A stretch of 64,000 bases of DNA from NCBI GenBank assembly GCA_963664405.1, contig OY761158.1, positions 3,744,001-3,808,000 on the forward strand. The letters are read 5' to 3'. The stretch is from Thermoanaerobaculia bacterium. Lineage in GTDB: Bacteria; Acidobacteriota; Thermoanaerobaculia; Multivoradales; Multivoraceae. Of the stretch, positions 1 through 64,000 are shown in pieces. The notes beneath the pieces were generated by a model that had not been told where the DNA came from, did no database searches, and saw nothing but the letters and a program-made list of their open reading frames with translations. The position numbers and the translations under genes were made by a program. Numbering within the stretch: the stretch's first letter is position 1; each line of letters begins with the position of its first letter.

Positions 1-1
1 C

Positions 2-1411
2 GAGACCGGCGAGCTACGCTTCTCCGACATTACGGACCAGGCGGGAGAGCTGTCGCAGGGCTACGGCATGGCGGTGGCGGTCGGTGACTACGACGGCGAC
101 GGCTGGCGGGATCTCTACGTCACCAACGTCGGTGCAAACCATCTGCTGCGCAACCAAGCGGGGCGCGGCTTCGAGGATGTGACCGCTGCGGCGGGTGTCG
201 AGGACGACAGTTGGAGCGTGCCGGCGGCCTTTGTCGACTTCGACCGCGACGGTGACGAAGATCTCTTCATCGGCAACTATCTAGCGCGAGATCCAGAAAA
301 GATGTCGGGCTGCGTCGACTACACGGGCGCTCCGGACTACTGCGGTCCTGAGAACTTTCATGCCCTCCCAGATCGTCTGTTCAGAAACCGCGGTGATGGC
401 AGCTTCGACGACGTGAGCGCTGAGGCCGGGTTGAAGGCGGCCTTCGGACCGGCCCTCGGTGTCGTCGCCGCCGATCTCGATGGCGACGGTTGGCTCGACC
501 TCTACGTCGCCAACGATGGCAAGCCCAACCAGTACTGGCACAATCAGGGCGACGGCAGCTTTCGTGACGAATCGCTACTGGCGGGGTGCGCGCTCAACGG
601 GGCGGGCCAAGAAGAAGCGTCGATGGGAGTCGACGCCGGCGACTTCGACGGCGATGGCGATCTGGATCTCTTCATGACCCACCTGATCAGCGAGAGCAAC
701 ACTCTCTACCGCAACGACGGTACCGGCGGCTTCGACGACATCACGGCCCGAAGCAATCTCTCCACTCCGAGTCGACTTCACACCTCCTTCGGAACCGGAT
801 GGCTGGATTACGATCTCGACGGTTGGCTCGACCTACTCGTCGTCAACGGTGCGGTGAAGAAGATCGAGTCACTGGCGAGGGCGGGAGATCCCTTTCCTTT
901 TCACGAGCGGAACCAGCTCTTTCGCAATACCGGAGACGGTCGCTTCGAGGAGATGAGTGATAGGGGGGGCGCCGCCTTCTCGTTGTCCGAGGTCAGTCGG
1001 GGAGCTGCCTTTGGCGATGTCGATAACGACGGGGACACCGACGTGCTCCTGGTCAACAACAACGGTCCCGCTCGACTCCTGATCAACCAGGTCTCGGCCT
1101 CCAGTTGGCTCGGCGTTCACCTGCTCATCGGCGAGCCGCCGCGAGACGCCCGGGGCGCCAGGGCGGTCGTCGGCGTCGCCGCCGACAGGCGGCTGTTGAG
1201 GAGGGTCAGGGTCGAGGGGAGCTTCGGCTCGGCCAGCGATCCTCGCCTTCTCTTCGGGCTGGGGTCGATGCAGGATTTCCCAGACCTGGAAGTGCACTGG
1301 CCTGACGGCTCCGCCGAGCTGTTTCGAGGTCTGGAGCCGGGTCGATACCATCTCGTGCAGAGAGGCAGTGGGTCTACGGTCGACACCGTGCCCGCGGGAG
1401 AGGAGTCGTGA
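2..1411 (+). CDS. CRTAC1-family FG-GAP repeat / ASPIC-UnbV protein (5'-partial)
   Basis: Repeated DxDGDGxxDL motifs and a C-terminal ASPIC/UnbV-like segment (GSFGSASDPRLLFGLG..VHWPDG). The frame is open back to the window start (ETGELRFSDIT...). Confidence 0.9.
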   Translation, partial: ETGELRFSDITDQAGELSQGYGMAVAVGDYDGDGWRDLYVTNVGANHLLRNQAGRGFEDVTAAAGVEDDSWSVPAAFVDFDRDGDEDLFIGNYLARDPEKMSGCVDYTGAPDYCGPENFHALPDRLFRNRGDGSFDDVSAEAGLKAAFGPALGVVAADLDGDGWLDLYVANDGKPNQYWHNQGDGSFRDESLLAGCALNGAGQEEASMGVDAGDFDGDGDLDLFMTHLISESNTLYRNDGTGGFDDITARSNLSTPSRLHTSFGTGWLDYDLDGWLDLLVVNGAVKKIESLARAGDPFPFHERNQLFRNTGDGRFEEMSDRGGAAFSLSEVSRGAAFGDVDNDGDTDVLLVNNNGPARLLINQVSASSWLGVHLLIGEPPRDARGARAVVGVAADRRLLRRVRVEGSFGSASDPRLLFGLGSMQDFPDLEVHWPDGSAELFRGLEPGRYHLVQRGSGSTVDTVPAGEES

Positions 1412-3468
1412 CTCGTTTCCGAGCCGCCCTGTTGGTGATCGGGCTCAGCACCGCCTGCACCTCTCCCGAGGCGGAAAGGACGGTTCCCGCGGCCACGAGC
1501 GCCACTGGCGCTGCCGACATTTCGAACCAGCTGGTGCCCATCCCCTGGCCCGACCTCGCCAAGGCTGAGTCCCAGGTCAAGGAACAGATCGGACCTCTGC
1601 GGACTGCTCTGGAACAGCGTCAGGCGTCGTCCAGCCCCGATCCACGCGCCTTTGCCGAGGACCACGGGCGCGTCGGTGTCGTCTTTATCGCCTACGAGTT
1701 TCTGGAGGCGGCCGAAGCCTGCTTTCGCAATGCCGGGGCCCTGGCCGAGGAGGACCCTCGCTGGCCCTACCTCCTCGGCTACCTACTCAAGATGCAGGGC
1801 CAACTCGAAGAGGCGGCGCCGCTCTTGGAGCTGGCACTCGCGCTCGAGCCCGAGAACTGGGTCACGCGGGTTCGTCTGGGAGACACTTACTTCGAGCTCG
1901 GGCGCCACGAACTGGCTCGCGACCACTACGGAGCTGTGCTCGACTCGCGCCCCGAAGAGGCTGCTGTTCATGCCGGTTTAGGTCGCATGGCGGTGGCCGA
2001 AGGTGACGACTCCGCCGCTGTGGAGCATCTGTTGCGAGCGCTGGAGATCCAGCCTGGGGCGACCAGCTTGCACTATCCTCTCGGGCAGACCTATCGGCGT
2101 CTGGGGGAGCTGGAGCAGGCTGGGGCGCATCTCGCCAAGCGGGGGGACATCACAGTGAGGATCGAAGATCCTCTGCTCGATCCGATCGCCGTTCTCGGGC
2201 GGAGTGCCCAGTTCTACCTCGATCAGGCGGGCCGGGGCATGGAGAACGGGCGTTACGACATCGCCGCCGAGAATTTCCGCCAGGCCCTGGAGTACGATCC
2301 TGAGGCTTTCCGGGCCTACCGTGGGCTCGCTTTCAGCCTCGCCGAGCTGGGTGACCGCAGCGGTGCCATGGTGGAGCTCCGGCGCGGCTTGGAGCGGGGT
2401 CGCACCGGTGGCGACAGCCAGGATCGCTGGCAGCAAGCCGAGATTCATCGTCTGCTTGGCGAGCTGTTGGTTCTCGATGGCAACGACGGCGGGGCGATCG
2501 TGGAGTTCCGACGCGCCCTTGAGCTGCGCAGTGATCGCCTGGACGCCGTTCTTCTCCTAGCCAACGCTCTGGCTCGTAGCGGCGAGCTCGACGAGGCCGT
2601 TTCTCTTTACGATCGACTCCTCGCAGCCCAGCCCGCCAATGCTGCGACGAGATTGCGGCGGGCGACGGCCCTGATCAATCTCGGGCGAGAGGCGGAGGCG
2701 CTGGTCGACTTCGAAGCGGCGGTCGCCGCCGAGCCCTCGAACGCCGAGATTCGGCTGCGTTTTGCCGAGGCGCTCGACTACCTCGGTCGCCCCGCCGAAG
2801 CTCGAGAGCAGCGGGCGCTCGCGAGGTCGGAGGGTGACGAGCTGGCGGGCGTGCTCGCCGAGGCGGACGCTCTGGTCGCGCGGGGAGGCTTCGAAGAAGC
2901 GCACTCATTGCTGCAAGAGGCGCTGGGCCGGAGTCCGGAGAGCCTCGATCTGCGCCTCCGCGTAGCTCGTCTGCAGGGTCATCTCGGGAACTACGCCGGC
3001 GCGGCTGAGATCTTCGGCAGGCTGCGCCACGAGCGGCCGCGCCTTGCGGAGCCTTGGCGGGGGGAGATCTCCGCTCTGATCCTTCTCGAGCGTTACGGTG
3101 AGGCCCGTGAGCGCTTCCGCGAGGCTCTGGAGAACTTTCCCCGAGACGCCCAACTGGCTCACGGGCTGGCCCGTCTGTTGGCGATCGCGCCCGGGGCCGG
3201 AGAGCGAAACGCCGCCCTCGCTGTCGACCTTAGTCAGCGGGTCCTGGAGGCCCGCAACGAACCCGCGACCCAGGAAACCTTGGCGATGGCCCTCGCCGAG
3301 TCGGGTAAACAGCGGGAAGCCGCGGCCCTGCAACGCCAAGTCCTGACCGCGGTCGGTGGTGGCGACGATCTCCAGCGCAGCAGGCTAGAAGCCTACGAGC
3401 GCGGCGAGGCCTGGCGGTTGAGCTCGCCGGACGAGATTCTGAGCTTGCTTCTTCCGGGGGGAGCATGA
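1408..3468 (+). CDS. Tetratricopeptide repeat protein, putative lipoprotein
   Basis: Many TPR helices; N-terminal signal with lipobox-like LSTAC; GTGA overlap with the upstream stop. Confidence 0.85.
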   Translation: MTRFRAALLVIGLSTACTSPEAERTVPAATSATGAADISNQLVPIPWPDLAKAESQVKEQIGPLRTALEQRQASSSPDPRAFAEDHGRVGVVFIAYEFLEAAEACFRNAGALAEEDPRWPYLLGYLLKMQGQLEEAAPLLELALALEPENWVTRVRLGDTYFELGRHELARDHYGAVLDSRPEEAAVHAGLGRMAVAEGDDSAAVEHLLRALEIQPGATSLHYPLGQTYRRLGELEQAGAHLAKRGDITVRIEDPLLDPIAVLGRSAQFYLDQAGRGMENGRYDIAAENFRQALEYDPEAFRAYRGLAFSLAELGDRSGAMVELRRGLERGRTGGDSQDRWQQAEIHRLLGELLVLDGNDGGAIVEFRRALELRSDRLDAVLLLANALARSGELDEAVSLYDRLLAAQPANAATRLRRATALINLGREAEALVDFEAAVAAEPSNAEIRLRFAEALDYLGRPAEAREQRALARSEGDELAGVLAEADALVARGGFEEAHSLLQEALGRSPESLDLRLRVARLQGHLGNYAGAAEIFGRLRHERPRLAEPWRGEISALILLERYGEARERFREALENFPRDAQLAHGLARLLAIAPGAGERNAALAVDLSQRVLEARNEPATQETLAMALAESGKQREAAALQRQVLTAVGGGDDLQRSRLEAYERGEAWRLSSPDEILSLLLPGGA

Positions 3469-5180
3469 GAAAGGGAGCAGCGGCTGTCGTCGCTACTCTC
3501 GTCGGCGCGGGGGCCTCGGCAGAGGCCCCGCCGATCTTCGTCGACGTTGCCAAGGAAGCTGGCATCGACTTCGTCTACTTCAACGGTATGAGCGGCGCTT
3601 ACTACATGCCGGAGATGGTCGGAGGTGGTGGAGCCCTCTTCGACTACGACAACGACGGCGACCTCGACGTCTACCTGGTCCAGGGGAGCTTGCTAGTCAA
3701 GGATTCTTCGTCAAAGGGCTCGACGGCCGCGGAGACCGGAGAGCTCGGCGACCGTCTGTTTCGCAATGAGCTCATCAGCGAGACCGGCAGCGGGGTTCTT
3801 CGTTTCACCGACGTGAGTGAGGAGGCGGGCCTCGGCGCCGGCGGCTATGGCCTCGGCATCGCCACGGCGGATTTCGACAACGACGGCTGGCGGGATGTGT
3901 ACGTGACAGGCTTCGGCTCCAATCGCCTGTTGCGCAATCGCGGGAACGGATCGTTCGAGAACGTCACCGAGGCGAGTGGCACGAACGACTCGCGTTGGAG
4001 CGTGCCAGCTCTCTTTTTCGACTACGATCGCGACGGTTGGCTCGATCTCTTTGTCGGCAACTACGTGGACTACTCGCTGGAATCTTCCAAGACCTGCAGG
4101 AGCTTGTCGGGAGTGCCAGACTACTGCGGCCCGCTCTCCTATGAGGCCGCGTCGGACCGACTGTTGCGAAACCGGGGCGACGGCACCTTCGAAGAGGTCA
4201 CTGCGAAGGCCGGTCTGCTTGCCGCCCGCGGTGGGGCCCTGGGCGCCGTCGCCGGAGACTTTGATTCCGACGGCTGGCCGGATCTGTACGTTGCCAATGA
4301 CGGTCTGCCGAACCAGATGTGGATCAATCAGGGCGACGGGAAGTTTCTCGACGAGGCGCTGCTCGCCGGCACCTCGGTCAACATGATGGGCCGTCCCGAG
4401 GCGAGCATGGGTGTCGCCCTCGGCGACTTCGACGACGATGGTGACGAGGACCTGTTCCTCACCCATCTTCGCGCCGAGACCAATACTCTCTACCGCAACG
4501 GCGGCGATGGATTCTTCGAAGATGCGACCACCGCAACCGGGCTGGGCGCGGCGAGTTGGACCTTCACCGCCTTCGGCACCGCCTTTGTGGACTACGACAA
4601 TGACGGGCTTCTCGACCTCTTCGTCGCCAACGGAGCGGTTCATGTGCCGGATGGCCCGGTCGAAGAAGGCCGCGTCTTTCCGCTTGATGAGCGCAACCAA
4701 CTGTTCCGCAACCTCGGCGGCGGCAGATTCGCCGACGTCAGCGCTTCAGTAGGTCCGGTGATGTCGCTGTCGGAGGTGAGTCGAGCGGTTGTCCCGGGTG
4801 ATATCGACAACGATGGGGATGCTGATCTCCTGGTGATCAACAACTCCGGCCCGACGCGACTGCTCTTGAACCAGATCGGTTCGCAGAAGCAGTGGATCGG
4901 CGTCCGCGCTGTCGAAGGCGATCCGCCCAGGGACAGCCTCGGCGCCCGCGTCGGCGTCCGCCTGGCGAGTGGCGCGATGCGCTGGCGTTGGATTCGAACC
5001 GCCGGCAGCTACGCCGCCTCGGCGGACCCGAGAGCGCTGATCGGGCTGGGAGACGTCGAACGGGTGGACGAGGTCGTGGTGGTGTGGCCGGATGGCACCG
5101 GGGAACGGTGGCCGGCGACTTTGGGCCGTTACACCACCCTTCTTCGGCGAACCGGCGAAGCCTGGCGGGAGAGCCGGTGA
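3465..5180 (+). CDS. CRTAC1-family FG-GAP repeat / ASPIC-UnbV protein
   Basis: Signal peptide, FDYDNDGDLD repeats, DYCGP motif, ASPIC C-terminus; ATGA overlap. Confidence 0.9.
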   Translation: MRKGAAAVVATLVGAGASAEAPPIFVDVAKEAGIDFVYFNGMSGAYYMPEMVGGGGALFDYDNDGDLDVYLVQGSLLVKDSSSKGSTAAETGELGDRLFRNELISETGSGVLRFTDVSEEAGLGAGGYGLGIATADFDNDGWRDVYVTGFGSNRLLRNRGNGSFENVTEASGTNDSRWSVPALFFDYDRDGWLDLFVGNYVDYSLESSKTCRSLSGVPDYCGPLSYEAASDRLLRNRGDGTFEEVTAKAGLLAARGGALGAVAGDFDSDGWPDLYVANDGLPNQMWINQGDGKFLDEALLAGTSVNMMGRPEASMGVALGDFDDDGDEDLFLTHLRAETNTLYRNGGDGFFEDATTATGLGAASWTFTAFGTAFVDYDNDGLLDLFVANGAVHVPDGPVEEGRVFPLDERNQLFRNLGGGRFADVSASVGPVMSLSEVSRAVVPGDIDNDGDADLLVINNSGPTRLLLNQIGSQKQWIGVRAVEGDPPRDSLGARVGVRLASGAMRWRWIRTAGSYAASADPRALIGLGDVERVDEVVVVWPDGTGERWPATLGRYTTLLRRTGEAWRESR

Positions 5181-6714
5181 GGAAGACGATCCTCTTCATC
5201 GTGTTTGCCACGAGCACTGCCGCGAGAGGCCAGGTGGCGATTCCTCATCCCGATCTGACACCCGTCGATCCCGCTGTGCGATCTCAGATCGAGGAGATAC
5301 GTGATCGCTACGAGATCCTTAGTGTGGATCGTCCCGAGAGCGCCGAAGTGAGAGGCGCGCTGCGTCTTCTAGGCGAGCACTACCTCGCCTACGGCTTTTA
5401 CGCCGCCGCCGAGGTCAGCCTCTCCAACCTCGCCCTGAAGGTCCACGACGATGCAAGAGCGCTCTATCTGCTGGCCTATATTCGCGAGTACAGGGGCAAG
5501 ACCGAGGAGGCAGTCGCCACCTTCGCCGACGTCATCCGGATCGAGCCCGACAACGCCCCGGCCTATCTGCGTCGCGGCAGGCTCCTGCTCGAGTTGGGTG
5601 AAAGCCTTCCCGAGGCCGAGGCATCGTTCGTAGCGGCCCTGGAGGCGGATCCGGCATGCGCCGCCGCTCGCTACGGACGGGGTGAGGTCGCCCGCCTGCG
5701 CAGCGAGTGGCCCGTGGCCGTCGATCATTACCGAGCCGCGCTGGAGATGGCTCCCGACTCCGACCAGATCCGCTACGCTCTCGGCATCGCCCTGCGGCAG
5801 TCGGGGCGCATCGAGGAGGCCAGGACCCAGCTCCAGCAGATAACGGCTAGGGTGACGGCGGGATCGGCAACGTGGGAGGGATGCGCCGATCCCGTCCTTG
5901 CCGACATCGGCCGATTAGCAACCGGTGTGGCCGTTCACCTCACCCGCGGAGCTCTTGCCTATTTCGACGGCGATCTCGCGACCGAGGTCGAAGAGTACGG
6001 CAAAGCCGTCGAGGCCGACAAGAGCGACGCCGAGGCACGCAAACGACACGCTTCGGCTCTTCTTCGCTCGGGTCGCTTGGACGAAGCGGTCGCCGAATAC
6101 GAAGAGGCCCAACGTCTCGATCCGCTAGACGCGATCCCCTTTTTCGATCTCGCCGAGATTCGGCGCTCGCAAGGCCGTCTCGACGAAGCAGAAGACCTCT
6201 ACCGAGCTGCCCTCGAGCGCAATCCGCAGCTCGATCGGGCCCTCCTTCAGCTCGGTGCGATCGCCTTGACCGAGGGGAGGCCGCTGGTGCAGAGGAGCTC
6301 TTTCGGCAAGCGCTGAAGGTCGATCCGCTGCAAGGAACGGCCCGGGCCCAGTTGGCGATGGTGCTGTTTCAGACCAATCGGCGCGACGAGGGGCTGGTCG
6401 AGCTGCGGCGGACCTTGGCAGAAACGCCGCCGAAGAGCCCGGATGAGCTGGCCCAGCTCGCGACGCTGCTCCTCCTGATGGGAGATGTTGACAACGGCGT
6501 TTCCCATCTCGAGAGCGTTCTCGACAGCGATGCCTTGCCGCGGACGCGGGCCCAGGCACACTCCTGGATCGGAATGGTCCAACTCGGCCGTGATGAGCTG
6601 GACGCAGCGGTGACCAGCTTCGAGAGCGCGCTCTCACTGGACCCCGATCTCATCGATGCCCGCACCCGCCTCGAAGAGGCGAAACAGAAACTGAAGGATC
6701 GCTCCAACCTGTAG
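5177..6714 (+). pseudogene. TPR protein split by a single-base frameshift (pseudogene or sequencing error)
   Basis: GTG at 5177 overlaps the upstream TGA. TPR coding runs in the 4892..6316 frame to LTEG, then continues as EAAGAEELFRQALKVDP in the 5872..6714 frame. One extra G in the G4 run at 6274-6277 restores the frame. Confidence 0.8.
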
Positions 6715-6723
6715 CAGCGCGTT

Positions 6724-8025
6724 CTACTCGAGATACTTCAACATCTCGCGCGCGGCGTCGGCGTTGGGATCGTCCGGTGCCAGGGCGAGGAACTTCTCGA
6801 GGTGCTCCTTGGCCTTGGCGCTCTCCTCAGAGTTGGAGTAGGCGAGGCCGAGGTGGTAGTGGGCGCTGGCATTTTCCGGCACCAGCTCGATCACTCTCTC
6901 GAGGTCGATGGCGGCGCCCGCGATGTCGCCGGCATTGAATTTCGTCACGCCGGACTCGGAAAAGGTCTTAGCCAGGGCCGCCGGGTCGACCTCGGCCAGC
7001 GCGTCGAAGGCCGCCTGGCTCTTCACCTGGTCGCCAAGACCCCTGTAGGCTTCGTAGCGCACACGGAGGGCTCGTGCGTTGCCGGGGTTTGCAGCCAGAA
7101 AACTCTCCGCTTGCGGCGCCGCTTCCGACCACTTCTCCTGCCTGGCGTAGACGAGCATCAGTGCCTCGACCGCCGGCATGAAGCCGGGCTCGACCTCCAG
7201 AGCTTCGAGGAAACGTTTCTCGCCAGAGGCCAGGTCACCCTCTCTAGTGGCGTCTGCGCCTTCGTTGTAGAGCAGGGTCGCTGTGTCGGCGTCCTGACCG
7301 AGGTCAGCGAGGCGTTTCAGGGTCTTCTCCGCTTCATTGGCGTTGCCGAGACCGCTGTGGGCCTCGTAGAGGAGGCGAAGGCCGCGGGGGCTGTCCGGGG
7401 CGAGCTTGGCGAAGGTCTGCGCCGAGCTCAGTGCATTTTCGAAGTCACCGCTGTCGAGGTAAGCCGTGGCAAGTGCGGAATGAACCGCCACCATCTTCGG
7501 GTCCAAGCTCCCGGCTTCGAGGAATTTGGCTTTGGCGGTGGCGAAATCCTTCGCCTCAAGAGCGTTGACTCCCTCGTTGAAGGCGGTCTCGGCCGGGGTG
7601 AAGACCGTTCTGCCCGGGTCTCCGCCGCTGTCTTCTTCGCTGGCAGTGGTGGTACTGGTGGCGCCGCTTGAACCGCTGCTTCGAGTCACCGCTGTCAGAG
7701 CTATAGTGCTGAAGCTCGTTTCTCCCAGCTTCGGCTTGACATCCGCCGTCACCGGCGAGTAGCCATCGGCTTCGACGGCAAACTGGTAGACAAAGACCGC
7801 GCTGGGGACCATGATCATGGCCTTCCCCCTCTTGTTCGTGGTCTTCTCGAGTTTGAAGTTACCTCTCTTGGCGGTGGTGACAGTCACCACTGCGCCATCG
7901 ACGCCGTTGCCATCGGCGTCGGTGACGGTGAGGGAGATGCGCGCCGGCTGTGCCGACAACGGCGATGAGAAGACTCCGACTAGAACGAGGGCGAATGGGA
8001 CGGCAAGGCGTGCCTGCCACTTCAT
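6724..8025 (-). CDS. Secreted TPR protein with N-terminal carboxypeptidase-regulatory-like domain
   Basis: Signal peptide, VTDADGNGVDGAVVTV beta-sandwich motif, Ser/Thr linker, TPRs. Confidence 0.85.
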   Translation of the reverse strand: MKWQARLAVPFALVLVGVFSSPLSAQPARISLTVTDADGNGVDGAVVTVTTAKRGNFKLEKTTNKRGKAMIMVPSAVFVYQFAVEADGYSPVTADVKPKLGETSFSTIALTAVTRSSGSSGATSTTTASEEDSGGDPGRTVFTPAETAFNEGVNALEAKDFATAKAKFLEAGSLDPKMVAVHSALATAYLDSGDFENALSSAQTFAKLAPDSPRGLRLLYEAHSGLGNANEAEKTLKRLADLGQDADTATLLYNEGADATREGDLASGEKRFLEALEVEPGFMPAVEALMLVYARQEKWSEAAPQAESFLAANPGNARALRVRYEAYRGLGDQVKSQAAFDALAEVDPAALAKTFSESGVTKFNAGDIAGAAIDLERVIELVPENASAHYHLGLAYSNSEESAKAKEHLEKFLALAPDDPNADAAREMLKYLE

Positions 8026-8049
8026 ACGGTGCTCCTTCCTCGCTCCATT

Positions 8050-8475
8050 CTAACAAGCAGCGATGCGGAGCTCGAAGCGCTTCGACTCTCCTAGCGGTTC
8101 CGGGCGATCGATCCGAAACATGTAGCAGCCATAGGTACTGTTCCGAGCATGGATGAGACACACGCGTGAGTCGTCGAGAAGGTTCGAGATCACCTCTTCC
8201 ACTACGCGCCCACCGACGAGCTCCGCATCTTCGATCTCGGCATCCTCGTTGTAGGCACGGAGAACGACTTCGCTTCGCGGGAGCTCATCGGGGTAGCCCT
8301 GGTCCGCAAGATGGGGCGTACATTCCCGTTCATGGATGAAGATCGGTCCGACCTCGGAGTAGGGGGTGTCGCTCTCGAACGGCGAGTAGGAGAGCAGGAT
8401 CACTCCTTCTCCCGGATCGCTGAGTTTTAGGCAGACCCGGCACTGATGTCGGTCAGTGTCATGGCGGACCTGCAA
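8050..8475 (-). CDS. DUF1203-family protein, probably 5'-truncated
   Basis: CRVCL, YSPF..PYSEVGPIFIH..C and IHARN..YGCY motifs. Homologue-like sequence (KDAYGHEL) continues upstream of the TTG, but there is no ATG before an in-frame stop. Confidence 0.75.
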   Translation of the reverse strand: MQVRHDTDRHQCRVCLKLSDPGEGVILLSYSPFESDTPYSEVGPIFIHERECTPHLADQGYPDELPRSEVVLRAYNEDAEIEDAELVGGRVVEEVISNLLDDSRVCLIHARNSTYGCYMFRIDRPEPLGESKRFELRIAAC

Positions 8476-8822
8476 TTCGTGCCCATATGCGTCTTTCCTG
8501 AGGTGGCGAGTCTGCCTAGTGTCGTGTCTTCATAGTCCGCCAACATTACGCTCTCGAGCTCGCACGTGCTGGCCGTTTTCGGACCTCACTGTCGGACTCG
8601 GATCACGGTCCGTATCACCTCAGCGAATCGACACCGCCGGGCCGTCACGCTCTGGTCAAGGTTGCCGCACTGTTGAAACTCGAGGAGGTTTCGATCTGTC
8701 GGCTCTCCTACATCGGTCCTGATCGAAAGCGGTACGGAGTGCTGTTGGCTGAGCCTGAAACGGCCTCGAGGGTGTAGTACTGTGCCCTCCGCCGTTCACC
8801 TATATGGATTGGGGACTTTGAG

Positions 8823-10706
8823 ATGAGAACGAGGCTACTGGGCAAGCTCTGCGTCACGGTTGTAGTGGCTGCCTTTGTGCACACCGCAAGCATCCGCGAC
8901 TCCGTCGCGCAAGAGAGCAAGTACTCACCGTACGCATCGCCCGATCATCCTGTTCGCGCTTATTGGGGTGACCAGCACGTGCACTCCTCCTGGTCCGCGG
9001 ACGCCGCCACCAGCGGGACGACAGTGGGTCCCGAAGAGGCGCTTCGATTCGCGCGCGGTGAGGAAGTCACTTCGACCACGGGACAACGTGTCAAGTTGGC
9101 TCGCCCACTGGATTGGCTGGCGTTGAGCGACCACTCCGATCTGATGGGTGTCATCACAGAGGTCAAGGCCGGCAACCCCGAGCTCATGAAGGACTCGGTC
9201 CTCGAGCAATGGCGCGAGCAGATGAATGCCGGGGGCGAAGAGGCCGGAAAGGCGATGATGGACCTGGTCAGGAGGCAGTCCACCGGCACCCTTCCACCAG
9301 CGGCTTTGGACGATGGTTTGGCGCGATCGGTTTGGTCGAAGAGCACGGCCATCATGGAGCGCTACAACGAGCCAGGCCGGTTCACTGCGTTCATCGCCTT
9401 CGAATGGACTTCGAACGCTGGAGGAGGAAACAACCTTCACCGCAACGTGATCTACCGTGACGGTAAGGACAGAGCCGACCAGGTCCTTCCGATGACGACC
9501 TTCGATTCGGATAACCCGGAGGACCTGTTGAAGTGGATGGCCATGTGGGAGAAGAAGACTGGCGGGTCGCTCTTGGCAATCCCGCACAACGGCAACATCT
9601 CCAACGGCAGGATGTTCCCCTTGCACACCTTCGACGGAGAGCCGCTGACGGCTGAATGGGCGCGGGCGCGCGCCCGGTTCGAAGTGCTCTACGAAGTGAC
9701 GCAGGGCAAGGGAACCGGCGAGGCCCACCCTTCATTGGCTCCCAACGACGAGTTCGCGGATTTCGAGATCTGGGACTGGGGCAACTTGATTCTAGTGCCA
9801 AAGGAACCGGGCATGATCGAAGCCGAGTACGCCAGAGACGCCTTCAAGAACGGCCTCTGGCTCGAGGAGAAGCTGGGCGTCAATCCGTTCAAGTTCGGTC
9901 TTGTTGGAGGAACGGACGCCCACAACGGGCTGACCGCAGCAGAAGAACCCAACTTCTTCGGCAAGTTCCCCACGGAGGAGCCAAGCCCGTTGCGCTGGGA
10001 TTGGAACGCGTTCGACTTCGGCGGGCGTACGGTCAAGGGCTGGAGGCTCGGGGCATCCGGACGGACCGCCGTGTGGGCCACTGACAATACGCGCACCGCC
10101 TTGTGGGATGCCATGAAGCGCAAGGAAGTGTACGCCTCCACCGGCCCCCGCATCACCGTCCGCTTCTTTGGCGGTTTCGACTTCAGCGAAAAAGATGCAC
10201 TGACCCACGAGCCCGCGGCGGCTGGATATGCGAAGGGCGTGCCCATGGGTGGTGACTTGAAGAGTGCCCCAGCGGGCAAGACGCCGACTTTCCTGGTAGC
10301 CGCGGCAAAGGACCCGCTTGGGGGCAATCTCGACCGCATCCAGGTCATCAAGGGTTGGCTCGACGAGTCCGGCGACGTTCAGGAGAAGATCTACGACGTC
10401 GTGTGGGGCGATTCCGAATCCCGCCGAAGAGACGCGCAAGGGCGCGTGCCACCGGTAGGGAGTACGGTCGATGCCAAGCGTGCAACCTGGACCAACACCA
10501 TCGGCGATGCTCAGCTGATCGCTGTGTGGAAGGATCCCGACTTCAATCCGCGCTTGCGCGCCTTCTACTATGCCCGGGTGCTGGAAATCCCGACTCCGCG
10601 TTGGACCACGTACGATGCCGTCCGCTTCGGGATCGAACTGTCCGAAGAAGTGCCGCGGGCCCTTCAGGAAAGGGCCTACACTTCGCCGATCTGGTACACC
10701 CCGTGA
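8823..10706 (+). CDS. DUF3604-family (PHP-like) secreted metallohydrolase
   Basis: WGDQHVHSSWSAD, SDHSD, NLHRNVI, IPHNGN, GTDAH and C-terminal QERAYTSPIWYTP motifs. Confidence 0.9.
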   Translation: MRTRLLGKLCVTVVVAAFVHTASIRDSVAQESKYSPYASPDHPVRAYWGDQHVHSSWSADAATSGTTVGPEEALRFARGEEVTSTTGQRVKLARPLDWLALSDHSDLMGVITEVKAGNPELMKDSVLEQWREQMNAGGEEAGKAMMDLVRRQSTGTLPPAALDDGLARSVWSKSTAIMERYNEPGRFTAFIAFEWTSNAGGGNNLHRNVIYRDGKDRADQVLPMTTFDSDNPEDLLKWMAMWEKKTGGSLLAIPHNGNISNGRMFPLHTFDGEPLTAEWARARARFEVLYEVTQGKGTGEAHPSLAPNDEFADFEIWDWGNLILVPKEPGMIEAEYARDAFKNGLWLEEKLGVNPFKFGLVGGTDAHNGLTAAEEPNFFGKFPTEEPSPLRWDWNAFDFGGRTVKGWRLGASGRTAVWATDNTRTALWDAMKRKEVYASTGPRITVRFFGGFDFSEKDALTHEPAAAGYAKGVPMGGDLKSAPAGKTPTFLVAAAKDPLGGNLDRIQVIKGWLDESGDVQEKIYDVVWGDSESRRRDAQGRVPPVGSTVDAKRATWTNTIGDAQLIAVWKDPDFNPRLRAFYYARVLEIPTPRWTTYDAVRFGIELSEEVPRALQERAYTSPIWYTP

Positions 10707-10766
10707 GCCCGAGCGGCTGCCGCACGCAGGCAGCCCCCCGGGAAGAACCCATCACACCCTCGAAAC

Positions 10767-11130
10767 GGCGTTGTTGCACGGTTCGACCGGAGTGAGTCGG
10801 GGCCGCTTTCCCAATCCCTCGCTCAGGACACTACGGCGTAGGACTGCGGCCTGCCGAACTCGGCCATGCGGTTGAGGATGTGACACCCGATCATGGCTTC
10901 TCGCGTCTGCGCCTTGCTGTGCCTCGCCTTCAGGCCGCCTCCGAGCAGCGACTTGTATCGGAAGAACCCGTTCTCCACGCGCGCCTGCCGTCGATAGCCC
11001 GACTCCTTCTGCCTCTCTCTTCGTCCGATGTTGTGGATCCTCTGAAGAGCCGCTTCTCGCTGCGCCCACGGGCCGGCTGTCGGACCGGTGGACACCGCCG
11101 AGCGGCGAGGTGGGATCACGATCTTGAGGT
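10767..11130 (-). mobile_element. IS5-family (IS903 group) remnant: transposase C-terminus and one end
   Basis: VIPPRRSAV...SGYRRQARVENGFFRYKSLLGGGLKAR...ILNRM. The end GGCGTTGTTGCACGGTTC at 10767-10784 resembles the IS903 IR. Confidence 0.8.
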
Positions 11131-11200
11131 CCTCTGTACCGGCCGCCCCGACCCGCCGGTCAGCGGACGAGTTTTGAGGAGCCACAGGTAGCCCGTCGTT

Positions 11201-12763
11201 TCAGGTCCTTCGCGAAAGGCCAGATCTGGAAGCCGAATGACCGACAGCGACGAGGAACATCACGCTTTTCCCCTGCGCGTGCGGAGAGAAGAATCCGACG
11301 ACCTCCTCATCGAGGAAGGTGAGGCCGGTAGCGCCGAAGCGTTGGGAATACGCCGCCAGATACATCCGTCCTCCTCGGATACCGCCCTCGAGCTGAGCAG
11401 CGCGATAGCCACGATTGCCCCACGTCTTCAAGACCCGGTTCAGATCGGTGAGGCAGTAGATATTTGCCGCGGCGTCCGCGGGCAGCTCTTGAAACAATCC
11501 GAGTCTTCCCGCCACGTTGCGAAAGTCGCCTTCCCGCAGTAGCTCCAGCGAGCTGGCCTCGTGTTGGTAGTAGTAGGCACCCGGCGGCAAACGCTCTACG
11601 GCATGCACGATCAGGTAGAAATCGATGAGCGGCTCATTCCCGCACGCTAGGAAGTCGGCGGCAAGCTCGCCGCCGGCCCTATCGAGAAGGGTGGCAAGCT
11701 GCTCAAGCGAGATCGAGGCCTCTCGTTCGAAGGCCCGCGTCGAGCCACGGCGTTGGATCACGGCCTCGATCGACTCGGACGGAACCTCCTGGTTCGCCAG
11801 GGGCTTGAGCGAGAACACGCGCCTTTCTACTGTTGGCGGTCTGGGATCCCGGGCCGTCTGGCGCCAAGCCGCGGCCTCGGCACCCGACTCGAGCGAGGAT
11901 GCCGCATGCATCTGACGAATAGCAGGGTAATCGACTTCGGTTGGCGAGAGCGGAGCCGTTTCGAAGTGAATCTCGGGAACGTCGCGAACCGAAGGCGCGT
12001 CGGCTTCGCTCCATCCTAGGGGCACAAACGTGAGGGCTCCCTCCCTCTTCGGGTCGAGCCCCAGCAGATGTTCCACCGGGCGGTCTGCGAAGCCCATCAC
12101 AGCTCGTGGTGCGAGACCCTCTGCCCCTGCTACAGCCAGAAGGTTCGCGTGGAGGGTACCGGCGTCCCAGAAACAGTGGCGGTAGGCTCTGGCTTGATAC
12201 TTCCAGGAATTGCGCCAATAGGTAGACACGGACACCAGGATCGCCGGTGCATGTGCAAGCGCCGGCTCCTGACCACCGGCATCGATGAGAATGGCGCGGT
12301 GATCGCCCTCTCTCAGCCGCCGCAGGGCGAAGTCATGCGGTCCGAAATGGTAGACGCCGGCGGGCAGGTCGGGAAGATCTCCGCAGACGAGATAGAGATC
12401 GATGTGATAGAGGGCACCGGTGTTGGGGTGGGCCCGGAAGGAAATCACGCCACCGGGGTAGGGCTTCTGCTTGGTAATGCCAGCCGAGAAGTAGAGAACT
12501 CGGGAAAGCGCGCAAAGATCAGGAATCTTCTCCGGACTGTTTTCCCGGATCGACCCTTCGGGGTTGGAGATCGCTTCGAGCGCGGGTACCTCGAGCGTTG
12601 AGCGTTCCCGCACGAGGGGAATAGGCTGGAGGGTGGTATAGATCTTGAGCGGCCGCGGCTGGTTTTCGAAGTCCAGGTAGTGAGGGTTCTTCCGAAGCCG
12701 TTGCTCACTATGCTGAGTCGCCTCGTGATACGAGCGCGCGGCCTCGATGTCTCGGTTGCGCAT
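11201..12763 (-). CDS. SagB/ThcOx-family nitroreductase-fold FMN oxidoreductase (tandem domains)
   Basis: FRAHPNTGALY, SWKYQARAYR...DAG, RRGSTR, GNRGYRAAQLEGG, GATGLTF.D. Confidence 0.88.
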   Translation of the reverse strand: MRNRDIEAARSYHEATQHSEQRLRKNPHYLDFENQPRPLKIYTTLQPIPLVRERSTLEVPALEAISNPEGSIRENSPEKIPDLCALSRVLYFSAGITKQKPYPGGVISFRAHPNTGALYHIDLYLVCGDLPDLPAGVYHFGPHDFALRRLREGDHRAILIDAGGQEPALAHAPAILVSVSTYWRNSWKYQARAYRHCFWDAGTLHANLLAVAGAEGLAPRAVMGFADRPVEHLLGLDPKREGALTFVPLGWSEADAPSVRDVPEIHFETAPLSPTEVDYPAIRQMHAASSLESGAEAAAWRQTARDPRPPTVERRVFSLKPLANQEVPSESIEAVIQRRGSTRAFEREASISLEQLATLLDRAGGELAADFLACGNEPLIDFYLIVHAVERLPPGAYYYQHEASSLELLREGDFRNVAGRLGLFQELPADAAANIYCLTDLNRVLKTWGNRGYRAAQLEGGIRGGRMYLAAYSQRFGATGLTFLDEEVVGFFSPHAQGKSVMFLVAVGHSASRSGLSRRT

Positions 12764-12825
12764 CGGAGGAGTGCTCAGGGGCCCGCGGCATTTCTCGAGT
12801 TGGGCTGGAGCGAAGTTCCCCGGTT

Positions 12826-13137
12826 CTAGGGGATCTCAACTTGGATGTCGTCTCCGTCCACTCTCACCTCGTAGCATGCCACCTCCTGTGGCGCGGGAGG
12901 GCTGAGGTTTTTCCCGGTGCACACGTCAAAACTCGCTCCGTGCCAAGGACAGGTGACGGTTGTCCCTTCGAGTGAGCCTTCGGACAGGGGACCCCCCCTG
13001 TGCGTACATGTGTCGCCGATGGCGTAGAGAACCCCATCCACGTTGAAAAGCGCGATCGTTTGCTCCCCCACCTCAACAGCCTTGCCCTGTCCAGGGGCAA
13101 GGTCGTTCGCTTCTGCTACCTTGTAAAAAGTTCCCAT
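12826..13137 (-). CDS. Rieske [2Fe-2S] ferredoxin
   Basis: CTHRGGPL and CPWHG motifs. Confidence 0.93.
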   Translation of the reverse strand: MGTFYKVAEANDLAPGQGKAVEVGEQTIALFNVDGVLYAIGDTCTHRGGPLSEGSLEGTTVTCPWHGASFDVCTGKNLSPPAPQEVACYEVRVDGDDIQVEIP

Positions 13138-13276
13138 AGAAAACCTCCCTGAGAGCGAGTGGTAACCTACACTATCGATGGTGTTTCTAGCCTGGTCGGC
13201 TCCGGAAGACCCCGATCGCCTTGACCCCGTGTTCTAGGTCCTGGAGGGGATTCCCGTTGAGAGCCATTCCGATGGC

Positions 13277-13528
13277 TCATGGAGCTTCGATGTCGAAGGC
13301 TACGTAGTTCTTGGCGATCCAGGACTGCCACTTTTCGGGAACGTCCTCCTCGGTGACGATGGCTTCCACTGGGCAGGCATCGATGCAGAGTCCGCAGTCG
13401 ATGCACTCTTCCGGGTGGATGAGCAGCGTATCCCACTCGTCCTTGTCGTAGATGCAATCCACCGGGCAGACCTCGACACAGGCCGTATCTTTGACGCCGA
13501 CGCAGGGCTCCATAATGATGTGAGTCAA
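13277..13528 (-). CDS. 7Fe/2x[4Fe-4S] ferredoxin (FdxA type)
   Basis: EPCVGVKDTACVEVCPVDCI and CIDCGLCIDACP; TTG start with an AGGAGA RBS. Confidence 0.93.
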   Translation of the reverse strand: MTHIIMEPCVGVKDTACVEVCPVDCIYDKDEWDTLLIHPEECIDCGLCIDACPVEAIVTEEDVPEKWQSWIAKNYVAFDIEAP

Positions 13529-13599
13529 ATCGAATCTCCTTTATCCTTTCTCACTGCCTAAAAGAAGGGCTGAAACACCTCTCCCTCCTCTCGCAGGTC

Positions 13600-14286
13600 T
13601 CAGTGGCTCTTGGACGAGGACGATGTGTTCGAGCGCCGTACGGCTGGCGAAAACGTCACCGCGTACGTACAGGTCGCGTCGCCGTCCGGCATGAAGGCCT
13701 TCCGCTCCAAGCGGGCACCTAGAAGATCACTCAGCAACGCACTCTCTGCCTGGCAGGGGAGCTTGCAAACATCAACTAGGCCACAGAGCGGACAGTGGTA
13801 TATGCGGAGTCGGGGGGGGCCTGTTTGACCGCCCGCTACGTCAGCCAGGAATCCTTGATCCGTGAGAATCTCGGCGACCGCCTCCAACCTGTCGCTGGGG
13901 TCAAGGTCGCGAACTTGTGCCTGCAGGTCTTCGCGCTGACTCGCACCCCACGCCTCGAAGAACTCCACCAAGAGACCCTGGTGGCCGTTCCCGATCAAAT
14001 AGGAGACGAGCTCTCTAAGCAGCTTTCGCTCCCGTTGAGGAAAGAGCTCTTCGCCCAGAGCGCTCAGCCCGTATTGAACTTCGGGTCGGCCGGCACCGCT
14101 TCGCCTCACGCCCCTCCGCACGACTAGACCGAGGCCCTTCAGGGTCTTTAGATGGTCGCGCATCGTCTCCCGAGCGAGAACAATCTCTTCCCCAAGCTCG
14201 GATAGAGTGGCTTTCCCCTTGAGCTTAAGGCTCTCCAGAAGCAGCCGCTGGCTTTCTCCCAGTCCTGGGCCAAAGAACGAGCTCAT
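13600..14286 (-). CDS. SufR-like wHTH transcriptional regulator with C-terminal Cys cluster
   Basis: HTH with RDHL..L...GLV and GAGRP..Y; C-terminal HCPLC..VCKLPC..E...GDATC. Confidence 0.8.
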   Translation of the reverse strand: MSSFFGPGLGESQRLLLESLKLKGKATLSELGEEIVLARETMRDHLKTLKGLGLVVRRGVRRSGAGRPEVQYGLSALGEELFPQRERKLLRELVSYLIGNGHQGLLVEFFEAWGASQREDLQAQVRDLDPSDRLEAVAEILTDQGFLADVAGGQTGPPRLRIYHCPLCGLVDVCKLPCQAESALLSDLLGARLERKAFMPDGDATCTYAVTFSPAVRRSNTSSSSKSH

Positions 14287-14293
14287 ACCGCCT

Positions 14294-14322
14294 AGCCTAG
14301 GTAGGCGAAGTGACGATGTCAA
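14294..14322 (-). promoter_or_regulatory. Sigma70-type promoter, leaderless geometry
   Basis: Minus strand TTGACA-17nt-TAGGCT-7nt-ATG. Confidence 0.6.
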
Positions 14323-14456
14323 GATAAAAGTGGATGAAAGCACTAAAATCGCTAAAATTCTGTTATTCTAGCCGGGCTGCGATGCCACCAGCCAGGCAGG
14401 ACTAAAAGGCCACCACCTTGACACTAGAGCAGCACGTCTCGAAAAAGAGCAGTGGC

Positions 14457-14813
14457 ATGACCAATTTGACCCAGGAAAAGTGCGTTGCCTGCCGGCGGGA
14501 TGCTCCTAAGGTCAGTGAGTCGGAAGCCTCGCAGCTCAAACCCCAGATTCCGGAATGGGTGCTCGTTTCGCCGGATGGGGTTCCGCGTCTCGAGCGCGAG
14601 TTTCGCTTTGCGGACTTCTCTCAGGCACTCGCCTTTACGGTGAAAGTCGGTGAGCTCGCCGAGGGCGAGGGCCACCACCCGGCGCTCCTAACCGAATGGG
14701 GTCGAGTCACCGTGAGCTGGTGGACACACAAGATCCTTGGATTGCACCGCAATGACTTCATCATGGCCTCGAAGACAGACCTCCTCTTCGAGGGTCTTCG
14801 GCCCGCTGAGTAG
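14457..14813 (+). CDS. phhB: Pterin-4-alpha-carbinolamine dehydratase
   Basis: [25 protein letters not shown]; N-terminal CVAC. Confidence 0.9.
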
Positions 14814-14909
14814 CGAAAAAGGGTGGGGCTTCATCGGACGGGGAACAACGAAGCATGAATGGAGATGCATTGACGGCCCAGGGACAACGCGCCCTGGACT
14901 GGAAGTGAT

Positions 14910-15413
14910 ATGCCGAACGAACCGGCTTTCCTGACCAGCCGACTTCAGGAGGCCATTGGCTGGGCTCGGAAGTTCTCGATCTTCCAATACCCGTTCGTGA
15001 CTGCGTGCTGCGGGATGGAGTACATGGCAACGGCCTGCTCTCACTACGACGTTGACCGCTTTGGAGCCGGCCTCCCCAGATTCTCGCCGCGCCAGGCCGA
15101 CGTGCTCTTCGTGGTGGGTACGATCAGTCACAAGCTGGCGCCGGTCTTGGTACGCATCCATGAGCAGATGGCCGACCCCAAGTGGGTAGTCGCCTTCGGC
15201 GTCTGCACGTGTACGGGCGGTTTCTATGACAACTACGCGACGGTGATGGGCATCGACACGATCATGCCGGTGGACGTCTACATACCGGGATGCCCACCGC
15301 GGCCGGAGATGGTGCTCGACGGCCTGATGAAGCTCCAGGACAAGATCCAAGACCAGCACGCGACCGGCAAGAGGCCCGCAGCTGAGAGCCGCCCAGAAAT
15401 CCTCGAGGCATGA
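14910..15413 (+). CDS. nuoB: NADH-quinone oxidoreductase subunit B (isolated copy)
   Basis: TACCGMEY, RFSPRQAD, EQMADPKWV, VDVYIPGCPPRPE. Confidence 0.93.
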   Translation: MPNEPAFLTSRLQEAIGWARKFSIFQYPFVTACCGMEYMATACSHYDVDRFGAGLPRFSPRQADVLFVVGTISHKLAPVLVRIHEQMADPKWVVAFGVCTCTGGFYDNYATVMGIDTIMPVDVYIPGCPPRPEMVLDGLMKLQDKIQDQHATGKRPAAESRPEILEA

Positions 15414-15607
15414 ACAACTCCTCGTTGATCGACACCGTCAGCAAGCGTTTTCCCGATGCCGTGACGGCTTCCCACACCTACCGGGGCGACGCCACCGTGG
15501 TTCTCCAGCCGGAGTCCCTGCTCGAGGTTGCGCGGTTCCTCGAGGGAGACCCGTGCCTCGGCATGCGGCCTGCGCCAGAGCTTGTGGAGACGAGGTCTGC
15601 CTTATGA
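15410..15607 (+). pseudogene. nuoC: NuoC N-terminal fragment
   Basis: FPDAVTASHTYRGDATVV....LLEVARFL..DP, then unrelated sequence and a stop. Confidence 0.7.
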
Positions 15608-15619
15608 GGAGAGATTTGC

Positions 15620-16831
15620 ATGGCATCGCTTAACGTTTTGTCGCAACCGAGTACGAAGCCCAAACGTCCCACCGGGCGACTGTCGGCGATCGATAACCTC
15701 GTCGCGGTGGCCAGCGGAAAAGGGGGTGTTGGAAAGTCGACCGTTGCGGTCAATCTGGCCTTGGCCATGCGCGAATTGAGTTTGCGCGTCGGTATTGTGG
15801 ATGCCGACATTTTGGGGCCCAGTGTGCCCACGATGCTCGGCCTACCGGCAGGACAACCGCCGTCGTCTGGCGATGGCCAAACCTTGATTCCTCCCGAGGC
15901 TCATGGCGTAAAGGCCATCTCGATGGGGATGTTCACCGGCCACGACCAGCCAGCCATTTTGCGGGGCCCTATGGTCTCCAAGTACATTCAGCTCTTCTTC
16001 GAAGGTGTTACATGGGGCGAACTGGATTGTCTGCTCATCGATCTCCCGCCCGGTACGGGAGATACTCAGCTCACTCTCGCGCAGCAGATCCCCCTGTCGG
16101 GCGCCATTATCGTCACGACACCGCAAGACGTCAGTCTCAACATCGCTCGCCGCGGGTTGCGGATGTTTCAGACAGTCAATGTTCCCATCCTTGGAATCGT
16201 TGAGAACATGAGCGGCTTCGTCTGTCCTCACTGCGACAAGACAACGGATGTGTTTCGGTCCGGTGGTGGGCTTAGAATGGGGCACGAACTGGGTGTGCCT
16301 TTCTTGGGCGCGGTTCCCCTGGATGCCGAGATTGTTCTCAGCGGGGATCAGGGCGTCCCGATCGTCGTTTCAAAGCCCAAGTCTCGGGCGTACGACGCAT
16401 ACATCGATATAGCAACCACTCTCATTACCCAGCTCGGGGCCAATCCAAAGCCGGCGCTTCGGCCCTTCGTGTGGAACTGGTCGACTGGCCAAGACGCGCC
16501 GAAGTGGTTGAAGGAAGCGGCCCAGAAAGGCGGCGATCCGAACACCCCCATCGGGTTGCGGAGAAAAGACGCCAAGACACTGGAGATTCTCTGGAGCGAC
16601 GGAGCCCTCCACGAGTACAACGCTCGCAATCTGCGGCTGGCCTGTCCGTGCGCCCAGTGCGTCGAGGAGATGACTGGACGCAAGGTTCTCGATCCCGAAA
16701 CGGTGAAGGAAGACATCGAACCCCGCGTCATTTCGAGCGTAGGGCGCTACGCCATCACGATTCAGTGGACCGACGGTCACAGCACCGGTATTTACCATTT
16801 CGAACGGCTGCGCGAAAAGGTGGGCCCATGA
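15620..16831 (+). CDS. Mrp/NBP35 (ApbC) Fe-S carrier ATPase fused to C-terminal DUF971
   Basis: SGKGGVGKS, DLPPGTGD, ENMS..CPHC; C-terminal LRLACPCAQC...GRYAI..W.DGH.TGIY. Confidence 0.9.
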   Translation: MASLNVLSQPSTKPKRPTGRLSAIDNLVAVASGKGGVGKSTVAVNLALAMRELSLRVGIVDADILGPSVPTMLGLPAGQPPSSGDGQTLIPPEAHGVKAISMGMFTGHDQPAILRGPMVSKYIQLFFEGVTWGELDCLLIDLPPGTGDTQLTLAQQIPLSGAIIVTTPQDVSLNIARRGLRMFQTVNVPILGIVENMSGFVCPHCDKTTDVFRSGGGLRMGHELGVPFLGAVPLDAEIVLSGDQGVPIVVSKPKSRAYDAYIDIATTLITQLGANPKPALRPFVWNWSTGQDAPKWLKEAAQKGGDPNTPIGLRRKDAKTLEILWSDGALHEYNARNLRLACPCAQCVEEMTGRKVLDPETVKEDIEPRVISSVGRYAITIQWTDGHSTGIYHFERLREKVGP

Positions 16832-17245
16832 CGACCGCCACGCTGCACAGCGACCCGTTCACCATGCCAAGACTCGTCCTCTTTGCTCATGACCGCGGAG
16901 ACTTACCGGGTGTCAAGGAACACCATCTCTGACGACCTTAGTGAACAGCTACTTTGATGACCTGTGCCTCCTCAAAAACCGTCCGCGTTGGGATCATTGG
17001 ACTTAGCGCATTGGCGCAGTCCTACCAGCTGCTGATGTCGAAGTTGGCCAGGCGCGTTCGCGATGAGGCCTCCCCAGGGGACACAAGACTCTACCCGGGA
17101 GGTAGCGCTTCTCTCGAACCGCGACGGGGGACGAGTTTAGGACCCAGCTAGCCGCGGGGACCATTTCAGCCGTAAATCGTTGAATCCACGGGCGGACGTA
17201 TTCTGAGGAGTGACAACTTTGGGCTTAAGTGTAATGGGTTGAGGC

Positions 17246-17322
17246 TGGTGCGCCCGACAGGATTCGAACCTGTGACCTACGGCTCCGGAGGCCGTCACTC
17301 TATCCAGCTGAGCTACGGGCGC
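17246..17322 (-). tRNA. tRNA-Arg(CCG)
   Basis: Cloverleaf GCGCCCG...anticodon loop CTCCGGA...GTTCGAATCC...CCA. Confidence 0.96.
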
Positions 17323-17337
17323 ATTCAAAGATGAAAT

Positions 17338-17414
17338 TGGGGTGAGCGAAGGGATTTGAACCCTCGACCACCGGAACCACAATCCGGCGCTCTACCGACT
17401 GAGCTACGCTCACC
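17338..17414 (-). tRNA. tRNA-His(GTG)
   Basis: Anticodon loop TTGTGGT, extra 5' G, encoded CCA. Confidence 0.96.
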
Positions 17415-17427
17415 AAACGCTGACTTC

Positions 17428-17504
17428 TGGCCTGCCTGGAGGGATTCGAACCCCCGACCCGCGGCTTAGAAGGCCGCCGCTCTATCCAACTGAGCTACAG
17501 GCAG
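17428..17504 (-). tRNA. tRNA-Arg(TCT)
   Basis: Anticodon loop CTTCTAA, encoded CCA. Confidence 0.96.
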
Positions 17505-17582
17505 CTCAAGCAGTGGACTCTAACATCGAAGAGTCCCCAAGAAGTAGGACATCGCGCCGGAGAAGTAGGCTCCGGGCAAATA

Positions 17583-17656
17583 TCGGGGCGCCCAGATTTG
17601 AACTGAGGACCCCCTGCGCCCAAGGCAGGTGCGCTACCAGACTGCGCCACGCCCCG
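17583..17656 (-). tRNA. tRNA-Pro(TGG)
   Basis: CGGGGCG acceptor stem, loop CTTGGGC; CCA not encoded. Confidence 0.95.
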
Positions 17657-17674
17657 AAAAGAGCCAGAAGCGGC

Positions 17675-17704
17675 AGTGTAAGGTACGTTCCCGACGGCTG
17701 TCAA
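17675..17704 (-). promoter_or_regulatory. Promoter of the tRNA operon
   Basis: Minus strand TTGACA-18nt-TACACT upstream of tRNA-Pro. Confidence 0.6.
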
Positions 17705-17714
17705 TCATGCGCAA

Positions 17715-18776
17715 GTGATGGAGGATCGAGCAGTCAACTCGAGCGCGATGCCGCGTTTGAGCCGCTCCCTGTTGACCCCAGGACCTCTGGCGCCGCTGTC
17801 TCATTTCGGCGGCACTCTGCTTCGCCATGTGGTCGCTACCGGCCTGCGTTACTCCTTTTACCAGTTGGGGTTAGCGATTCCCGAAGCGGCGCCGGTGCGC
17901 TTTGTGCGACTGCGACTCTTTCTCGACGCCGAGCCACTCCATGAGCTCGTTCATGGCCAGCCCGGCGGGGAAGAAGTGCTCGGCGCTGTACTCTCGCCCG
18001 GAGGCGTCGGCGAGGAGGAGGACGGTGCCGGAAGGCTGAAGGCCGCGTTGGGCTTTCATCGTCTACGTCAACGACTTCTGGGCGCCAGGGGCCGATCTCG
18101 ACAACGACGCCTGCCTGGCCCCGGATCTGGACGGGCTCCGGGCCCGGAGTCCCGCGCGGAGCTGTGGGGTCTCGTTCGCGAAGAGCTCGATCTGCGTCTG
18201 CCCTACCTCTGCGACATCATCCTTGCGGAAGTGATGGAGAGCCAGCGTCGTCGTCGGCTGCGCCGTCGCGGTCGGGAGCTCCCACGCGTCCTCGGACCGC
18301 AGGCCCGGCGCTTGATCCAGGGCGGCACGGCCAAGCTATCGAGCCTCGGGCCCCCCGACCCTCTTGCTCCGTCATGGGCTGAAAATGGGCTAGACCCCGG
18401 CGAAATGAAGAGCGGTCTGGCGGAAGGTCAGCAGACCGTCGCCGGCGGTCGACGAGGGGCCTTCCGGGAGGAGTACCGGCAGCTCCTCTCCGAGCTGCGG
18501 CCGATTCTTCTCGACCTCGGCCGACTCTGCGTCGAGGATGGGCTCCTCGATCTGGCCGACGGTGTTTTCTTCATCCCCTTCGACCTTGGCGATGCGCTGA
18601 CCTCGACCACAGCCGCGGCCTGGCTCGGCCCTGCGATCGCCGCCAATCGTCGCGAGCGAGAGGCTCTACTTCCAGAGCCTGAGCATCGCGACGAGCTTCG
18701 TGTCTCCGCCGCCCTTGCGGATCTCGACGACTTGTCCTCCCAGTGGCAGATCGCACCTCTTCTGCCGCTCAACTAG
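17715..18776 (+). CDS. Hypothetical protein, weak resemblance to the central helical region of PEP-utilising/rifampin phosphotransferase-like enzymes
   Basis: LLDLGRLCVEDGLLDLADGVFFI motif; no ATP-grasp or phospho-His domain visible; start uncertain. Confidence 0.6.
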   Translation: MMEDRAVNSSAMPRLSRSLLTPGPLAPLSHFGGTLLRHVVATGLRYSFYQLGLAIPEAAPVRFVRLRLFLDAEPLHELVHGQPGGEEVLGAVLSPGGVGEEEDGAGRLKAALGFHRLRQRLLGARGRSRQRRLPGPGSGRAPGPESRAELWGLVREELDLRLPYLCDIILAEVMESQRRRRLRRRGRELPRVLGPQARRLIQGGTAKLSSLGPPDPLAPSWAENGLDPGEMKSGLAEGQQTVAGGRRGAFREEYRQLLSELRPILLDLGRLCVEDGLLDLADGVFFIPFDLGDALTSTTAAAWLGPAIAANRREREALLPEPEHRDELRVSAALADLDDLSSQWQIAPLLPLN

Positions 18777-18939
18777 TACATGCGGCCATAAGTACGGGTA
18801 CGTTTCGAGCGACGAAGCGCCTCGCCAGCAAGGCGCGTGACTGAGGCGTACCTGGCAGTACGCCGCAGGGAGCGCAACGCTGCTGGAGAGGATGCAGCGT
18901 CGCTCCAAACGTGTCCGTATTTATGGCCGCGTGTACTAG
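18773..18939. repeat. About 167-bp palindromic element (MITE/RPE-like) bounded by CTAG
   Basis: About 58-bp imperfect terminal IRs (CTAGTACATGCGGCCATAAGTACGG... / ...CCGTATTTATGGCCGCGTGTACTAG) and a central hairpin GGCGTAC-ctggca-GTACGCC. Confidence 0.85.
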
Positions 18940-19326
18940 TCCTTAAACAAGCGCTTCGCGCTTGTAGTGTTGATGGCTGCGAGAAAGCGCATCCCGTTGG
19001 CTGCGAGCGCAGTTTCCGGGATGGAGTGAGCTGAGGGCTTCGCGACCGCGGGAAAGCTAGGCCTTCTTCAGGAAGGGCGGCATCATCCCGCCGGAACGGC
19101 GGTCCGGGTGCGTGGTCCCGGCGGCGTGTTTGCGGTCGGAAGAGATGCGTGAGTCGGTGTAGGGCTTTGCAGTGCGGGCTCTGCTCTGATAGAGCAGGCC
19201 GACCAGAGACGGCGAGAGCCCGGGAAAGCGAAGTAGAAAACGCCCCGGGCTCTGCCCCAAACCGCAGCATTAGCTGCGCTTGCAGTATGGCAGAGAGTCG
19301 GGGTCGTCGTCGAATGGGAGGCGACG

Positions 19327-19722
19327 ATGCGACCGGACTACCGACTCTTCGACTGTGCTCGATGCCGTCGGCGTATCTCGCTGTGCTCGCACTGTGACCG
19401 TGGCCAGCGTTACTGCCGGGCTTGTGCTCTGGTGGCTCGTCGGGAATCGACTCGGGCGGCCGGCCATCGGTACCAGCGAAGCCTCCGAGGTCGGCATTGT
19501 CATGCCGCCCGTCAGGCCCGCTACCGTCGGCGCCAGCGCGAGCGGGCAGAGAAAGTGACGCATCAGGGTACCCCAGGCGGTACTTCGGGGAGGACACTGT
19601 GTCGGATCGAGACTCCGAGGCGCGAAGTGCGCTACGACCCGAGGAATCCGCGATGCATGCAGTGTGGAGAGGCCTGCCGAGAGTTTGTGCGAACGAGCTT
19701 TCGTCGTTGCCGACGGAGATAG
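19327..19722 (+). CDS. IS21-borne Cys/Arg-rich putative zinc-finger protein
   Basis: CARC...CSHCDRGQRYCRAC; C-terminal CMQC..C; GGAGG RBS; stop 4 nt before istA. Confidence 0.75.
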   Translation: MRPDYRLFDCARCRRRISLCSHCDRGQRYCRACALVARRESTRAAGHRYQRSLRGRHCHAARQARYRRRQRERAEKVTHQGTPGGTSGRTLCRIETPRREVRYDPRNPRCMQCGEACREFVRTSFRRCRRR

Positions 19723-19726
19723 GGGC

Positions 19727-21235
19727 GTGATCGACGCACAGCTGCGCGGGGAGATCCGTCGTCTGTTCCTGGTCGAGAAGTGGAAAGTCGGCACGATCGC
19801 TCGACAGCTACAGCTGCACCCCTCAACCGTGCGCCGGGCGCTGGAGAAGTCCGGCGTGCTACCCCAGCAGCGACGAGGGAGGATGATCGATCCTTACCTG
19901 CCGTTCATCGAGCAGGTGCTCGGGACCTACCCACGACTGCCGGCGAGCCGTCTCTACACCATGGTGGTGGAGCGCGGCTATCCAGGAGGCCCGGATCAGT
20001 TTCGCCACCTGGTGGCCTCGATGCGACCGAAGCCCCAGCGCGAGGCGTTTCTCTCGCTGCGCATGCTGCCAGGAGAGCAGGCGCAGGTCGACTGGGGCCA
20101 CTTCGGTCGGCTCCGCGTCGGCCGGGCACATCGTCGGCTCTATGCCTTCGTCTTCGTGCTGTCGTTCTCGCGCACGGTCTTCGTGCACTTCACCCTCGAC
20201 ACTCGTCTCGAAACCTTCTTGCACGCTCACCAGCTGGCCTTCCACTACGTCGACGGCGTCGTCAGGACCGTTCTGTACGACAACCTGCGAACCGCGGTGA
20301 TCGAGCGGCAGGGAACCGCGGTGCGCTTCCATCCCGTGCTGCTCGATTTCGCCAGCCACTACGGCTTCCTTCCCACCGTCGCCGCGGTGGCTCGGGGAAA
20401 TGAGAAAGGCCGCGTCGAGCGCGCAATCCGCTTCCTGCGAAGCTCGTTCTTCGGCGCCCGAACGGTGAGCGATTTGGATCGTCTGAATCGGCAGGTCCTG
20501 GAATGGTGCCAGAGGTCGCAGCGCAGACCCTGGCCGCAGGACCGACAGCGAACCGTGAAAAGCGCCCTGGCCCAGGAACGACCTCGACTGCTTGAGCTTC
20601 CCGGAGACGACTTCGAAACCGACCTGCGACTGGAGATCAAGGTCAGAAAGACGCCGATCGTGCGCTTCGACCTCAACGACTACTCGGTGCCGCACAGTCA
20701 TGTGCAGAGGACCGTCACGCTCCTCGCCAGCGAGCATCGGGTGCGGATCCTCGATGGCCAGGAGCTCCTCGCCGAGCACCCTCGCTCGTACTCCCGGGGC
20801 GAGCAGATCCTCGATCCTCAACACCTCGAGGAGCTCCTCGCTCACAAACGCAGGGCCCGACGACACCGGGGCTTCCATCGGCTGTTTTCCGCTGTGCCTC
20901 GATGCGAAGAGCTGATGCAGCAGCTCGCCGAGCGAGGCGAGAACCTCGGAACGCAGACCGCCGGCCTGCTCCGACTCCTGCGCCAGTACGGCCCCCAGCG
21001 ACTCGACAAAGCCGTGCGCGAAGCGCTCCTGAACCACGCACCGCGATTCCAGTCCGTCCGGCTCCTACTCGAACGGCACCAGCGCGGCCTCGGTCAGCCC
21101 CCGGCTTTACCGGTGCCGCTCAGCCAGGAGCTCCAACAGCGAGATCTCTCCGTGAGACCGCACAACCTCGAGGACTACGACCAACTTGGAGGCAACGACG
21201 ATGGCCCGACCCAGGAAGAGTCCAACGATCCCTGA
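19727..21235 (+). CDS. istA: IS21 transposase IstA
   Basis: HTH, PGEQAQVDWG, YDNLRTAV, NEKGRVER DDE motifs; GTG start. Confidence 0.95.
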   Translation: MIDAQLRGEIRRLFLVEKWKVGTIARQLQLHPSTVRRALEKSGVLPQQRRGRMIDPYLPFIEQVLGTYPRLPASRLYTMVVERGYPGGPDQFRHLVASMRPKPQREAFLSLRMLPGEQAQVDWGHFGRLRVGRAHRRLYAFVFVLSFSRTVFVHFTLDTRLETFLHAHQLAFHYVDGVVRTVLYDNLRTAVIERQGTAVRFHPVLLDFASHYGFLPTVAAVARGNEKGRVERAIRFLRSSFFGARTVSDLDRLNRQVLEWCQRSQRRPWPQDRQRTVKSALAQERPRLLELPGDDFETDLRLEIKVRKTPIVRFDLNDYSVPHSHVQRTVTLLASEHRVRILDGQELLAEHPRSYSRGEQILDPQHLEELLAHKRRARRHRGFHRLFSAVPRCEELMQQLAERGENLGTQTAGLLRLLRQYGPQRLDKAVREALLNHAPRFQSVRLLLERHQRGLGQPPALPVPLSQELQQRDLSVRPHNLEDYDQLGGNDDGPTQEESNDP

Positions 21236-21995
21236 CGAACCACTACGAGAGCTCGCCCGATCCCTCGGCTTCTACGCCCTCGTCGACGACTGGGGCACCT
21301 ACCGAGAACAGCCCTGGCTCGAACAGCTGCTGCGCAAAGAAGAGGCCGAGCGCAAACGGCGCAGCCTCGAACGGCGCATCCGCACCAGCCGCGTCGGGCT
21401 CTTCAAGAGCATCGCCGACTTCGACTTCTCCTGGCCCCAGCGCATCGACCGCGAGCAGATCCAGGATCTGCTCACCCTCCAATTCCTCGACGACATCACC
21501 AACGTCATCCTCCTCGGACCCAACGGTGTCGGCAAGACCATGATTGCCAAGAACCTCCTCTACCAGGCGCTGCAACGAGGGGCCACCGCCAGCTTCGTCA
21601 CCGCCTCCGACATGCTCAACGATCTCGCCGTCCAGGAAACCCCCTCGGCGCTCCAGAGAAGGCTCTCCAAATACACCCGACCCTCGCTTTTGGCAATCGA
21701 TGAGCTCGGCTATCTCTCCTACGACCACCGCCACGCGGATCTCCTCTTCGAGGTCGTCTCCAGGAGATACGGCAACAAGCCCATTCTTCTCACCACCAAC
21801 AAGCCCTTCGCCGAATGGGCCGAGGTCTTTCCCAACGCCTCCTGCGTCGTCACTCTCGTCGATCGACTCACCCACCACGCCGAGATCGTCAAGATCGAGG
21901 CTAACTCCTATCGCCGCAAGGAGGCCAAGGAGGCTGCTGAAAAAAAGGCCAAGGACCGCGCCAAAAGGCGGAGCGCAGCACGACGACGCTCATGA
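21201..21995 (+). CDS. istB: IS21 helper ATPase IstB
   Basis: FDFSWP, GPNGVGKT, IDELGYL, VDRLTHH, SYRRKE. Confidence 0.95.
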   Translation: MARPRKSPTIPDEPLRELARSLGFYALVDDWGTYREQPWLEQLLRKEEAERKRRSLERRIRTSRVGLFKSIADFDFSWPQRIDREQIQDLLTLQFLDDITNVILLGPNGVGKTMIAKNLLYQALQRGATASFVTASDMLNDLAVQETPSALQRRLSKYTRPSLLAIDELGYLSYDHRHADLLFEVVSRRYGNKPILLTTNKPFAEWAEVFPNASCVVTLVDRLTHHAEIVKIEANSYRRKEAKEAAEKKAKDRAKRRSAARRRS

Positions 21996-22348
21996 CCCGA
22001 AGCCACTATCGGCGCCAGCTCCTCCGCCTCTATCGACTCCTTCCCGACACCCCGCACCGCTTCCACCACGGCGACCGCGTCATCGTCGACCAGCTCTTCG
22101 ACCAAGACCTGCCTCTCACCGTCCTCCAGGCCGCCCTCCTCCTCGGCTCCGCCCGACGCGCATGCCGAGATCCGCGCCTACCAAAGCTCCAGCCCATCCG
22201 ATCCCTCGCCTACTTTCTCCCCATCCTCCGAGAACTCCCCACGACGCCACCCCCCGAGGGGTACCTCGACTATCTGCGCCACACCCTGAGTCACGCCTCG
22301 CGGGGACAAAAAACCGACTCGCAGCCAACTAAGTGCGCTTTCTCGTAG
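21992..22348 (+). CDS. IS21-borne hypothetical protein
   Basis: ATGA-coupled to istB; stop lies inside the right IR; YRLLPDTP...AALLLGSARR...IRSLAYFLP. Confidence 0.75.
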   Translation: MTRSHYRRQLLRLYRLLPDTPHRFHHGDRVIVDQLFDQDLPLTVLQAALLLGSARRACRDPRLPKLQPIRSLAYFLPILRELPTTPPPEGYLDYLRHTLSHASRGQKTDSQPTKCAFS

Positions 22349-22544
22349 CCGGTAACATGTAGCATCGGTTCGTCGCATGTAAGGGGCCATAAGGTCGTCT
22401 CGGGTGGGAAGAATTGGCGCAGAAACGCTGAGTCGGTGCGGTCGGCAGGGTCTTGTGTGGGGAGAGGGTCGGAATCGAGGCTTTCGGAGACACAGGTCGA
22501 CCGAGGCGGCCTTGGAGGTTTTCGCTGTGGGTCGGGGCTAAGCT

Positions 22545-24029
22545 TCATGAGACGGCGTGGTGCGCTTCGAGCAGCCAAGGGACGGTGTCTCTGAAGCCGA
22601 GGAGGCGAAAGATCATTCTTCGTCCGGACCTGAGGATTTGTGCGGGCACGAGGATGATGTCGTGGTAGAAGGTGCGGAAGTCGCAGCGGGCGATATAGGG
22701 GCGAAGCTTCTTGGGAACCGAGAGAGCCAGCCAGGCTTTCAGGTTCCAGGCCAGACAGCCGATCACCAAGTAGGCCCAGTTGCCAAGGAAGCTCTTGGTC
22801 GGCATCCTCATGGCTTGGATCTGGCTCTTAAGCTGCGCGATCAGGTTCTCCTGGTCGCAGCGCTGGTTGCTTTCGGCAATGATCGCAGCTGCATTGTGAC
22901 TCGTCTTCGGTAGGTTCGTAAGATAGAAGAAGTAGCGGATCTGCGGCTCCAGAAGGTGCTGTCCCTGGGTGACCTTGATCGTTTTTCGCAGGATCACCAG
23001 GCGATAGTTCTGGCGGCACTTCCTCGGCCGATATTCGATCTCGGCGACGTCCTCTTCTTCGAGCTCGAGGTTCAGATACCCCTTGGCTGAGATCACCAGC
23101 TGGCGCTGGTTCTGCGGTCGGGCGCGAAGGCCGGCAGGCACCCGATCCGGCCGCTTCAAAGGCTTGAAATCCCCCTCTTCCAAGCTGTTTGCCAGGTTTT
23201 TGGCCTTCGCGTGGGCCATCATCCCGAACACGAACCGATACCCCTTCTGGTCCCAGCCATCCAGGGAGGCGCTCGACGTGAAGTCGGTGTCTCCGCGAAA
23301 CAGAACCGAGTTGAAACCGCGCGCCAGAGCGGCCTGCGCACAGCGCTCCAGCGCCGCCGCCGAGCCCTCGTGAGAAGGACGAGAGGCGGAGCGATTCTCC
23401 ACCCACAACACCTCCGAGGAGTTCGCCAGCGTGACCAGCAACGGACCGTAACCCCATTTCCCGTTGTACGCCAGGTCGGCACCTTCTCGGCAATCTCCGC
23501 CCACCTCCGCGATCGTCCCGTCAACATCGATCGTCGCTTCGCCCTTGCCCCGCTTCCACTTCCAAGCCCTTTTGCCGATCTCCAGGTTCGCTTCCAACAA
23601 ACCTACAATCTGCTTTTCGTCGAATCGGCGAAGAAAGTCCCCGGCGGTCGTTGGACCCGGAATCCTGCGCGCACCCACTGCGTCCAAATACGCCAGGTCG
23701 CGGCGACGTCGCTCCAGGTCCTCAAGCGTGCAACCACCCGTAACCAAGTTGTAGATCATGTTCAAAATGTGATCCGACTCGTGGTACGGAAAGTGACGCT
23801 TCAACACCTCCACACGCCGATCCAACGTCTTGGCGATACCCAGGTGCTTCACCAGCTGGCGCACCAGACCCAGACCACCACACACAATCGCCTTGCTCCT
23901 CGTCGATATCTGGTAATACACCGATTCCTCCGACAGCATCGGGACATCCGTCTCCGGATACCAGGTCGGATCCAAACGAGCCTTGATCGCCGCTTGACCT
24001 TCTCTCTGCACAACCGTAATCTGTTTCAC
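22545..24029 (-). CDS. IS1380-family transposase
   Basis: YHESDHIL, IDVDGT, FRGDTDF, QRCDQENLIAQLK, NWAY..I.CLAWNL. Confidence 0.92.
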   Translation of the reverse strand: MKQITVVQREGQAAIKARLDPTWYPETDVPMLSEESVYYQISTRSKAIVCGGLGLVRQLVKHLGIAKTLDRRVEVLKRHFPYHESDHILNMIYNLVTGGCTLEDLERRRRDLAYLDAVGARRIPGPTTAGDFLRRFDEKQIVGLLEANLEIGKRAWKWKRGKGEATIDVDGTIAEVGGDCREGADLAYNGKWGYGPLLVTLANSSEVLWVENRSASRPSHEGSAAALERCAQAALARGFNSVLFRGDTDFTSSASLDGWDQKGYRFVFGMMAHAKAKNLANSLEEGDFKPLKRPDRVPAGLRARPQNQRQLVISAKGYLNLELEEEDVAEIEYRPRKCRQNYRLVILRKTIKVTQGQHLLEPQIRYFFYLTNLPKTSHNAAAIIAESNQRCDQENLIAQLKSQIQAMRMPTKSFLGNWAYLVIGCLAWNLKAWLALSVPKKLRPYIARCDFRTFYHDIILVPAQILRSGRRMIFRLLGFRDTVPWLLEAHHAVS

Positions 24030-24171
24030 CTGAAAAGCCTCTCTTTCGTCCGGTGTTTTTTGGGTCTGTCAACCTGAAACTACCTGAAAGAACGGGGCTT
24101 TTCTCCTTTTCTGGCTATCGCAACCACATAGGAAGCGCTTGTTCAAGGGCCGCGTGTACTAGGAACCCCGA

Positions 24172-24918
24172 ATGCGTCGAACGGACAATGAAGCGGAGCT
24201 CGAGATTCTCGACCGGCTCGACCTTCCCTTCGCCGACGCCGAGCGCGGGCTCCTCGACCTGAGGCGAGGAAATCGCATCCTCTTCGGCTGGCGCGCCGTG
24301 GTGGGCACGCTCTTGTCGAGGATGCGCCGATGCGGCCCAGAGCAGACCCTACTCGATGTCGCCGCAGGCAGTGGCGATGTCGGCTCCGCTCTCTCTCGCT
24401 CTGCCTCACGTCGGGGCGTTCGTCTGCGAGTCATCGCTCTGGACCGCAAGCTCAGCCATCTCATTGTGGGCCGCCGCCTGGGAGAGGTGAGCCATGGAGT
24501 GGTTGCCTGCGCAAGGGAGTTGCCGTTCGCCGACGGAGCCTTTGATTGGACGCTTTCCACGTTGTTCTTTCATCATCTCGACCGGCGCTCGAAGAGGCGG
24601 GTTTGCACTGAGATGAAGAGGGTGGCTCGCCGCTCCGCTGTGATCATCGACCTGCGTCGTGCGCGATGGGTAGCCGCCGCCGTCCGCCTTCTTCTTCCTC
24701 TGATCGCCAATGGCCGGATTGCTCGGCGCGACGGCTACACCTCAGTACGGCGAAGCTGGACGCTTTCGGAGTGGCGAACCTTCCTCGAGCCCGAGGTACC
24801 ACAAGAGCTCCGGCATCGTTTCCCGGCAAGGGTCTCCGTGGTGTTGGAGGCCGCTCTTCCCGAGACGTCCAAGAGTCCGGTTCAGGCCTCCATTGACAAG
24901 GGCTCGAGCCCTCCCTAA
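24172..24918 (+). CDS. Class I SAM-dependent methyltransferase
   Basis: LLDVAAGSGD, LPFADGAFD, FFHHL, IIDLRR, DG..SVRRS. Confidence 0.88.
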   Translation: MRRTDNEAELEILDRLDLPFADAERGLLDLRRGNRILFGWRAVVGTLLSRMRRCGPEQTLLDVAAGSGDVGSALSRSASRRGVRLRVIALDRKLSHLIVGRRLGEVSHGVVACARELPFADGAFDWTLSTLFFHHLDRRSKRRVCTEMKRVARRSAVIIDLRRARWVAAAVRLLLPLIANGRIARRDGYTSVRRSWTLSEWRTFLEPEVPQELRHRFPARVSVVLEAALPETSKSPVQASIDKGSSPP

Positions 24919-24921
24919 CAT
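24893..24921 (+). promoter_or_regulatory. Promoter of tRNA-Asn
   Basis: TTGACA-17nt-TAACAT. Confidence 0.65.
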
Positions 24922-24949
24922 ACCTCGTCGCCGTCTGGTGGCAGCTCGG

Positions 24950-25024
24950 TCCTCGGTAGCTCAATGGTAGAGCGTTCGGCTGTTAACCGAAATGTTGGGG
25001 GTTCAAGTCCCTCCCGAGGAGCCA
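24950..25024 (+). tRNA. tRNA-Asn(GTT)
   Basis: TCCTCGG...loop CTGTTAA...GTTCAAGTCC...CCA. Confidence 0.96.
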
Positions 25025-25196
25025 TGCCGCCCCCCCCTTTGCGCGCCGTCCTCGGCGCAGATAGCCGTTGAGTGGGGACCGCGGGGCAGACGCAGTAAAG
25101 AGCCGTCGATTTCCGGGGCCGAGAGGGTAGCTTCGGCACTGAGCTGTAGGTATCATCCGCACATCGCGAGGTGGCGTTCAAACCACGGGAGTTCTG

Positions 25197-26804
25197 ATGT
25201 CAGAGGACACGATTGACCTAGGTGCACGCGGCGAGCTCAGGCCCCGTTCTGTGTTGCGAAATCCAAGTGTTGCGCGACTCTACGAGGAAGCGATCCGTCG
25301 CGGTGAAGCGGTGATCTCGAAGGACGGCCCGCTGCTCGTCGATACTGGAGAGCACACCGGCCGTTCCCCCAAGGACAAGTTCATAGTCCGCGAGGACGGC
25401 TCCAGCGCCGATGTCTGGTGGGGGTCCGTGAACCGGTCTATCTCACCCGAGACTTTCGACGCTCTACTCGAGAGAGCCAGAGCTTACGTGGCCGATCGAG
25501 ACCTCTTCGTCTTCGATGGCTACGCTGGCGCTCATCCCGACCACTGCCTTCCCTTGCGCGTCGTTACTGAAAAGGCTTGGCACAGCCTGTTCGCGTACAA
25601 CATGTTCTTGCGGGAGCACGACCGCCAGAAGCTCGAAGTCTTCGAGCCCCAGGCCTACGTGATCGACGTACCGGGCCTGCTAGCCGATCCAGCTACCGAT
25701 GGCACGAATAGCTCGACGGCCATCCTCGTGAATCTCACCGAACAGTTGGTGCTAATCGGCGGTACCGATTACGCGGGAGAGATCAAGAAGGGTATCTTCG
25801 GCTTGCTCAAGTACATGTTGCCGAAGCGTGGTGTCCTCAGCATGCATTGCAGCGCCAACTACGGTAGCGCAGCCGATGTCGCACTCTTTTTTGGGCTCAG
25901 CGGTACTGGCAAGACCACCCTGAGTGCAGATCCGAAACGCACTCTCATCGGTGACGACGAGCACGGATGGGCCGACGACGGCATCTTCAACTTCGAGGGT
26001 GGCTGCTACGCCAAGGTGATCCGTCTAAGCGAGGAGACTGAGCCCGAGATCTTCGCGACAACGCGGCGCTTCGGGACCATCCTCGAGAATATTGTCTTTG
26101 ATCCGGCGACACGGGCCTTGGATCTCGATGACAACACCAAGACCGAAAACACCCGCTCGAGCTATCCACTGACTATGTTGGACAATGTTGATCTAAGCGG
26201 GGTAGCCGGGCATCCGAGCAGTGTCGTCTTTCTTACCTGTGACGCTTTCGGGGTGTTGCCTCCGATCAGCCGACTCGACGAAGCGCAGGCGATGTACCAT
26301 TTTCTCAGCGGCTATACCGCCAAGGTCGCGGGCACCGAGCGAGGAGTGACCGAACCGCAGGCGACATTCAGCACCTGCTTCGCGGCGCCCTTCATGCCCC
26401 TGCATCCTCCGGTCTACGCGAAGATGCTCGGCGAGAAGATTCGCCGCCACGGTGCCCAGGTCTGGCTCATCAACACCGGATGGACCGGTGGTCCGCACGG
26501 CGAAGGCGAACGGATTCCACTTCCTCATACCCGCCGCATGGTCGATGCCGTTTTGAGTGGCGAGCTCCTCGATGCCGAGACACGGATCGACGAGGTTTTC
26601 GGTTTGGAGGTACCGTTGGCCGTCGAGGGCGTGCCAAGCGCCATCCTGGACCCGCGATTGACCTGGGGGGACGGAGCGGCCTACGACGCGCAGTCTGCGA
26701 AGCTGGCGGAGATGTTTGCCACCAACTTCGAGCCCTTTGCCGAGGAGGCGGGGTCTGAAGTCGCCGCCGCCGGTCCCCGCCGCGGGGCACCGACGGCGAG
26801 CTAG
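25197..26804 (+). CDS. pckA: Phosphoenolpyruvate carboxykinase (ATP)
   Basis: TGRSPKDK, SMHCSAN, GLSGTGKTTLS, LIGDDEHGW, NFEGGCYAK. Confidence 0.97.
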   Translation: MSEDTIDLGARGELRPRSVLRNPSVARLYEEAIRRGEAVISKDGPLLVDTGEHTGRSPKDKFIVREDGSSADVWWGSVNRSISPETFDALLERARAYVADRDLFVFDGYAGAHPDHCLPLRVVTEKAWHSLFAYNMFLREHDRQKLEVFEPQAYVIDVPGLLADPATDGTNSSTAILVNLTEQLVLIGGTDYAGEIKKGIFGLLKYMLPKRGVLSMHCSANYGSAADVALFFGLSGTGKTTLSADPKRTLIGDDEHGWADDGIFNFEGGCYAKVIRLSEETEPEIFATTRRFGTILENIVFDPATRALDLDDNTKTENTRSSYPLTMLDNVDLSGVAGHPSSVVFLTCDAFGVLPPISRLDEAQAMYHFLSGYTAKVAGTERGVTEPQATFSTCFAAPFMPLHPPVYAKMLGEKIRRHGAQVWLINTGWTGGPHGEGERIPLPHTRRMVDAVLSGELLDAETRIDEVFGLEVPLAVEGVPSAILDPRLTWGDGAAYDAQSAKLAEMFATNFEPFAEEAGSEVAAAGPRRGAPTAS

Positions 26805-26809
26805 CGGGT

Positions 26810-28321
26810 CTAGCTCCGCGCTGCCGGGGCGATGCTTGCCGGGTCCAGGAGCCTCTGCTCCGCCGCCCACTCCATCAGCCGCGAAGTACCACCGGCGAAG
26901 TAGTGAGCCTGCCGCCCGCCGGCTCTGAGCCGCTCGGCGAGATGTGCGCTCTTGAACTCCACTTCGCAGCAAACGACGTAGACGCGCTTCTGGTCGAAGT
27001 GCGGGCAGGCCGCGAGCGCCGCGCCGAAGTCGAGGCGCAGCGCGCCGGGATAGTGCCAGCTCGAGAAAGCACTCTTGGAGCGCAGATCGATGACCTCGGC
27101 GCCTTCGGGAATCGCCGTCGTAGCCAGGGGGTCGTTCTCTCTTCGCTGGCTGGCGGCTTCGAAGGTCCGAAGATCGATGCTCGGTGAGTCCAGGAGGCTG
27201 GTTGTGAAGGCTTCGAGGTCGAGGTCTCTCTCCGCTTCCTCGAGCTCATCCACGGTGCTGGTTGTGGCCGGTGAACGCCCCTGCAGGGCGCAGTACTCTG
27301 GCACCTGCGCCGAGAGCTCGAAAGTCCCGATGCGGCGGGCGAGAGCGATGATCTCGCTTTTGTCGAAACCGAGCAGAGGGCGAAGAACCGCGCTTGGCGA
27401 CGCCGCCGCTATGACGTTGAGGTTCTCCAGCGTCTGCGAAGAAACCTGGCCAAGGGCTTCGCCTGTCAGGACGGCGCCGGCACCCGTCCTGGCCGCAATC
27501 TCGTGGGCGCCACGAAGCATGATTCGCTTCAGCACTACTTGCCAGAGCCGCTCAGGAGTGCGCTCGCGCAGCTCTTCGACCTGGGGGCGCAGATCGACCA
27601 ACCAGAGCGTCGGCCTGTCACCATAGCTCCAATCGCGGGCCAGCACCTGAATTACCTCGAGCACCTGGCTCTCGTGCTCGCTCCCGCCCAGGTTGTAAAA
27701 GAGGTAGTCGATGGCGACTCCGCGTTTCAGCATCAGCCAGGAAGCCACCGCCGAGTCGATGCCCCCCGATACCAGCGACAGGACACGTCCGCCGCTGCCG
27801 ACGGGCAGACCGGCAGATCCTTTTGCGACATCGTGGAACAAGTGAACCACCGTCGGGTCGAGCTCCATTCGTACGGTTACGTCCGGGCTCGAAAGATTGA
27901 CCGAAGCAGCGTGCTGGAGTAGCCGGGTCCCGAGCTCCCGCTCGAGGTCCACCGAGCGCCATGTCACTTGATCGCGGATTCGGCTTCTCCGCACCCGCAC
28001 GGCGAAGCTCTTGTCGCGAACGAGGTCGCGGAACTTCTCTTCACCGAGGCGCAGCAGGTCATCGAGATCATTCCACTCGACGCACTCTTCGGGTGAGACG
28101 GACTGAATGCCGAAGATACGACCCAGCACCGGGCCCGCTCCCTCGTCCGCGGAGAGGTAGAAGCGGTTGCGCGCCAATTTCAACGAGAAGCCGATCCCGT
28201 GACTCTTCATCGCGTCGCGGATGTTCAATGCCAGCCGGCGGCGGAAGCGCGCGTAAGCACGCCCCTTCTTGGTGCTTAGATCACCGGATAGGCGGATGAG
28301 ATAGGTCTGTCGCTCTGACAT
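26810..28321 (-). CDS. thiI: tRNA 4-thiouridine synthase with THUMP and C-terminal rhodanese domain
   Basis: PP-loop SGGIDS, TGEALGQVSSQT, PEYC, rhodanese Cys in VVCCEV. Confidence 0.93.
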   Translation of the reverse strand: MSERQTYLIRLSGDLSTKKGRAYARFRRRLALNIRDAMKSHGIGFSLKLARNRFYLSADEGAGPVLGRIFGIQSVSPEECVEWNDLDDLLRLGEEKFRDLVRDKSFAVRVRRSRIRDQVTWRSVDLERELGTRLLQHAASVNLSSPDVTVRMELDPTVVHLFHDVAKGSAGLPVGSGGRVLSLVSGGIDSAVASWLMLKRGVAIDYLFYNLGGSEHESQVLEVIQVLARDWSYGDRPTLWLVDLRPQVEELRERTPERLWQVVLKRIMLRGAHEIAARTGAGAVLTGEALGQVSSQTLENLNVIAAASPSAVLRPLLGFDKSEIIALARRIGTFELSAQVPEYCALQGRSPATTSTVDELEEAERDLDLEAFTTSLLDSPSIDLRTFEAASQRRENDPLATTAIPEGAEVIDLRSKSAFSSWHYPGALRLDFGAALAACPHFDQKRVYVVCCEVEFKSAHLAERLRAGGRQAHYFAGGTSRLMEWAAEQRLLDPASIAPAARS

Positions 28322-28486
28322 CGGTCGCCGCGTCCATTATGGGGGTAAGCTTGAGAGTCTCCTAGGAGCGTGTCCGAGAAATTCGGGCAGGCGAGTAGTT
28401 CTTAGGGGGGGATGGGCCGGAGAATGGGCCGGAGGCCCGTTTTCCGGGGCTAGCGCCTACGACCGATAACTCGAGATGGAGGAGCG

Positions 28487-30469
<1,983 letters not shown>

Positions 30470-30477
30470 CCTTCCCA

Positions 30478-30533
30478 TTGACAGCGGCGAATCGCCTGCT
30501 ATGATCAATCAGTACCGATTTGGTACTGATTGA
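30478..30533 (+). promoter_or_regulatory. suf promoter with a perfect palindromic operator
   Basis: TTGACA-16nt-TATGAT with extended TG, followed by TCAATCAGTACC-gattt-GGTACTGATTGA (30505-30533). Confidence 0.8.
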
Positions 30534-30542
30534 GATCAGCCG

Positions 30543-31007
30543 ATGATCCGTTTAACTAAGATCGCTGACTACGGCGTGGTGCTGATGTCTCACATTGCCG
30601 CCGAGCCGGGCCACCTCCACACAGCAACCGCGCTTTCGCGCGAGGCGCACGTCGCAGTGCCGACCGTCTCCAAGGTGCTAAAGATTCTCCAGCGGAGCGG
30701 ATTGCTTGTGTCCCATCGCGGAGCAACCGGCGGTTACGCTCTCGCTCGCGAACCTGGCGACATTTCGGTGGCCGAGGTCATTTCGGCCATGGAGGGTCCG
30801 ATCGCGGTGACCGAGTGCGTCGAGGACAGCCCCGGAGAGTGCTCGGTCGAAGATGTGTGTCGCATACGCGGCAGCTGGCAGAAGATCAACGAGGCGGTTC
30901 GCGCGGCTCTTGAAGGAATCAATCTGGAGGAGATGGCGGAGTCGTTCCACCACGACTCGCCCTCGTTTTCTGAGAATCTCGTTCATATCCGGGGCCACGC
31001 CGTTTAG
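30543..31007 (+). CDS. Rrf2-family SUF system regulator
   Basis: ADYG, SHRGATGGY, EGPIAVTEC...C....C. Confidence 0.92.
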   Translation: MIRLTKIADYGVVLMSHIAAEPGHLHTATALSREAHVAVPTVSKVLKILQRSGLLVSHRGATGGYALAREPGDISVAEVISAMEGPIAVTECVEDSPGECSVEDVCRIRGSWQKINEAVRAALEGINLEEMAESFHHDSPSFSENLVHIRGHAV

Positions 31008-31033
31008 CGTAGGCTTCTTGGGGAGATCTGATT

Positions 31034-32482
<1,449 letters not shown>

Positions 32483-32562
32483 GGGCAGTTACTTTGAAAA
32501 GTTTTGTTGTCGGGGCCGCGGCTGAACCAGCCGGATGCCCGACGTGAAGGAGTCTTGAGTCA

Positions 32563-33339
32563 ATGTCTATTTTGGAGATCAAAGATCTGCACGCCCGAGT
32601 CGAGGGTCAAGAGATCCTCAAAGGAGTGAACCTGCGAGTGGGTGCGGGCGAGATCCACGCCATCATGGGTCCGAACGGATCCGGCAAGAGCACCCTTGCG
32701 CAGGTTCTCGCCGGCAAGGCGGAATACGAGGTGACCGCTGGAGAGATCCTCTATAAGGGGGAGGATCTGCTCGAGCTGTCACCCGAGGAGAGAGCCCAGG
32801 CGGGCATCTTCATGGCCTTTCAATATCCGGTAGAGATTCCAGGTGTTTCCAATACCTACTTTCTCAAAGCCGCGCTCAACGCGATCCGCAAAGCGCGGGG
32901 CGAGAGCGATCTCGATGCCGTCGACTTCCTCAAATTGGTGCGCGAAAGAGTCGAGCTGGTACAGCTCGACGAGAGTCTGATGAGCCGGCCTGTGAATGAG
33001 GGCTTCTCGGGTGGAGAGAAGAAGCGCAACGAGATTTTCCACATGGCCGTTCTCGAGCCGACGCTTGCAATTCTCGACGAAACCGACTCCGGGCTCGATA
33101 TCGATGCCTTGCGCGTTGTCGCCGACGGTGTGAACAGCATGCTCCGAGACGACCGGGCTTTTGTCGTCATAACCCACTACCAGAGGTTGCTCGACTACAT
33201 CATCCCCGATCACGTTCACGTGCTCGTGCATGGACGGATCGTTCGCTCGGGCACAAAGGAGCTGGCCTTGGAGCTGGAGGAGAAGGGCTACTCCTGGGTC
33301 GAAGAAGAAGCCGCCACAGGCGAGGCAGTTTCTGCCTGA
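32563..33339 (+). CDS. sufC: Fe-S cluster assembly ATPase SufC
   Basis: [30 protein letters not shown]. Confidence 0.98.
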
Positions 33340-33350
33340 AGGGTGTAGCG

Positions 33351-34673
33351 ATGGCCCTTTCAACCGCAGCTCAGTCCTATCTCGAAGGCTACGAGGCCTT
33401 TGCGGCACTCGGCGCCGAACCACCGCAGCTGGTGGAGCTTCGTTCTCACGCCAGGGAGCGTTTCGAGGCGCTCGGGTTCCCCAGTGTGCTCGAAGAGGAG
33501 TGGCGTTTCACCAACGTTGCCCCGCTGGCCCGCAGTGGTCTCGAGAACCTCGTCGAGGCCGGCTCTGTGAATGCAGCCCAGGTCGATGCTCTGAGCTACG
33601 ACGGCTGCGATCGCCTGGTGTTTGTGGATGGTCGAGTGGCGCCGGAGCACTGCACTGTTGAGCGGCTTCCGGACGGTGCTTTCGTCGGTAGCCTGCGTCA
33701 GGCCCTGTCTGAATGCCCTGATCTCGTTCTGGAGCACCTCGGCCGCCATGCACCGACCCAGGATCGTGCCTTCTCGGCATTGAACACAGCTCTTTTCGTC
33801 GATGGCGCCGCCATTCTCGCTCCGAAGGGCTCGATCTTCGAGCGCCCGATCCATCTTCTCTTCATTGCGTCAGAAAGCGCGGAGGGCCATGCGTTCTATC
33901 CGCGCAACTTGGTGGTAGCAGGTGAGGCGAGTCAGCTCACGATTGTCGAAAGCTACGCGGGCCTCTGCAACCAGTACTTCAACTGTGTCGTCAGCGAGTT
34001 CGTTGGCGAGCAGAGCTCCCACGTCGATCACTACCGACTGCAGCGCGAGTCCAGAGCTTCGTTTCACATTGCAACGGTACAGACCTGGCTCGATCGCAGT
34101 GCGGTCTTCTCTTCCTACAATCTCGCCCTCGGCGGCAGACTGGTGCGGGTCGATACCGGCGCGATGCTCGATGGTGAGGGTATCGAGTGCACATTGAATG
34201 GGCTCTACATCGCCAGCGACGATCAGCTCATCGACAACCATATGCGGGTCGAGCACAAGAAGCCCCATTGCAATAGCCACGAGCTCTACAAGGGCATCCT
34301 CGACGGCCGTGCCCGGGCAGTCTTCAACGGTCGCATCTTTGTCCACCAAGGTGCCCAGAAGACCGACGCCAAGCAGACCAATAGGAACCTTCTGCTCTCG
34401 CGCGAAGCCTTGGTGAATAGCAATCCGCAGTTGGAGATCTTTGCCGACGATGTTCGCTGCACCCATGGCTCCACGGTTGGGCAGCTAGATGAGGAAGCGG
34501 TTTTCTACCTGCGCTCTCGGGGGATCGAGGAAGAGGCCGCTCGCAGCCTGCTGACCTACGCCTTCGCCAATGAGGTTGCTGAAGGTATTCGGTTGCCCGA
34601 GGTCAGGCAGGAAGTCGAGGAGTTTCTCTTCAACCGCCTGGCGGCGGGAGAGATCGTTAGGCAAGCGGTATGA
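33351..34673 (+). CDS. sufD: Fe-S cluster assembly protein SufD
   Basis: EEWRFTN, AQKTDAKQ, PQLEIFADDVRCTHG. Confidence 0.97.
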   Translation: MALSTAAQSYLEGYEAFAALGAEPPQLVELRSHARERFEALGFPSVLEEEWRFTNVAPLARSGLENLVEAGSVNAAQVDALSYDGCDRLVFVDGRVAPEHCTVERLPDGAFVGSLRQALSECPDLVLEHLGRHAPTQDRAFSALNTALFVDGAAILAPKGSIFERPIHLLFIASESAEGHAFYPRNLVVAGEASQLTIVESYAGLCNQYFNCVVSEFVGEQSSHVDHYRLQRESRASFHIATVQTWLDRSAVFSSYNLALGGRLVRVDTGAMLDGEGIECTLNGLYIASDDQLIDNHMRVEHKKPHCNSHELYKGILDGRARAVFNGRIFVHQGAQKTDAKQTNRNLLLSREALVNSNPQLEIFADDVRCTHGSTVGQLDEEAVFYLRSRGIEEEAARSLLTYAFANEVAEGIRLPEVRQEVEEFLFNRLAAGEIVRQAV

Positions 34674-35935
34674 CCGAGGTGATTATCGAGGCAGCGGAGA
34701 CCGTCGAGCGCAGCTCTTTCGAGGTCGAGCGAGTGCGCCGGGACTTCCCCATACTGGGCCAATCGGTCCGGGGCAATCCGCTTGTCTATTTGGACAGTGC
34801 GGCCAGCGCCCAGAAGCCTCAGGTCGTACTCGACGCGATCGCCGAGTGTTACGAGGAGTACTACGCCAATGTGCATCGTGGCGTTCACCGGCTCTCAGTG
34901 CGCTCGACCGACGCTTACGAAGCGGCTCGAGAAGTGGCTCGGAGCTTTATCAACGCACCCAAGCTCGAAGAGGTCGTTTTCGTTAGGGGAACAACCGAAG
35001 CAGTGAACCTCGTCGCCGGGACCTATGGACGCCAATCTCTGAATGCCGGAGACGAGGTCCTGATTACCGAGCTCGAGCACCACTCGAACATCGTGCCTTG
35101 GCAGATGCTGTGCCGTGAGAAGGGCGCCAGGTTGCGCGTCGCGCCGATCAATGACCGCGGCGAAGTCATGCTCGACGAGTACGAGAGCCTACTCTCCGAC
35201 CGCACTCGGGTGGTGGCTTTGGCGCACATCTCCAACGCTCTCGGTACTATCAACCCGGTGCGGCAGATGGCCGACATCGCGCATCAGCACGGTGCGGTGG
35301 TCTTCGTCGACGGTGCGCAGGGGGCACCGCACGCAGCCATCGACGTCGTGGCGCTGGGCTGCGACTTCTATGCCTTCTCGGGCCATAAGGCCTTTGGCCC
35401 CACCGGGATCGGTGTGCTGTGGGGGCGCCTGCCCCTACTCGAGGCGATGCCCCCCTACCAGACCGGTGGCGAGATGATTCGCACCGTCAGCTTCGAAGAA
35501 TCCGAGTGGAATGTCGTTCCCCAGAAATTCGAGGCCGGTACGCCCAATATCGTCGGTGCTATCGGCTTGGCCGCCGCCCTTCGTTACCTGCAGGCACTCG
35601 ACCGCGAGGGTTGGCAGGCCCACGAGGCGCTACTGCTCGAGGAAGCGACACGCCGGCTGGAGGGCCGACCGGGGGTCCGTCTTCTCGGCACGGCGGCGCG
35701 CAAGTCCTCCCTGGTCTCTTTCGTGATCGAAGACGTACACGCGCATGATGTCGGCACCATTCTCGACGAGGAGGGCGTGGCGGTACGCACCGGCCATCAC
35801 TGTGCCCAGCCGGTAATGAAGCATTTCGGAGTCGCAGCTTCGGTGCGCGCGTCGATGGCGGTCTACAACACCCTCGACGATGTCGATGCGTTGATCCGTT
35901 CGCTCGATCGCGTAGACGAGGTCTTCGGTCGATGA
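34670..35935 (+). CDS. sufS: Cysteine desulfurase SufS
   Basis: YLDSAASAQKP, EHHSN, FSGHK, RTGHHCAQP. Confidence 0.97.
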   Translation: MTEVIIEAAETVERSSFEVERVRRDFPILGQSVRGNPLVYLDSAASAQKPQVVLDAIAECYEEYYANVHRGVHRLSVRSTDAYEAAREVARSFINAPKLEEVVFVRGTTEAVNLVAGTYGRQSLNAGDEVLITELEHHSNIVPWQMLCREKGARLRVAPINDRGEVMLDEYESLLSDRTRVVALAHISNALGTINPVRQMADIAHQHGAVVFVDGAQGAPHAAIDVVALGCDFYAFSGHKAFGPTGIGVLWGRLPLLEAMPPYQTGGEMIRTVSFEESEWNVVPQKFEAGTPNIVGAIGLAAALRYLQALDREGWQAHEALLLEEATRRLEGRPGVRLLGTAARKSSLVSFVIEDVHAHDVGTILDEEGVAVRTGHHCAQPVMKHFGVAASVRASMAVYNTLDDVDALIRSLDRVDEVFGR

Positions 35936-36384
35936 GCCCGGTCTCCGACGAGCTGCGTGCCCTTTACCAGGAAGTCATCCTGGATCATTACAAGCGCCCT
36001 CGCAACTTCGGCGAGCTCGACCCCGCGGACTCGACCGCCGAAGGGTATAACCCTCTCTGTGGCGACCAGATCAAGGTCTTTGTGCGCATGGACGGAGAGG
36101 TGGTCGAAGCCGTGCAGTTCGAAGGGGCGGGATGCGCCATCTCGACCGCGTCGGCCTCGCTGATGACCGAAGCCGTCAAAGGGAAGACTCGCGCCGAGGC
36201 GGAGGATCTCTTCAAGAGCTTTCGCGATCTGGTGACCGGATCGGAGGCATCGGAGGCGGATCTGGGCAAGCTGGAAGTTCTTGCTGGCGTGCGCGACTAT
36301 CCGATACGCATCAAGTGTGCGGTGTTGGCGTGGCACGCCTTGCACTCGGCGCTCGGCTCTCGCGACACGATCTCGACCGAGTGA
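35932..36384 (+). CDS. sufU: SUF NifU-family protein SufU
   Basis: LYQEVILDH, NPLCGD, GCAIS, RIKCA. Confidence 0.96.
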   Translation: MSPVSDELRALYQEVILDHYKRPRNFGELDPADSTAEGYNPLCGDQIKVFVRMDGEVVEAVQFEGAGCAISTASASLMTEAVKGKTRAEAEDLFKSFRDLVTGSEASEADLGKLEVLAGVRDYPIRIKCAVLAWHALHSALGSRDTISTE

Positions 36385-36420
36385 CGTCACTCCGCAGTGC
36401 CGAGGGGTCGACGTGGCGCC

Positions 36421-37965
36421 CTATACCCCGGGTGAGACAAAGTGCCCAGTTGTGGGCTGCGCCCCAGGATCGGTGGTCTCTTCGAGATGCTCTCGAAATC
36501 GCAGATGCCGGCGCCGTGTGATCTCGACCAGGGGCTTCCAGAGTGCGTGGGTCAAGCGCCAGCGGATGAGGAAGTGCCACAGCTTGTTCGACCGCTTGTA
36601 GAGGTAACACATCGCCAGATAGGGAGCGATCGCCGAGATCTGACGGGGTCGCTTGCGCCAGATGCTGCGATGGGAGAAGAGTCGTTGGTAGCAGCGGGCG
36701 TAGCCCTCCTCCAATGCCTCGGGAGACATGTTGCGGGGGCGGAAGACTGCGTGTGCCGTGTCGTAGCGACTCCAGTCGCGGTGAAGAATTCGGCCTTCGG
36801 CCTCGAGCCTGCGGTAAAGGGGTGTTGCCGGATAGGGAGTGAGGATGTGGAAGGTCGCGCACTCGAGCCGGTTCTCTTCGATCCACGCAACCGTTTCGTC
36901 GAACACCCCTTCGTGGTCGTGATCGAAGCCGAGGACGAAGCTTCCGTTGACCTGGATTCCATGGTCGTGGAAGAGCTCGACACGCCAAGCATAGTCCTCC
37001 GGCCCTGGAGTCCGCTTGCCGGCCTCGCGCAGGTTGTCACCGGTCAAAGACTCGAGACCGATGAAGACACCCGTGCAGCCGGCGAGCGCCATCTCCCGCA
37101 CCAGATCTGGCTCGTCGCTAACGTCGATGGTAACCGCGGCGCTCCAGATCACCTCGACCTCGCGCAGTGCGGTGCATAGCCGTCGCAGGTAGGCCCGGTT
37201 GGATCCGAGGTTATTGTCGACGAAAACAACATACGGCTCAGCGCAGGCTTCGATCTCTGCGACGACTTGCTCCACGTCGCGCATGCGATAGGGCATGCGA
37301 AGACCATCCGTGGCGAGGTAACAAAAGCCACATCGGTTGTGGCACCCGCGGGTCGCGATCAGGCTGGCTCGAGTGAGGAAATCGCGTGTCGGCAGTAATT
37401 GTCGTCGCGGAGGAGGGTCCAGGCGGAAAGGTCGATCGAAGTCGGCCCGGTACTCGGCTTGGAGTGACCCGGCCTCGACGTCCTCCAGAATTCGCGGCCA
37501 CAGCTGCACGCCGTCGCCGACGGCGATCGAATCGGCGTGGGGCCGCACCTCCTCAGGGCAGGACAAGACGTGGAGGCCCCCCATGACGACCAGGCTTCCG
37601 CGCTGGCGAAAGTGGGCAGCGAGCTCATAGGCGCGCTGCGCGAAGGTGAGGTGCACGGTAATGCCGACGACTTGCGGGGCGGGGTCGGATGGCGGCGGCC
37701 CCTGCAGAAGATTCTCGTCCCAATAGCGAACGGTCCATGGCTCGGGCGTTGCTCCAGCGATGCTGGTCAGCGCCAGGGTCGGGGTCAGAACGTGCTTGCC
37801 GAAGCTAGAGTGAGGGTCCTTGCTGTAGAAGGGATTGACGAGCAGGGCGGATCGGGGCTCAACGTTGCGAGGGGGCCTTAGGGTGGCTAGCGGCGGGGCT
37901 TGTCGGAGCGAGGGTGGCATTCGTGCGAAGGCGCTTGAGTAGGTCTTGTTCTCTGGGTGTTCCAT
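36421..37965 (-). CDS. Cobalamin-binding radical SAM protein
   Basis: MGGLH B12-domain motif, RGCHNRCGFC, IGLES, GFDHD, LTPYPATP. Confidence 0.9.
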   Translation of the reverse strand: MEHPENKTYSSAFARMPPSLRQAPPLATLRPPRNVEPRSALLVNPFYSKDPHSSFGKHVLTPTLALTSIAGATPEPWTVRYWDENLLQGPPPSDPAPQVVGITVHLTFAQRAYELAAHFRQRGSLVVMGGLHVLSCPEEVRPHADSIAVGDGVQLWPRILEDVEAGSLQAEYRADFDRPFRLDPPPRRQLLPTRDFLTRASLIATRGCHNRCGFCYLATDGLRMPYRMRDVEQVVAEIEACAEPYVVFVDNNLGSNRAYLRRLCTALREVEVIWSAAVTIDVSDEPDLVREMALAGCTGVFIGLESLTGDNLREAGKRTPGPEDYAWRVELFHDHGIQVNGSFVLGFDHDHEGVFDETVAWIEENRLECATFHILTPYPATPLYRRLEAEGRILHRDWSRYDTAHAVFRPRNMSPEALEEGYARCYQRLFSHRSIWRKRPRQISAIAPYLAMCYLYKRSNKLWHFLIRWRLTHALWKPLVEITRRRHLRFREHLEETTDPGAQPTTGHFVSPGV

Positions 37966-37989
37966 GGGACTGCCTTTCTAATATGAAGT

Positions 37990-38031
37990 ACTTTTAGACT
38001 AAAAGTTAATTGCATCGAGAAGTAATGTCAA
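37990..38031 (-). promoter_or_regulatory. Promoter and palindromic operator of the radical SAM gene
   Basis: Minus strand TTGACA-17nt-TAACTT overlapping ACTTTTAG-a-CTAAAAGT (37990-38006). Confidence 0.6.
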
Positions 38032-38115
38032 GTGGGGCCGCGCGATCTCGCTCCCTGCTAGGATCGCGATCGGTCGGAGAATCGAATCTGGCGAGATGGT
38101 TAGGAGGAAGGGATC

Positions 38116-38622
38116 ATGCGTTCAAAAGGGTTGCTGCTTCTGGGGCTGACTCTCGTCGGCTTCCCGCTATTGAGCGAAGAGGTCGGCGTAGTGAACGAAA
38201 TCTCTCCGAGCCCGGGTGTTCTATTCGGTGGACAGCCGACGGCCGAGCAGCTCGACGCGCTGGCGGCAAGCGGCTATAAGACCGTCCTCGACCTGCGTGG
38301 TGTGAACGAGGATCGCGGATTCGACGAGGCGGCGGTAGCCCGCCGAGCGGGGCTCACCTATCTGCCGGTGCCGGTGACCGGTGAGACGATGGCCCAAGCC
38401 GAGACTTTCGACCAATTTATTCGTCATTTCAAGCAAGCCGAGAAGCCGATGCTGGTGCATTGCGCCAGCGGAGGTCGGGTCGGCGCTCTCTACTACGCTT
38501 GGCTCGTCGCCAGCGAGAAAATGCCTCGCGAGCAGGCACTCGAGGAGGCAAAGGACAACAGTCATGCCAGCGACGCGCTGTTTCAGCGTGTCGATCTCTT
38601 CCTGGATGGAAAGCTAGAGTAG
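38116..38622 (+). CDS. Secreted PTP-like/DUF442 sulfur-transferase-domain protein
   Basis: Signal peptide, GGQP, VLDLR, HCASGGR. Confidence 0.85.
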   Translation: MRSKGLLLLGLTLVGFPLLSEEVGVVNEISPSPGVLFGGQPTAEQLDALAASGYKTVLDLRGVNEDRGFDEAAVARRAGLTYLPVPVTGETMAQAETFDQFIRHFKQAEKPMLVHCASGGRVGALYYAWLVASEKMPREQALEEAKDNSHASDALFQRVDLFLDGKLE

Positions 38623-38724
38623 CGGAGCGACTCGTCACCTCGGGCGGCCTTTCACCGAGCATCGGTGGAGGATGGACGAGAAGCTGAGTCGCAACAATCG
38701 GCCGCATATACAGGTGAGCTCTCA

Positions 38725-38753
38725 TTGACTGCCTTGGCGGGGCCTGGGATAAT
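38725..38753 (+). promoter_or_regulatory. Promoter for ricT-hfq
   Basis: TTGACT-17nt-GATAAT with extended TG. Confidence 0.55.
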
Positions 38754-38874
38754 GGCGCCAAGAAAAGAACGGTTGTTTAGCCAATTTCCCCTTCCAGATA
38801 GGGTACTTACGCAGAAGTAGTTGACGTGGAAGGAGTTCCGTCTCTGACATTCAGAGGCGTTGGAGGTAGAGACG

Positions 38875-39606
38875 ATGGGCGGCTGCAGCGGCTGTGCCTT
38901 TCATGGAGAGTCGACGGCGGTGGAGGATGCCTTCATCGGTGTTCGCTTCAGTGAAGAGACCAATCTGACCCTTTGCTCGACCGGCGGCAGGCGCTTTAGC
39001 CGTGGCGACAGGGTGATTGTCGAGCTCGGCGAGGGCCCGAGCCATGGCAGGGTGGAGAGCGTCCCCATGCCGGTGTTCAAGCCTTGCCAGAAGGCGAGCG
39101 CCAAGAAGATAGTCCGCATGGCGACCCAGAATGACGTGGCCGGCTACGAGCGCAAGCTGACCAGCGAAGTAAGAGCGAAGGCCTTTGCTCGCGAGAAGAT
39201 CCTGGCGCGGGATCTCGAGATGAAGATCTCCAAAGTCGATTTCTCGCTGAGTGGGCGCGCCGCGACTTTCCACTTCACTGCCGAACACAGAGTCGACTTC
39301 CGCGACCTCGTACGGGAGTTGGCACAGCGCTTCTCTGTGCGAGTGCGCATGATCCAAGTCGGTCCACGTGACGAGGCCGGGCTGCTCGGGGGTATCGGTG
39401 TTTGTGGAGAGACTTTGTGCTGTTCCACCTGGCTCAAGGATTTTCGCCCGATCTCGATCCAGATGGCGAAGCGACAGGGTTTGAGCTTGAACCCTTCCAA
39501 GATCTCGGGTCAGTGTGGGCGGCTCTTGTGCTGCCTCGCCTACGAGGACGAGGACTATAAGCGAAGCAGTCCCGGTTCTGGGTTGCGGGAGAGAGGGGCT
39601 GCTTGA
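38875..39606 (+). CDS. PSP1-domain / RicT (YaaT) Fe-S regulatory protein
   Basis: FTAEHRVDFRDLV, GGIGVCGETLCC, KISGQCGRLLCCL.YE. Confidence 0.9.
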   Translation: MGGCSGCAFHGESTAVEDAFIGVRFSEETNLTLCSTGGRRFSRGDRVIVELGEGPSHGRVESVPMPVFKPCQKASAKKIVRMATQNDVAGYERKLTSEVRAKAFAREKILARDLEMKISKVDFSLSGRAATFHFTAEHRVDFRDLVRELAQRFSVRVRMIQVGPRDEAGLLGGIGVCGETLCCSTWLKDFRPISIQMAKRQGLSLNPSKISGQCGRLLCCLAYEDEDYKRSSPGSGLRERGAA

Positions 39607-39956
39607 TGAACGATCGCAAGCTGATCCGTCCCGACCTCGAAGACATCAAGAGGTCACCGGCCTCCCGCGGAGCTCGTCGTCGCGCCGCACCGCCGGAGCA
39701 GACCAACGCTGAGGAGTTCTACTACCTCAAGCAGATGGCGGCGAAAACGCCAATTGTGATGATCCTCACCGACGGCGAAGAGTTGCATGGCTGGATCGAG
39801 TGGTACGACAAGGGGTCGATCAAACTGAACCGAACCGAAGGTCCGAATCTCCTCATCCTCAAGCACAACATCCGCTACATGTTCAAGGAAGAGGAGCAGC
39901 GGAGAAGGGCGAGGCGGGCCTCCAGGTCCGGCACGGCTGGTCTAGAGCCGCGCTGA
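39606..39956 (+). CDS. hfq: Hfq-like RNA chaperone
   Basis: Sm-fold pattern GEELHGWIEWYDK...LLILKHNI. Confidence 0.75.
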   Translation: MNDRKLIRPDLEDIKRSPASRGARRRAAPPEQTNAEEFYYLKQMAAKTPIVMILTDGEELHGWIEWYDKGSIKLNRTEGPNLLILKHNIRYMFKEEEQRRRARRASRSGTAGLEPR

Positions 39957-39959
39957 GCG

Positions 39960-41417
39960 CTAGGAGGCGCCGCGACCGGAGAGGACGGCCGGGATCGTCT
40001 TGAGCAGAATCTTGAAGTCGAGGAGCGTCGACCAGGAGTCGATGTATTCCAGGTCGAGTCGCATCCAACGATCGAAGTCGCTGGTGTCGTTGCGTCCAGT
40101 GATCTGCCAAAGGCAGGTGAGCCCGGGTTTCATCGCCAGTCGGCGCCGTTGCCAAGGCTGGTATCTGGCGACTTCTTCCGGAATCGGCGGCCTGGGTCCG
40201 ACCAGACTCATTTCCCCGCGGAGGACGTTCCAGAGCTGAGGTAGCTCATCCAGGCTGAAGCGTCGAAGGAGTCGACCGACGCCGGTCACACGAGGATCCT
40301 TCTTGAGCTTGAAGACGGGACCTGTCATCTCGTTGAGTGCCATCAGGTCGCGCCGCCTCTCGTGGGCTCCTTCCTCCATCGTGCGGAACTTGTAGAGGGT
40401 GAAGAGGCGGCCGTTGAGGCCGCAACGGGTCTGCCGGAAGAGGATGCTGCCGCTCGAGCCGATCTTGACCGCTAGGGCGATGAGGCAGATCGTCGGCAAA
40501 CCCGGCACCAGCAGAAGCAGGGCCAGCGCGACATCGAAGAAGCGTTTCGACGCAAGGGCCAGAATGCCTGTCGGGGCCGGGGAGAAGCTGAGCAGAGGCA
40601 CGCCGTCCAGCTCCTCGAGCTCGACCTTGGCATGAGCGTGAGGAAAGAGACGGAGGGCGAATCGGGTGCGGATGCCGCGCTCGTGCAAGCTCAGAAAGGG
40701 ATTTTCCATCTGGTCCAGATCGCGGCGGTCGACGGCGAAGATGACATCGTCGACAATGTTGTGCTCGACAATGCGGTCGAGCTCCTCGACGGTGCCAAGG
40801 ACCGGGTAGCTCGGAGGAAGCTCCGCGTCGCTGCCCGTTCCAGAGCGCACCATCCCGAGGACACGGAAGCCCCAGAATACGTGAGAGCGGAGCGAATCGG
40901 CGATGGCCTGGCCAGAGGGGCCGGTGCCGACAACAATCACGGTTCGATAGTTGAGGCCTCGCGCGCGGGCGTAGCGGGAGGCCAACCGGAGGGAGACCTT
41001 TTCGCTGAGTACGAAGAGGCAGGAGAGAGCGGCGAAAAGGAAGATCCATGAGCGACTGATGAGGCCGTTGCCAAGGAGGAGCTCGTCGAGACGGAAGACG
41101 TAGATCATCAACGTGAAGATCACGCTGCCGGCGACCGATGAGCGGATGATGTCCCAGGCCTCGTCGACCAGCGGCACGGTTCGATGCGATCGGTATTCGC
41201 CCGAGAAGAGAAACAGCGAGCCCCAGATCGAGACCGCCAGCGGCAGAAGGGGAAAATAAGAGCGAAGAGGGTAGAGGTGACTGCCGAAGAAGGAAGGCAG
41301 GGTGGCTGGAAGGAAGTTACTGCGTAGCCAGTAAGCGACCAGGAAGGCCAATCCAACCAGGCCGAGATCAACGGCGAAGATGATTGTGCTGAGAAGCCGT
41401 GCCTGCTGCTTGAGCAT
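39960..41417 (-). CDS. Polyprenyl-phosphate phosphoglycosyl transferase (WcaJ-like)
   Basis: KRFFD, YKFRTM, DPRVT, SLDELPQ, MSLVGPRP, KPGLT. Confidence 0.93.
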   Translation of the reverse strand: MLKQQARLLSTIIFAVDLGLVGLAFLVAYWLRSNFLPATLPSFFGSHLYPLRSYFPLLPLAVSIWGSLFLFSGEYRSHRTVPLVDEAWDIIRSSVAGSVIFTLMIYVFRLDELLLGNGLISRSWIFLFAALSCLFVLSEKVSLRLASRYARARGLNYRTVIVVGTGPSGQAIADSLRSHVFWGFRVLGMVRSGTGSDAELPPSYPVLGTVEELDRIVEHNIVDDVIFAVDRRDLDQMENPFLSLHERGIRTRFALRLFPHAHAKVELEELDGVPLLSFSPAPTGILALASKRFFDVALALLLLVPGLPTICLIALAVKIGSSGSILFRQTRCGLNGRLFTLYKFRTMEEGAHERRRDLMALNEMTGPVFKLKKDPRVTGVGRLLRRFSLDELPQLWNVLRGEMSLVGPRPPIPEEVARYQPWQRRRLAMKPGLTCLWQITGRNDTSDFDRWMRLDLEYIDSWSTLLDFKILLKTIPAVLSGRGAS

Positions 41418-41527
41418 CGCTACTCCTGCTCCTCGGAGTCGAGCGCGGCCGTGGTGCTTGCACCCGCGTTATAGCGCCACAGCATACTTATATACGAGAG
41501 GAGCACCCCGTTCGCCCAAGCAGGAGG

Positions 41528-42634
41528 CTAAGAACCCGCCAGACGACGGAAAAGTTCAAAATACTGGTCAGTGATTGTATCCCAAGAGTAGCGAGTCGCT
41601 GCGCGACTGGCGGCTGCGTTTGCGAGCCTGCCCGCCGTTGCGGGCTCGTCGAGCACCTTGGTAAGCGCCCGGGCAAGCGAGCCGCTATCTGCGGCCTTGA
41701 AGTAGAGCCCCGCTTCCCCGACAACTTCGCGGTTCTCTGGATTGTCGTTGACAACGACGCAGTTGCCATAGCCCATTGCCTCCACCAGTGCTGGGTGGGT
41801 CCCTCCCACGTCGGTGGCGTGAATATAGGCCAGCGCGTGGTGTTGAAGCTGGCGGTAGGGCTCGTCATAGAGGGCGCCGGGGAAGACAACGCGCGGATCG
41901 GCATTGGTCTTGAAGCTGTTGATGAAGGCCCGCGCGTAGGGAGCGCTTCCCACCATGACTAGAGGGAGATCGCCTGGCACGTCGCGGTAGGCTTCGGCGA
42001 CTCGATGGGGGTTGTTTTCCTTCTCGAAGCGACTGACGTAGAGGAAGAATCCTCCGCTCTCCAATCCCAGGTCGTCGAGCACCGCTGTACCTGGATCGGT
42101 ATCGACATCGACTCCGTAGGTGATGTTGGTGGTTGCGACAGCGTAGCGCTGCTCGTAGTGGGAGGCGATGACTTCCGCGTCGCTGACGATCACCGTCGCA
42201 ACCCTCGACGCCAGCCGCTCGGAAAGTGCATAGACCGCTCTCCCCAGGGCTCCCCACTTGGCGCGGCGCTTCTCGATGCCATCGACATGGAGAGCGACCG
42301 GAATGCCGGCTCCTTCGAGCAAGGGCACGAATAGAGCGTTGGCCGAATTGACCACGAGGGCGGCGTCGAAAGGGCGTTCGGCGGCGTGGAGGCAAGAAAG
42401 TAGCGTGTGCGCCGGAGTATCCAGGTGCTTGGTGCGCAACGTCGGCAGGACGACCAGCCTGACTCCCCGATACTCGTTGAGATGTCTCGGTGTCATGTGG
42501 GAGCGGCAGTAGACGGTGACCTCGAGGCCCGCCGTCGCCAGGCGGGGCGCCAGCTCCTCCAGAAGCGTCTCGTAGCCGCCGTAACGCGCGGGGATACCGC
42601 GACTGCCGATCAGGGCGATGCGAAGCGGTCTCAC
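41528..42634 (-). CDS. GT4 glycosyltransferase (DUF1972 type)
   Basis: GSRGIPARYGGYET, VSRFEKEN, GGTHPALVEAM; GTG overlaps the upstream stop. Confidence 0.9.
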   Translation of the reverse strand: MRPLRIALIGSRGIPARYGGYETLLEELAPRLATAGLEVTVYCRSHMTPRHLNEYRGVRLVVLPTLRTKHLDTPAHTLLSCLHAAERPFDAALVVNSANALFVPLLEGAGIPVALHVDGIEKRRAKWGALGRAVYALSERLASRVATVIVSDAEVIASHYEQRYAVATTNITYGVDVDTDPGTAVLDDLGLESGGFFLYVSRFEKENNPHRVAEAYRDVPGDLPLVMVGSAPYARAFINSFKTNADPRVVFPGALYDEPYRQLQHHALAYIHATDVGGTHPALVEAMGYGNCVVVNDNPENREVVGEAGLYFKAADSGSLARALTKVLDEPATAGRLANAAASRAATRYSWDTITDQYFELFRRLAGS

Positions 42635-43620
42635 AGCGGTACTCCGCTCCGCAAGAACCACTTCTCGACCGGTTTCGTTTTGCGACTTTGAATCGACCGG
42701 CGGCGCTCTCGGATGCTGTCGCGATGCCTCCAGAGCCAGCTGTATGCCCCGAGCGACGAGCGCTCGATTGCGAGAACGTAGCCTAGTGCGAGCAGGTCCC
42801 GGAAGAGGGTGAAGGGGAGGGTCCATACGAAGTTGAGTACGGTCTGGTGATAGAAGCGCAGCAGATAGCGATTGCGCAGCGAATTTCGATTCACCTCTGC
42901 ACTCATCTGTCGGCGTCGCGAGGGCAGATTGGAGCGTCGATGGGTGGCTTTGGCGGAGGGTTCGAAGACGACGTCCCAACCCCTCTCCTGAAGCCGAAAA
43001 CAGAGCTCCGCGTCCTCTCGGAAGGTGTGAAAGGTGTCGTCGAAGATGTTGCCGTCGATCGCTACATCTTCTAGCGCGGAGCGCAGGAAGAGCGAGGCGG
43101 CGCCGGTGGCTCCGAACACCTTCTGGCGTTGGAGGAACTGACCGCGATCCAGGGCGCCAGAGCCGCGATCGAAATGTCGCCAGGTGGGGCAGAGACGCAT
43201 GCCGCAGGCGTCGAGACGGGGGTCTTCAGTCGCGGTGGCCTGGCGGACGAGACGCCCGGTGACGCCGCCGATCCTCTGCCCTTCGAGGTCTTCGAGAGGC
43301 TTGATGAGGTTGCTCAGGTAGCTCGGCTCCGGGCGGGCGTCGGGGTTGAGCAGGAGCACCAGCGGCCCAGAGCTCTGGCGCAGGGCCTCGTTCATTCCCC
43401 CGGCGAAGCCCAGGTTCCGATCGAGAGGGATGAGGGTCGTCGGTAGCGTCGCTTGGCTACAAAGCCTGCGCGCGGATGCGACGCCCTCGTCACTGCTTGC
43501 GCAGTCGACGAGGGTGACGCCGATAGGTCGATAGTCGAGGTTCTCCACGGCCTCGAACCAGCTCGGGAGATCCTTGGCTGACTGGTGAGTGACGATACAG
43601 ATGTCCACCCGCGGTTTCAT
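42631..43620 (-). CDS. GT2 glycosyltransferase
   Basis: NLGFAGGMN, LNPD, REDAEL. Confidence 0.9.
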   Translation of the reverse strand: MKPRVDICIVTHQSAKDLPSWFEAVENLDYRPIGVTLVDCASSDEGVASARRLCSQATLPTTLIPLDRNLGFAGGMNEALRQSSGPLVLLLNPDARPEPSYLSNLIKPLEDLEGQRIGGVTGRLVRQATATEDPRLDACGMRLCPTWRHFDRGSGALDRGQFLQRQKVFGATGAASLFLRSALEDVAIDGNIFDDTFHTFREDAELCFRLQERGWDVVFEPSAKATHRRSNLPSRRRQMSAEVNRNSLRNRYLLRFYHQTVLNFVWTLPFTLFRDLLALGYVLAIERSSLGAYSWLWRHRDSIRERRRSIQSRKTKPVEKWFLRSGVPL

Positions 43621-43643
43621 GACTGGGCTCTAGCGCCGAGTGC

Positions 43644-44585
43644 TCATCGTAGTACTTCGCGGACGGCTCGCGGCCGGCGGAAGCCGGTCACGGCGCCGGC
43701 CGCCAAGGTGAGAAGGGCCGCGCAGGCTTGCGCTCGACTGGCCGCTCTGCGCGGTTGGCGGAAGGGCAGTAGCGCTATTCGCGCCAGCGCCGCCGCTGGG
43801 AGCATGGCGTGAGCGGCCGCAGCCCACCCGGCTCCGTGGTGTTTGCGCAGGTAGCGGGTCAGATTACGGTAGTAGGCCCACAAGAACGGACCGTAGCCAA
43901 GGCTGGCGACCGAGCTGCCGAGCTCGTGAACGAAGTGCGACCTTGGCCAGTAGCGAATCGGGTGCCCGGCGGAGACCAGTCGGGCTCCGAGATCGACATC
44001 CTCGAACCACGCCGGGTGGAAGCGAGTGTCCAGCCCTCCCAAGCTCTCCAAGAGTGAGCGGCGGATCGCCAGCGCGGCGGCGGCGGGTTGTTGCACGACC
44101 ACTCCCTCTTTCGGCTCGTGCCGGAGCAGCGGAACTCCCGGTAGGAAGAAGAGCTGCCGGAGCAAGCCCCACGCAGTTGGCAGCGGGCGGAGCTGCCAGG
44201 CGTATTGGGGACTCCCATCGTCGCCACTGAGTCGCGGCGCCAGGCCCGGCCAATCCCGGTGTCGGTCTAGCGCGTCGGCGAGCTCACCGACTGCGCCTGG
44301 CAGCGGCCGAACATCGGGGTTGAGCAGCATGACAATGGGAGCGGATGAGTGTTGGAGAGCGAGGTTGATGCCTCCGGCGAAGCCCAGATTACGGTCCGGG
44401 CGCAGAACCTTGAGGCCCGGGTGGGGCTCGAGCTCGAGATCTCGAGAGTTGTCGACCACGATGAGGGGGAAGTCTTCTTCGCCGGGCCACGCGGCGAGCA
44501 ACCGGTGCATCGATTCTCGAGCACTCCAGTGCACGACGAGCCCCTCCAGGCGCGGCGTGGCTGCAGCTGGCGGAGGTGTGCTCAT
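43644..44585 (-). CDS. GT2 glycosyltransferase
   Basis: VVDN, NLGFAGGIN, LLNPD, WFEDVD. Confidence 0.9.
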   Translation of the reverse strand: MSTPPPAAATPRLEGLVVHWSARESMHRLLAAWPGEEDFPLIVVDNSRDLELEPHPGLKVLRPDRNLGFAGGINLALQHSSAPIVMLLNPDVRPLPGAVGELADALDRHRDWPGLAPRLSGDDGSPQYAWQLRPLPTAWGLLRQLFFLPGVPLLRHEPKEGVVVQQPAAAALAIRRSLLESLGGLDTRFHPAWFEDVDLGARLVSAGHPIRYWPRSHFVHELGSSVASLGYGPFLWAYYRNLTRYLRKHHGAGWAAAAHAMLPAAALARIALLPFRQPRRAASRAQACAALLTLAAGAVTGFRRPRAVREVLR

Positions 44586-45517
44586 TCCAGGGCGCCGAGT
44601 CGTCGAATATCGCTTATGGGCAGCATGGGTGGGCCGAGTCCGGAGAAGTGGGGAAGGTGAAGTGGAACCTGGGCCAGACCGGCAAGGAGCCCTCGGGCAT
44701 GCTGATGGCGGCCTCGGGCGATGGCTCCTGCCAGCTCTCTGAGGTCACCGATGATGAAGAACGGCAGGCGCTGCCAGAAAGAGCGGCCGAGCAGCCGAGC
44801 GAGGACCAGATAGCGATTGCGATAAACAAGACGGTGTCGTTTCACCGGCGGGGCGGTCGTCGCGCCGCGGTGGAGACACACGGCTCGAGGCTCGCATCGG
44901 GCCCGGAAGCCGGCCGCACGAAGCCGGCAGGCGAGGTCTACATCCTCATAATATGACTCGAGAGTCTCGTCGAAGGGTCCTCTCGCGTCTTTGGAGAGAG
45001 CCGCTGCGTGCAGAGCCTCTCGCCGAAACAGCGCGGCCGTCCCAGAGACTCCGAAAATCTCTCTCTCGCTCGAGGGGGCCTCTTCGATAGGCCTGTGGTG
45101 ACCCAGTTGAACGGCCTGCCACCTGCGGTTCCAGGCGAGGCCGTAGCCATCGATTCTGCTGCAGTCGGCCTGGTCCAGATTGGTGCCTTGTACGGCCGCG
45201 AGCTCAGCTTCGGCACCGAGCGCCGCGGTGAGGGGACCAAGCCAGGGAGAGCGCACGATGACGTCGTCGTTGACGACTGCGACCAGAGAAGTCTCGGCTA
45301 CCCCGAGCCCAAGATTTGATGCCGCCGCAAACCCCAGGGACCGTGAAGTAGGCAGAGCCTGAGCTCCTAGCTCCCTGGAGAGAGTGGGTGCCGAGTCGGC
45401 AGGGTGAACGACGACGATGTCCAAGTGGTCGCCGCCGTCGTCCCGTAGTGCAGCCAGGCATTCGACCAGGAGGGGACTCCGTCCGAGTGTCGGCACCACT
45501 GCCGTCACCGACTCCAT
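44582..45517 (-). CDS. GT2 glycosyltransferase
   Basis: GFAAASN, VNDD, YYEDVD. Confidence 0.88.
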   Translation of the reverse strand: MESVTAVVPTLGRSPLLVECLAALRDDGGDHLDIVVVHPADSAPTLSRELGAQALPTSRSLGFAAASNLGLGVAETSLVAVVNDDVIVRSPWLGPLTAALGAEAELAAVQGTNLDQADCSRIDGYGLAWNRRWQAVQLGHHRPIEEAPSSEREIFGVSGTAALFRREALHAAALSKDARGPFDETLESYYEDVDLACRLRAAGFRARCEPRAVCLHRGATTAPPVKRHRLVYRNRYLVLARLLGRSFWQRLPFFIIGDLRELAGAIARGRHQHARGLLAGLAQVPLHLPHFSGLGPPMLPISDIRRLGALE

Positions 45518-47691
45518 GTCAACCTCACTCGATCGATAAGGATCCGATGTTTTTCGTCACTGGAGGGGGAGGGGGCTAGTACTTCGAGTATCAAGGGCTC
45601 TCCTGGGACCCAGGGAAGAGGCCCGAAGTGGTGCACTCCCCAATCTGTTGACACTCGGAAGAGACGGTGATCGAGCACTTGCTCGCCGGCCCTGACCACG
45701 AGTGTCATCGGCGGTCGCCGCCGCCGTAAGAAACGTGCTTCGACTTCGACGTCGACCTCAGCACCACCAGGCGCTACCGGAATCTCGATGCGCTCGCCCT
45801 CCGGAAGTAGCCAGGCGCCTCGATGTCTCCAGCGGTCGACCGTCCAGAGAGGAGGCTGGAGCTCGCCGCCGCTCTTGCGGACAAAGGCATCTTCCACCTC
45901 TACTCTGGTGGTTGGTGCGTGCGCGGCGGCGAGAATGAATGCTGAGGAGGCGACCAGAAGGCCGGTTGCTCCAAGGGCTCCCGCGCGCCATCTCTTTGCG
46001 GAGGGGAGCCACCACAATGCTGCGAAAGCGACGACCAGCAGGGGCCACCACAGCGCCGAGGTGCGCGGGCGTACATAGCTAGGGAGGAGGCGCCCGAGAT
46101 CCACGCCCAGCTGTGAGCCCAGATGCTCGGTGATGCGGCTCGTTCCGTCCGCGAGATTGTAGGTCCAGCCGGGTTGAACTGCCCATAACAGCCCGAGGGT
46201 CAGAGTCAGCGCCCATAGTGCCGGGATGAATATGCGGGGGAGGGCGCGGTGACGAGCCTCGAACGCCGGAACCAGCACCAGAGCGAGGAGGGGAAGGAAG
46301 ACCAGGCCATATCGAAAGGGCGGTGACCAGCCTCCGTACCATTCACTGCGTGGAGCGACAAAGGCGAGGTAGGGAAAAAGCAGCGCGCCGGTGTCGACCA
46401 AGAGAGAGTTCCGCCGCCGCACCAGGATGGAAACGCCCGGCACCAGGAGCAGCCAGATCGGCGCGGACGAAAAGAGGCCGAAGGCGCTATCGAGGAAGAG
46501 TCCCGTACTTCCCTGTAAATAGCCTTCAACGGGTCGACCAGTTGGGTTGAGCTCCTCGAGTCGATGGACTTTGAGCGGGTTGCCGAAACGGACCTGATTG
46601 TGGACCATGATGCCGCCCCCCGTAGCGCCGAGGATCACCGTCAGCAACAGAGTAGCGCGCCATCGGCGTTTGGAGTGGAGCCACAGCAGACCAAGCAGGG
46701 AGAGCGACAGCAGCATGAAGCGAATCTTGATCAAGGGTAGGGCGACGATCGGTAGTCCCACCGAGAGACCCTTTCGCCAACTCCACGACGAGGTGTCTCT
46801 GGCCGGAGCTCGCAAGGCGTCCAGGGCCAAGACGACGAGTAGGGCAGCGGGTACTTCGACCCAGAGTTGGGAGGAGTAGAGGAGCAGGGGTGGAACGAAG
46901 GCGAGGACTCCCCAGGCAAGCAGCACTTCACCGGGGGAGGACGCCAGGTAGTGTCGAGCGAGGCGCAGCGTCGCCCAGGCAAGAGCGGCGGTTATCGCTG
47001 CCATCATCGCCATTGCGCCGTACTTGCCGGCGACGAAGTAAGGGAGGGCCAGAAGGAGTGGAACCAAGAAGTTGTGGCGCGAGTAGATTTGGCCCGCCGG
47101 CCCGGTTGGGTCTCCGAGCTGGGGTCCGATCTCGCGATCCAGGAAGCGGCTGTAATCGCCCTGTTCGTAATTGTTGGTCAGGTCGGCGTCGAGATCGTAG
47201 GCCAGACTGTGGGCGATGAGAAGGTTGTAGGGCTCATCGCCGTCGGGCGGGCGGTGAGCGGTGGTCCAGGGGATCATCGCGACATAGACGAGGAATGGCA
47301 GCCAGAAGAAGATCGCAGAAGGGCGCGAGGGTAGCTGCGCACCCAACAGCGGCCGCAGCCGTACGAGGGTCCTAGCCACCCAATAGAAGAGGAACAGGAA
47401 GAATCCGGCTGCGAGGAGTCCGTCGGCCACCGCCAGACCGCTCTTTTGCCATAGCAGGGAGGCGACGACGAGAGCGAGAAGTCCGGCAGCGAGCGCTGCG
47501 CCCTCTCGATCGCGAAGGCGCTGGAGCTTGTTGAGGCGGATCCAGTTCTCGATTGCCAGGGCTCCAGCAACGATCGCAGGCAGGAGAGCGAGAGTGCTGC
47601 GCAGGCTTTCCGGCTCGCCCGCGGGCAGGAATCGGTAGAAGAGTGGTGAGCTCAGGACCAGGACGGCTGTTATCGAAGCTCTCGACTTCAT
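45505..47691 (-). CDS. Polytopic membrane protein, GT-C-like glycosyltransferase candidate
   Basis: Many TM segments; DGDEPY..AHSL..D.D loop; WYGGWSPPFRY. Confidence 0.65.
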   Translation of the reverse strand: MKSRASITAVLVLSSPLFYRFLPAGEPESLRSTLALLPAIVAGALAIENWIRLNKLQRLRDREGAALAAGLLALVVASLLWQKSGLAVADGLLAAGFFLFLFYWVARTLVRLRPLLGAQLPSRPSAIFFWLPFLVYVAMIPWTTAHRPPDGDEPYNLLIAHSLAYDLDADLTNNYEQGDYSRFLDREIGPQLGDPTGPAGQIYSRHNFLVPLLLALPYFVAGKYGAMAMMAAITAALAWATLRLARHYLASSPGEVLLAWGVLAFVPPLLLYSSQLWVEVPAALLVVLALDALRAPARDTSSWSWRKGLSVGLPIVALPLIKIRFMLLSLSLLGLLWLHSKRRWRATLLLTVILGATGGGIMVHNQVRFGNPLKVHRLEELNPTGRPVEGYLQGSTGLFLDSAFGLFSSAPIWLLLVPGVSILVRRRNSLLVDTGALLFPYLAFVAPRSEWYGGWSPPFRYGLVFLPLLALVLVPAFEARHRALPRIFIPALWALTLTLGLLWAVQPGWTYNLADGTSRITEHLGSQLGVDLGRLLPSYVRPRTSALWWPLLVVAFAALWWLPSAKRWRAGALGATGLLVASSAFILAAAHAPTTRVEVEDAFVRKSGGELQPPLWTVDRWRHRGAWLLPEGERIEIPVAPGGAEVDVEVEARFLRRRRPPMTLVVRAGEQVLDHRLFRVSTDWGVHHFGPLPWVPGEPLILEVLAPSPSSDEKHRILIDRVRLTWSR

Positions 47692-49424
47692 CGACCGAGC
47701 TCCAGTTGATAGGCGGTGAGCTCGAGCTCGCGAGGGACGCCGGGGAGCAGTCGGAGCTCGACCGAGTGTGCGGGTGCCACCGTTTCGAACTGCCAGGTTT
47801 GCCGATAGCGTTGGCCGAAGAAGGTGCCCGAGGCGTCTACCCAGGAAAGGTGGGGGCGCGGGGCGTGAAACCCCGGCATCGAGGCGAGATCAGAGCGTCG
47901 TGCTGCCCACTCTCCGGTGTCGACGCCGGTGCGTAGGGTCAAGAGCTGCTCCTCCGTGCTCGAAACCACGCGGAGCTCGGCCACCGGTGTTCCGTTAGGG
48001 ATCGTGGACGAGTTCGAGAGACTGGAGTCGAGGCTCACAGTCCTAAACCTTATGCCGGGCTCGAGATCTATTTTCCATGATACGACGGCGCCACCGAGCT
48101 GCTTCGGCCCCCTGGCAAGCAGGATCTGAGCGGGTGGTCGATGAGCCGCCAACGTCGCCGCGGCGAAGAGCGCAAGCGACATGCCCGCGGCAGTCCACTC
48201 CGGGCTCGCACTACGCTGCTGGCTCCAGAAATGGCAGAACCCGCCGCAGGCCAGGAATACGAGGGTGAGGATCAGGGGGCCAGCCCATCCGCTGGCGATC
48301 CCGGCGATCCCGACGATCCCGACGATGCCGAGAACCGCTTCGAGTGGGTCTTCCCTGAGCCAAGGGTACGCGGCAAGAATCGAGACCCCGACGCTCAGGA
48401 TTCCGATCCACCAAGCCTGCAAGGTGCTGAAGATGGTCGTTCTCGGCGTCGCCGAGAGTGCCGGCGTCGTCGAGAGTGCCAGTAGTGCGAGGGGTGCGGC
48501 GAGTGTCGCCCGGTCTGGGCTGTGGGCGGCGGCGGCGAAGACGAGACAGAGTCCTGCGAGTCTGTGGGCGGTGCTGCGGCGTGGCTCGATCAAGAGGATG
48601 GGGAGCAATACGAGGGCAGGCACGAGACCGCCAAGGGCGGCCTCGAGCCCTCGCGGCCCTCCGAGGGATGCCAATACGGCGACGACGGTCGCCCCGAGGC
48701 GGAGGGCTCCTCGGCCGCTGGCTACGGTTGCGCAGAGAAAGAGGAGTAGGCCTCGCTGCGGGCCGACGGCCACAGAGACGCTGAGGAGTGCACCGAGTGC
48801 GCCCCAGCGCAGCGCCAGGCCTCGACTTCCATCGGCGGCCACTGAGCCGGCGGCGAGGGCAAAGAGAGCGAGAGCGCTCGGGGCAGTGAATCCGGGTCCG
48901 ACAAGGAAGGCGGTAGATGCTGCGAGAAGAGCGGGAAACGAGCTCCAGCGTTGGGCCAGGAGGAGAGTAGAGCTGGCGGCGAGAGCGGCCCAGCCGCCGA
49001 CAGCGGTCGCGTCGAGGAGCGTGGGGGCCAGGAGATCGCCACTTCGGGTAAGCACTTGGACGCCGAGAAAAAGTGCAAGAAGTGCCGCGGTCGGCGGGGT
49101 CTTGCCGTGGGTCGGCCATCTTTCGGCGGCGACGATAAGAAGTGTTACTGCGAGCAGAACTGCGAGGGCGGCGGCGCGATCGGCCGTGCCGGGCAGAGCT
49201 AGGGGAACTGCCGCTATCAGCGTCGCGAGGCAGGCGAAGAGAAGGCCGATCCTGGTCGGCACTTGAGCTGCGGCCAACAGAACGGCGACTGCGAGCAGTC
49301 CCAGAAACGAGGCCTCGGCGGCGACTGTCGGCTGCTGGTGGTTGATGGAGATCACCCAATAGACCGATCCGGCGGCCAAAGGAAGAAACAGACGGGAAGG
49401 CTGGTCGAAGATGTGCGGTCTCAT
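47688..49424 (-). CDS. Hypothetical polytopic membrane protein
   Basis: Hydrophobic N-terminal region and a soluble C-terminal domain (G.DTGEWAARR); ATGA-coupled. Confidence 0.7.
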   Translation of the reverse strand: MRPHIFDQPSRLFLPLAAGSVYWVISINHQQPTVAAEASFLGLLAVAVLLAAAQVPTRIGLLFACLATLIAAVPLALPGTADRAAALAVLLAVTLLIVAAERWPTHGKTPPTAALLALFLGVQVLTRSGDLLAPTLLDATAVGGWAALAASSTLLLAQRWSSFPALLAASTAFLVGPGFTAPSALALFALAAGSVAADGSRGLALRWGALGALLSVSVAVGPQRGLLLFLCATVASGRGALRLGATVVAVLASLGGPRGLEAALGGLVPALVLLPILLIEPRRSTAHRLAGLCLVFAAAAHSPDRATLAAPLALLALSTTPALSATPRTTIFSTLQAWWIGILSVGVSILAAYPWLREDPLEAVLGIVGIVGIAGIASGWAGPLILTLVFLACGGFCHFWSQQRSASPEWTAAGMSLALFAAATLAAHRPPAQILLARGPKQLGGAVVSWKIDLEPGIRFRTVSLDSSLSNSSTIPNGTPVAELRVVSSTEEQLLTLRTGVDTGEWAARRSDLASMPGFHAPRPHLSWVDASGTFFGQRYRQTWQFETVAPAHSVELRLLPGVPRELELTAYQLELGR

Positions 49425-49445
49425 GGCTGCTAGACTTCGCCGTCC

Positions 49446-50729
49446 ATGCTTTCACGGGAGCTGCTGCGCCAGCGAATCGACGAAGTGAAGAGTCGCCTGG
49501 AGGGGCGAGGGGTCGAAGTGAGCATGCTCGATGATTGGACTCGTCTGGACGAGCAGCGTCGCTGTAGCCTGGTCGAAGTGGAGTCTCTCAAACAGAGTCG
49601 AAACGAAGCTTCGAAAGCGATTGGTGCAATCAAGCGCGCGGGGGGCGACGCCTCCGATGACATCGCCAAGGTGGCAGAGCTCAGGGGTGGCATCGAGTCT
49701 CTCGAGAGCCGAGTCGCCATCCTCGACGAGGAGCTCCGATTCATCGAGTTGCGGCTCCCCAACGTACCCGAAGATGACGTTCCCGTTGGGGCGGACGAGA
49801 GTGCCAATCGTGTTGAGAGAGAGGTTGGCATCGTACCCGTGTTTGATTTCGAGGTGAAGCCTCACTGGGACTTGGGTGTCGATCTAGGGATCCTCGACTT
49901 CGAGCGTGCGGCGAAGCTTGCCGGCGCGCGCTTTGTGATCTATAGAGGAGTAGGAGCTCGTCTCGAGCGAGCTTTGGCCGGGTTCATGTTGGATCTTCAC
50001 ACCACCGAGCACGGGTATACCGAGATCCTTCCTCCCTATCTGACCAACGACGACTCCCTCGAAGCGACCGGTCAGCTACCCAAGTTTGCCGAGGATCAGT
50101 TCCGTCTCGAGGGTACGCCCTACTGGCTGATCCCGACCTCCGAAGTGCCGTTGGCGAATGTACACCGAGGCGAGATCCTCGAGGAGTCGCAGCTGCCGCT
50201 GCGCTATACCGCCTTCACTCCCTGCTTTCGCTCCGAGGCCGGCTCATACGGGCGTGACGTTCGTGGGCTCATTCGCTTGCATCAGTTCAACAAGGTGGAG
50301 CTGGTTCAGTACACAACTCCGCAAGCGAGTGAGGCGGCGCTGCAAGAAATTCTGCGAAATGCTGAAGAAGTCCTCCGGCGTCTCGAGCTTCCTTACCGTG
50401 TCGTTACCTTGAGCCGTGGTGATATGTCGCTGGCTGCGGCGAAGACCATTGACTTGGAGGTCTGGTTACCTTCTCAGAAGCAGTACCGGGAGATTTCCTC
50501 TTGCAGCAACACGCGGGACTTTCAGGCGCGTCGCGGCAACATCCGCTACCGTCCGTCCGACGGTTCGAAGCCTCGGATCCTGCATACGCTCAACGGCTCA
50601 GGACTCGCGGTAGGGCGCACCTTTGTCGCGGTTCTCGAGAACTATCAGAGGGCCGATGGCTCTGTAGACGTGCCTGAGGCGCTGCGTCCCTACCTTGGTG
50701 GTTTGGAGCGCATCACCGGGTCGGAGTAG
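49446..50729 (+). CDS. serS: Serine--tRNA ligase
   Basis: LIPTSEV, FRSEAGS, GLIRLHQF, EISSCSN, TLNGSGLA. Confidence 0.98.
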   Translation: MLSRELLRQRIDEVKSRLEGRGVEVSMLDDWTRLDEQRRCSLVEVESLKQSRNEASKAIGAIKRAGGDASDDIAKVAELRGGIESLESRVAILDEELRFIELRLPNVPEDDVPVGADESANRVEREVGIVPVFDFEVKPHWDLGVDLGILDFERAAKLAGARFVIYRGVGARLERALAGFMLDLHTTEHGYTEILPPYLTNDDSLEATGQLPKFAEDQFRLEGTPYWLIPTSEVPLANVHRGEILEESQLPLRYTAFTPCFRSEAGSYGRDVRGLIRLHQFNKVELVQYTTPQASEAALQEILRNAEEVLRRLELPYRVVTLSRGDMSLAAAKTIDLEVWLPSQKQYREISSCSNTRDFQARRGNIRYRPSDGSKPRILHTLNGSGLAVGRTFVAVLENYQRADGSVDVPEALRPYLGGLERITGSE

Positions 50730-50760
50730 GCTCCATCTCCTAATCGGCTGGCGCCTGTGC

Positions 50761-50850
50761 GGAGGGGTGGCTGAGAGGTCGAAAGCACCGGTCTTGAAAA
50801 CCGGCGACCGTTAACGCGGTCCGTGGGTTCGAATCCCACCCCCTCCGCCA
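50761..50850 (+). tRNA. tRNA-Ser(TGA)
   Basis: Loop CTTGAAA, long variable arm, encoded CCA. Confidence 0.96.
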
Positions 50851-50989
50851 TTAACCTATTAAAATAGGTCATTTACATGGTATTCCGGCTCTTCTGGAAC
50901 CAGCCTGTCCGAGCTGTCGTTGCGCGTATGGCACACTTGTGGCACACTAACAGCCCGAGAGAGTCAGTCGATCCCGACGGTCAGCTGCC

Positions 50990-52192
50990 ATGCCGACGAT
51001 CCAAAAGAGGGTGCGTTTCCGGGCGAACATCAGCCAGGAAGGCACTCCTGTTGACTCTCGGAGCTTCCATCGGGAGTCCGCAGCGAGGACCTGGGCTAAG
51101 GGGAGAATCCAGCGCCTCGAGAAAGAGCTGGCCGGATCTCAGGTCTCCTCGCAGATCAAGCAGACGACCAGCTACCGGGTCATGGTTCGTCTGCGCGGCC
51201 ATCCCTTCGAGTCCGAGACCTTCCCGAAACTGCACGAAGCAAAGCGATGGGGGCAGCAAACGGAGACTGCTATCCGCGAGGGGCGGTTCTTCCGCACAAG
51301 TGAAGCCGATCGTCACACCGTGGCCGAGCTCATTGAACGTTTCGAGTCCGAAGTTCTATCGCTAAAGCCTGAATCGAGGCGAAGCGATCAGGAGGCCCAT
51401 TTGCGCTGGTGGCGGGCCGAAATTGGCGCGCGACGTTTGGCAGATGTGACACCAGCCCTTCTTTCGGAGCACCGATCGAACTTGCTCTCTGAAACTCGCA
51501 GAGGTCGAAAGCGTCGAAGTCCCTCCACTGCGAACCGCTACATGACGTCGCTGAGCCATGGTTTCACCCACGCGGCGCGCGAGTGGAACTGGATCTCGGA
51601 CAATCCCTTTCGCAAGCTCAAGAAGCTGCCGGAGCCTCGCGGCCGCGTTCGTTGCCTCTCGGAAACTGAGACCAAGCGACTCTTGGAGGCGTGCCAAGGG
51701 AGTCGAGACACCAGGCTCTATCCCCTCGTGGTCCTTGCCTTGTCTACTGGCGCGCGACGAGGGGAGCTCCTTGGGCTTCGGTGGGCCGACGTCGATCTCG
51801 AGAGGGGCATCGCCGTGGCTCACCACACCAAGAACAACGAGCGTAGAGCCCTGCCGCTTTCCGGCCAAGCACTGGACGTCCTACGTGATCTCGGGAAGGT
51901 GAGGCGTCTAGACACCGACTTGGTTTTCGCCGACCGCCGAGGAAGACCCTCCATCCCGCGGAAATCATGGGACAGAGCGGTTGAGGCCGCCGAGATCGAT
52001 GACTTCCGGTTTCACGATCTCCGCCACACCGCCGCCTCCTATCTCGCCATGAGCGGAGCGACGTTAGCGGAGATCGCCGAAGTCTTGGGGCACAAGACCC
52101 TGGCGATGGTCAAACGCTACGCCCATCTCACCGACCAACATACGAGCGAGGTGGTCGCCAGGATGAACCGGCGTTTTCTCTCGGGCCATTGA
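50990..52192 (+). CDS. Tyrosine recombinase/integrase
   Basis: TGARRGEL, TKN, FHDLRH, LGHK...KRYAH. Confidence 0.95.
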   Translation: MPTIQKRVRFRANISQEGTPVDSRSFHRESAARTWAKGRIQRLEKELAGSQVSSQIKQTTSYRVMVRLRGHPFESETFPKLHEAKRWGQQTETAIREGRFFRTSEADRHTVAELIERFESEVLSLKPESRRSDQEAHLRWWRAEIGARRLADVTPALLSEHRSNLLSETRRGRKRRSPSTANRYMTSLSHGFTHAAREWNWISDNPFRKLKKLPEPRGRVRCLSETETKRLLEACQGSRDTRLYPLVVLALSTGARRGELLGLRWADVDLERGIAVAHHTKNNERRALPLSGQALDVLRDLGKVRRLDTDLVFADRRGRPSIPRKSWDRAVEAAEIDDFRFHDLRHTAASYLAMSGATLAEIAEVLGHKTLAMVKRYAHLTDQHTSEVVARMNRRFLSGH

Positions 52193-52388
52193 CCCGCACC
52201 TGCCGGCGTCGCTCGAGCCAGTCGTTGAACTCGTCCATGTCGAAGAGCACGCGGCGCCCCACGCGGACAATGACTTTGTCGAGGCCGTTTTCGTCGGAGC
52301 GGTAGATCATCCAGCGGAGACTGGCCTCGGTGAAGGCCGGATTGGCATCGGCGATCTGCTTCACAGTCCGGAGCTTTTCGTAGTTCAT
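52128..52388 (-). CDS. Excisionase-like small DNA-binding protein
   Basis: FTEASLRWMI...NGL..VIVRVGRRVLFD...F.DWL; convergent with the integrase. Confidence 0.75.
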   Translation of the reverse strand: MNYEKLRTVKQIADANPAFTEASLRWMIYRSDENGLDKVIVRVGRRVLFDMDEFNDWLERRRQVRVNGPRENAGSSWRPPRSYVGR

Positions 52389-52713
52389 GGGGTCCTTCGG
52401 TTCGTTGTGAGATCTCCTCGAGAGGAAGATTATACTACGAATGTAGGAGATGTGAAGAGGCACGGTCGGCAGAGGCAGAAGAACGAAGGCCGCCGGCCCC
52501 GCTAGGGCTCGAATGAGATCTAATGCCTTCTCCTACGTCCATGGTACTTCTCTGATACTACGGATGTGAGAGAAGAGGTTGTTCATCTGAGCAGCGAGCA
52601 ATGCGATGTCATACGCGCCTCCGGCGCGCGACATCGCACAGCGCGATTCTCGCGCTGCGGGGGAGCCTTTTCGCAACCCTCACGGGTGCTCAAAGCCAGG
52701 GAAGGGGAGACCT

Positions 52714-53030
52714 GTGAGCTCCGGCCAGAGTGCTCTGCAGACCGAAGTGGTCTCGGTTCGTCTATCTCCGACCGAGCGGCAAACTCTCGACGAACGAGCG
52801 CGTCTGTGCGGGCAGCCCCTTTCGACCTATATGCGGAGTGTAGCGCTGGGGAGCATTCCCCGCGCTCGTCCCCACAAGCTCGAGCAGAAGCCATCTACCA
52901 CCTCGGGCGCATTGGCAACAACCTCAACCAACTCGCCCATAGCGCCAACGCCTACAGGCGCACGGCCGACTCCCGCCAACTTCAGGCGGCACTCGACGAA
53001 CTCCTCGCGACGATTCGTAGACACGCGTGA
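52714..53030 (+). pseudogene. mobC: MobC relaxosome protein, frameshifted
   Basis: RHH motif VSVRLSPTER...LSTYMR in one frame and LGRIGNNLNQLA in the next; shift near 52887. Confidence 0.8.
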
Positions 53031-53125
53031 TCGGTAAGGTCACGGTCGGGAGCGCACGCCCTTGGCGCACTCAACGGATCGGAGCGCCGAGGTGATCTGC
53101 AAGGCCGCTTCCGCAGCAAACCGAG

Positions 53126-54043
53126 TCAGGAGCGCGGTTCCGGTTCCTTCCAGGGGCCGCCGGGTAACCATGTCCCTCGAAACCGCTCGCCCGTCGCGAG
53201 AGCGTGTAGGACCGGCTGAACGAACGCAGCGATGACCCCGACCGCCTCCTCGAGTGAGCCCGCACTCAGACGGCTCTTGCGCAAGAAGGCGTCCCACTGC
53301 ACACGCCTGTCTTCAATCTCGGGGAATGTGGGCGTCAATGCGACGGGTGGCTGGGAGGGGATATCGGTTCGGCGGCGCCTAAAGGTCGCCGCGATGGCCT
53401 TAGAAAGCCGTCCTCCGTCGAAAGCCTCATGCGAGGCGAGGGCGCCGACGTCGAAGAAGTCGCGCATCCGGCTGTTTCGTGACCCCAGAAGAACCATCGC
53501 GTGCACCTTCTCGGCAACGACCGTCTCCATGCGGTATGCGCGAAGACGGGGTCGCGGCAGATCCAGCAGGCTCGGATACTCGATCCACTCCGGCTCCGCG
53601 GCGTCCCCTAGACCAATGTCGACGCGGACGCGGAGCCGTGCCGACCCCAGATGGGCGAAGAGCGTCACACGCACCCCGCCATACGCCTCCTCCTCTAGGA
53701 TCGGAACCACGTGGATTGACTCGTCGTCGAAGACGAGCCCGTCCGGTTCGACTGAGAGCGCACAGAGCTCAGTGAAGATGCGGACGACCGTTTCCTCGTC
53801 GATGTCTCCGAAACCGAGCAGGTCGGCGTCCCGAGTTGGGCGAAGAGTCTCGCCGAGCCGGGCCAGGAGTACCAGCGCCCCCTTGAGGACGAACTGCTCT
53901 GAGTAGGGCGAGAGGGCCAGACGGTAGAGAAACCGCTCGGTAGCGTAGCGGGCCAGGAGGACGCTGGGGTCGACATCGAGGACCTTTGCTCGCTGGACGA
54001 GGCGCGCCTGTACGGATCGCGCGAGCCCGGTAGTCACGCTCAC
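53126..54043 (-). CDS. AbiEii/AbiGii nucleotidyltransferase toxin (type IV TA)
   Basis: FVLKGA, RPTRDADL, VAEKVHA, NSRMRDFFD. Confidence 0.92.
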   Translation of the reverse strand: MSVTTGLARSVQARLVQRAKVLDVDPSVLLARYATERFLYRLALSPYSEQFVLKGALVLLARLGETLRPTRDADLLGFGDIDEETVVRIFTELCALSVEPDGLVFDDESIHVVPILEEEAYGGVRVTLFAHLGSARLRVRVDIGLGDAAEPEWIEYPSLLDLPRPRLRAYRMETVVAEKVHAMVLLGSRNSRMRDFFDVGALASHEAFDGGRLSKAIAATFRRRRTDIPSQPPVALTPTFPEIEDRRVQWDAFLRKSRLSAGSLEEAVGVIAAFVQPVLHALATGERFRGTWLPGGPWKEPEPRS

Positions 54044-54642
54044 AAGAGGACCCCGTCGATGTAGGGGCGCATCACAGTCTCAACGTGGCAGGCCTCGGCG
54101 GCGCTGTCGAGCTCCTCGACGGTGAAGCGTCGATCTCGCCAGCCCTCCCTTAGTGCCTCGATCGCGACGTCGAGTCCGATGCGGTTGCGGAACTTGAAGA
54201 GGTCGGCGACGGTCTTGGCGACGCCGTAGATGCGAACGGACCGTCCCTCGATGACGTGATCCTCGATACCATCCGTGAACGAGATCCCGCTGAAGTGCAC
54301 GACTCTCAGCGGGGGGTAGTCCACGGTCGGTGTCCGGGTACCACGCTCAACCGCAATCCAGACCGCGGACGGGAGCTGTGCGCCTATCCCGTGGAAGCTC
54401 AGCGCCGAAAGCAGGCAGATCACACCGTGCGGTACGGCCGTTGCCGCGAGGACCAGCCCGTGGTGCTCCGTGATCTCCCTGCCTGTGAGACGGTAGCGGC
54501 CCCGGGCGACCCGCTCCAGGGTTCCGTCCACCACGAGTCGTGTGAGCTCCTGTCGATGGATGCCCGCTCGGGTCACCTCTGCTGCCGTGAACAGCTCCCG
54601 CTCTCGAGCCATCTCGAGCACGCGCTCTCGGTCGGTGGCCAT
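54040..54642 (-). CDS. AbiEi antitoxin / transcriptional regulator
   Basis: LERVARGRY, ICLLSALSFHG, KTVADLFKFRNRIG. Confidence 0.92.
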   Translation of the reverse strand: MATDRERVLEMARERELFTAAEVTRAGIHRQELTRLVVDGTLERVARGRYRLTGREITEHHGLVLAATAVPHGVICLLSALSFHGIGAQLPSAVWIAVERGTRTPTVDYPPLRVVHFSGISFTDGIEDHVIEGRSVRIYGVAKTVADLFKFRNRIGLDVAIEALREGWRDRRFTVEELDSAAEACHVETVMRPYIDGVLL

Positions 54643-54690
54643 GTGGCGAAGTGTATACACCTAGGAGTAAGTGTCAACATTTAGCCACAT
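54641..54690 (-). promoter_or_regulatory. abiE promoter with imperfect 20-bp inverted repeat
   Basis: ATGTGGCGAAGTGTATACAC-10nt-GTGTCAACATTTAGCCACAT (16/20 match), overlapping TTGACA-16-TACACT-7-ATG. Confidence 0.75.
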
Positions 54691-54870
54691 GCCTAGCTTC
54701 CGGTCTCCAGCGCACGATTGCAAGAGCGGCGACGGGTTCCCCAATTGCAGCTTCTTCGGCTGACCGTCTCTTGGGGCCGCAAGGCAGTGGAGCGTTCTCT
54801 CGAAATCCCCAGGGCCCGAGACCGATGATCGAGCAGCTCGGGAGCGAGATCTCCTACAATCGTGCGGATA

Positions 54871-55209
54871 ATGGCGAAGGCGAAGAAAGCTCAGCCTCGG
54901 CAGAGGCTCTCACGGACCGAGTGGGAGCTGATGCGGATCTGCTGGCGACGGGGCCGAACGACGGCCCGTGAGGTGCTCGAGGAGTCGCTAAGGAAGCAGG
55001 TGCGCGACTATCGAACCATCCTCACGCTTCTCACTCGCATCGCCCAGAAGGGGTATCTCAACGTCGAGAAGGTCGGGAAGACCAACTACTACACGCCCGC
55101 GATCGAGGGAGAGGAGGCACTGTCCGAAGAGATCCGACGGTTCTTGGATGAAGTCGTTGGTCCGGAAGCCGAGAGTCGTGAACTTCTGCGGATGATCCTC
55201 AAGGAGTGA
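54871..55209 (+). CDS. BlaI/MecI/CopY-family repressor (orphan)
   Basis: LSRTEWELMRICW, YRTILTLLTRIAQKGYL; no M56 sensor gene follows. Confidence 0.88.
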   Translation: MAKAKKAQPRQRLSRTEWELMRICWRRGRTTAREVLEESLRKQVRDYRTILTLLTRIAQKGYLNVEKVGKTNYYTPAIEGEEALSEEIRRFLDEVVGPEAESRELLRMILKE

Positions 55210-55671
55210 GTCGCCGGCCGATAGGATCCATAGCTGCTCCTTCGCGCAGAGGCCTTGGAGCCGAGAGCCCGCTGGACCGACTCTGGGGTCGAGCAGCCCG
55301 GTCGGGCCCGAGTGTTGTTATTCCGATGTGCTCGAGCGCGCGTTATCGAGACCTCGGCTCGCGCGAGAACGCCCGAGGCAGCCGCGAGAGTTGGCCGGGG
55401 AGGCCGGGCTTTCCATCCTCCTGCCCCGATCGTTATCGAGTCCCATTGTCCGGAGAACACCCAGTTGAGCGGTCGCGTCACGTGGCGTGATAGCACGATC
55501 TTGACGTCACGATATGCCCATACGGCGACGGGAGTGTGGGGATCCGTGGCTCCCAGTACCACCAGCAGCCTTGCATCACTCTTGGCACGCCCCCTGTGGG
55601 TGATAATAGGACCAGCTGATCCAGATAAGCAGAACGGCCGAGGATCGGCAGAATCATAGGTTAGCTGGCTA

Positions 55672-56208
55672 ATGAAGGTCAAAGTGATACTCGGAGTTGG
55701 TGTTCTGCTTTCCGCAGGCGCATTCGTCGCTCTCTCCATCGTCACGATGCCCTGGGAGTGGCCTATTCATGCTGCCGTAATCGAGGATCTAGTGGCGAAC
55801 GAGCGAACAGGGATGATCGACCGTTGGACCCGACTGCCCGATGATGAGACGTCCGTTCCAGGTGGCTACCGTGGCTGCTTTCAGCGGTCGGCGCTGCCCC
55901 AGGTCCTGGCGGAGCACTTTCTCCGTCGCAACGAGCGCTCACGATGGATCTCGAACCGCAGGACTCTGATCAAGGCCGCACGCTACGCCGGCAACGCCGT
56001 CTGTGCCTATCTCCAAGACGACGGTAGCTACGAGCCCATTAGGCCGCGCATTGTGCTTTCAACCGTGGCACGAGCTCGAGACGGCAGGACCGCACTCGTG
56101 TACGTCGACCACTTCTGTCCGCTCTGTGGCTATGGCGGATATGTTTATCTTGAGAGGCGGCATCGGGCCTGGAAGGTTGTGGATCGCTGTGACAGATGGG
56201 TGTCGTAG
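55672..56208 (+). CDS. Hypothetical exported protein in a putative integron gene cassette
   Basis: Signal/TM N-terminus and CPLCGYG motif; flanked by GTTAGCTGGC and GCCAGCTAAC. Confidence 0.7.
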   Translation: MKVKVILGVGVLLSAGAFVALSIVTMPWEWPIHAAVIEDLVANERTGMIDRWTRLPDDETSVPGGYRGCFQRSALPQVLAEHFLRRNERSRWISNRRTLIKAARYAGNAVCAYLQDDGSYEPIRPRIVLSTVARARDGRTALVYVDHFCPLCGYGGYVYLERRHRAWKVVDRCDRWVS

Positions 56209-56329
56209 CAGTAGCGGCCAGCTAACCCGGCGGCTCGAGCGGACAGAGACATGACAGGAGCAGCACTCGACAAAGACCCTGCCATCGTTGAGCTGATGGC
56301 CAAGCTATTGAGAGATCTCGGAGCCCAAT

Positions 56330-56807
56330 TGAGAGTGAGCACGATAATCGATGGCGGTCCGATCACGATAAGTGATGGTCGCGTAGCCATTTGAAGGACT
56401 TAGCCGAAGCTGCGTTTCGCTGCCACTTGCCTCAGACGGTCTTGTTCACAGTATTTGATGGCGATTCGAGGAAACCCGATCACGTTGTCTGGTGGGAATG
56501 GGTGTTCCGTTCAAGGTATCTGAGGGCGCAACCAGGGGCCCAAGCGCGATGGAAGCTCGGCGAACTGCCTCGATCGCCCATCAGATAGCGTGCCGTTCAT
56601 CCCATCGCTGCGTGTCAGCCCTCGTTCAGCGTGATCAGCGAAAGAACAAGTATGGACTGCGCGTCAGGCCCCGACGGCCCGCCTTCGGCGGGGATGATGC
56701 CGACGGACCTAGTCTTGAGCACACTACTTGAGGGACCAAACACCCCTTCCCTCACCTACCGTGCTCAGAATGGCCAACATTCCCATCGATTATCGTGCTC
56801 ACTCTCA
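56330..56807. mobile_element. 478-bp non-autonomous element (MITE), copy 1
   Basis: Perfect 25-bp TIR TGAGAGTGAGCACGATAATCGATGG / CCATCGATTATCGTGCTCACTCTCA. Confidence 0.88.
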
Positions 56808-57157
56808 CTGAGAGTGAGCACGATAATCGATGGCGGTCCGATCACGATAAGTGATGGTCGCGTAGCCTTTTGAAGGACTTAGCCGAAGCTGCGTTTCGCT
56901 GCCACTTGCCTCAGACGGTCTTGTTCACAGTATTTGATGGCGATTCGAGGAAACCCGATCACGTTGTCTGGTGGGAATGGGTGTTCCGTTCAAGGTATCT
57001 GAGGGCGCAACCAGGGGCCCAAGCGCGATGGAAGCTCGGCGAACCGCCTCGATCGCCCATCAGATAGCGTGCCGTTCATCCCATCGCTGCGTGTCAGCCC
57101 TCGTTCAGCGTGATCAGCGAAAGAACAAGTATGGACTGCGCGTCAGGCCCCGACGGC

Positions 57158-58521
57158 GGATGTGTCCCGTTTTTTGTGGAAATGGGTTCAGGCGTAGTCC
57201 TCCGAGTCGTCTTTTGCTAAATCCTACCGTTTACGCGGCCCTCTCAACCTCGAGCAGGAGCTGAAGCGCCCGGTAGCCGTTAATCCTTCGCAGGTGTATC
57301 TGCCCGAAGGCGACGAGCCCCCAGAGGAGCGTGACGCCGGCAGCCTCGGTGGCAAAGGAGCCCTGGGTTTTAGTGCGGCGACGAAACTCGCGGTTCAGGT
57401 TCTCCAGAGCGTTGGTCGTGCGCACCGAACTCCACAGCGATTTGGGGAGCTCGTAGAAGGTCAGTAGCTGGAACCCTGCCTCCTCAAGGCTGCGAGCCAC
57501 CGCCGGGACTAGTCGCGACCACTTGGTGACGAACGCCGCGTAGGCCTTGCGGGCCTGTGCCGCGTCCTCGGCTCGTACGATCGAGTGCCAGTCACGCCGC
57601 AGCTCGTCGTGTGCGTGCACCGGGCAGTGTTTCTTCAGATTCTCCCACTTGTGTTGGACGCAGCGCTGGACTTTGACCTCAGGCCAAGCCTTCAGCGCCG
57701 CGGCCAGCCCTTTGTGGCCATCCGTGACCAGGTAGCGCGGAGCCTGAAGACCTCGGGCCTTCAGATCCTCGATCAGCCACTTCCAGTGCTCGGCGGCCTC
57801 GCTCGCGGCTAAACGTAAGGCCACCAGCACCTTGGTGCCGTCCGGAGTCACACCCAGCACCACCAGCACCGGTACCGAGACCACTCGACGGGCCAAGCGG
57901 ACCTTCAGGTGAAAGCCATCGAGAAACAGAAGCACGTAGGACTCCTCCGACAGATCGCGCTCACTCCAGCGAGCAAAAAGCTCCTTCAGCCGAGACACCA
58001 CACGCGAAACTGCGCTCTTGGACAGGTGCTCCTCACCCAGCAGCGGAGCCAATGCCTTCTTGATCCGGCGGCTGTTAGCGCCAGCCAGATACGCACCCAG
58101 GATCGCGTCATCGACCTCCTGCGTACGACGAGCGTAACGCGGCACGATCGCACTGCGAAACTCTACGCTGGCCCCATCCTCGCCGACTAGCCGTCCTCGT
58201 GGAATGTCCAGTTCCTTCGACCCACACGCCGTCGTGATCAGACGACGCTGCTTGCCGTTGCGATAGCCCGCACGCTCGCCTGAACGCTCGTAGGCGCTGC
58301 AGCCCAGCGCCTCGGACAGCTCTTCCTCGAGTGTGATCTCGATCGCCGCACGAACACGCTCGCGTAACAACGAACGAATGTCCTGACGGAAGCGTGCAGC
58401 TTCCCCTTCCTCGTTGATATTCTCCACCATGGCGTAATCCTCCGTTCGCCCTAACCGGCGATGTGTTTGACCACTAGGAGGTTACGCCATTCTCAATTTC
58501 CACAGCATTCGGGACGGATCC
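57158..58521 (-). mobile_element. IS256-family element
   Basis: IRs GGATGTGTCCCG..TGTGGAAAT / ATTTCCACA..CGGGACGGATCC; 8-bp TSD CCGACGGC. Confidence 0.93.
57231..58430 (-). CDS. IS256 transposase
   Basis: YRNG, FLDG, VTDG, QRCVQH, RTTNALENLNREFRRR. Confidence 0.95.
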   Translation of the reverse strand: MVENINEEGEAARFRQDIRSLLRERVRAAIEITLEEELSEALGCSAYERSGERAGYRNGKQRRLITTACGSKELDIPRGRLVGEDGASVEFRSAIVPRYARRTQEVDDAILGAYLAGANSRRIKKALAPLLGEEHLSKSAVSRVVSRLKELFARWSERDLSEESYVLLFLDGFHLKVRLARRVVSVPVLVVLGVTPDGTKVLVALRLAASEAAEHWKWLIEDLKARGLQAPRYLVTDGHKGLAAALKAWPEVKVQRCVQHKWENLKKHCPVHAHDELRRDWHSIVRAEDAAQARKAYAAFVTKWSRLVPAVARSLEEAGFQLLTFYELPKSLWSSVRTTNALENLNREFRRRTKTQGSFATEAAGVTLLWGLVAFGQIHLRRINGYRALQLLLEVERAA

Positions 58522-58654
58522 CCGACGGCCCGCCTTCGGCGGGGATGATGCCGACGGACCTAGTCTTGAGCACACTACTTGAGGGACCAAACACCCTTCC
58601 CTCACCTACCGTGCTCAGAATGGCCAACATTCCCATCGATTATCGTGCTCACTC

Positions 58655-59539
58655 TCACCAGGCGTCGGCGGCTTGCGCCCACGCCAGCAGATCGGCACGA
58701 CGCCGAAGCGGCATGGTCTTGCCCAAGGGGAACTGGTGCGTTGGTGTCACGTGGACGAGCCTCGCCTGCGGGGCACGCTTGCGTCCGGCCTCTACACTCA
58801 ACCCCTGATCGTCTACCGGAACTGGCACGACTCGTGCGCCCCAGCCAACGAAAGCCGTGTGCGCGCCGAAGTACCCAGGGTCCTCCACCCAAACCGAATC
58901 GTCGGGGTCCAGCAGGACACTCGCAGCTAGAGCAATGCCCTGCTGACTGCCGCTGACGACGATGACTTGGTCAGGCGTGCATCGGACACCCCGCGTAGTG
59001 CCGAGGTGCTCAGCGATCGCTTCCCTCAAGGGCTCGTATTCGGAGCGACCCAGCCAACGAGCCCTGGTCAATTGATCCCAGCATTGAACCAGAAGACTGC
59101 GCCAAACTCTGCTTGGAAACAGATCGGCAGGTGCTCCCATCCCGAAGGCGCGACCGCGAGACTCCCCGGGCAACTGGATTGGCTGTGGCCATCTCTTGGC
59201 AAGGTTGTAGATCGCACGCCCCTGTTGTGAAAGGTTTCGACGACCACGAGGCTCGTCCAGCTCGACGGCACCCGGCCCGAACGGGATACCGCTCGGAACG
59301 TCAGCCACAAAGGTGCCGGCACCCTGTTTGCCTTCCAACAATCCCTCGAGAATAAGCTGCTCAAACGCCATGTGAACGGTGTTTCGCGACACACTGAGTG
59401 AAGCTGCGAGCGCTCTTGTCGAAGGCATTCGGGTGCCCACCCGAAACTGACCAGACAGGATTGCGTCCCGAAGGCCATCATAGAGCTGCCTGGAGAGAGC
59501 ACCCGCTGGGCGATCCAGGCTAAGAGGTGGCAGTGTCAT
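58655..59539 (-). pseudogene. MocR/GabR-family GntR-PLP regulator, 3'-truncated by the MITE
   Basis: PSTRALA..L.VSRNTV, GSQQG, EDPGY, TPTHQFPLG; ends just before the expected EDDYD, at the MITE TIR. Confidence 0.88.
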
Positions 59540-59674
59540 CCTAAGTGTCCTTTAGAATTTCACACAGCTGGCACTTTTTAGAGACATCTCGTCTGAGTAT
59601 CATGGAATCCAGAACAGTACGATGCAAGGATCGAATGCCCAGCCGCGTTTCCCATTTCACAGGAGAAATGAACT

Positions 59675-60460
59675 ATGAGCCGGAACAGCGTCGTGATTGG
59701 CGAAGGTAAAACGAAGATCGTAAAGACGAATCCGAGTGACCCAGCGACCGTCCTTCTCTACTTCAAAGACGACATCACAGCCGGAGATGGTGCAAAACAC
59801 GATGTCTTTGAGGGTAAAGCTGTGCTGGACTGGGCGGTCAGTCGAGATTGTTTTGAGTTACTCTCGCGACGTGGACTGATCACTCACTATATAGACAGTC
59901 CCGAGGAGCGCGTCATGCTCGTCCGGAAGCTGGACCGTAAGCTCGAATTGGAGGTGGTCAGTCGCCGAGTTGCGACGGGTTCGATTCTCAAGTGGGGTGA
60001 CTACTCAGAGGGGGAACGATTCGACCCGGTGATCACTCAGTTCCACTACAAGGACGATCCGCTTCATGACCCGATGCTGGACGATCGATACGTTGAGTTC
60101 ATGATTCGGGACAAGGACGCGTGGGAATACGCCTCCATGTGTCAAGTGAACACCCAGGTGTTCTTAGTACTGGAAGCTGCGTTTGCGCAGTTCGGCGTGC
60201 AGCTCGTTGACATAAAGCTGGAGTACGGCATCATCGATGGCGAATTGTGCGTGATCGACGAGATCTCGGGCGGCTCCTTCAGGCTGTGGCCTTACAGATC
60301 AGAGGCGCCCAACCTTGATTTGAGCAATGTGCTCTCCGAATTGGCTCCAGAGCAGCGGCTCGACAAAGACACATACCGCATGGGGGGCGCGCCAGACGAA
60401 GTCCTGTCCAAGTTCCGAGCGATTTCAGCGTTGACGTCGCGCTTCAAGGAGGTGGAGTAG
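59675..60460 (+). CDS. SAICAR synthetase (PurC)-like protein
   Basis: EGKTK, FKDDITAGDG, EVVSR.VATGS, YKDDPLHDP, LVDIKLEYG, LDKDTYR. Confidence 0.88.
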   Translation: MSRNSVVIGEGKTKIVKTNPSDPATVLLYFKDDITAGDGAKHDVFEGKAVLDWAVSRDCFELLSRRGLITHYIDSPEERVMLVRKLDRKLELEVVSRRVATGSILKWGDYSEGERFDPVITQFHYKDDPLHDPMLDDRYVEFMIRDKDAWEYASMCQVNTQVFLVLEAAFAQFGVQLVDIKLEYGIIDGELCVIDEISGGSFRLWPYRSEAPNLDLSNVLSELAPEQRLDKDTYRMGGAPDEVLSKFRAISALTSRFKEVE

Positions 60461-60614
60461 GAGCTATGCCAAGGCGCAGTGGCGAACGCTAGTCGTCTGT
60501 TGCTTGCGCGTTGCCGAATCGAATGGCCTTGTCATGTTCGTTGTCTTGCTGTGCTTGTGCTCCAGCAACTCCTGGACCGACTCCCGCGTCCAAAGAAGGA
60601 ACAGAAACTGCGCC

Positions 60615-60698
60615 ATGCTGAAAGCCATTCTTGGGGACAACGACGGCGTCCTGGTCGACACCGAAGGCCTGTACTTCCAGGCCTGCCGCGAAACCCTT
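60615..60698 (+). pseudogene. HAD-family phosphatase 5' fragment
   Basis: MLKAIL.DNDGVLVDTE motif I, cut by the istA fragment. Confidence 0.65.
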
Positions 60699-61224
60699 CC
60701 ACCTCGCATTGCATCGTTGCCGAAGCGAGATGCAAGATCCGCAGGTAGTCAAGGTCGGCCTGGCGCTCAGGCAGCGTCTCGGTGAGCGCTTCGTAGGCAC
60801 TGCGAAACACCGGTGCCGGAAACATCGACTCTCGATACCGGTAGCGGGCAAACGCCCACGGCTTGCGGACCAGGGACCAGATCACGTGACGGTAGTCGAT
60901 CCGTGCGTGGCCTTCGCCCAGGAGCCGCTCGATCACCAGCTGGCGCCGCCCCCCGTAGAAGACCTCGACCGCCAGCTCCGAGATCCGCACCTTCACCCGC
61001 TCGCCTCGAAGTCGGGAGGGCACCGAGTAAGTATTGCGCAGCAAGCGAATCGTGCCGTTGGACGTCACTCGCACTCACAGCTCTCGATACTCGGGCAATC
61101 GAGCGCTCGCCAGCGGCCGCATCACGGCTAGCTCCCGGCGACCCGCTCACTGCGCAGGTCGTTGGCGCGCTCGAGCACCTCGCCGATCCAGCTCTCGTAG
61201 GCTTCGACGCTCGCAAAATCCCCA
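60697..61224 (-). pseudogene. istA: IS21 IstA internal fragment (different subgroup from 19727)
   Basis: YSVPSRL.G, IDYRHVIWSLVRKP.AFARYRYRE, YLRILHLA; contains a frameshift and an in-frame stop. Confidence 0.85.
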
Positions 61225-61547
61225 GCGACGTTTGCCGCCGCTAGGTGCCACCCGAAAAGAGTTGACGTTCGGTGGATTTTTCTTCTTCCTCGCTTCAGAA
61301 CGAGGATTGGTTATGGCGACGAGGCATCTGCCGCTCGTCGGGCCGGTCCCACACTTTCTGGAGACGGCGAGCCGGTACGGCAGCGCCCCGAGTCGCAGCC
61401 CATCACCGCTCGAGCTGTACCCGTGCAGCGACGAAGCTTCGGTAACCGCCTAGGCCGGAAGCTGGTGGTTCGGGTCGTGCCTGCTCCACCAATGTTATCG
61501 GCGGTCATAAAGTGCGGGATACCGGCTGTGTAGTGGCGCTTTTGGTT

Positions 61548-61862
61548 TCATCCTCCTCGAGAAGGGACCGGTGCCGAAGGAGGATGTAGCGGACGTATTG
61601 AGGGTCGAGCTCGTCGTTGGTCAGGGCTCGATGTACGGAGCGGTAGTAGGCAAGTGAGTGAATCTGCGGCAGAGGACGCCTGCGGACGATCGCCGGATCG
61701 GCGCCTCACCTCGGAGAGAAGGGCAGCAAGCATGGCCTCCTTCGCCCGGCGGCCGCCTTCGACGACTCCACCTTCCCAGGCTGATGCAAGGAGGTCGTTC
61801 TGACCCGTGGCGAGAAAACGCTCGATCTCCCGCTGCTGGAGGGGCGTCGAGGCGCTATTCAC
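61548..61862 (-). pseudogene. Truncated/chimeric hypothetical protein
   Basis: AGGAG RBS; plausible N-terminus EIERFLATG..D....AW.G followed by a non-coding-like tail. Confidence 0.45.
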
Positions 61863-61998
61863 CCTCTCCTTTCCAGGGGCTTCCGGGGAGCTTCGAGACC
61901 GAGGCGTCGTGCACCAGAGCTCATGACGGTGTCGGGTCGTAGTTCAGACCGGTCCTCAGCAGCTCCTGGACGTCTTGCAGAAACGTCCTGTCGATCAT

Positions 61999-63174
61999 CT
62001 AGCCTAAAGCCGAGAGCGCTTCCCCGAATCGCGAACACGTGACGAACACCGCCTCCTCCGCCTGAGGATGGCGTTCGTAGAACCTCTCGAGTGCCTGACG
62101 GTGGCGATCGAGGGGCTCGGCCCAGCTGACTTGAACTGGCACGATCTGCCCGTTCACGCGTACCACGAAGTCGACCTCTCCCTGCTCCCGCCAGTAGAAC
62201 ACCTCGCCATGCCGACGCCGCAGTGCCAGATAGGTGGCGCACTCGAGCGACTTGCCGCGATCGGCGCCGCCGTGCGTCGAGACCACCCGACGCAGCCCGG
62301 TATCGATCGGGTAGTACTTGCGGTTCCGACTCGCCCGCTTCCGCTCCGAAAACGTGAAGTACGGGCACGCAAAGAGGAGGTATGCCGCCTCGCAGGCTTC
62401 CAGGTAGCTCCCGGCGGTGTCGGTCGCGATTCCGGTGGCCCCCGCAACGCGCCGGAGGCTCAGCTCCGAGCCGGCCGACTCGTACGCCATCTGTACCACC
62501 TGCCGGATCGCCGCGCTCGACCGGGCACCGATGCGCTCCCGAACGTCACGCTCCACGATGTCGTGGAAGTACTGGCGCCGGAGCCGGTCCCCGTCTGCCA
62601 TGGCGAGCGGCTCCGGGAAACCCCCGTCCGACAGGTAGTCGTCGAGCGTCGCGTCCGGATTGCTCCGACGCATCTCGTCGAGATCGAAGGGAAAGAGCTC
62701 CACGGTGAGATGACGACCCGTGAGGACGGAGGACAGCTCGCCCGAGAGCAACCGCGCGTTCGAACCAGTAATCACGAAGACGTTTCCACGAGGACGATCG
62801 AGCTGGGCCCGCAGCCAGCGCTGCCAACCCTCCACACCCTGGATCTCGTCGAGGAAGAAGTAGAGGGTCTCCGTGTTCTCGTGTCGCTCGCGAAACCGCG
62901 CCACGAGCCGATCCAGGGTGACGTAGGACTGCGCCCCGGACAAACGCGGGTCCTCGAAGTTCAAGAACGCGCAGTGCTCCGGGTCGAGCCGGTAGTAGTC
63001 GATCAGCTGCTGCAAGAGAGTGGACTTCCCGCAGCGCCTCACACCCTGGATGGCGAGACAGAGCGAGTCGCGTAGTGCGAGGGGCAAGTCGATGTCGCGC
63101 GGTACGGACGTGGGCACCTGGCGGTCCCAGAAGCTCCAGGTGCTGGCGATTTCGAGGATGTCGAGATCAACCAT
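61999..63174 (-). CDS. AAA_14 ATPase with DUF4143 C-terminus
   Basis: GVRRCGKST, LNFED, FLDEIQ, TGS, GGFPE, EVDF..VQV. Confidence 0.9.
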   Translation of the reverse strand: MVDLDILEIASTWSFWDRQVPTSVPRDIDLPLALRDSLCLAIQGVRRCGKSTLLQQLIDYYRLDPEHCAFLNFEDPRLSGAQSYVTLDRLVARFRERHENTETLYFFLDEIQGVEGWQRWLRAQLDRPRGNVFVITGSNARLLSGELSSVLTGRHLTVELFPFDLDEMRRSNPDATLDDYLSDGGFPEPLAMADGDRLRRQYFHDIVERDVRERIGARSSAAIRQVVQMAYESAGSELSLRRVAGATGIATDTAGSYLEACEAAYLLFACPYFTFSERKRASRNRKYYPIDTGLRRVVSTHGGADRGKSLECATYLALRRRHGEVFYWREQGEVDFVVRVNGQIVPVQVSWAEPLDRHRQALERFYERHPQAEEAVFVTCSRFGEALSALG

Positions 63175-63177
63175 AGC

Positions 63178-63221
63178 GTCGATCGTACTCGACGGTCCAG
63201 CTCTTGTCGAGTACGATCGAC
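63178..63221 (-). promoter_or_regulatory. Perfect 16-bp inverted repeat over the ATPase promoter
   Basis: GTCGATCGTACTCGAC-12nt-GTCGAGTACGATCGAC; minus strand TCGACA-17-TACGAT-7-ATG. Confidence 0.75.
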
Positions 63222-63473
63222 AGCCTCTCGGGCGGCGAACACACTCGCCGGCTCGACAACCGACGCTTACGGGCACACACGGCGGCCGCAGGGCCGGGCG
63301 AGCTGTAACCAACAACCTCGCTGCAGTTGGCAGAGCGCAATGCCTCGGATCGCAAGCGTTTCAGTCCCCTCGCCCGGCCGCCGTACAATCGGCCTTGCCG
63401 CGACAACGGAGCCGCCGCCGCGCGAGAGGGCAGAATCGATGAATCGCGAGTCGCTTCTCGTAGGGAACACGCC

Positions 63474-63869
63474 ATGATGGCAAGAATCGGGAAACCCAAC
63501 CTCAAGATGCAGGCCTGGATCGATGCGCGGAAGCGTCATCGACTTTCCCATGCTCAGGTCCAGATGGCGCGCGAGCTGGGCATGAACCCGCGCAAGCTCG
63601 GCAAACTGGACAACCACGACCAGGAGCCGTGGAAGATGCCGCTTCCCAACTACCTCGAACACCTCTACCAGAAACGCTTCGGCAGGGAGCGCCCGGAGGT
63701 CATACTTTCGATCGAGGAGAAGATCCGCCGCGACGAAGCGAAGAAGGCCCGGAGGAGGGAAGGCAAGGTAAAGAGGCGACGAGCGAACGAGGATGGTCGG
63801 AAACCCGATGACCGACGAGTCTCCGGTCTCATCCGACCGGGCTCACCCGAGGAGCCGCGTCGTGAGTGA
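63474..63869 (+). CDS. Conserved-looking basic hypothetical protein
   Basis: WIDARKRHRLSHAQVQMARELGMNP.KL...N..QEPWK.PL...EHLY.KRF. Confidence 0.75.
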   Translation: MMARIGKPNLKMQAWIDARKRHRLSHAQVQMARELGMNPRKLGKLDNHDQEPWKMPLPNYLEHLYQKRFGRERPEVILSIEEKIRRDEAKKARRREGKVKRRRANEDGRKPDDRRVSGLIRPGSPEEPRRE

Positions 63870-64000
63870 AGCGAGCCTGGAAGCGATCGCCGACATCCTC
63901 GCCCGGATCGGCGCCCGCGACGTCTTCAGCGCCCGGCGGACGGCGGACGTGGACGATGTCCATCTGGAGGTGAAGGGCGTCGGAGAGCTCGGCTTCCCGG
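63862..64000 (+). CDS. 3'-partial ORF, possibly a 2OG-Fe(II) oxygenase N-terminus
   Basis: GTG start overlapping the upstream gene end; FSARRTA..DD.HLEV.GVG.L.FP; open to the window end. Confidence 0.55.
   Translation, partial: MSEASLEAIADILARIGARDVFSARRTADVDDVHLEVKGVGELGFP

Follow-up and report, generated by a model that had tools for sequence, protein, structure and literature searches.

A widespread four-gene branch of the IS21 family encoding two additional conserved small proteins

An intact IS21-family element with four genes

The window, by which we mean the whole 64,000-nucleotide stretch of Thermoanaerobaculia DNA that was analyzed, contains at positions 18968 to 22357 an intact IS21-family element of 3,390 bp. 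It is bounded by 40-nt inverted repeats with TGT...ACA termini, which are complementary at 32 of 40 positions: the left one (18968 to 19007, plus strand) starts with TGT, and the right one (22318 to 22357, minus strand) pairs with it. Each arm carries a 10-nt motif twice, and TGGCTGCGAG is found in two copies spaced by 24 nt in the left repeat, where, by analogy, these copies appear to resemble the L1/L2 IstA sites of IS21. The pentanucleotide TGTAG directly adjoins the element on the left (18963 to 18967) and on the right (22358 to 22362). The flanking IS occurs a second time in the genome (G000:C1:838073-836253), and at this empty site TGTAG is present once, thereby proving an insertion with a 5-bp duplication. 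Measured from the end of the flanking IS, which encodes a DDE_Tnp_1_4 transposase, the insertion point lies 30 nt inward. The same genome harbors 21 full-length copies with identities of 99.94 to 100%, of which 18 show exact 5-bp duplications, one shows a 6-bp duplication, and two show none; duplications in the IS21 family usually range from 4 to 8 bp. As an insertion sequence, the element is complete and has been active recently.

The inverted repeats enclose four co-oriented, tightly packed genes on the plus strand, preceded by a leader (19008 to 19326) devoid of any conserved ORF. The first gene, orf1 (19327 to 19722), codes for a Cys/Arg-rich protein of 131 aa and is followed by istA (19727 to 21235; 502 aa, GTG start), which encodes the DDE transposase, and istB (21201 to 21995; 264 aa), which encodes the AAA+ helper ATPase and overlaps the 3' end of istA by 35 nt. 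The last gene, orf4 (21992 to 22348; 118 aa), is translationally coupled to istB, with its ATG overlapping the istB TGA (ctcATGAcc), and its stop codon lies within the right inverted repeat. The repeats and duplication, the landing in another IS end, and this layout, from the non-coding leader to the coupled last ORF, had all been recognized in the first-pass annotation with the same coordinates. It had likewise identified istA, but with the start listed for the ORF, a GTG at 19664 within orf1; alignment with relatives indicates that the GTG at 19727, 4 nt past the orf1 stop, is the likely start.

A second, diverged four-gene IS21 element (IstA 50% and IstB 60% identical) is present in eight copies in the same genome. 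A scan for sigma-70-like promoters returned no sites, and terminator-like sites were not enriched over chance. One metatranscriptome contained an exact 247-nt contig within istB, with the remaining RNA contigs stemming from diverged relatives; none of this RNA informs on orf1, orf4, or the leader.

A canonical transposition machinery

Both central proteins are recovered by the models for IS21 and align with their counterparts from IS5376. IstA scores 245 bits against NCBIfam NF033546 (cutoff, 160), matches the Pfam domains rve and Mu-transpos_C_2, and aligns with IS5376 IstA over residues 18 to 299 of the latter, although it is about 100 aa longer. IstB matches the Pfam family IstB_IS21 (PF01695; 1.6e-62), scores 210.6 bits against NCBIfam NF038214 (cutoff, 200), and aligns with residues 40 to 253 of the 254 residues of IS5376 IstB; judged by this comparison, it appears to be full length, with no obvious missing part. 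The element thus shares with canonical IS21 elements, such as IS21 and IS5376, an IstA with an N-terminal helix-turn-helix, a DDE (rve) core, and a Mu-type β-barrel, an istB gene just downstream of istA, and terminal repeats with two repeated subsites, TG...CA termini, and a short target duplication. It differs from them in having four conserved genes instead of istA and istB only, in its length of 3,390 bp, and in the structured leader of ~300 to 360 nt before the first gene. The four-gene layout departs from the textbook organization but not from the transposition machinery, and the canonical IstA and IstB presumably move the element by the known route. The 5-bp duplications are made at sites without sequence preference: a search for sequence motifs found no consensus in the 19 duplicated sites or in the 40-nt flanks of the 21 copies. 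Current papers present IS21 as a two-protein system (PMC11208146).

The two small genes are conserved, with dN/dS values comparable to those of istAB

The relatives of orf1 and orf4 number in the hundreds each, with the orf4 family alone comprising 1,585 representative clusters. Median pairwise dN/dS values of 0.34 for orf1 and 0.21 for orf4 are comparable to those of istA (0.25) and istB (0.28). The conservation of the two ORFs, the invariant cysteines described below, and these values led us to reject the idea that they are spurious. Among loci with at least 600 nt of downstream DNA, orf1 relatives directly precede istA in 70 of 75, with a 71st case (L049) recovered by tblastn; orf4 relatives directly follow istB at 76 of 79 loci, and orf1 is also present in 59 of the 66 orf4 loci with sufficient upstream DNA. 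Both genes have been retained across a divergence of IstA down to 45% identity. All 21 copies in this genome have both genes between the inverted repeats, and the ends of five sets of multicopy relatives (L137/138/139, L156/160, L165/167, L044-048, and L031-036) enclose orf1, with orf4 also enclosed in four of these. We conclude that orf1 and orf4 are real conserved genes with fixed positions in the istAB operon, which bears out the first-pass proposal that they are integral to the element rather than cargo.

The exception among the multicopy sets, L031-036, has an unrelated trailing ORF of 72 aa in place of orf4. This replacement characterizes a proteobacterial branch (37 loci) in which orf1 is kept; the 72-aa protein had no PHROG or PADLOC match and was rejected as kin of orf4, given a profile-profile probability of 0.15. 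Conversely, four distant IS21 elements possess orf4 without orf1, indicating that the two genes are able to exist apart.

The branch was found at hundreds of loci in Acidobacteriota, Pseudomonadota, Planctomycetota, Myxococcota, and other phyla. We found no name for orf1 or orf4 in public annotation, and a literature search for extra IS21 genes yielded no description. Neither protein has a Pfam or NCBIfam model. The element represents a four-gene branch of the family that is widespread and apparently unnamed, in line with the earlier suggestion of an undescribed IS21 subgroup.

Structural features of the Orf1 and Orf4 proteins

Orf1 contains 12 Cys and 37 Arg residues, with a pI of 11.5. An alignment of 22 sequences has eight invariant cysteines (C10, C13, C20, C23, C30, C33, C110, and C113). 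The protein is organized as a zinc ribbon at the N terminus, a helical hairpin rich in Arg (residues 31 to 75), and a CxxC motif at the C terminus; its AlphaFold model has a pLDDT of 80. Searches of Pfam (E ≤ 0.1), NCBIfam, PHROG, and PADLOC returned no match for either Orf1 or Orf4, and a Foldseek search of the PDB with either model returned nothing at E ≤ 0.001. A wide VIA fold search with Orf1 retrieved helical hairpins only (best Z, 4.6), and five longer relatives of Orf1 showed neither Pfam domains nor a fusion to IstA. When alignments A1 and A2 served as profiles against PDB sequences, nothing credible emerged, and the ESM Atlas returned unnamed clusters only.

Orf4 is predicted to adopt a fold with five helices (AlphaFold pLDDT, 87). 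The top VIA folds for residues 1 to 84 are almost all AAA+ lid domains (Z, 5.0 to 7.1; rmsd, ~3 Å over 70 to 80 aligned residues), with further matches to TnsC (7mbw; Z, 5.3) and to the DnaD domains 2i5u (Z, 5.5; rmsd, 2.5 Å over 66 residues) and 2zc2 (Z, 5.2), all of these scores lying below the level that is meaningful for helical bundles. A Pfam scan of 21 family members revealed no DnaD or AAA-lid match. G250 and G230 have a version in which a winged-helix region at the N terminus is joined to the Orf4 domain; the Orf4 of this element lacks such a region. This extra region of the L188 protein, and this region only, matches PHROG 186, "DnaD-like helicase loader" (E, 1.4e-4), while its Orf4-like half shows a weak helix-turn-helix-type match (residues 137 to 176). 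RepB_primase_C was matched weakly by P0164 and by a single member of alignment A2, and eight long Orf4-bearing proteins (P0162, P0164, P0167, P0176, P0181, P0201, P0219, and P0298) had no significant Pfam domain.

A sample of the phylum had a co-oriented IstB match within 400 nt upstream of orf4 in 22 of 30 loci, including versions of IstB only 25 to 30% identical to that of the window. Furthermore, an IS481-like transposon with five copies in this genome carries an unrelated AAA_22 ATPase gene whose stop codon is overlapped by a relative of orf4 (42% identity); a single-protein scan with this relative found a near-identical genome only. It is orf4, and not the zinc protein gene orf1, that is most widely linked to the ATPase gene, a point absent from the first-pass annotation.

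The structured leader

The leader contains the motif ATCATCC-CGCCG-GAA-CGGCG and long GC-rich hairpins (e.g., 19215 to 19253), with a stem flanking the ribosome-binding site and start codon of orf1. Its predicted RNA fold has a z score of -3.48, with none of 100 shuffled sequences folding as well. An alignment of 33 leaders (A4) displays conserved blocks and covarying stems, covariation having been the suggested check on this region. Of 47 relatives whose left end was recognizable, 46 have 277 to 360 nt between the start of the left repeat and orf1. An Rfam search of positions 18700 to 22600 produced no match.

orf1 and orf4 as a pair outside IS21 elements

Beyond the istAB operons, orf1 and orf4 appear to belong together, a relationship that the first-pass annotation had missed. 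We observed 16 loci in which they are adjacent, with both in one open frame in five and istA in none. The fusion proteins are represented by P0164, P0167, P0181, and P0201 (mutual identity, 47 to 54%); residues 19 to 116 of P0164 are related to Orf1 (44% identity; E, 2e-14) and residues 142 to 249 to Orf4 (42% identity; E, 1e-20), and P0164 itself has no PHROG or PADLOC match. A tyrosine recombinase gene starts within 60 nt after orf4 in 9 of the 13 adjacent-pair loci with at least 200 nt of downstream DNA, with both of two such recombinases visible in five of these nine; as a control, a tyrosine recombinase match of any kind was found in 8 of 160 IS21-type loci and was adjacent in none. These elements, whose orf1 and orf4 are neighbors or fused and are followed by two tyrosine recombinases in place of istAB, lack an IstB- or TnsC-type ATPase.

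Two tyrosine recombinase loci (L209 and L237) retain the TGT terminus, ATCATC repeats, and GNA-loop hairpin of the IS21-type leaders, suggesting that a structured left-end leader of ~300 nt travels with the pair and that a cassette of leader, orf1, and orf4 moves between recombinase types. The L209 element is single copy in its genome, and no terminal repeat was found for it. The organization of these other elements, with the genes as neighbors or fused, strongly indicates that orf1 and orf4 belong together, and we interpret them as the halves of a single accessory factor. In two loci (L304 and L306), orf1 and orf4 are separated by what is left of istB, a stretch of 90 aa, so the adjacency may instead have originated by simple deletion of istAB and not from functional coupling.

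Possible functions of the Orf1-Orf4 pair

The explanation that we favor, and to which we assign about an even chance, is that of a conserved four-gene IS21 element with a two-part nucleic-acid-binding accessory factor that has no role in choosing targets. Nucleic acid binding by Orf1 is plausible from its pI and Arg content, and the Orf4-like domains, with their weak helix-turn-helix-type matches, point in the same direction. Binding would fall to the Orf1 zinc ribbon and Arg-rich hairpin, with Orf4 as a helical partner or interaction domain, and the factor would act on the conserved structured leader at the left end, where it would either control how much recombinase is made, or when, or aid assembly of the end complex. 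Composition, gene position, and analogy are what suggest a DNA- or RNA-binding regulator, and this particular role, of a regulator or adaptor acting on the leader, seems to us somewhat less probable than the overall explanation, though still a serious possibility. The factor would act regardless of the recombinase involved, and this would account for the presence of the leader-orf1-orf4 cassette beside tyrosine recombinases. A broader and more tentative proposal is that leader, orf1, and orf4 constitute a portable mobility cassette serving unrelated machineries: the DDE transposase with IstB, the IS481-like transposase with the AAA_22 ATPase, and the tyrosine recombinase pairs. Such a cassette could be a general controller or end-recognition adaptor exchanged among classes of elements, and it may derive from a DnaD/DnaC-type loader pair.

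The position of orf4, nearly always behind an ATPase gene, is better accommodated if Orf4 works with the transposition ATPase as a DnaD-like or lid-like adaptor that modulates the assembly of IstB on target DNA or its hand-over to IstA, with Orf1 as a DNA-binding arm. Both the ATGA overlap with istB and the overlap with the AAA_22 gene are in line with this idea, as are the lid, TnsC, and DnaD folds and, since IstB is a DnaC-family ATPase, the PHROG 186 match. Yet the DnaD-related signals are all weak, the tyrosine recombinase elements dispense with any such ATPase, IstB is already full length next to that of IS5376, the fold scores fall short of significance for helical bundles, and Orf4 differs from DnaD-like partners of DnaC/DnaI-type ATPases in having neither a Pfam DnaD match nor, in the window, a winged helix; we regard this role as rather unlikely. 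Still less probable is that orf1 and orf4 are selfish or host-directed passengers that aid persistence through counterdefense, addiction, or capture of host factors, outside the chemistry and control of transposition. Their company with three unrelated machineries, the unrelated 72-aa gene in the trailing slot of another branch, typical of exchangeable accessory cargo, and the failure of Pfam, NCBIfam, and ESM Atlas searches to assign a known function would fit passengers. However, they match nothing in PADLOC or PHROG, have been retained as IstA diverged, and are split around istAB while translationally coupled into the transposase operon, which is unusual for cargo.

Target selection, the role first envisaged for these proteins by comparison with the zinc-binding TniQ, is the reading that we disfavor most and consider highly improbable. 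Tn7-like and Tn5053-like transposons encode TniQ and TnsD, accessory proteins that are small or contain zinc, next to their transposase and AAA+ ATPase genes. The ATPase TnsC is related to IstB, TniQ proteins possess zinc fingers, and orf4 occupies the post-ATPase position of tniQ in those operons. A TniQ-like selector, formed by Orf1 alone or with Orf4, is nonetheless unsupported because the 19 duplicated target sites lack a consensus, as do the flanks. Neither protein matches Pfam TniQ at E ≤ 0.1, and the TniQ model has no match at E ≤ 10 among 21 Orf4 family members; the lists of Foldseek and VIA matches contain no TniQ or TnsD chain, which does not by itself exclude the fold, and the same proteins are found in elements without an ATPase.

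Implications

IS21 is a structural model of ATPase-controlled transposition, and the present analysis adds to it a large, widespread branch that encodes two more conserved proteins, neither of them from a known family, orf4 being replaced or orf1 absent at some loci. A practical consequence is an annotation gap: public records usually leave orf1 unannotated and describe the gene behind istB as hypothetical. If Orf1 and Orf4 regulate or assist transposition, they would represent an unstudied layer of control in a well-studied machine and also a rare instance of one accessory factor common to unrelated recombinases.

Canonical IstA and IstB in an IS21 element of four genes

The element at window positions 18968 to 22357 carries on its plus strand orf1 (19327 to 19722; 131 aa), istA (19727 to 21235; 502 aa; inferred GTG start 4 nt past the orf1 stop), istB (21201 to 21995; 264 aa), and orf4 (21992 to 22348; 118 aa). 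The first-pass annotation had described orf4 as ATGA coupled to istB and as ending inside the right repeat, and the coordinates agree: its ATG overlaps the istB TGA and its stop lies within that repeat. IstA, the DDE transposase, and IstB, the AAA+ helper ATPase, pass their NCBI IS21 models with 245 bits (cutoff, 160) and 210.6 bits (cutoff, 200), respectively. Both align to the structurally solved proteins of IS5376, a canonical member of the family. In this comparison IstB is full length, and IstA extends about 100 aa further at the C terminus. The IstA/IstB machine is canonical and is housed in a four-gene element.

Inverted repeats of 40 nt, complementary at 32 positions and with TGT...ACA termini, bound the element, and the direct repeat TGTAG lies on both flanks. 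The window's own genome, a single contig of 6.78 Mb (C1), has 21 full-length copies sharing 99.94 to 100% identity, plus fragments; 18 of these copies are flanked by exact 5-bp target duplications and one by a 6-bp duplication, while the last two lack any. The inverted repeats and 5-bp duplication of the earlier description thus stand, as does its claim of insertion into another IS end. A second copy of the flanking sequence (C1:838073-836253) contains a single TGTAG and represents the empty site, which places the insertion 30 nt within the end of a different IS. The interrupted IS (about 1.8 kb; window 18933 to 18967 and 22358 to 24148; intact copy at C1:836253-838073) codes for a DDE_Tnp_1_4 transposase (22545 to 24029, minus strand). 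We found no shared target motif in the 19 duplicated sites and their 40-nt flanks; the element has been recently active, and its target is not sequence specific. A MITE-like repeat of 169 bp, whose terminal inverted repeats are 43 nt long and 88% complementary, lies at window 18772 to 18940 and is present in about 10 copies in the genome, with 90 to 100% identity.

Conservation and placement of orf1 and orf4

Neither small protein has a match in Pfam, NCBIfam, PHROGs, or PADLOC. Among 308 candidates, we recovered 236 relatives of orf1 at an E value of ≤0.01, mostly with 41 to 60% identity. An alignment of 22 sequences revealed eight invariant cysteines (C10, C13, C20, C23, C30, C33, C110, and C113) and the invariant signature CSHCDRGQRYC...RYQ...GR..HA.RQ...KVTHQG. 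A word-indexed search returned 30 relatives of orf4, and an exhaustive profile search returned 1,585 representative clusters at an E value of ≤0.001, 869 of them at ≤1e-10. Pairwise Nei-Gojobori estimates (dS, 0.05 to 1.5; saturated pairs dropped; pairs nonindependent) gave a median dN/dS of 0.34 for orf1 (1,543 pairs) and 0.21 for orf4 (919 pairs), next to 0.25 for istA (2,194 pairs) and 0.28 for istB (1,950 pairs). The conservation and purifying selection on which the first-pass proposal depended are therefore both observed. An orphan orf1-like gene of 150 aa (profile E value, 1e-23) occurs elsewhere in the same genome (locus L174, 3867 to 4319; C1:1147866-1148318), with no istA nearby; the gene beside it encodes a Ser/Thr protein kinase and runs in the opposite direction.

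The genome collection contains a relative of orf1 in 344 stretches and one of orf4 in 218, and the best 80 of each were analyzed as loci. Where at least 600 nt was available downstream of orf1 (75 of the best 80), an istA match starts directly 3' on the same strand in 70 cases, and locus L049 is a 71st; the loci without an adjoining istA are L077, L084, L086, and L087, the first and last of which have other transposases nested there. Similarly, an istB match ends directly 5' of orf4 in 76 of the 79 loci (from the best 80) with at least 600 nt upstream, and an orf1 profile match is also present in 59 of the 66 whose upstream sequence spans 2.8 kb or more. Multicopy relatives share a segment of 3.3 to 3.5 kb that begins with TGT and has short duplications at its flanks. 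It encloses orf1 in all sets and orf4 in the four sets carrying that gene, with the orf4 stop about 10 to 60 nt from the right end. The window's genome also has eight copies of a second, diverged four-gene IS21 (IstA 50% and IstB 60% identical to those of the window), one of them at C1:6000107-6003360 (locus L175), with profile E values of about 1e-35 for orf1 and 1e-19 for orf4; near its IS21 copies with an IstA of about 26% identity, neither profile matches anything. In RefSeq, the orf1 relatives of plasmids NC_016108.1 (L176) and NZ_AP023183.1 (L177) are truncated, missed, or replaced by an opposite-strand call, and most other plasmid matches have no annotation beneath them. Conservation, placement, and the dN/dS values strongly indicate that orf1 and orf4 are integral genes of the element under selection.

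A different trailing ORF, and orf4 in other elements

The proteobacterial branch retains orf1 but lacks orf4; in 37 loci, istB is followed instead by another conserved ORF, about 72 aa long (consensus MK.WHQPSGL..GLPF...W.PEQALAV.ELLDDLRDR). Its ATG overlaps the istB TGA in locus L031 (7678 to 7896), and on the two plasmids named above, where RefSeq calls it "hypothetical protein," its overlap with the istB stop is 4 nt. A profile-profile comparison showed this ORF to be unrelated to orf4 (probability, 0.15).

The orf4 family is also found beside another kind of ATPase. Five orf4 profile matches in the window's genome, with no IstA or IstB match nearby, belong to the five copies of a 3.5-kb IS481-like element (locus L173, about 1184 to 4737; C1, about 6610183 to 6613736), whose terminal repeats begin GAGAGTGATCA. 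One of its four genes encodes a small Cys-rich product that matches HTH_23. The others encode the IS481-like rve transposase (474 aa), the AAA_22 ATPase that follows it, and a relative of orf4 (42% identity over 86 aa) whose start overlaps the ATPase stop. In a sample of the phylum, the orf4 family is present in 14 of 301 genomes; the scan yielded 30 loci, of which 22 carry IstB in the same orientation within 400 nt upstream (some only 25 to 30% identical to that of the window), five have an AAA_22 ATPase (all in the window's genome or its near-twin, G164), and three have neither. Four distant IS21 elements with orf4 lack an orf1 profile match, and in two of them (genomes G250 and G230), the orf4 domain forms the C-terminal half of a 251-aa protein. 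That of G250 (locus L188, 1399 to 2154, minus strand; 15 copies) is coupled to a distant IstB, and its N-terminal winged-helix region matches the PHROG "DnaD-like helicase loader" (E value, 1.4e-4); the protein of G230 is similar.

The orf1-orf4 pair with tyrosine recombinases

Four fusions of orf1 and orf4 (P0164, P0167, P0181, and P0201; 246 to 283 aa; 47 to 54% mutual identity) are found among the top 150 orf4 profile matches. In P0164, residues 19 to 116 correspond to orf1 (44% identity; E value, 2e-14) and residues 142 to 249 to orf4 (42% identity; E value, 1e-20). Scans with the fusion proteins uncovered 16 loci, 3 from genomes and 13 from metagenomes, where the two are adjacent, in one open frame in 5 and in different frames, as two genes or through frameshifts, in 11; istA is absent from all 16. 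Thirteen of these extend 200 nt or more downstream; in 9 of the 13, a tyrosine recombinase (Pfam Phage_integrase) begins within 60 nt past orf4, and a second one is visible in tandem in 5 (L209, L237, L281, L287, and L288), where a leader precedes the pair. The remaining 4 show only a short recombinase fragment (L223) or none (L282, L283, and L309). As a control, 8 of 160 IS21-type loci match these recombinases, at 23 to 39% identity and never adjacently. L209 and L237 retain the left end and leader of the IS21 type, and L304 and L306 have a 90-aa istB remnant (49% identity; at 869 to 1138 and 734 to 1003, respectively) separating orf1 from orf4. This remnant suggests that the tyrosine recombinase-type arrangement was derived from a four-gene IS21 through loss of istAB. 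The earlier expectation that the small ORFs occur almost only beside istAB is thus true of the great majority of the best-scoring loci, but the pair also accompanies tyrosine recombinases and orf4 an AAA_22 ATPase. We regard it as strongly indicated that orf1 and orf4 form one functional unit capable of fusion.

The left-end leader

Of 47 relatives whose left end is recognizable, 46 have 277 to 360 nt between the left terminus and orf1. In an alignment of 33 leaders, the terminal repeat is conserved. So are a small GC hairpin that has a GNA loop and lies between ATCATC repeats (with a compensatory change at one pair in five sequences) and a stem-loop of 10 to 12 bp that differs in sequence among subgroups while its pairing, as judged by eye, is kept. 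In the acidobacterial subgroup, an inverted repeat brackets the orf1 start codon. The window leader folds with a z score of -3.48, none of 100 shuffles folding equally well; it contains no Rfam family and no recognizable sigma-70-like promoter.

Possible functions of the orf1-orf4 unit

IS21 is described as encoding two essential proteins (PMC11208146), and a search of another account returned no mention of extra genes (PMC12486865). We found no description of such genes in the literature searched, though earlier curation notes in ISfinder or TnPedia may contain one. In the predicted structure of orf1 (pLDDT, 80), the zinc ribbon consists of two hairpins, residues 31 to 75 form a long helical hairpin rich in Arg, and a disordered linker precedes the CxxC at the C terminus; the protein has a pI of 11.5 and 37 arginines, and neither Foldseek nor a wide VIA search matched its fold. 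The first-pass annotation had likened the small ORFs to TniQ, the zinc-binding target selector of Tn7-like elements. With insertions that share no target motif and a unit that also travels with tyrosine recombinases, we consider a TniQ-like role very improbable. That both proteins are passengers is more plausible than this yet still unlikely.

The orf4 model has five helices (pLDDT, 87; pTM, 0.78). Foldseek returned nothing, and the wide VIA search with residues 1 to 84 retrieved AAA+ lid domains almost exclusively (Z, 5.0 to 7.1), the matches also including TnsC (Z, 5.3) and DnaD domains (Z, 5.2 to 5.5). We treat all of these as leads only, because they are below the tool's meaningful level for helical bundles. 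Together with the recurrent ATPase neighbors and the DnaD-like match in the 251-aa protein, they leave some room for orf4 as a partner of the ATPase or a DnaD-like protein, a reading that we rate as a lesser candidate; the elements with tyrosine recombinases have no such ATPase. Our tentative preference is for the orf1-orf4 unit as a putative nucleic acid binder: it may act on the leader or left end of the element that encodes it and would there control expression or assembly, irrespective of the type of recombinase that the element employs.
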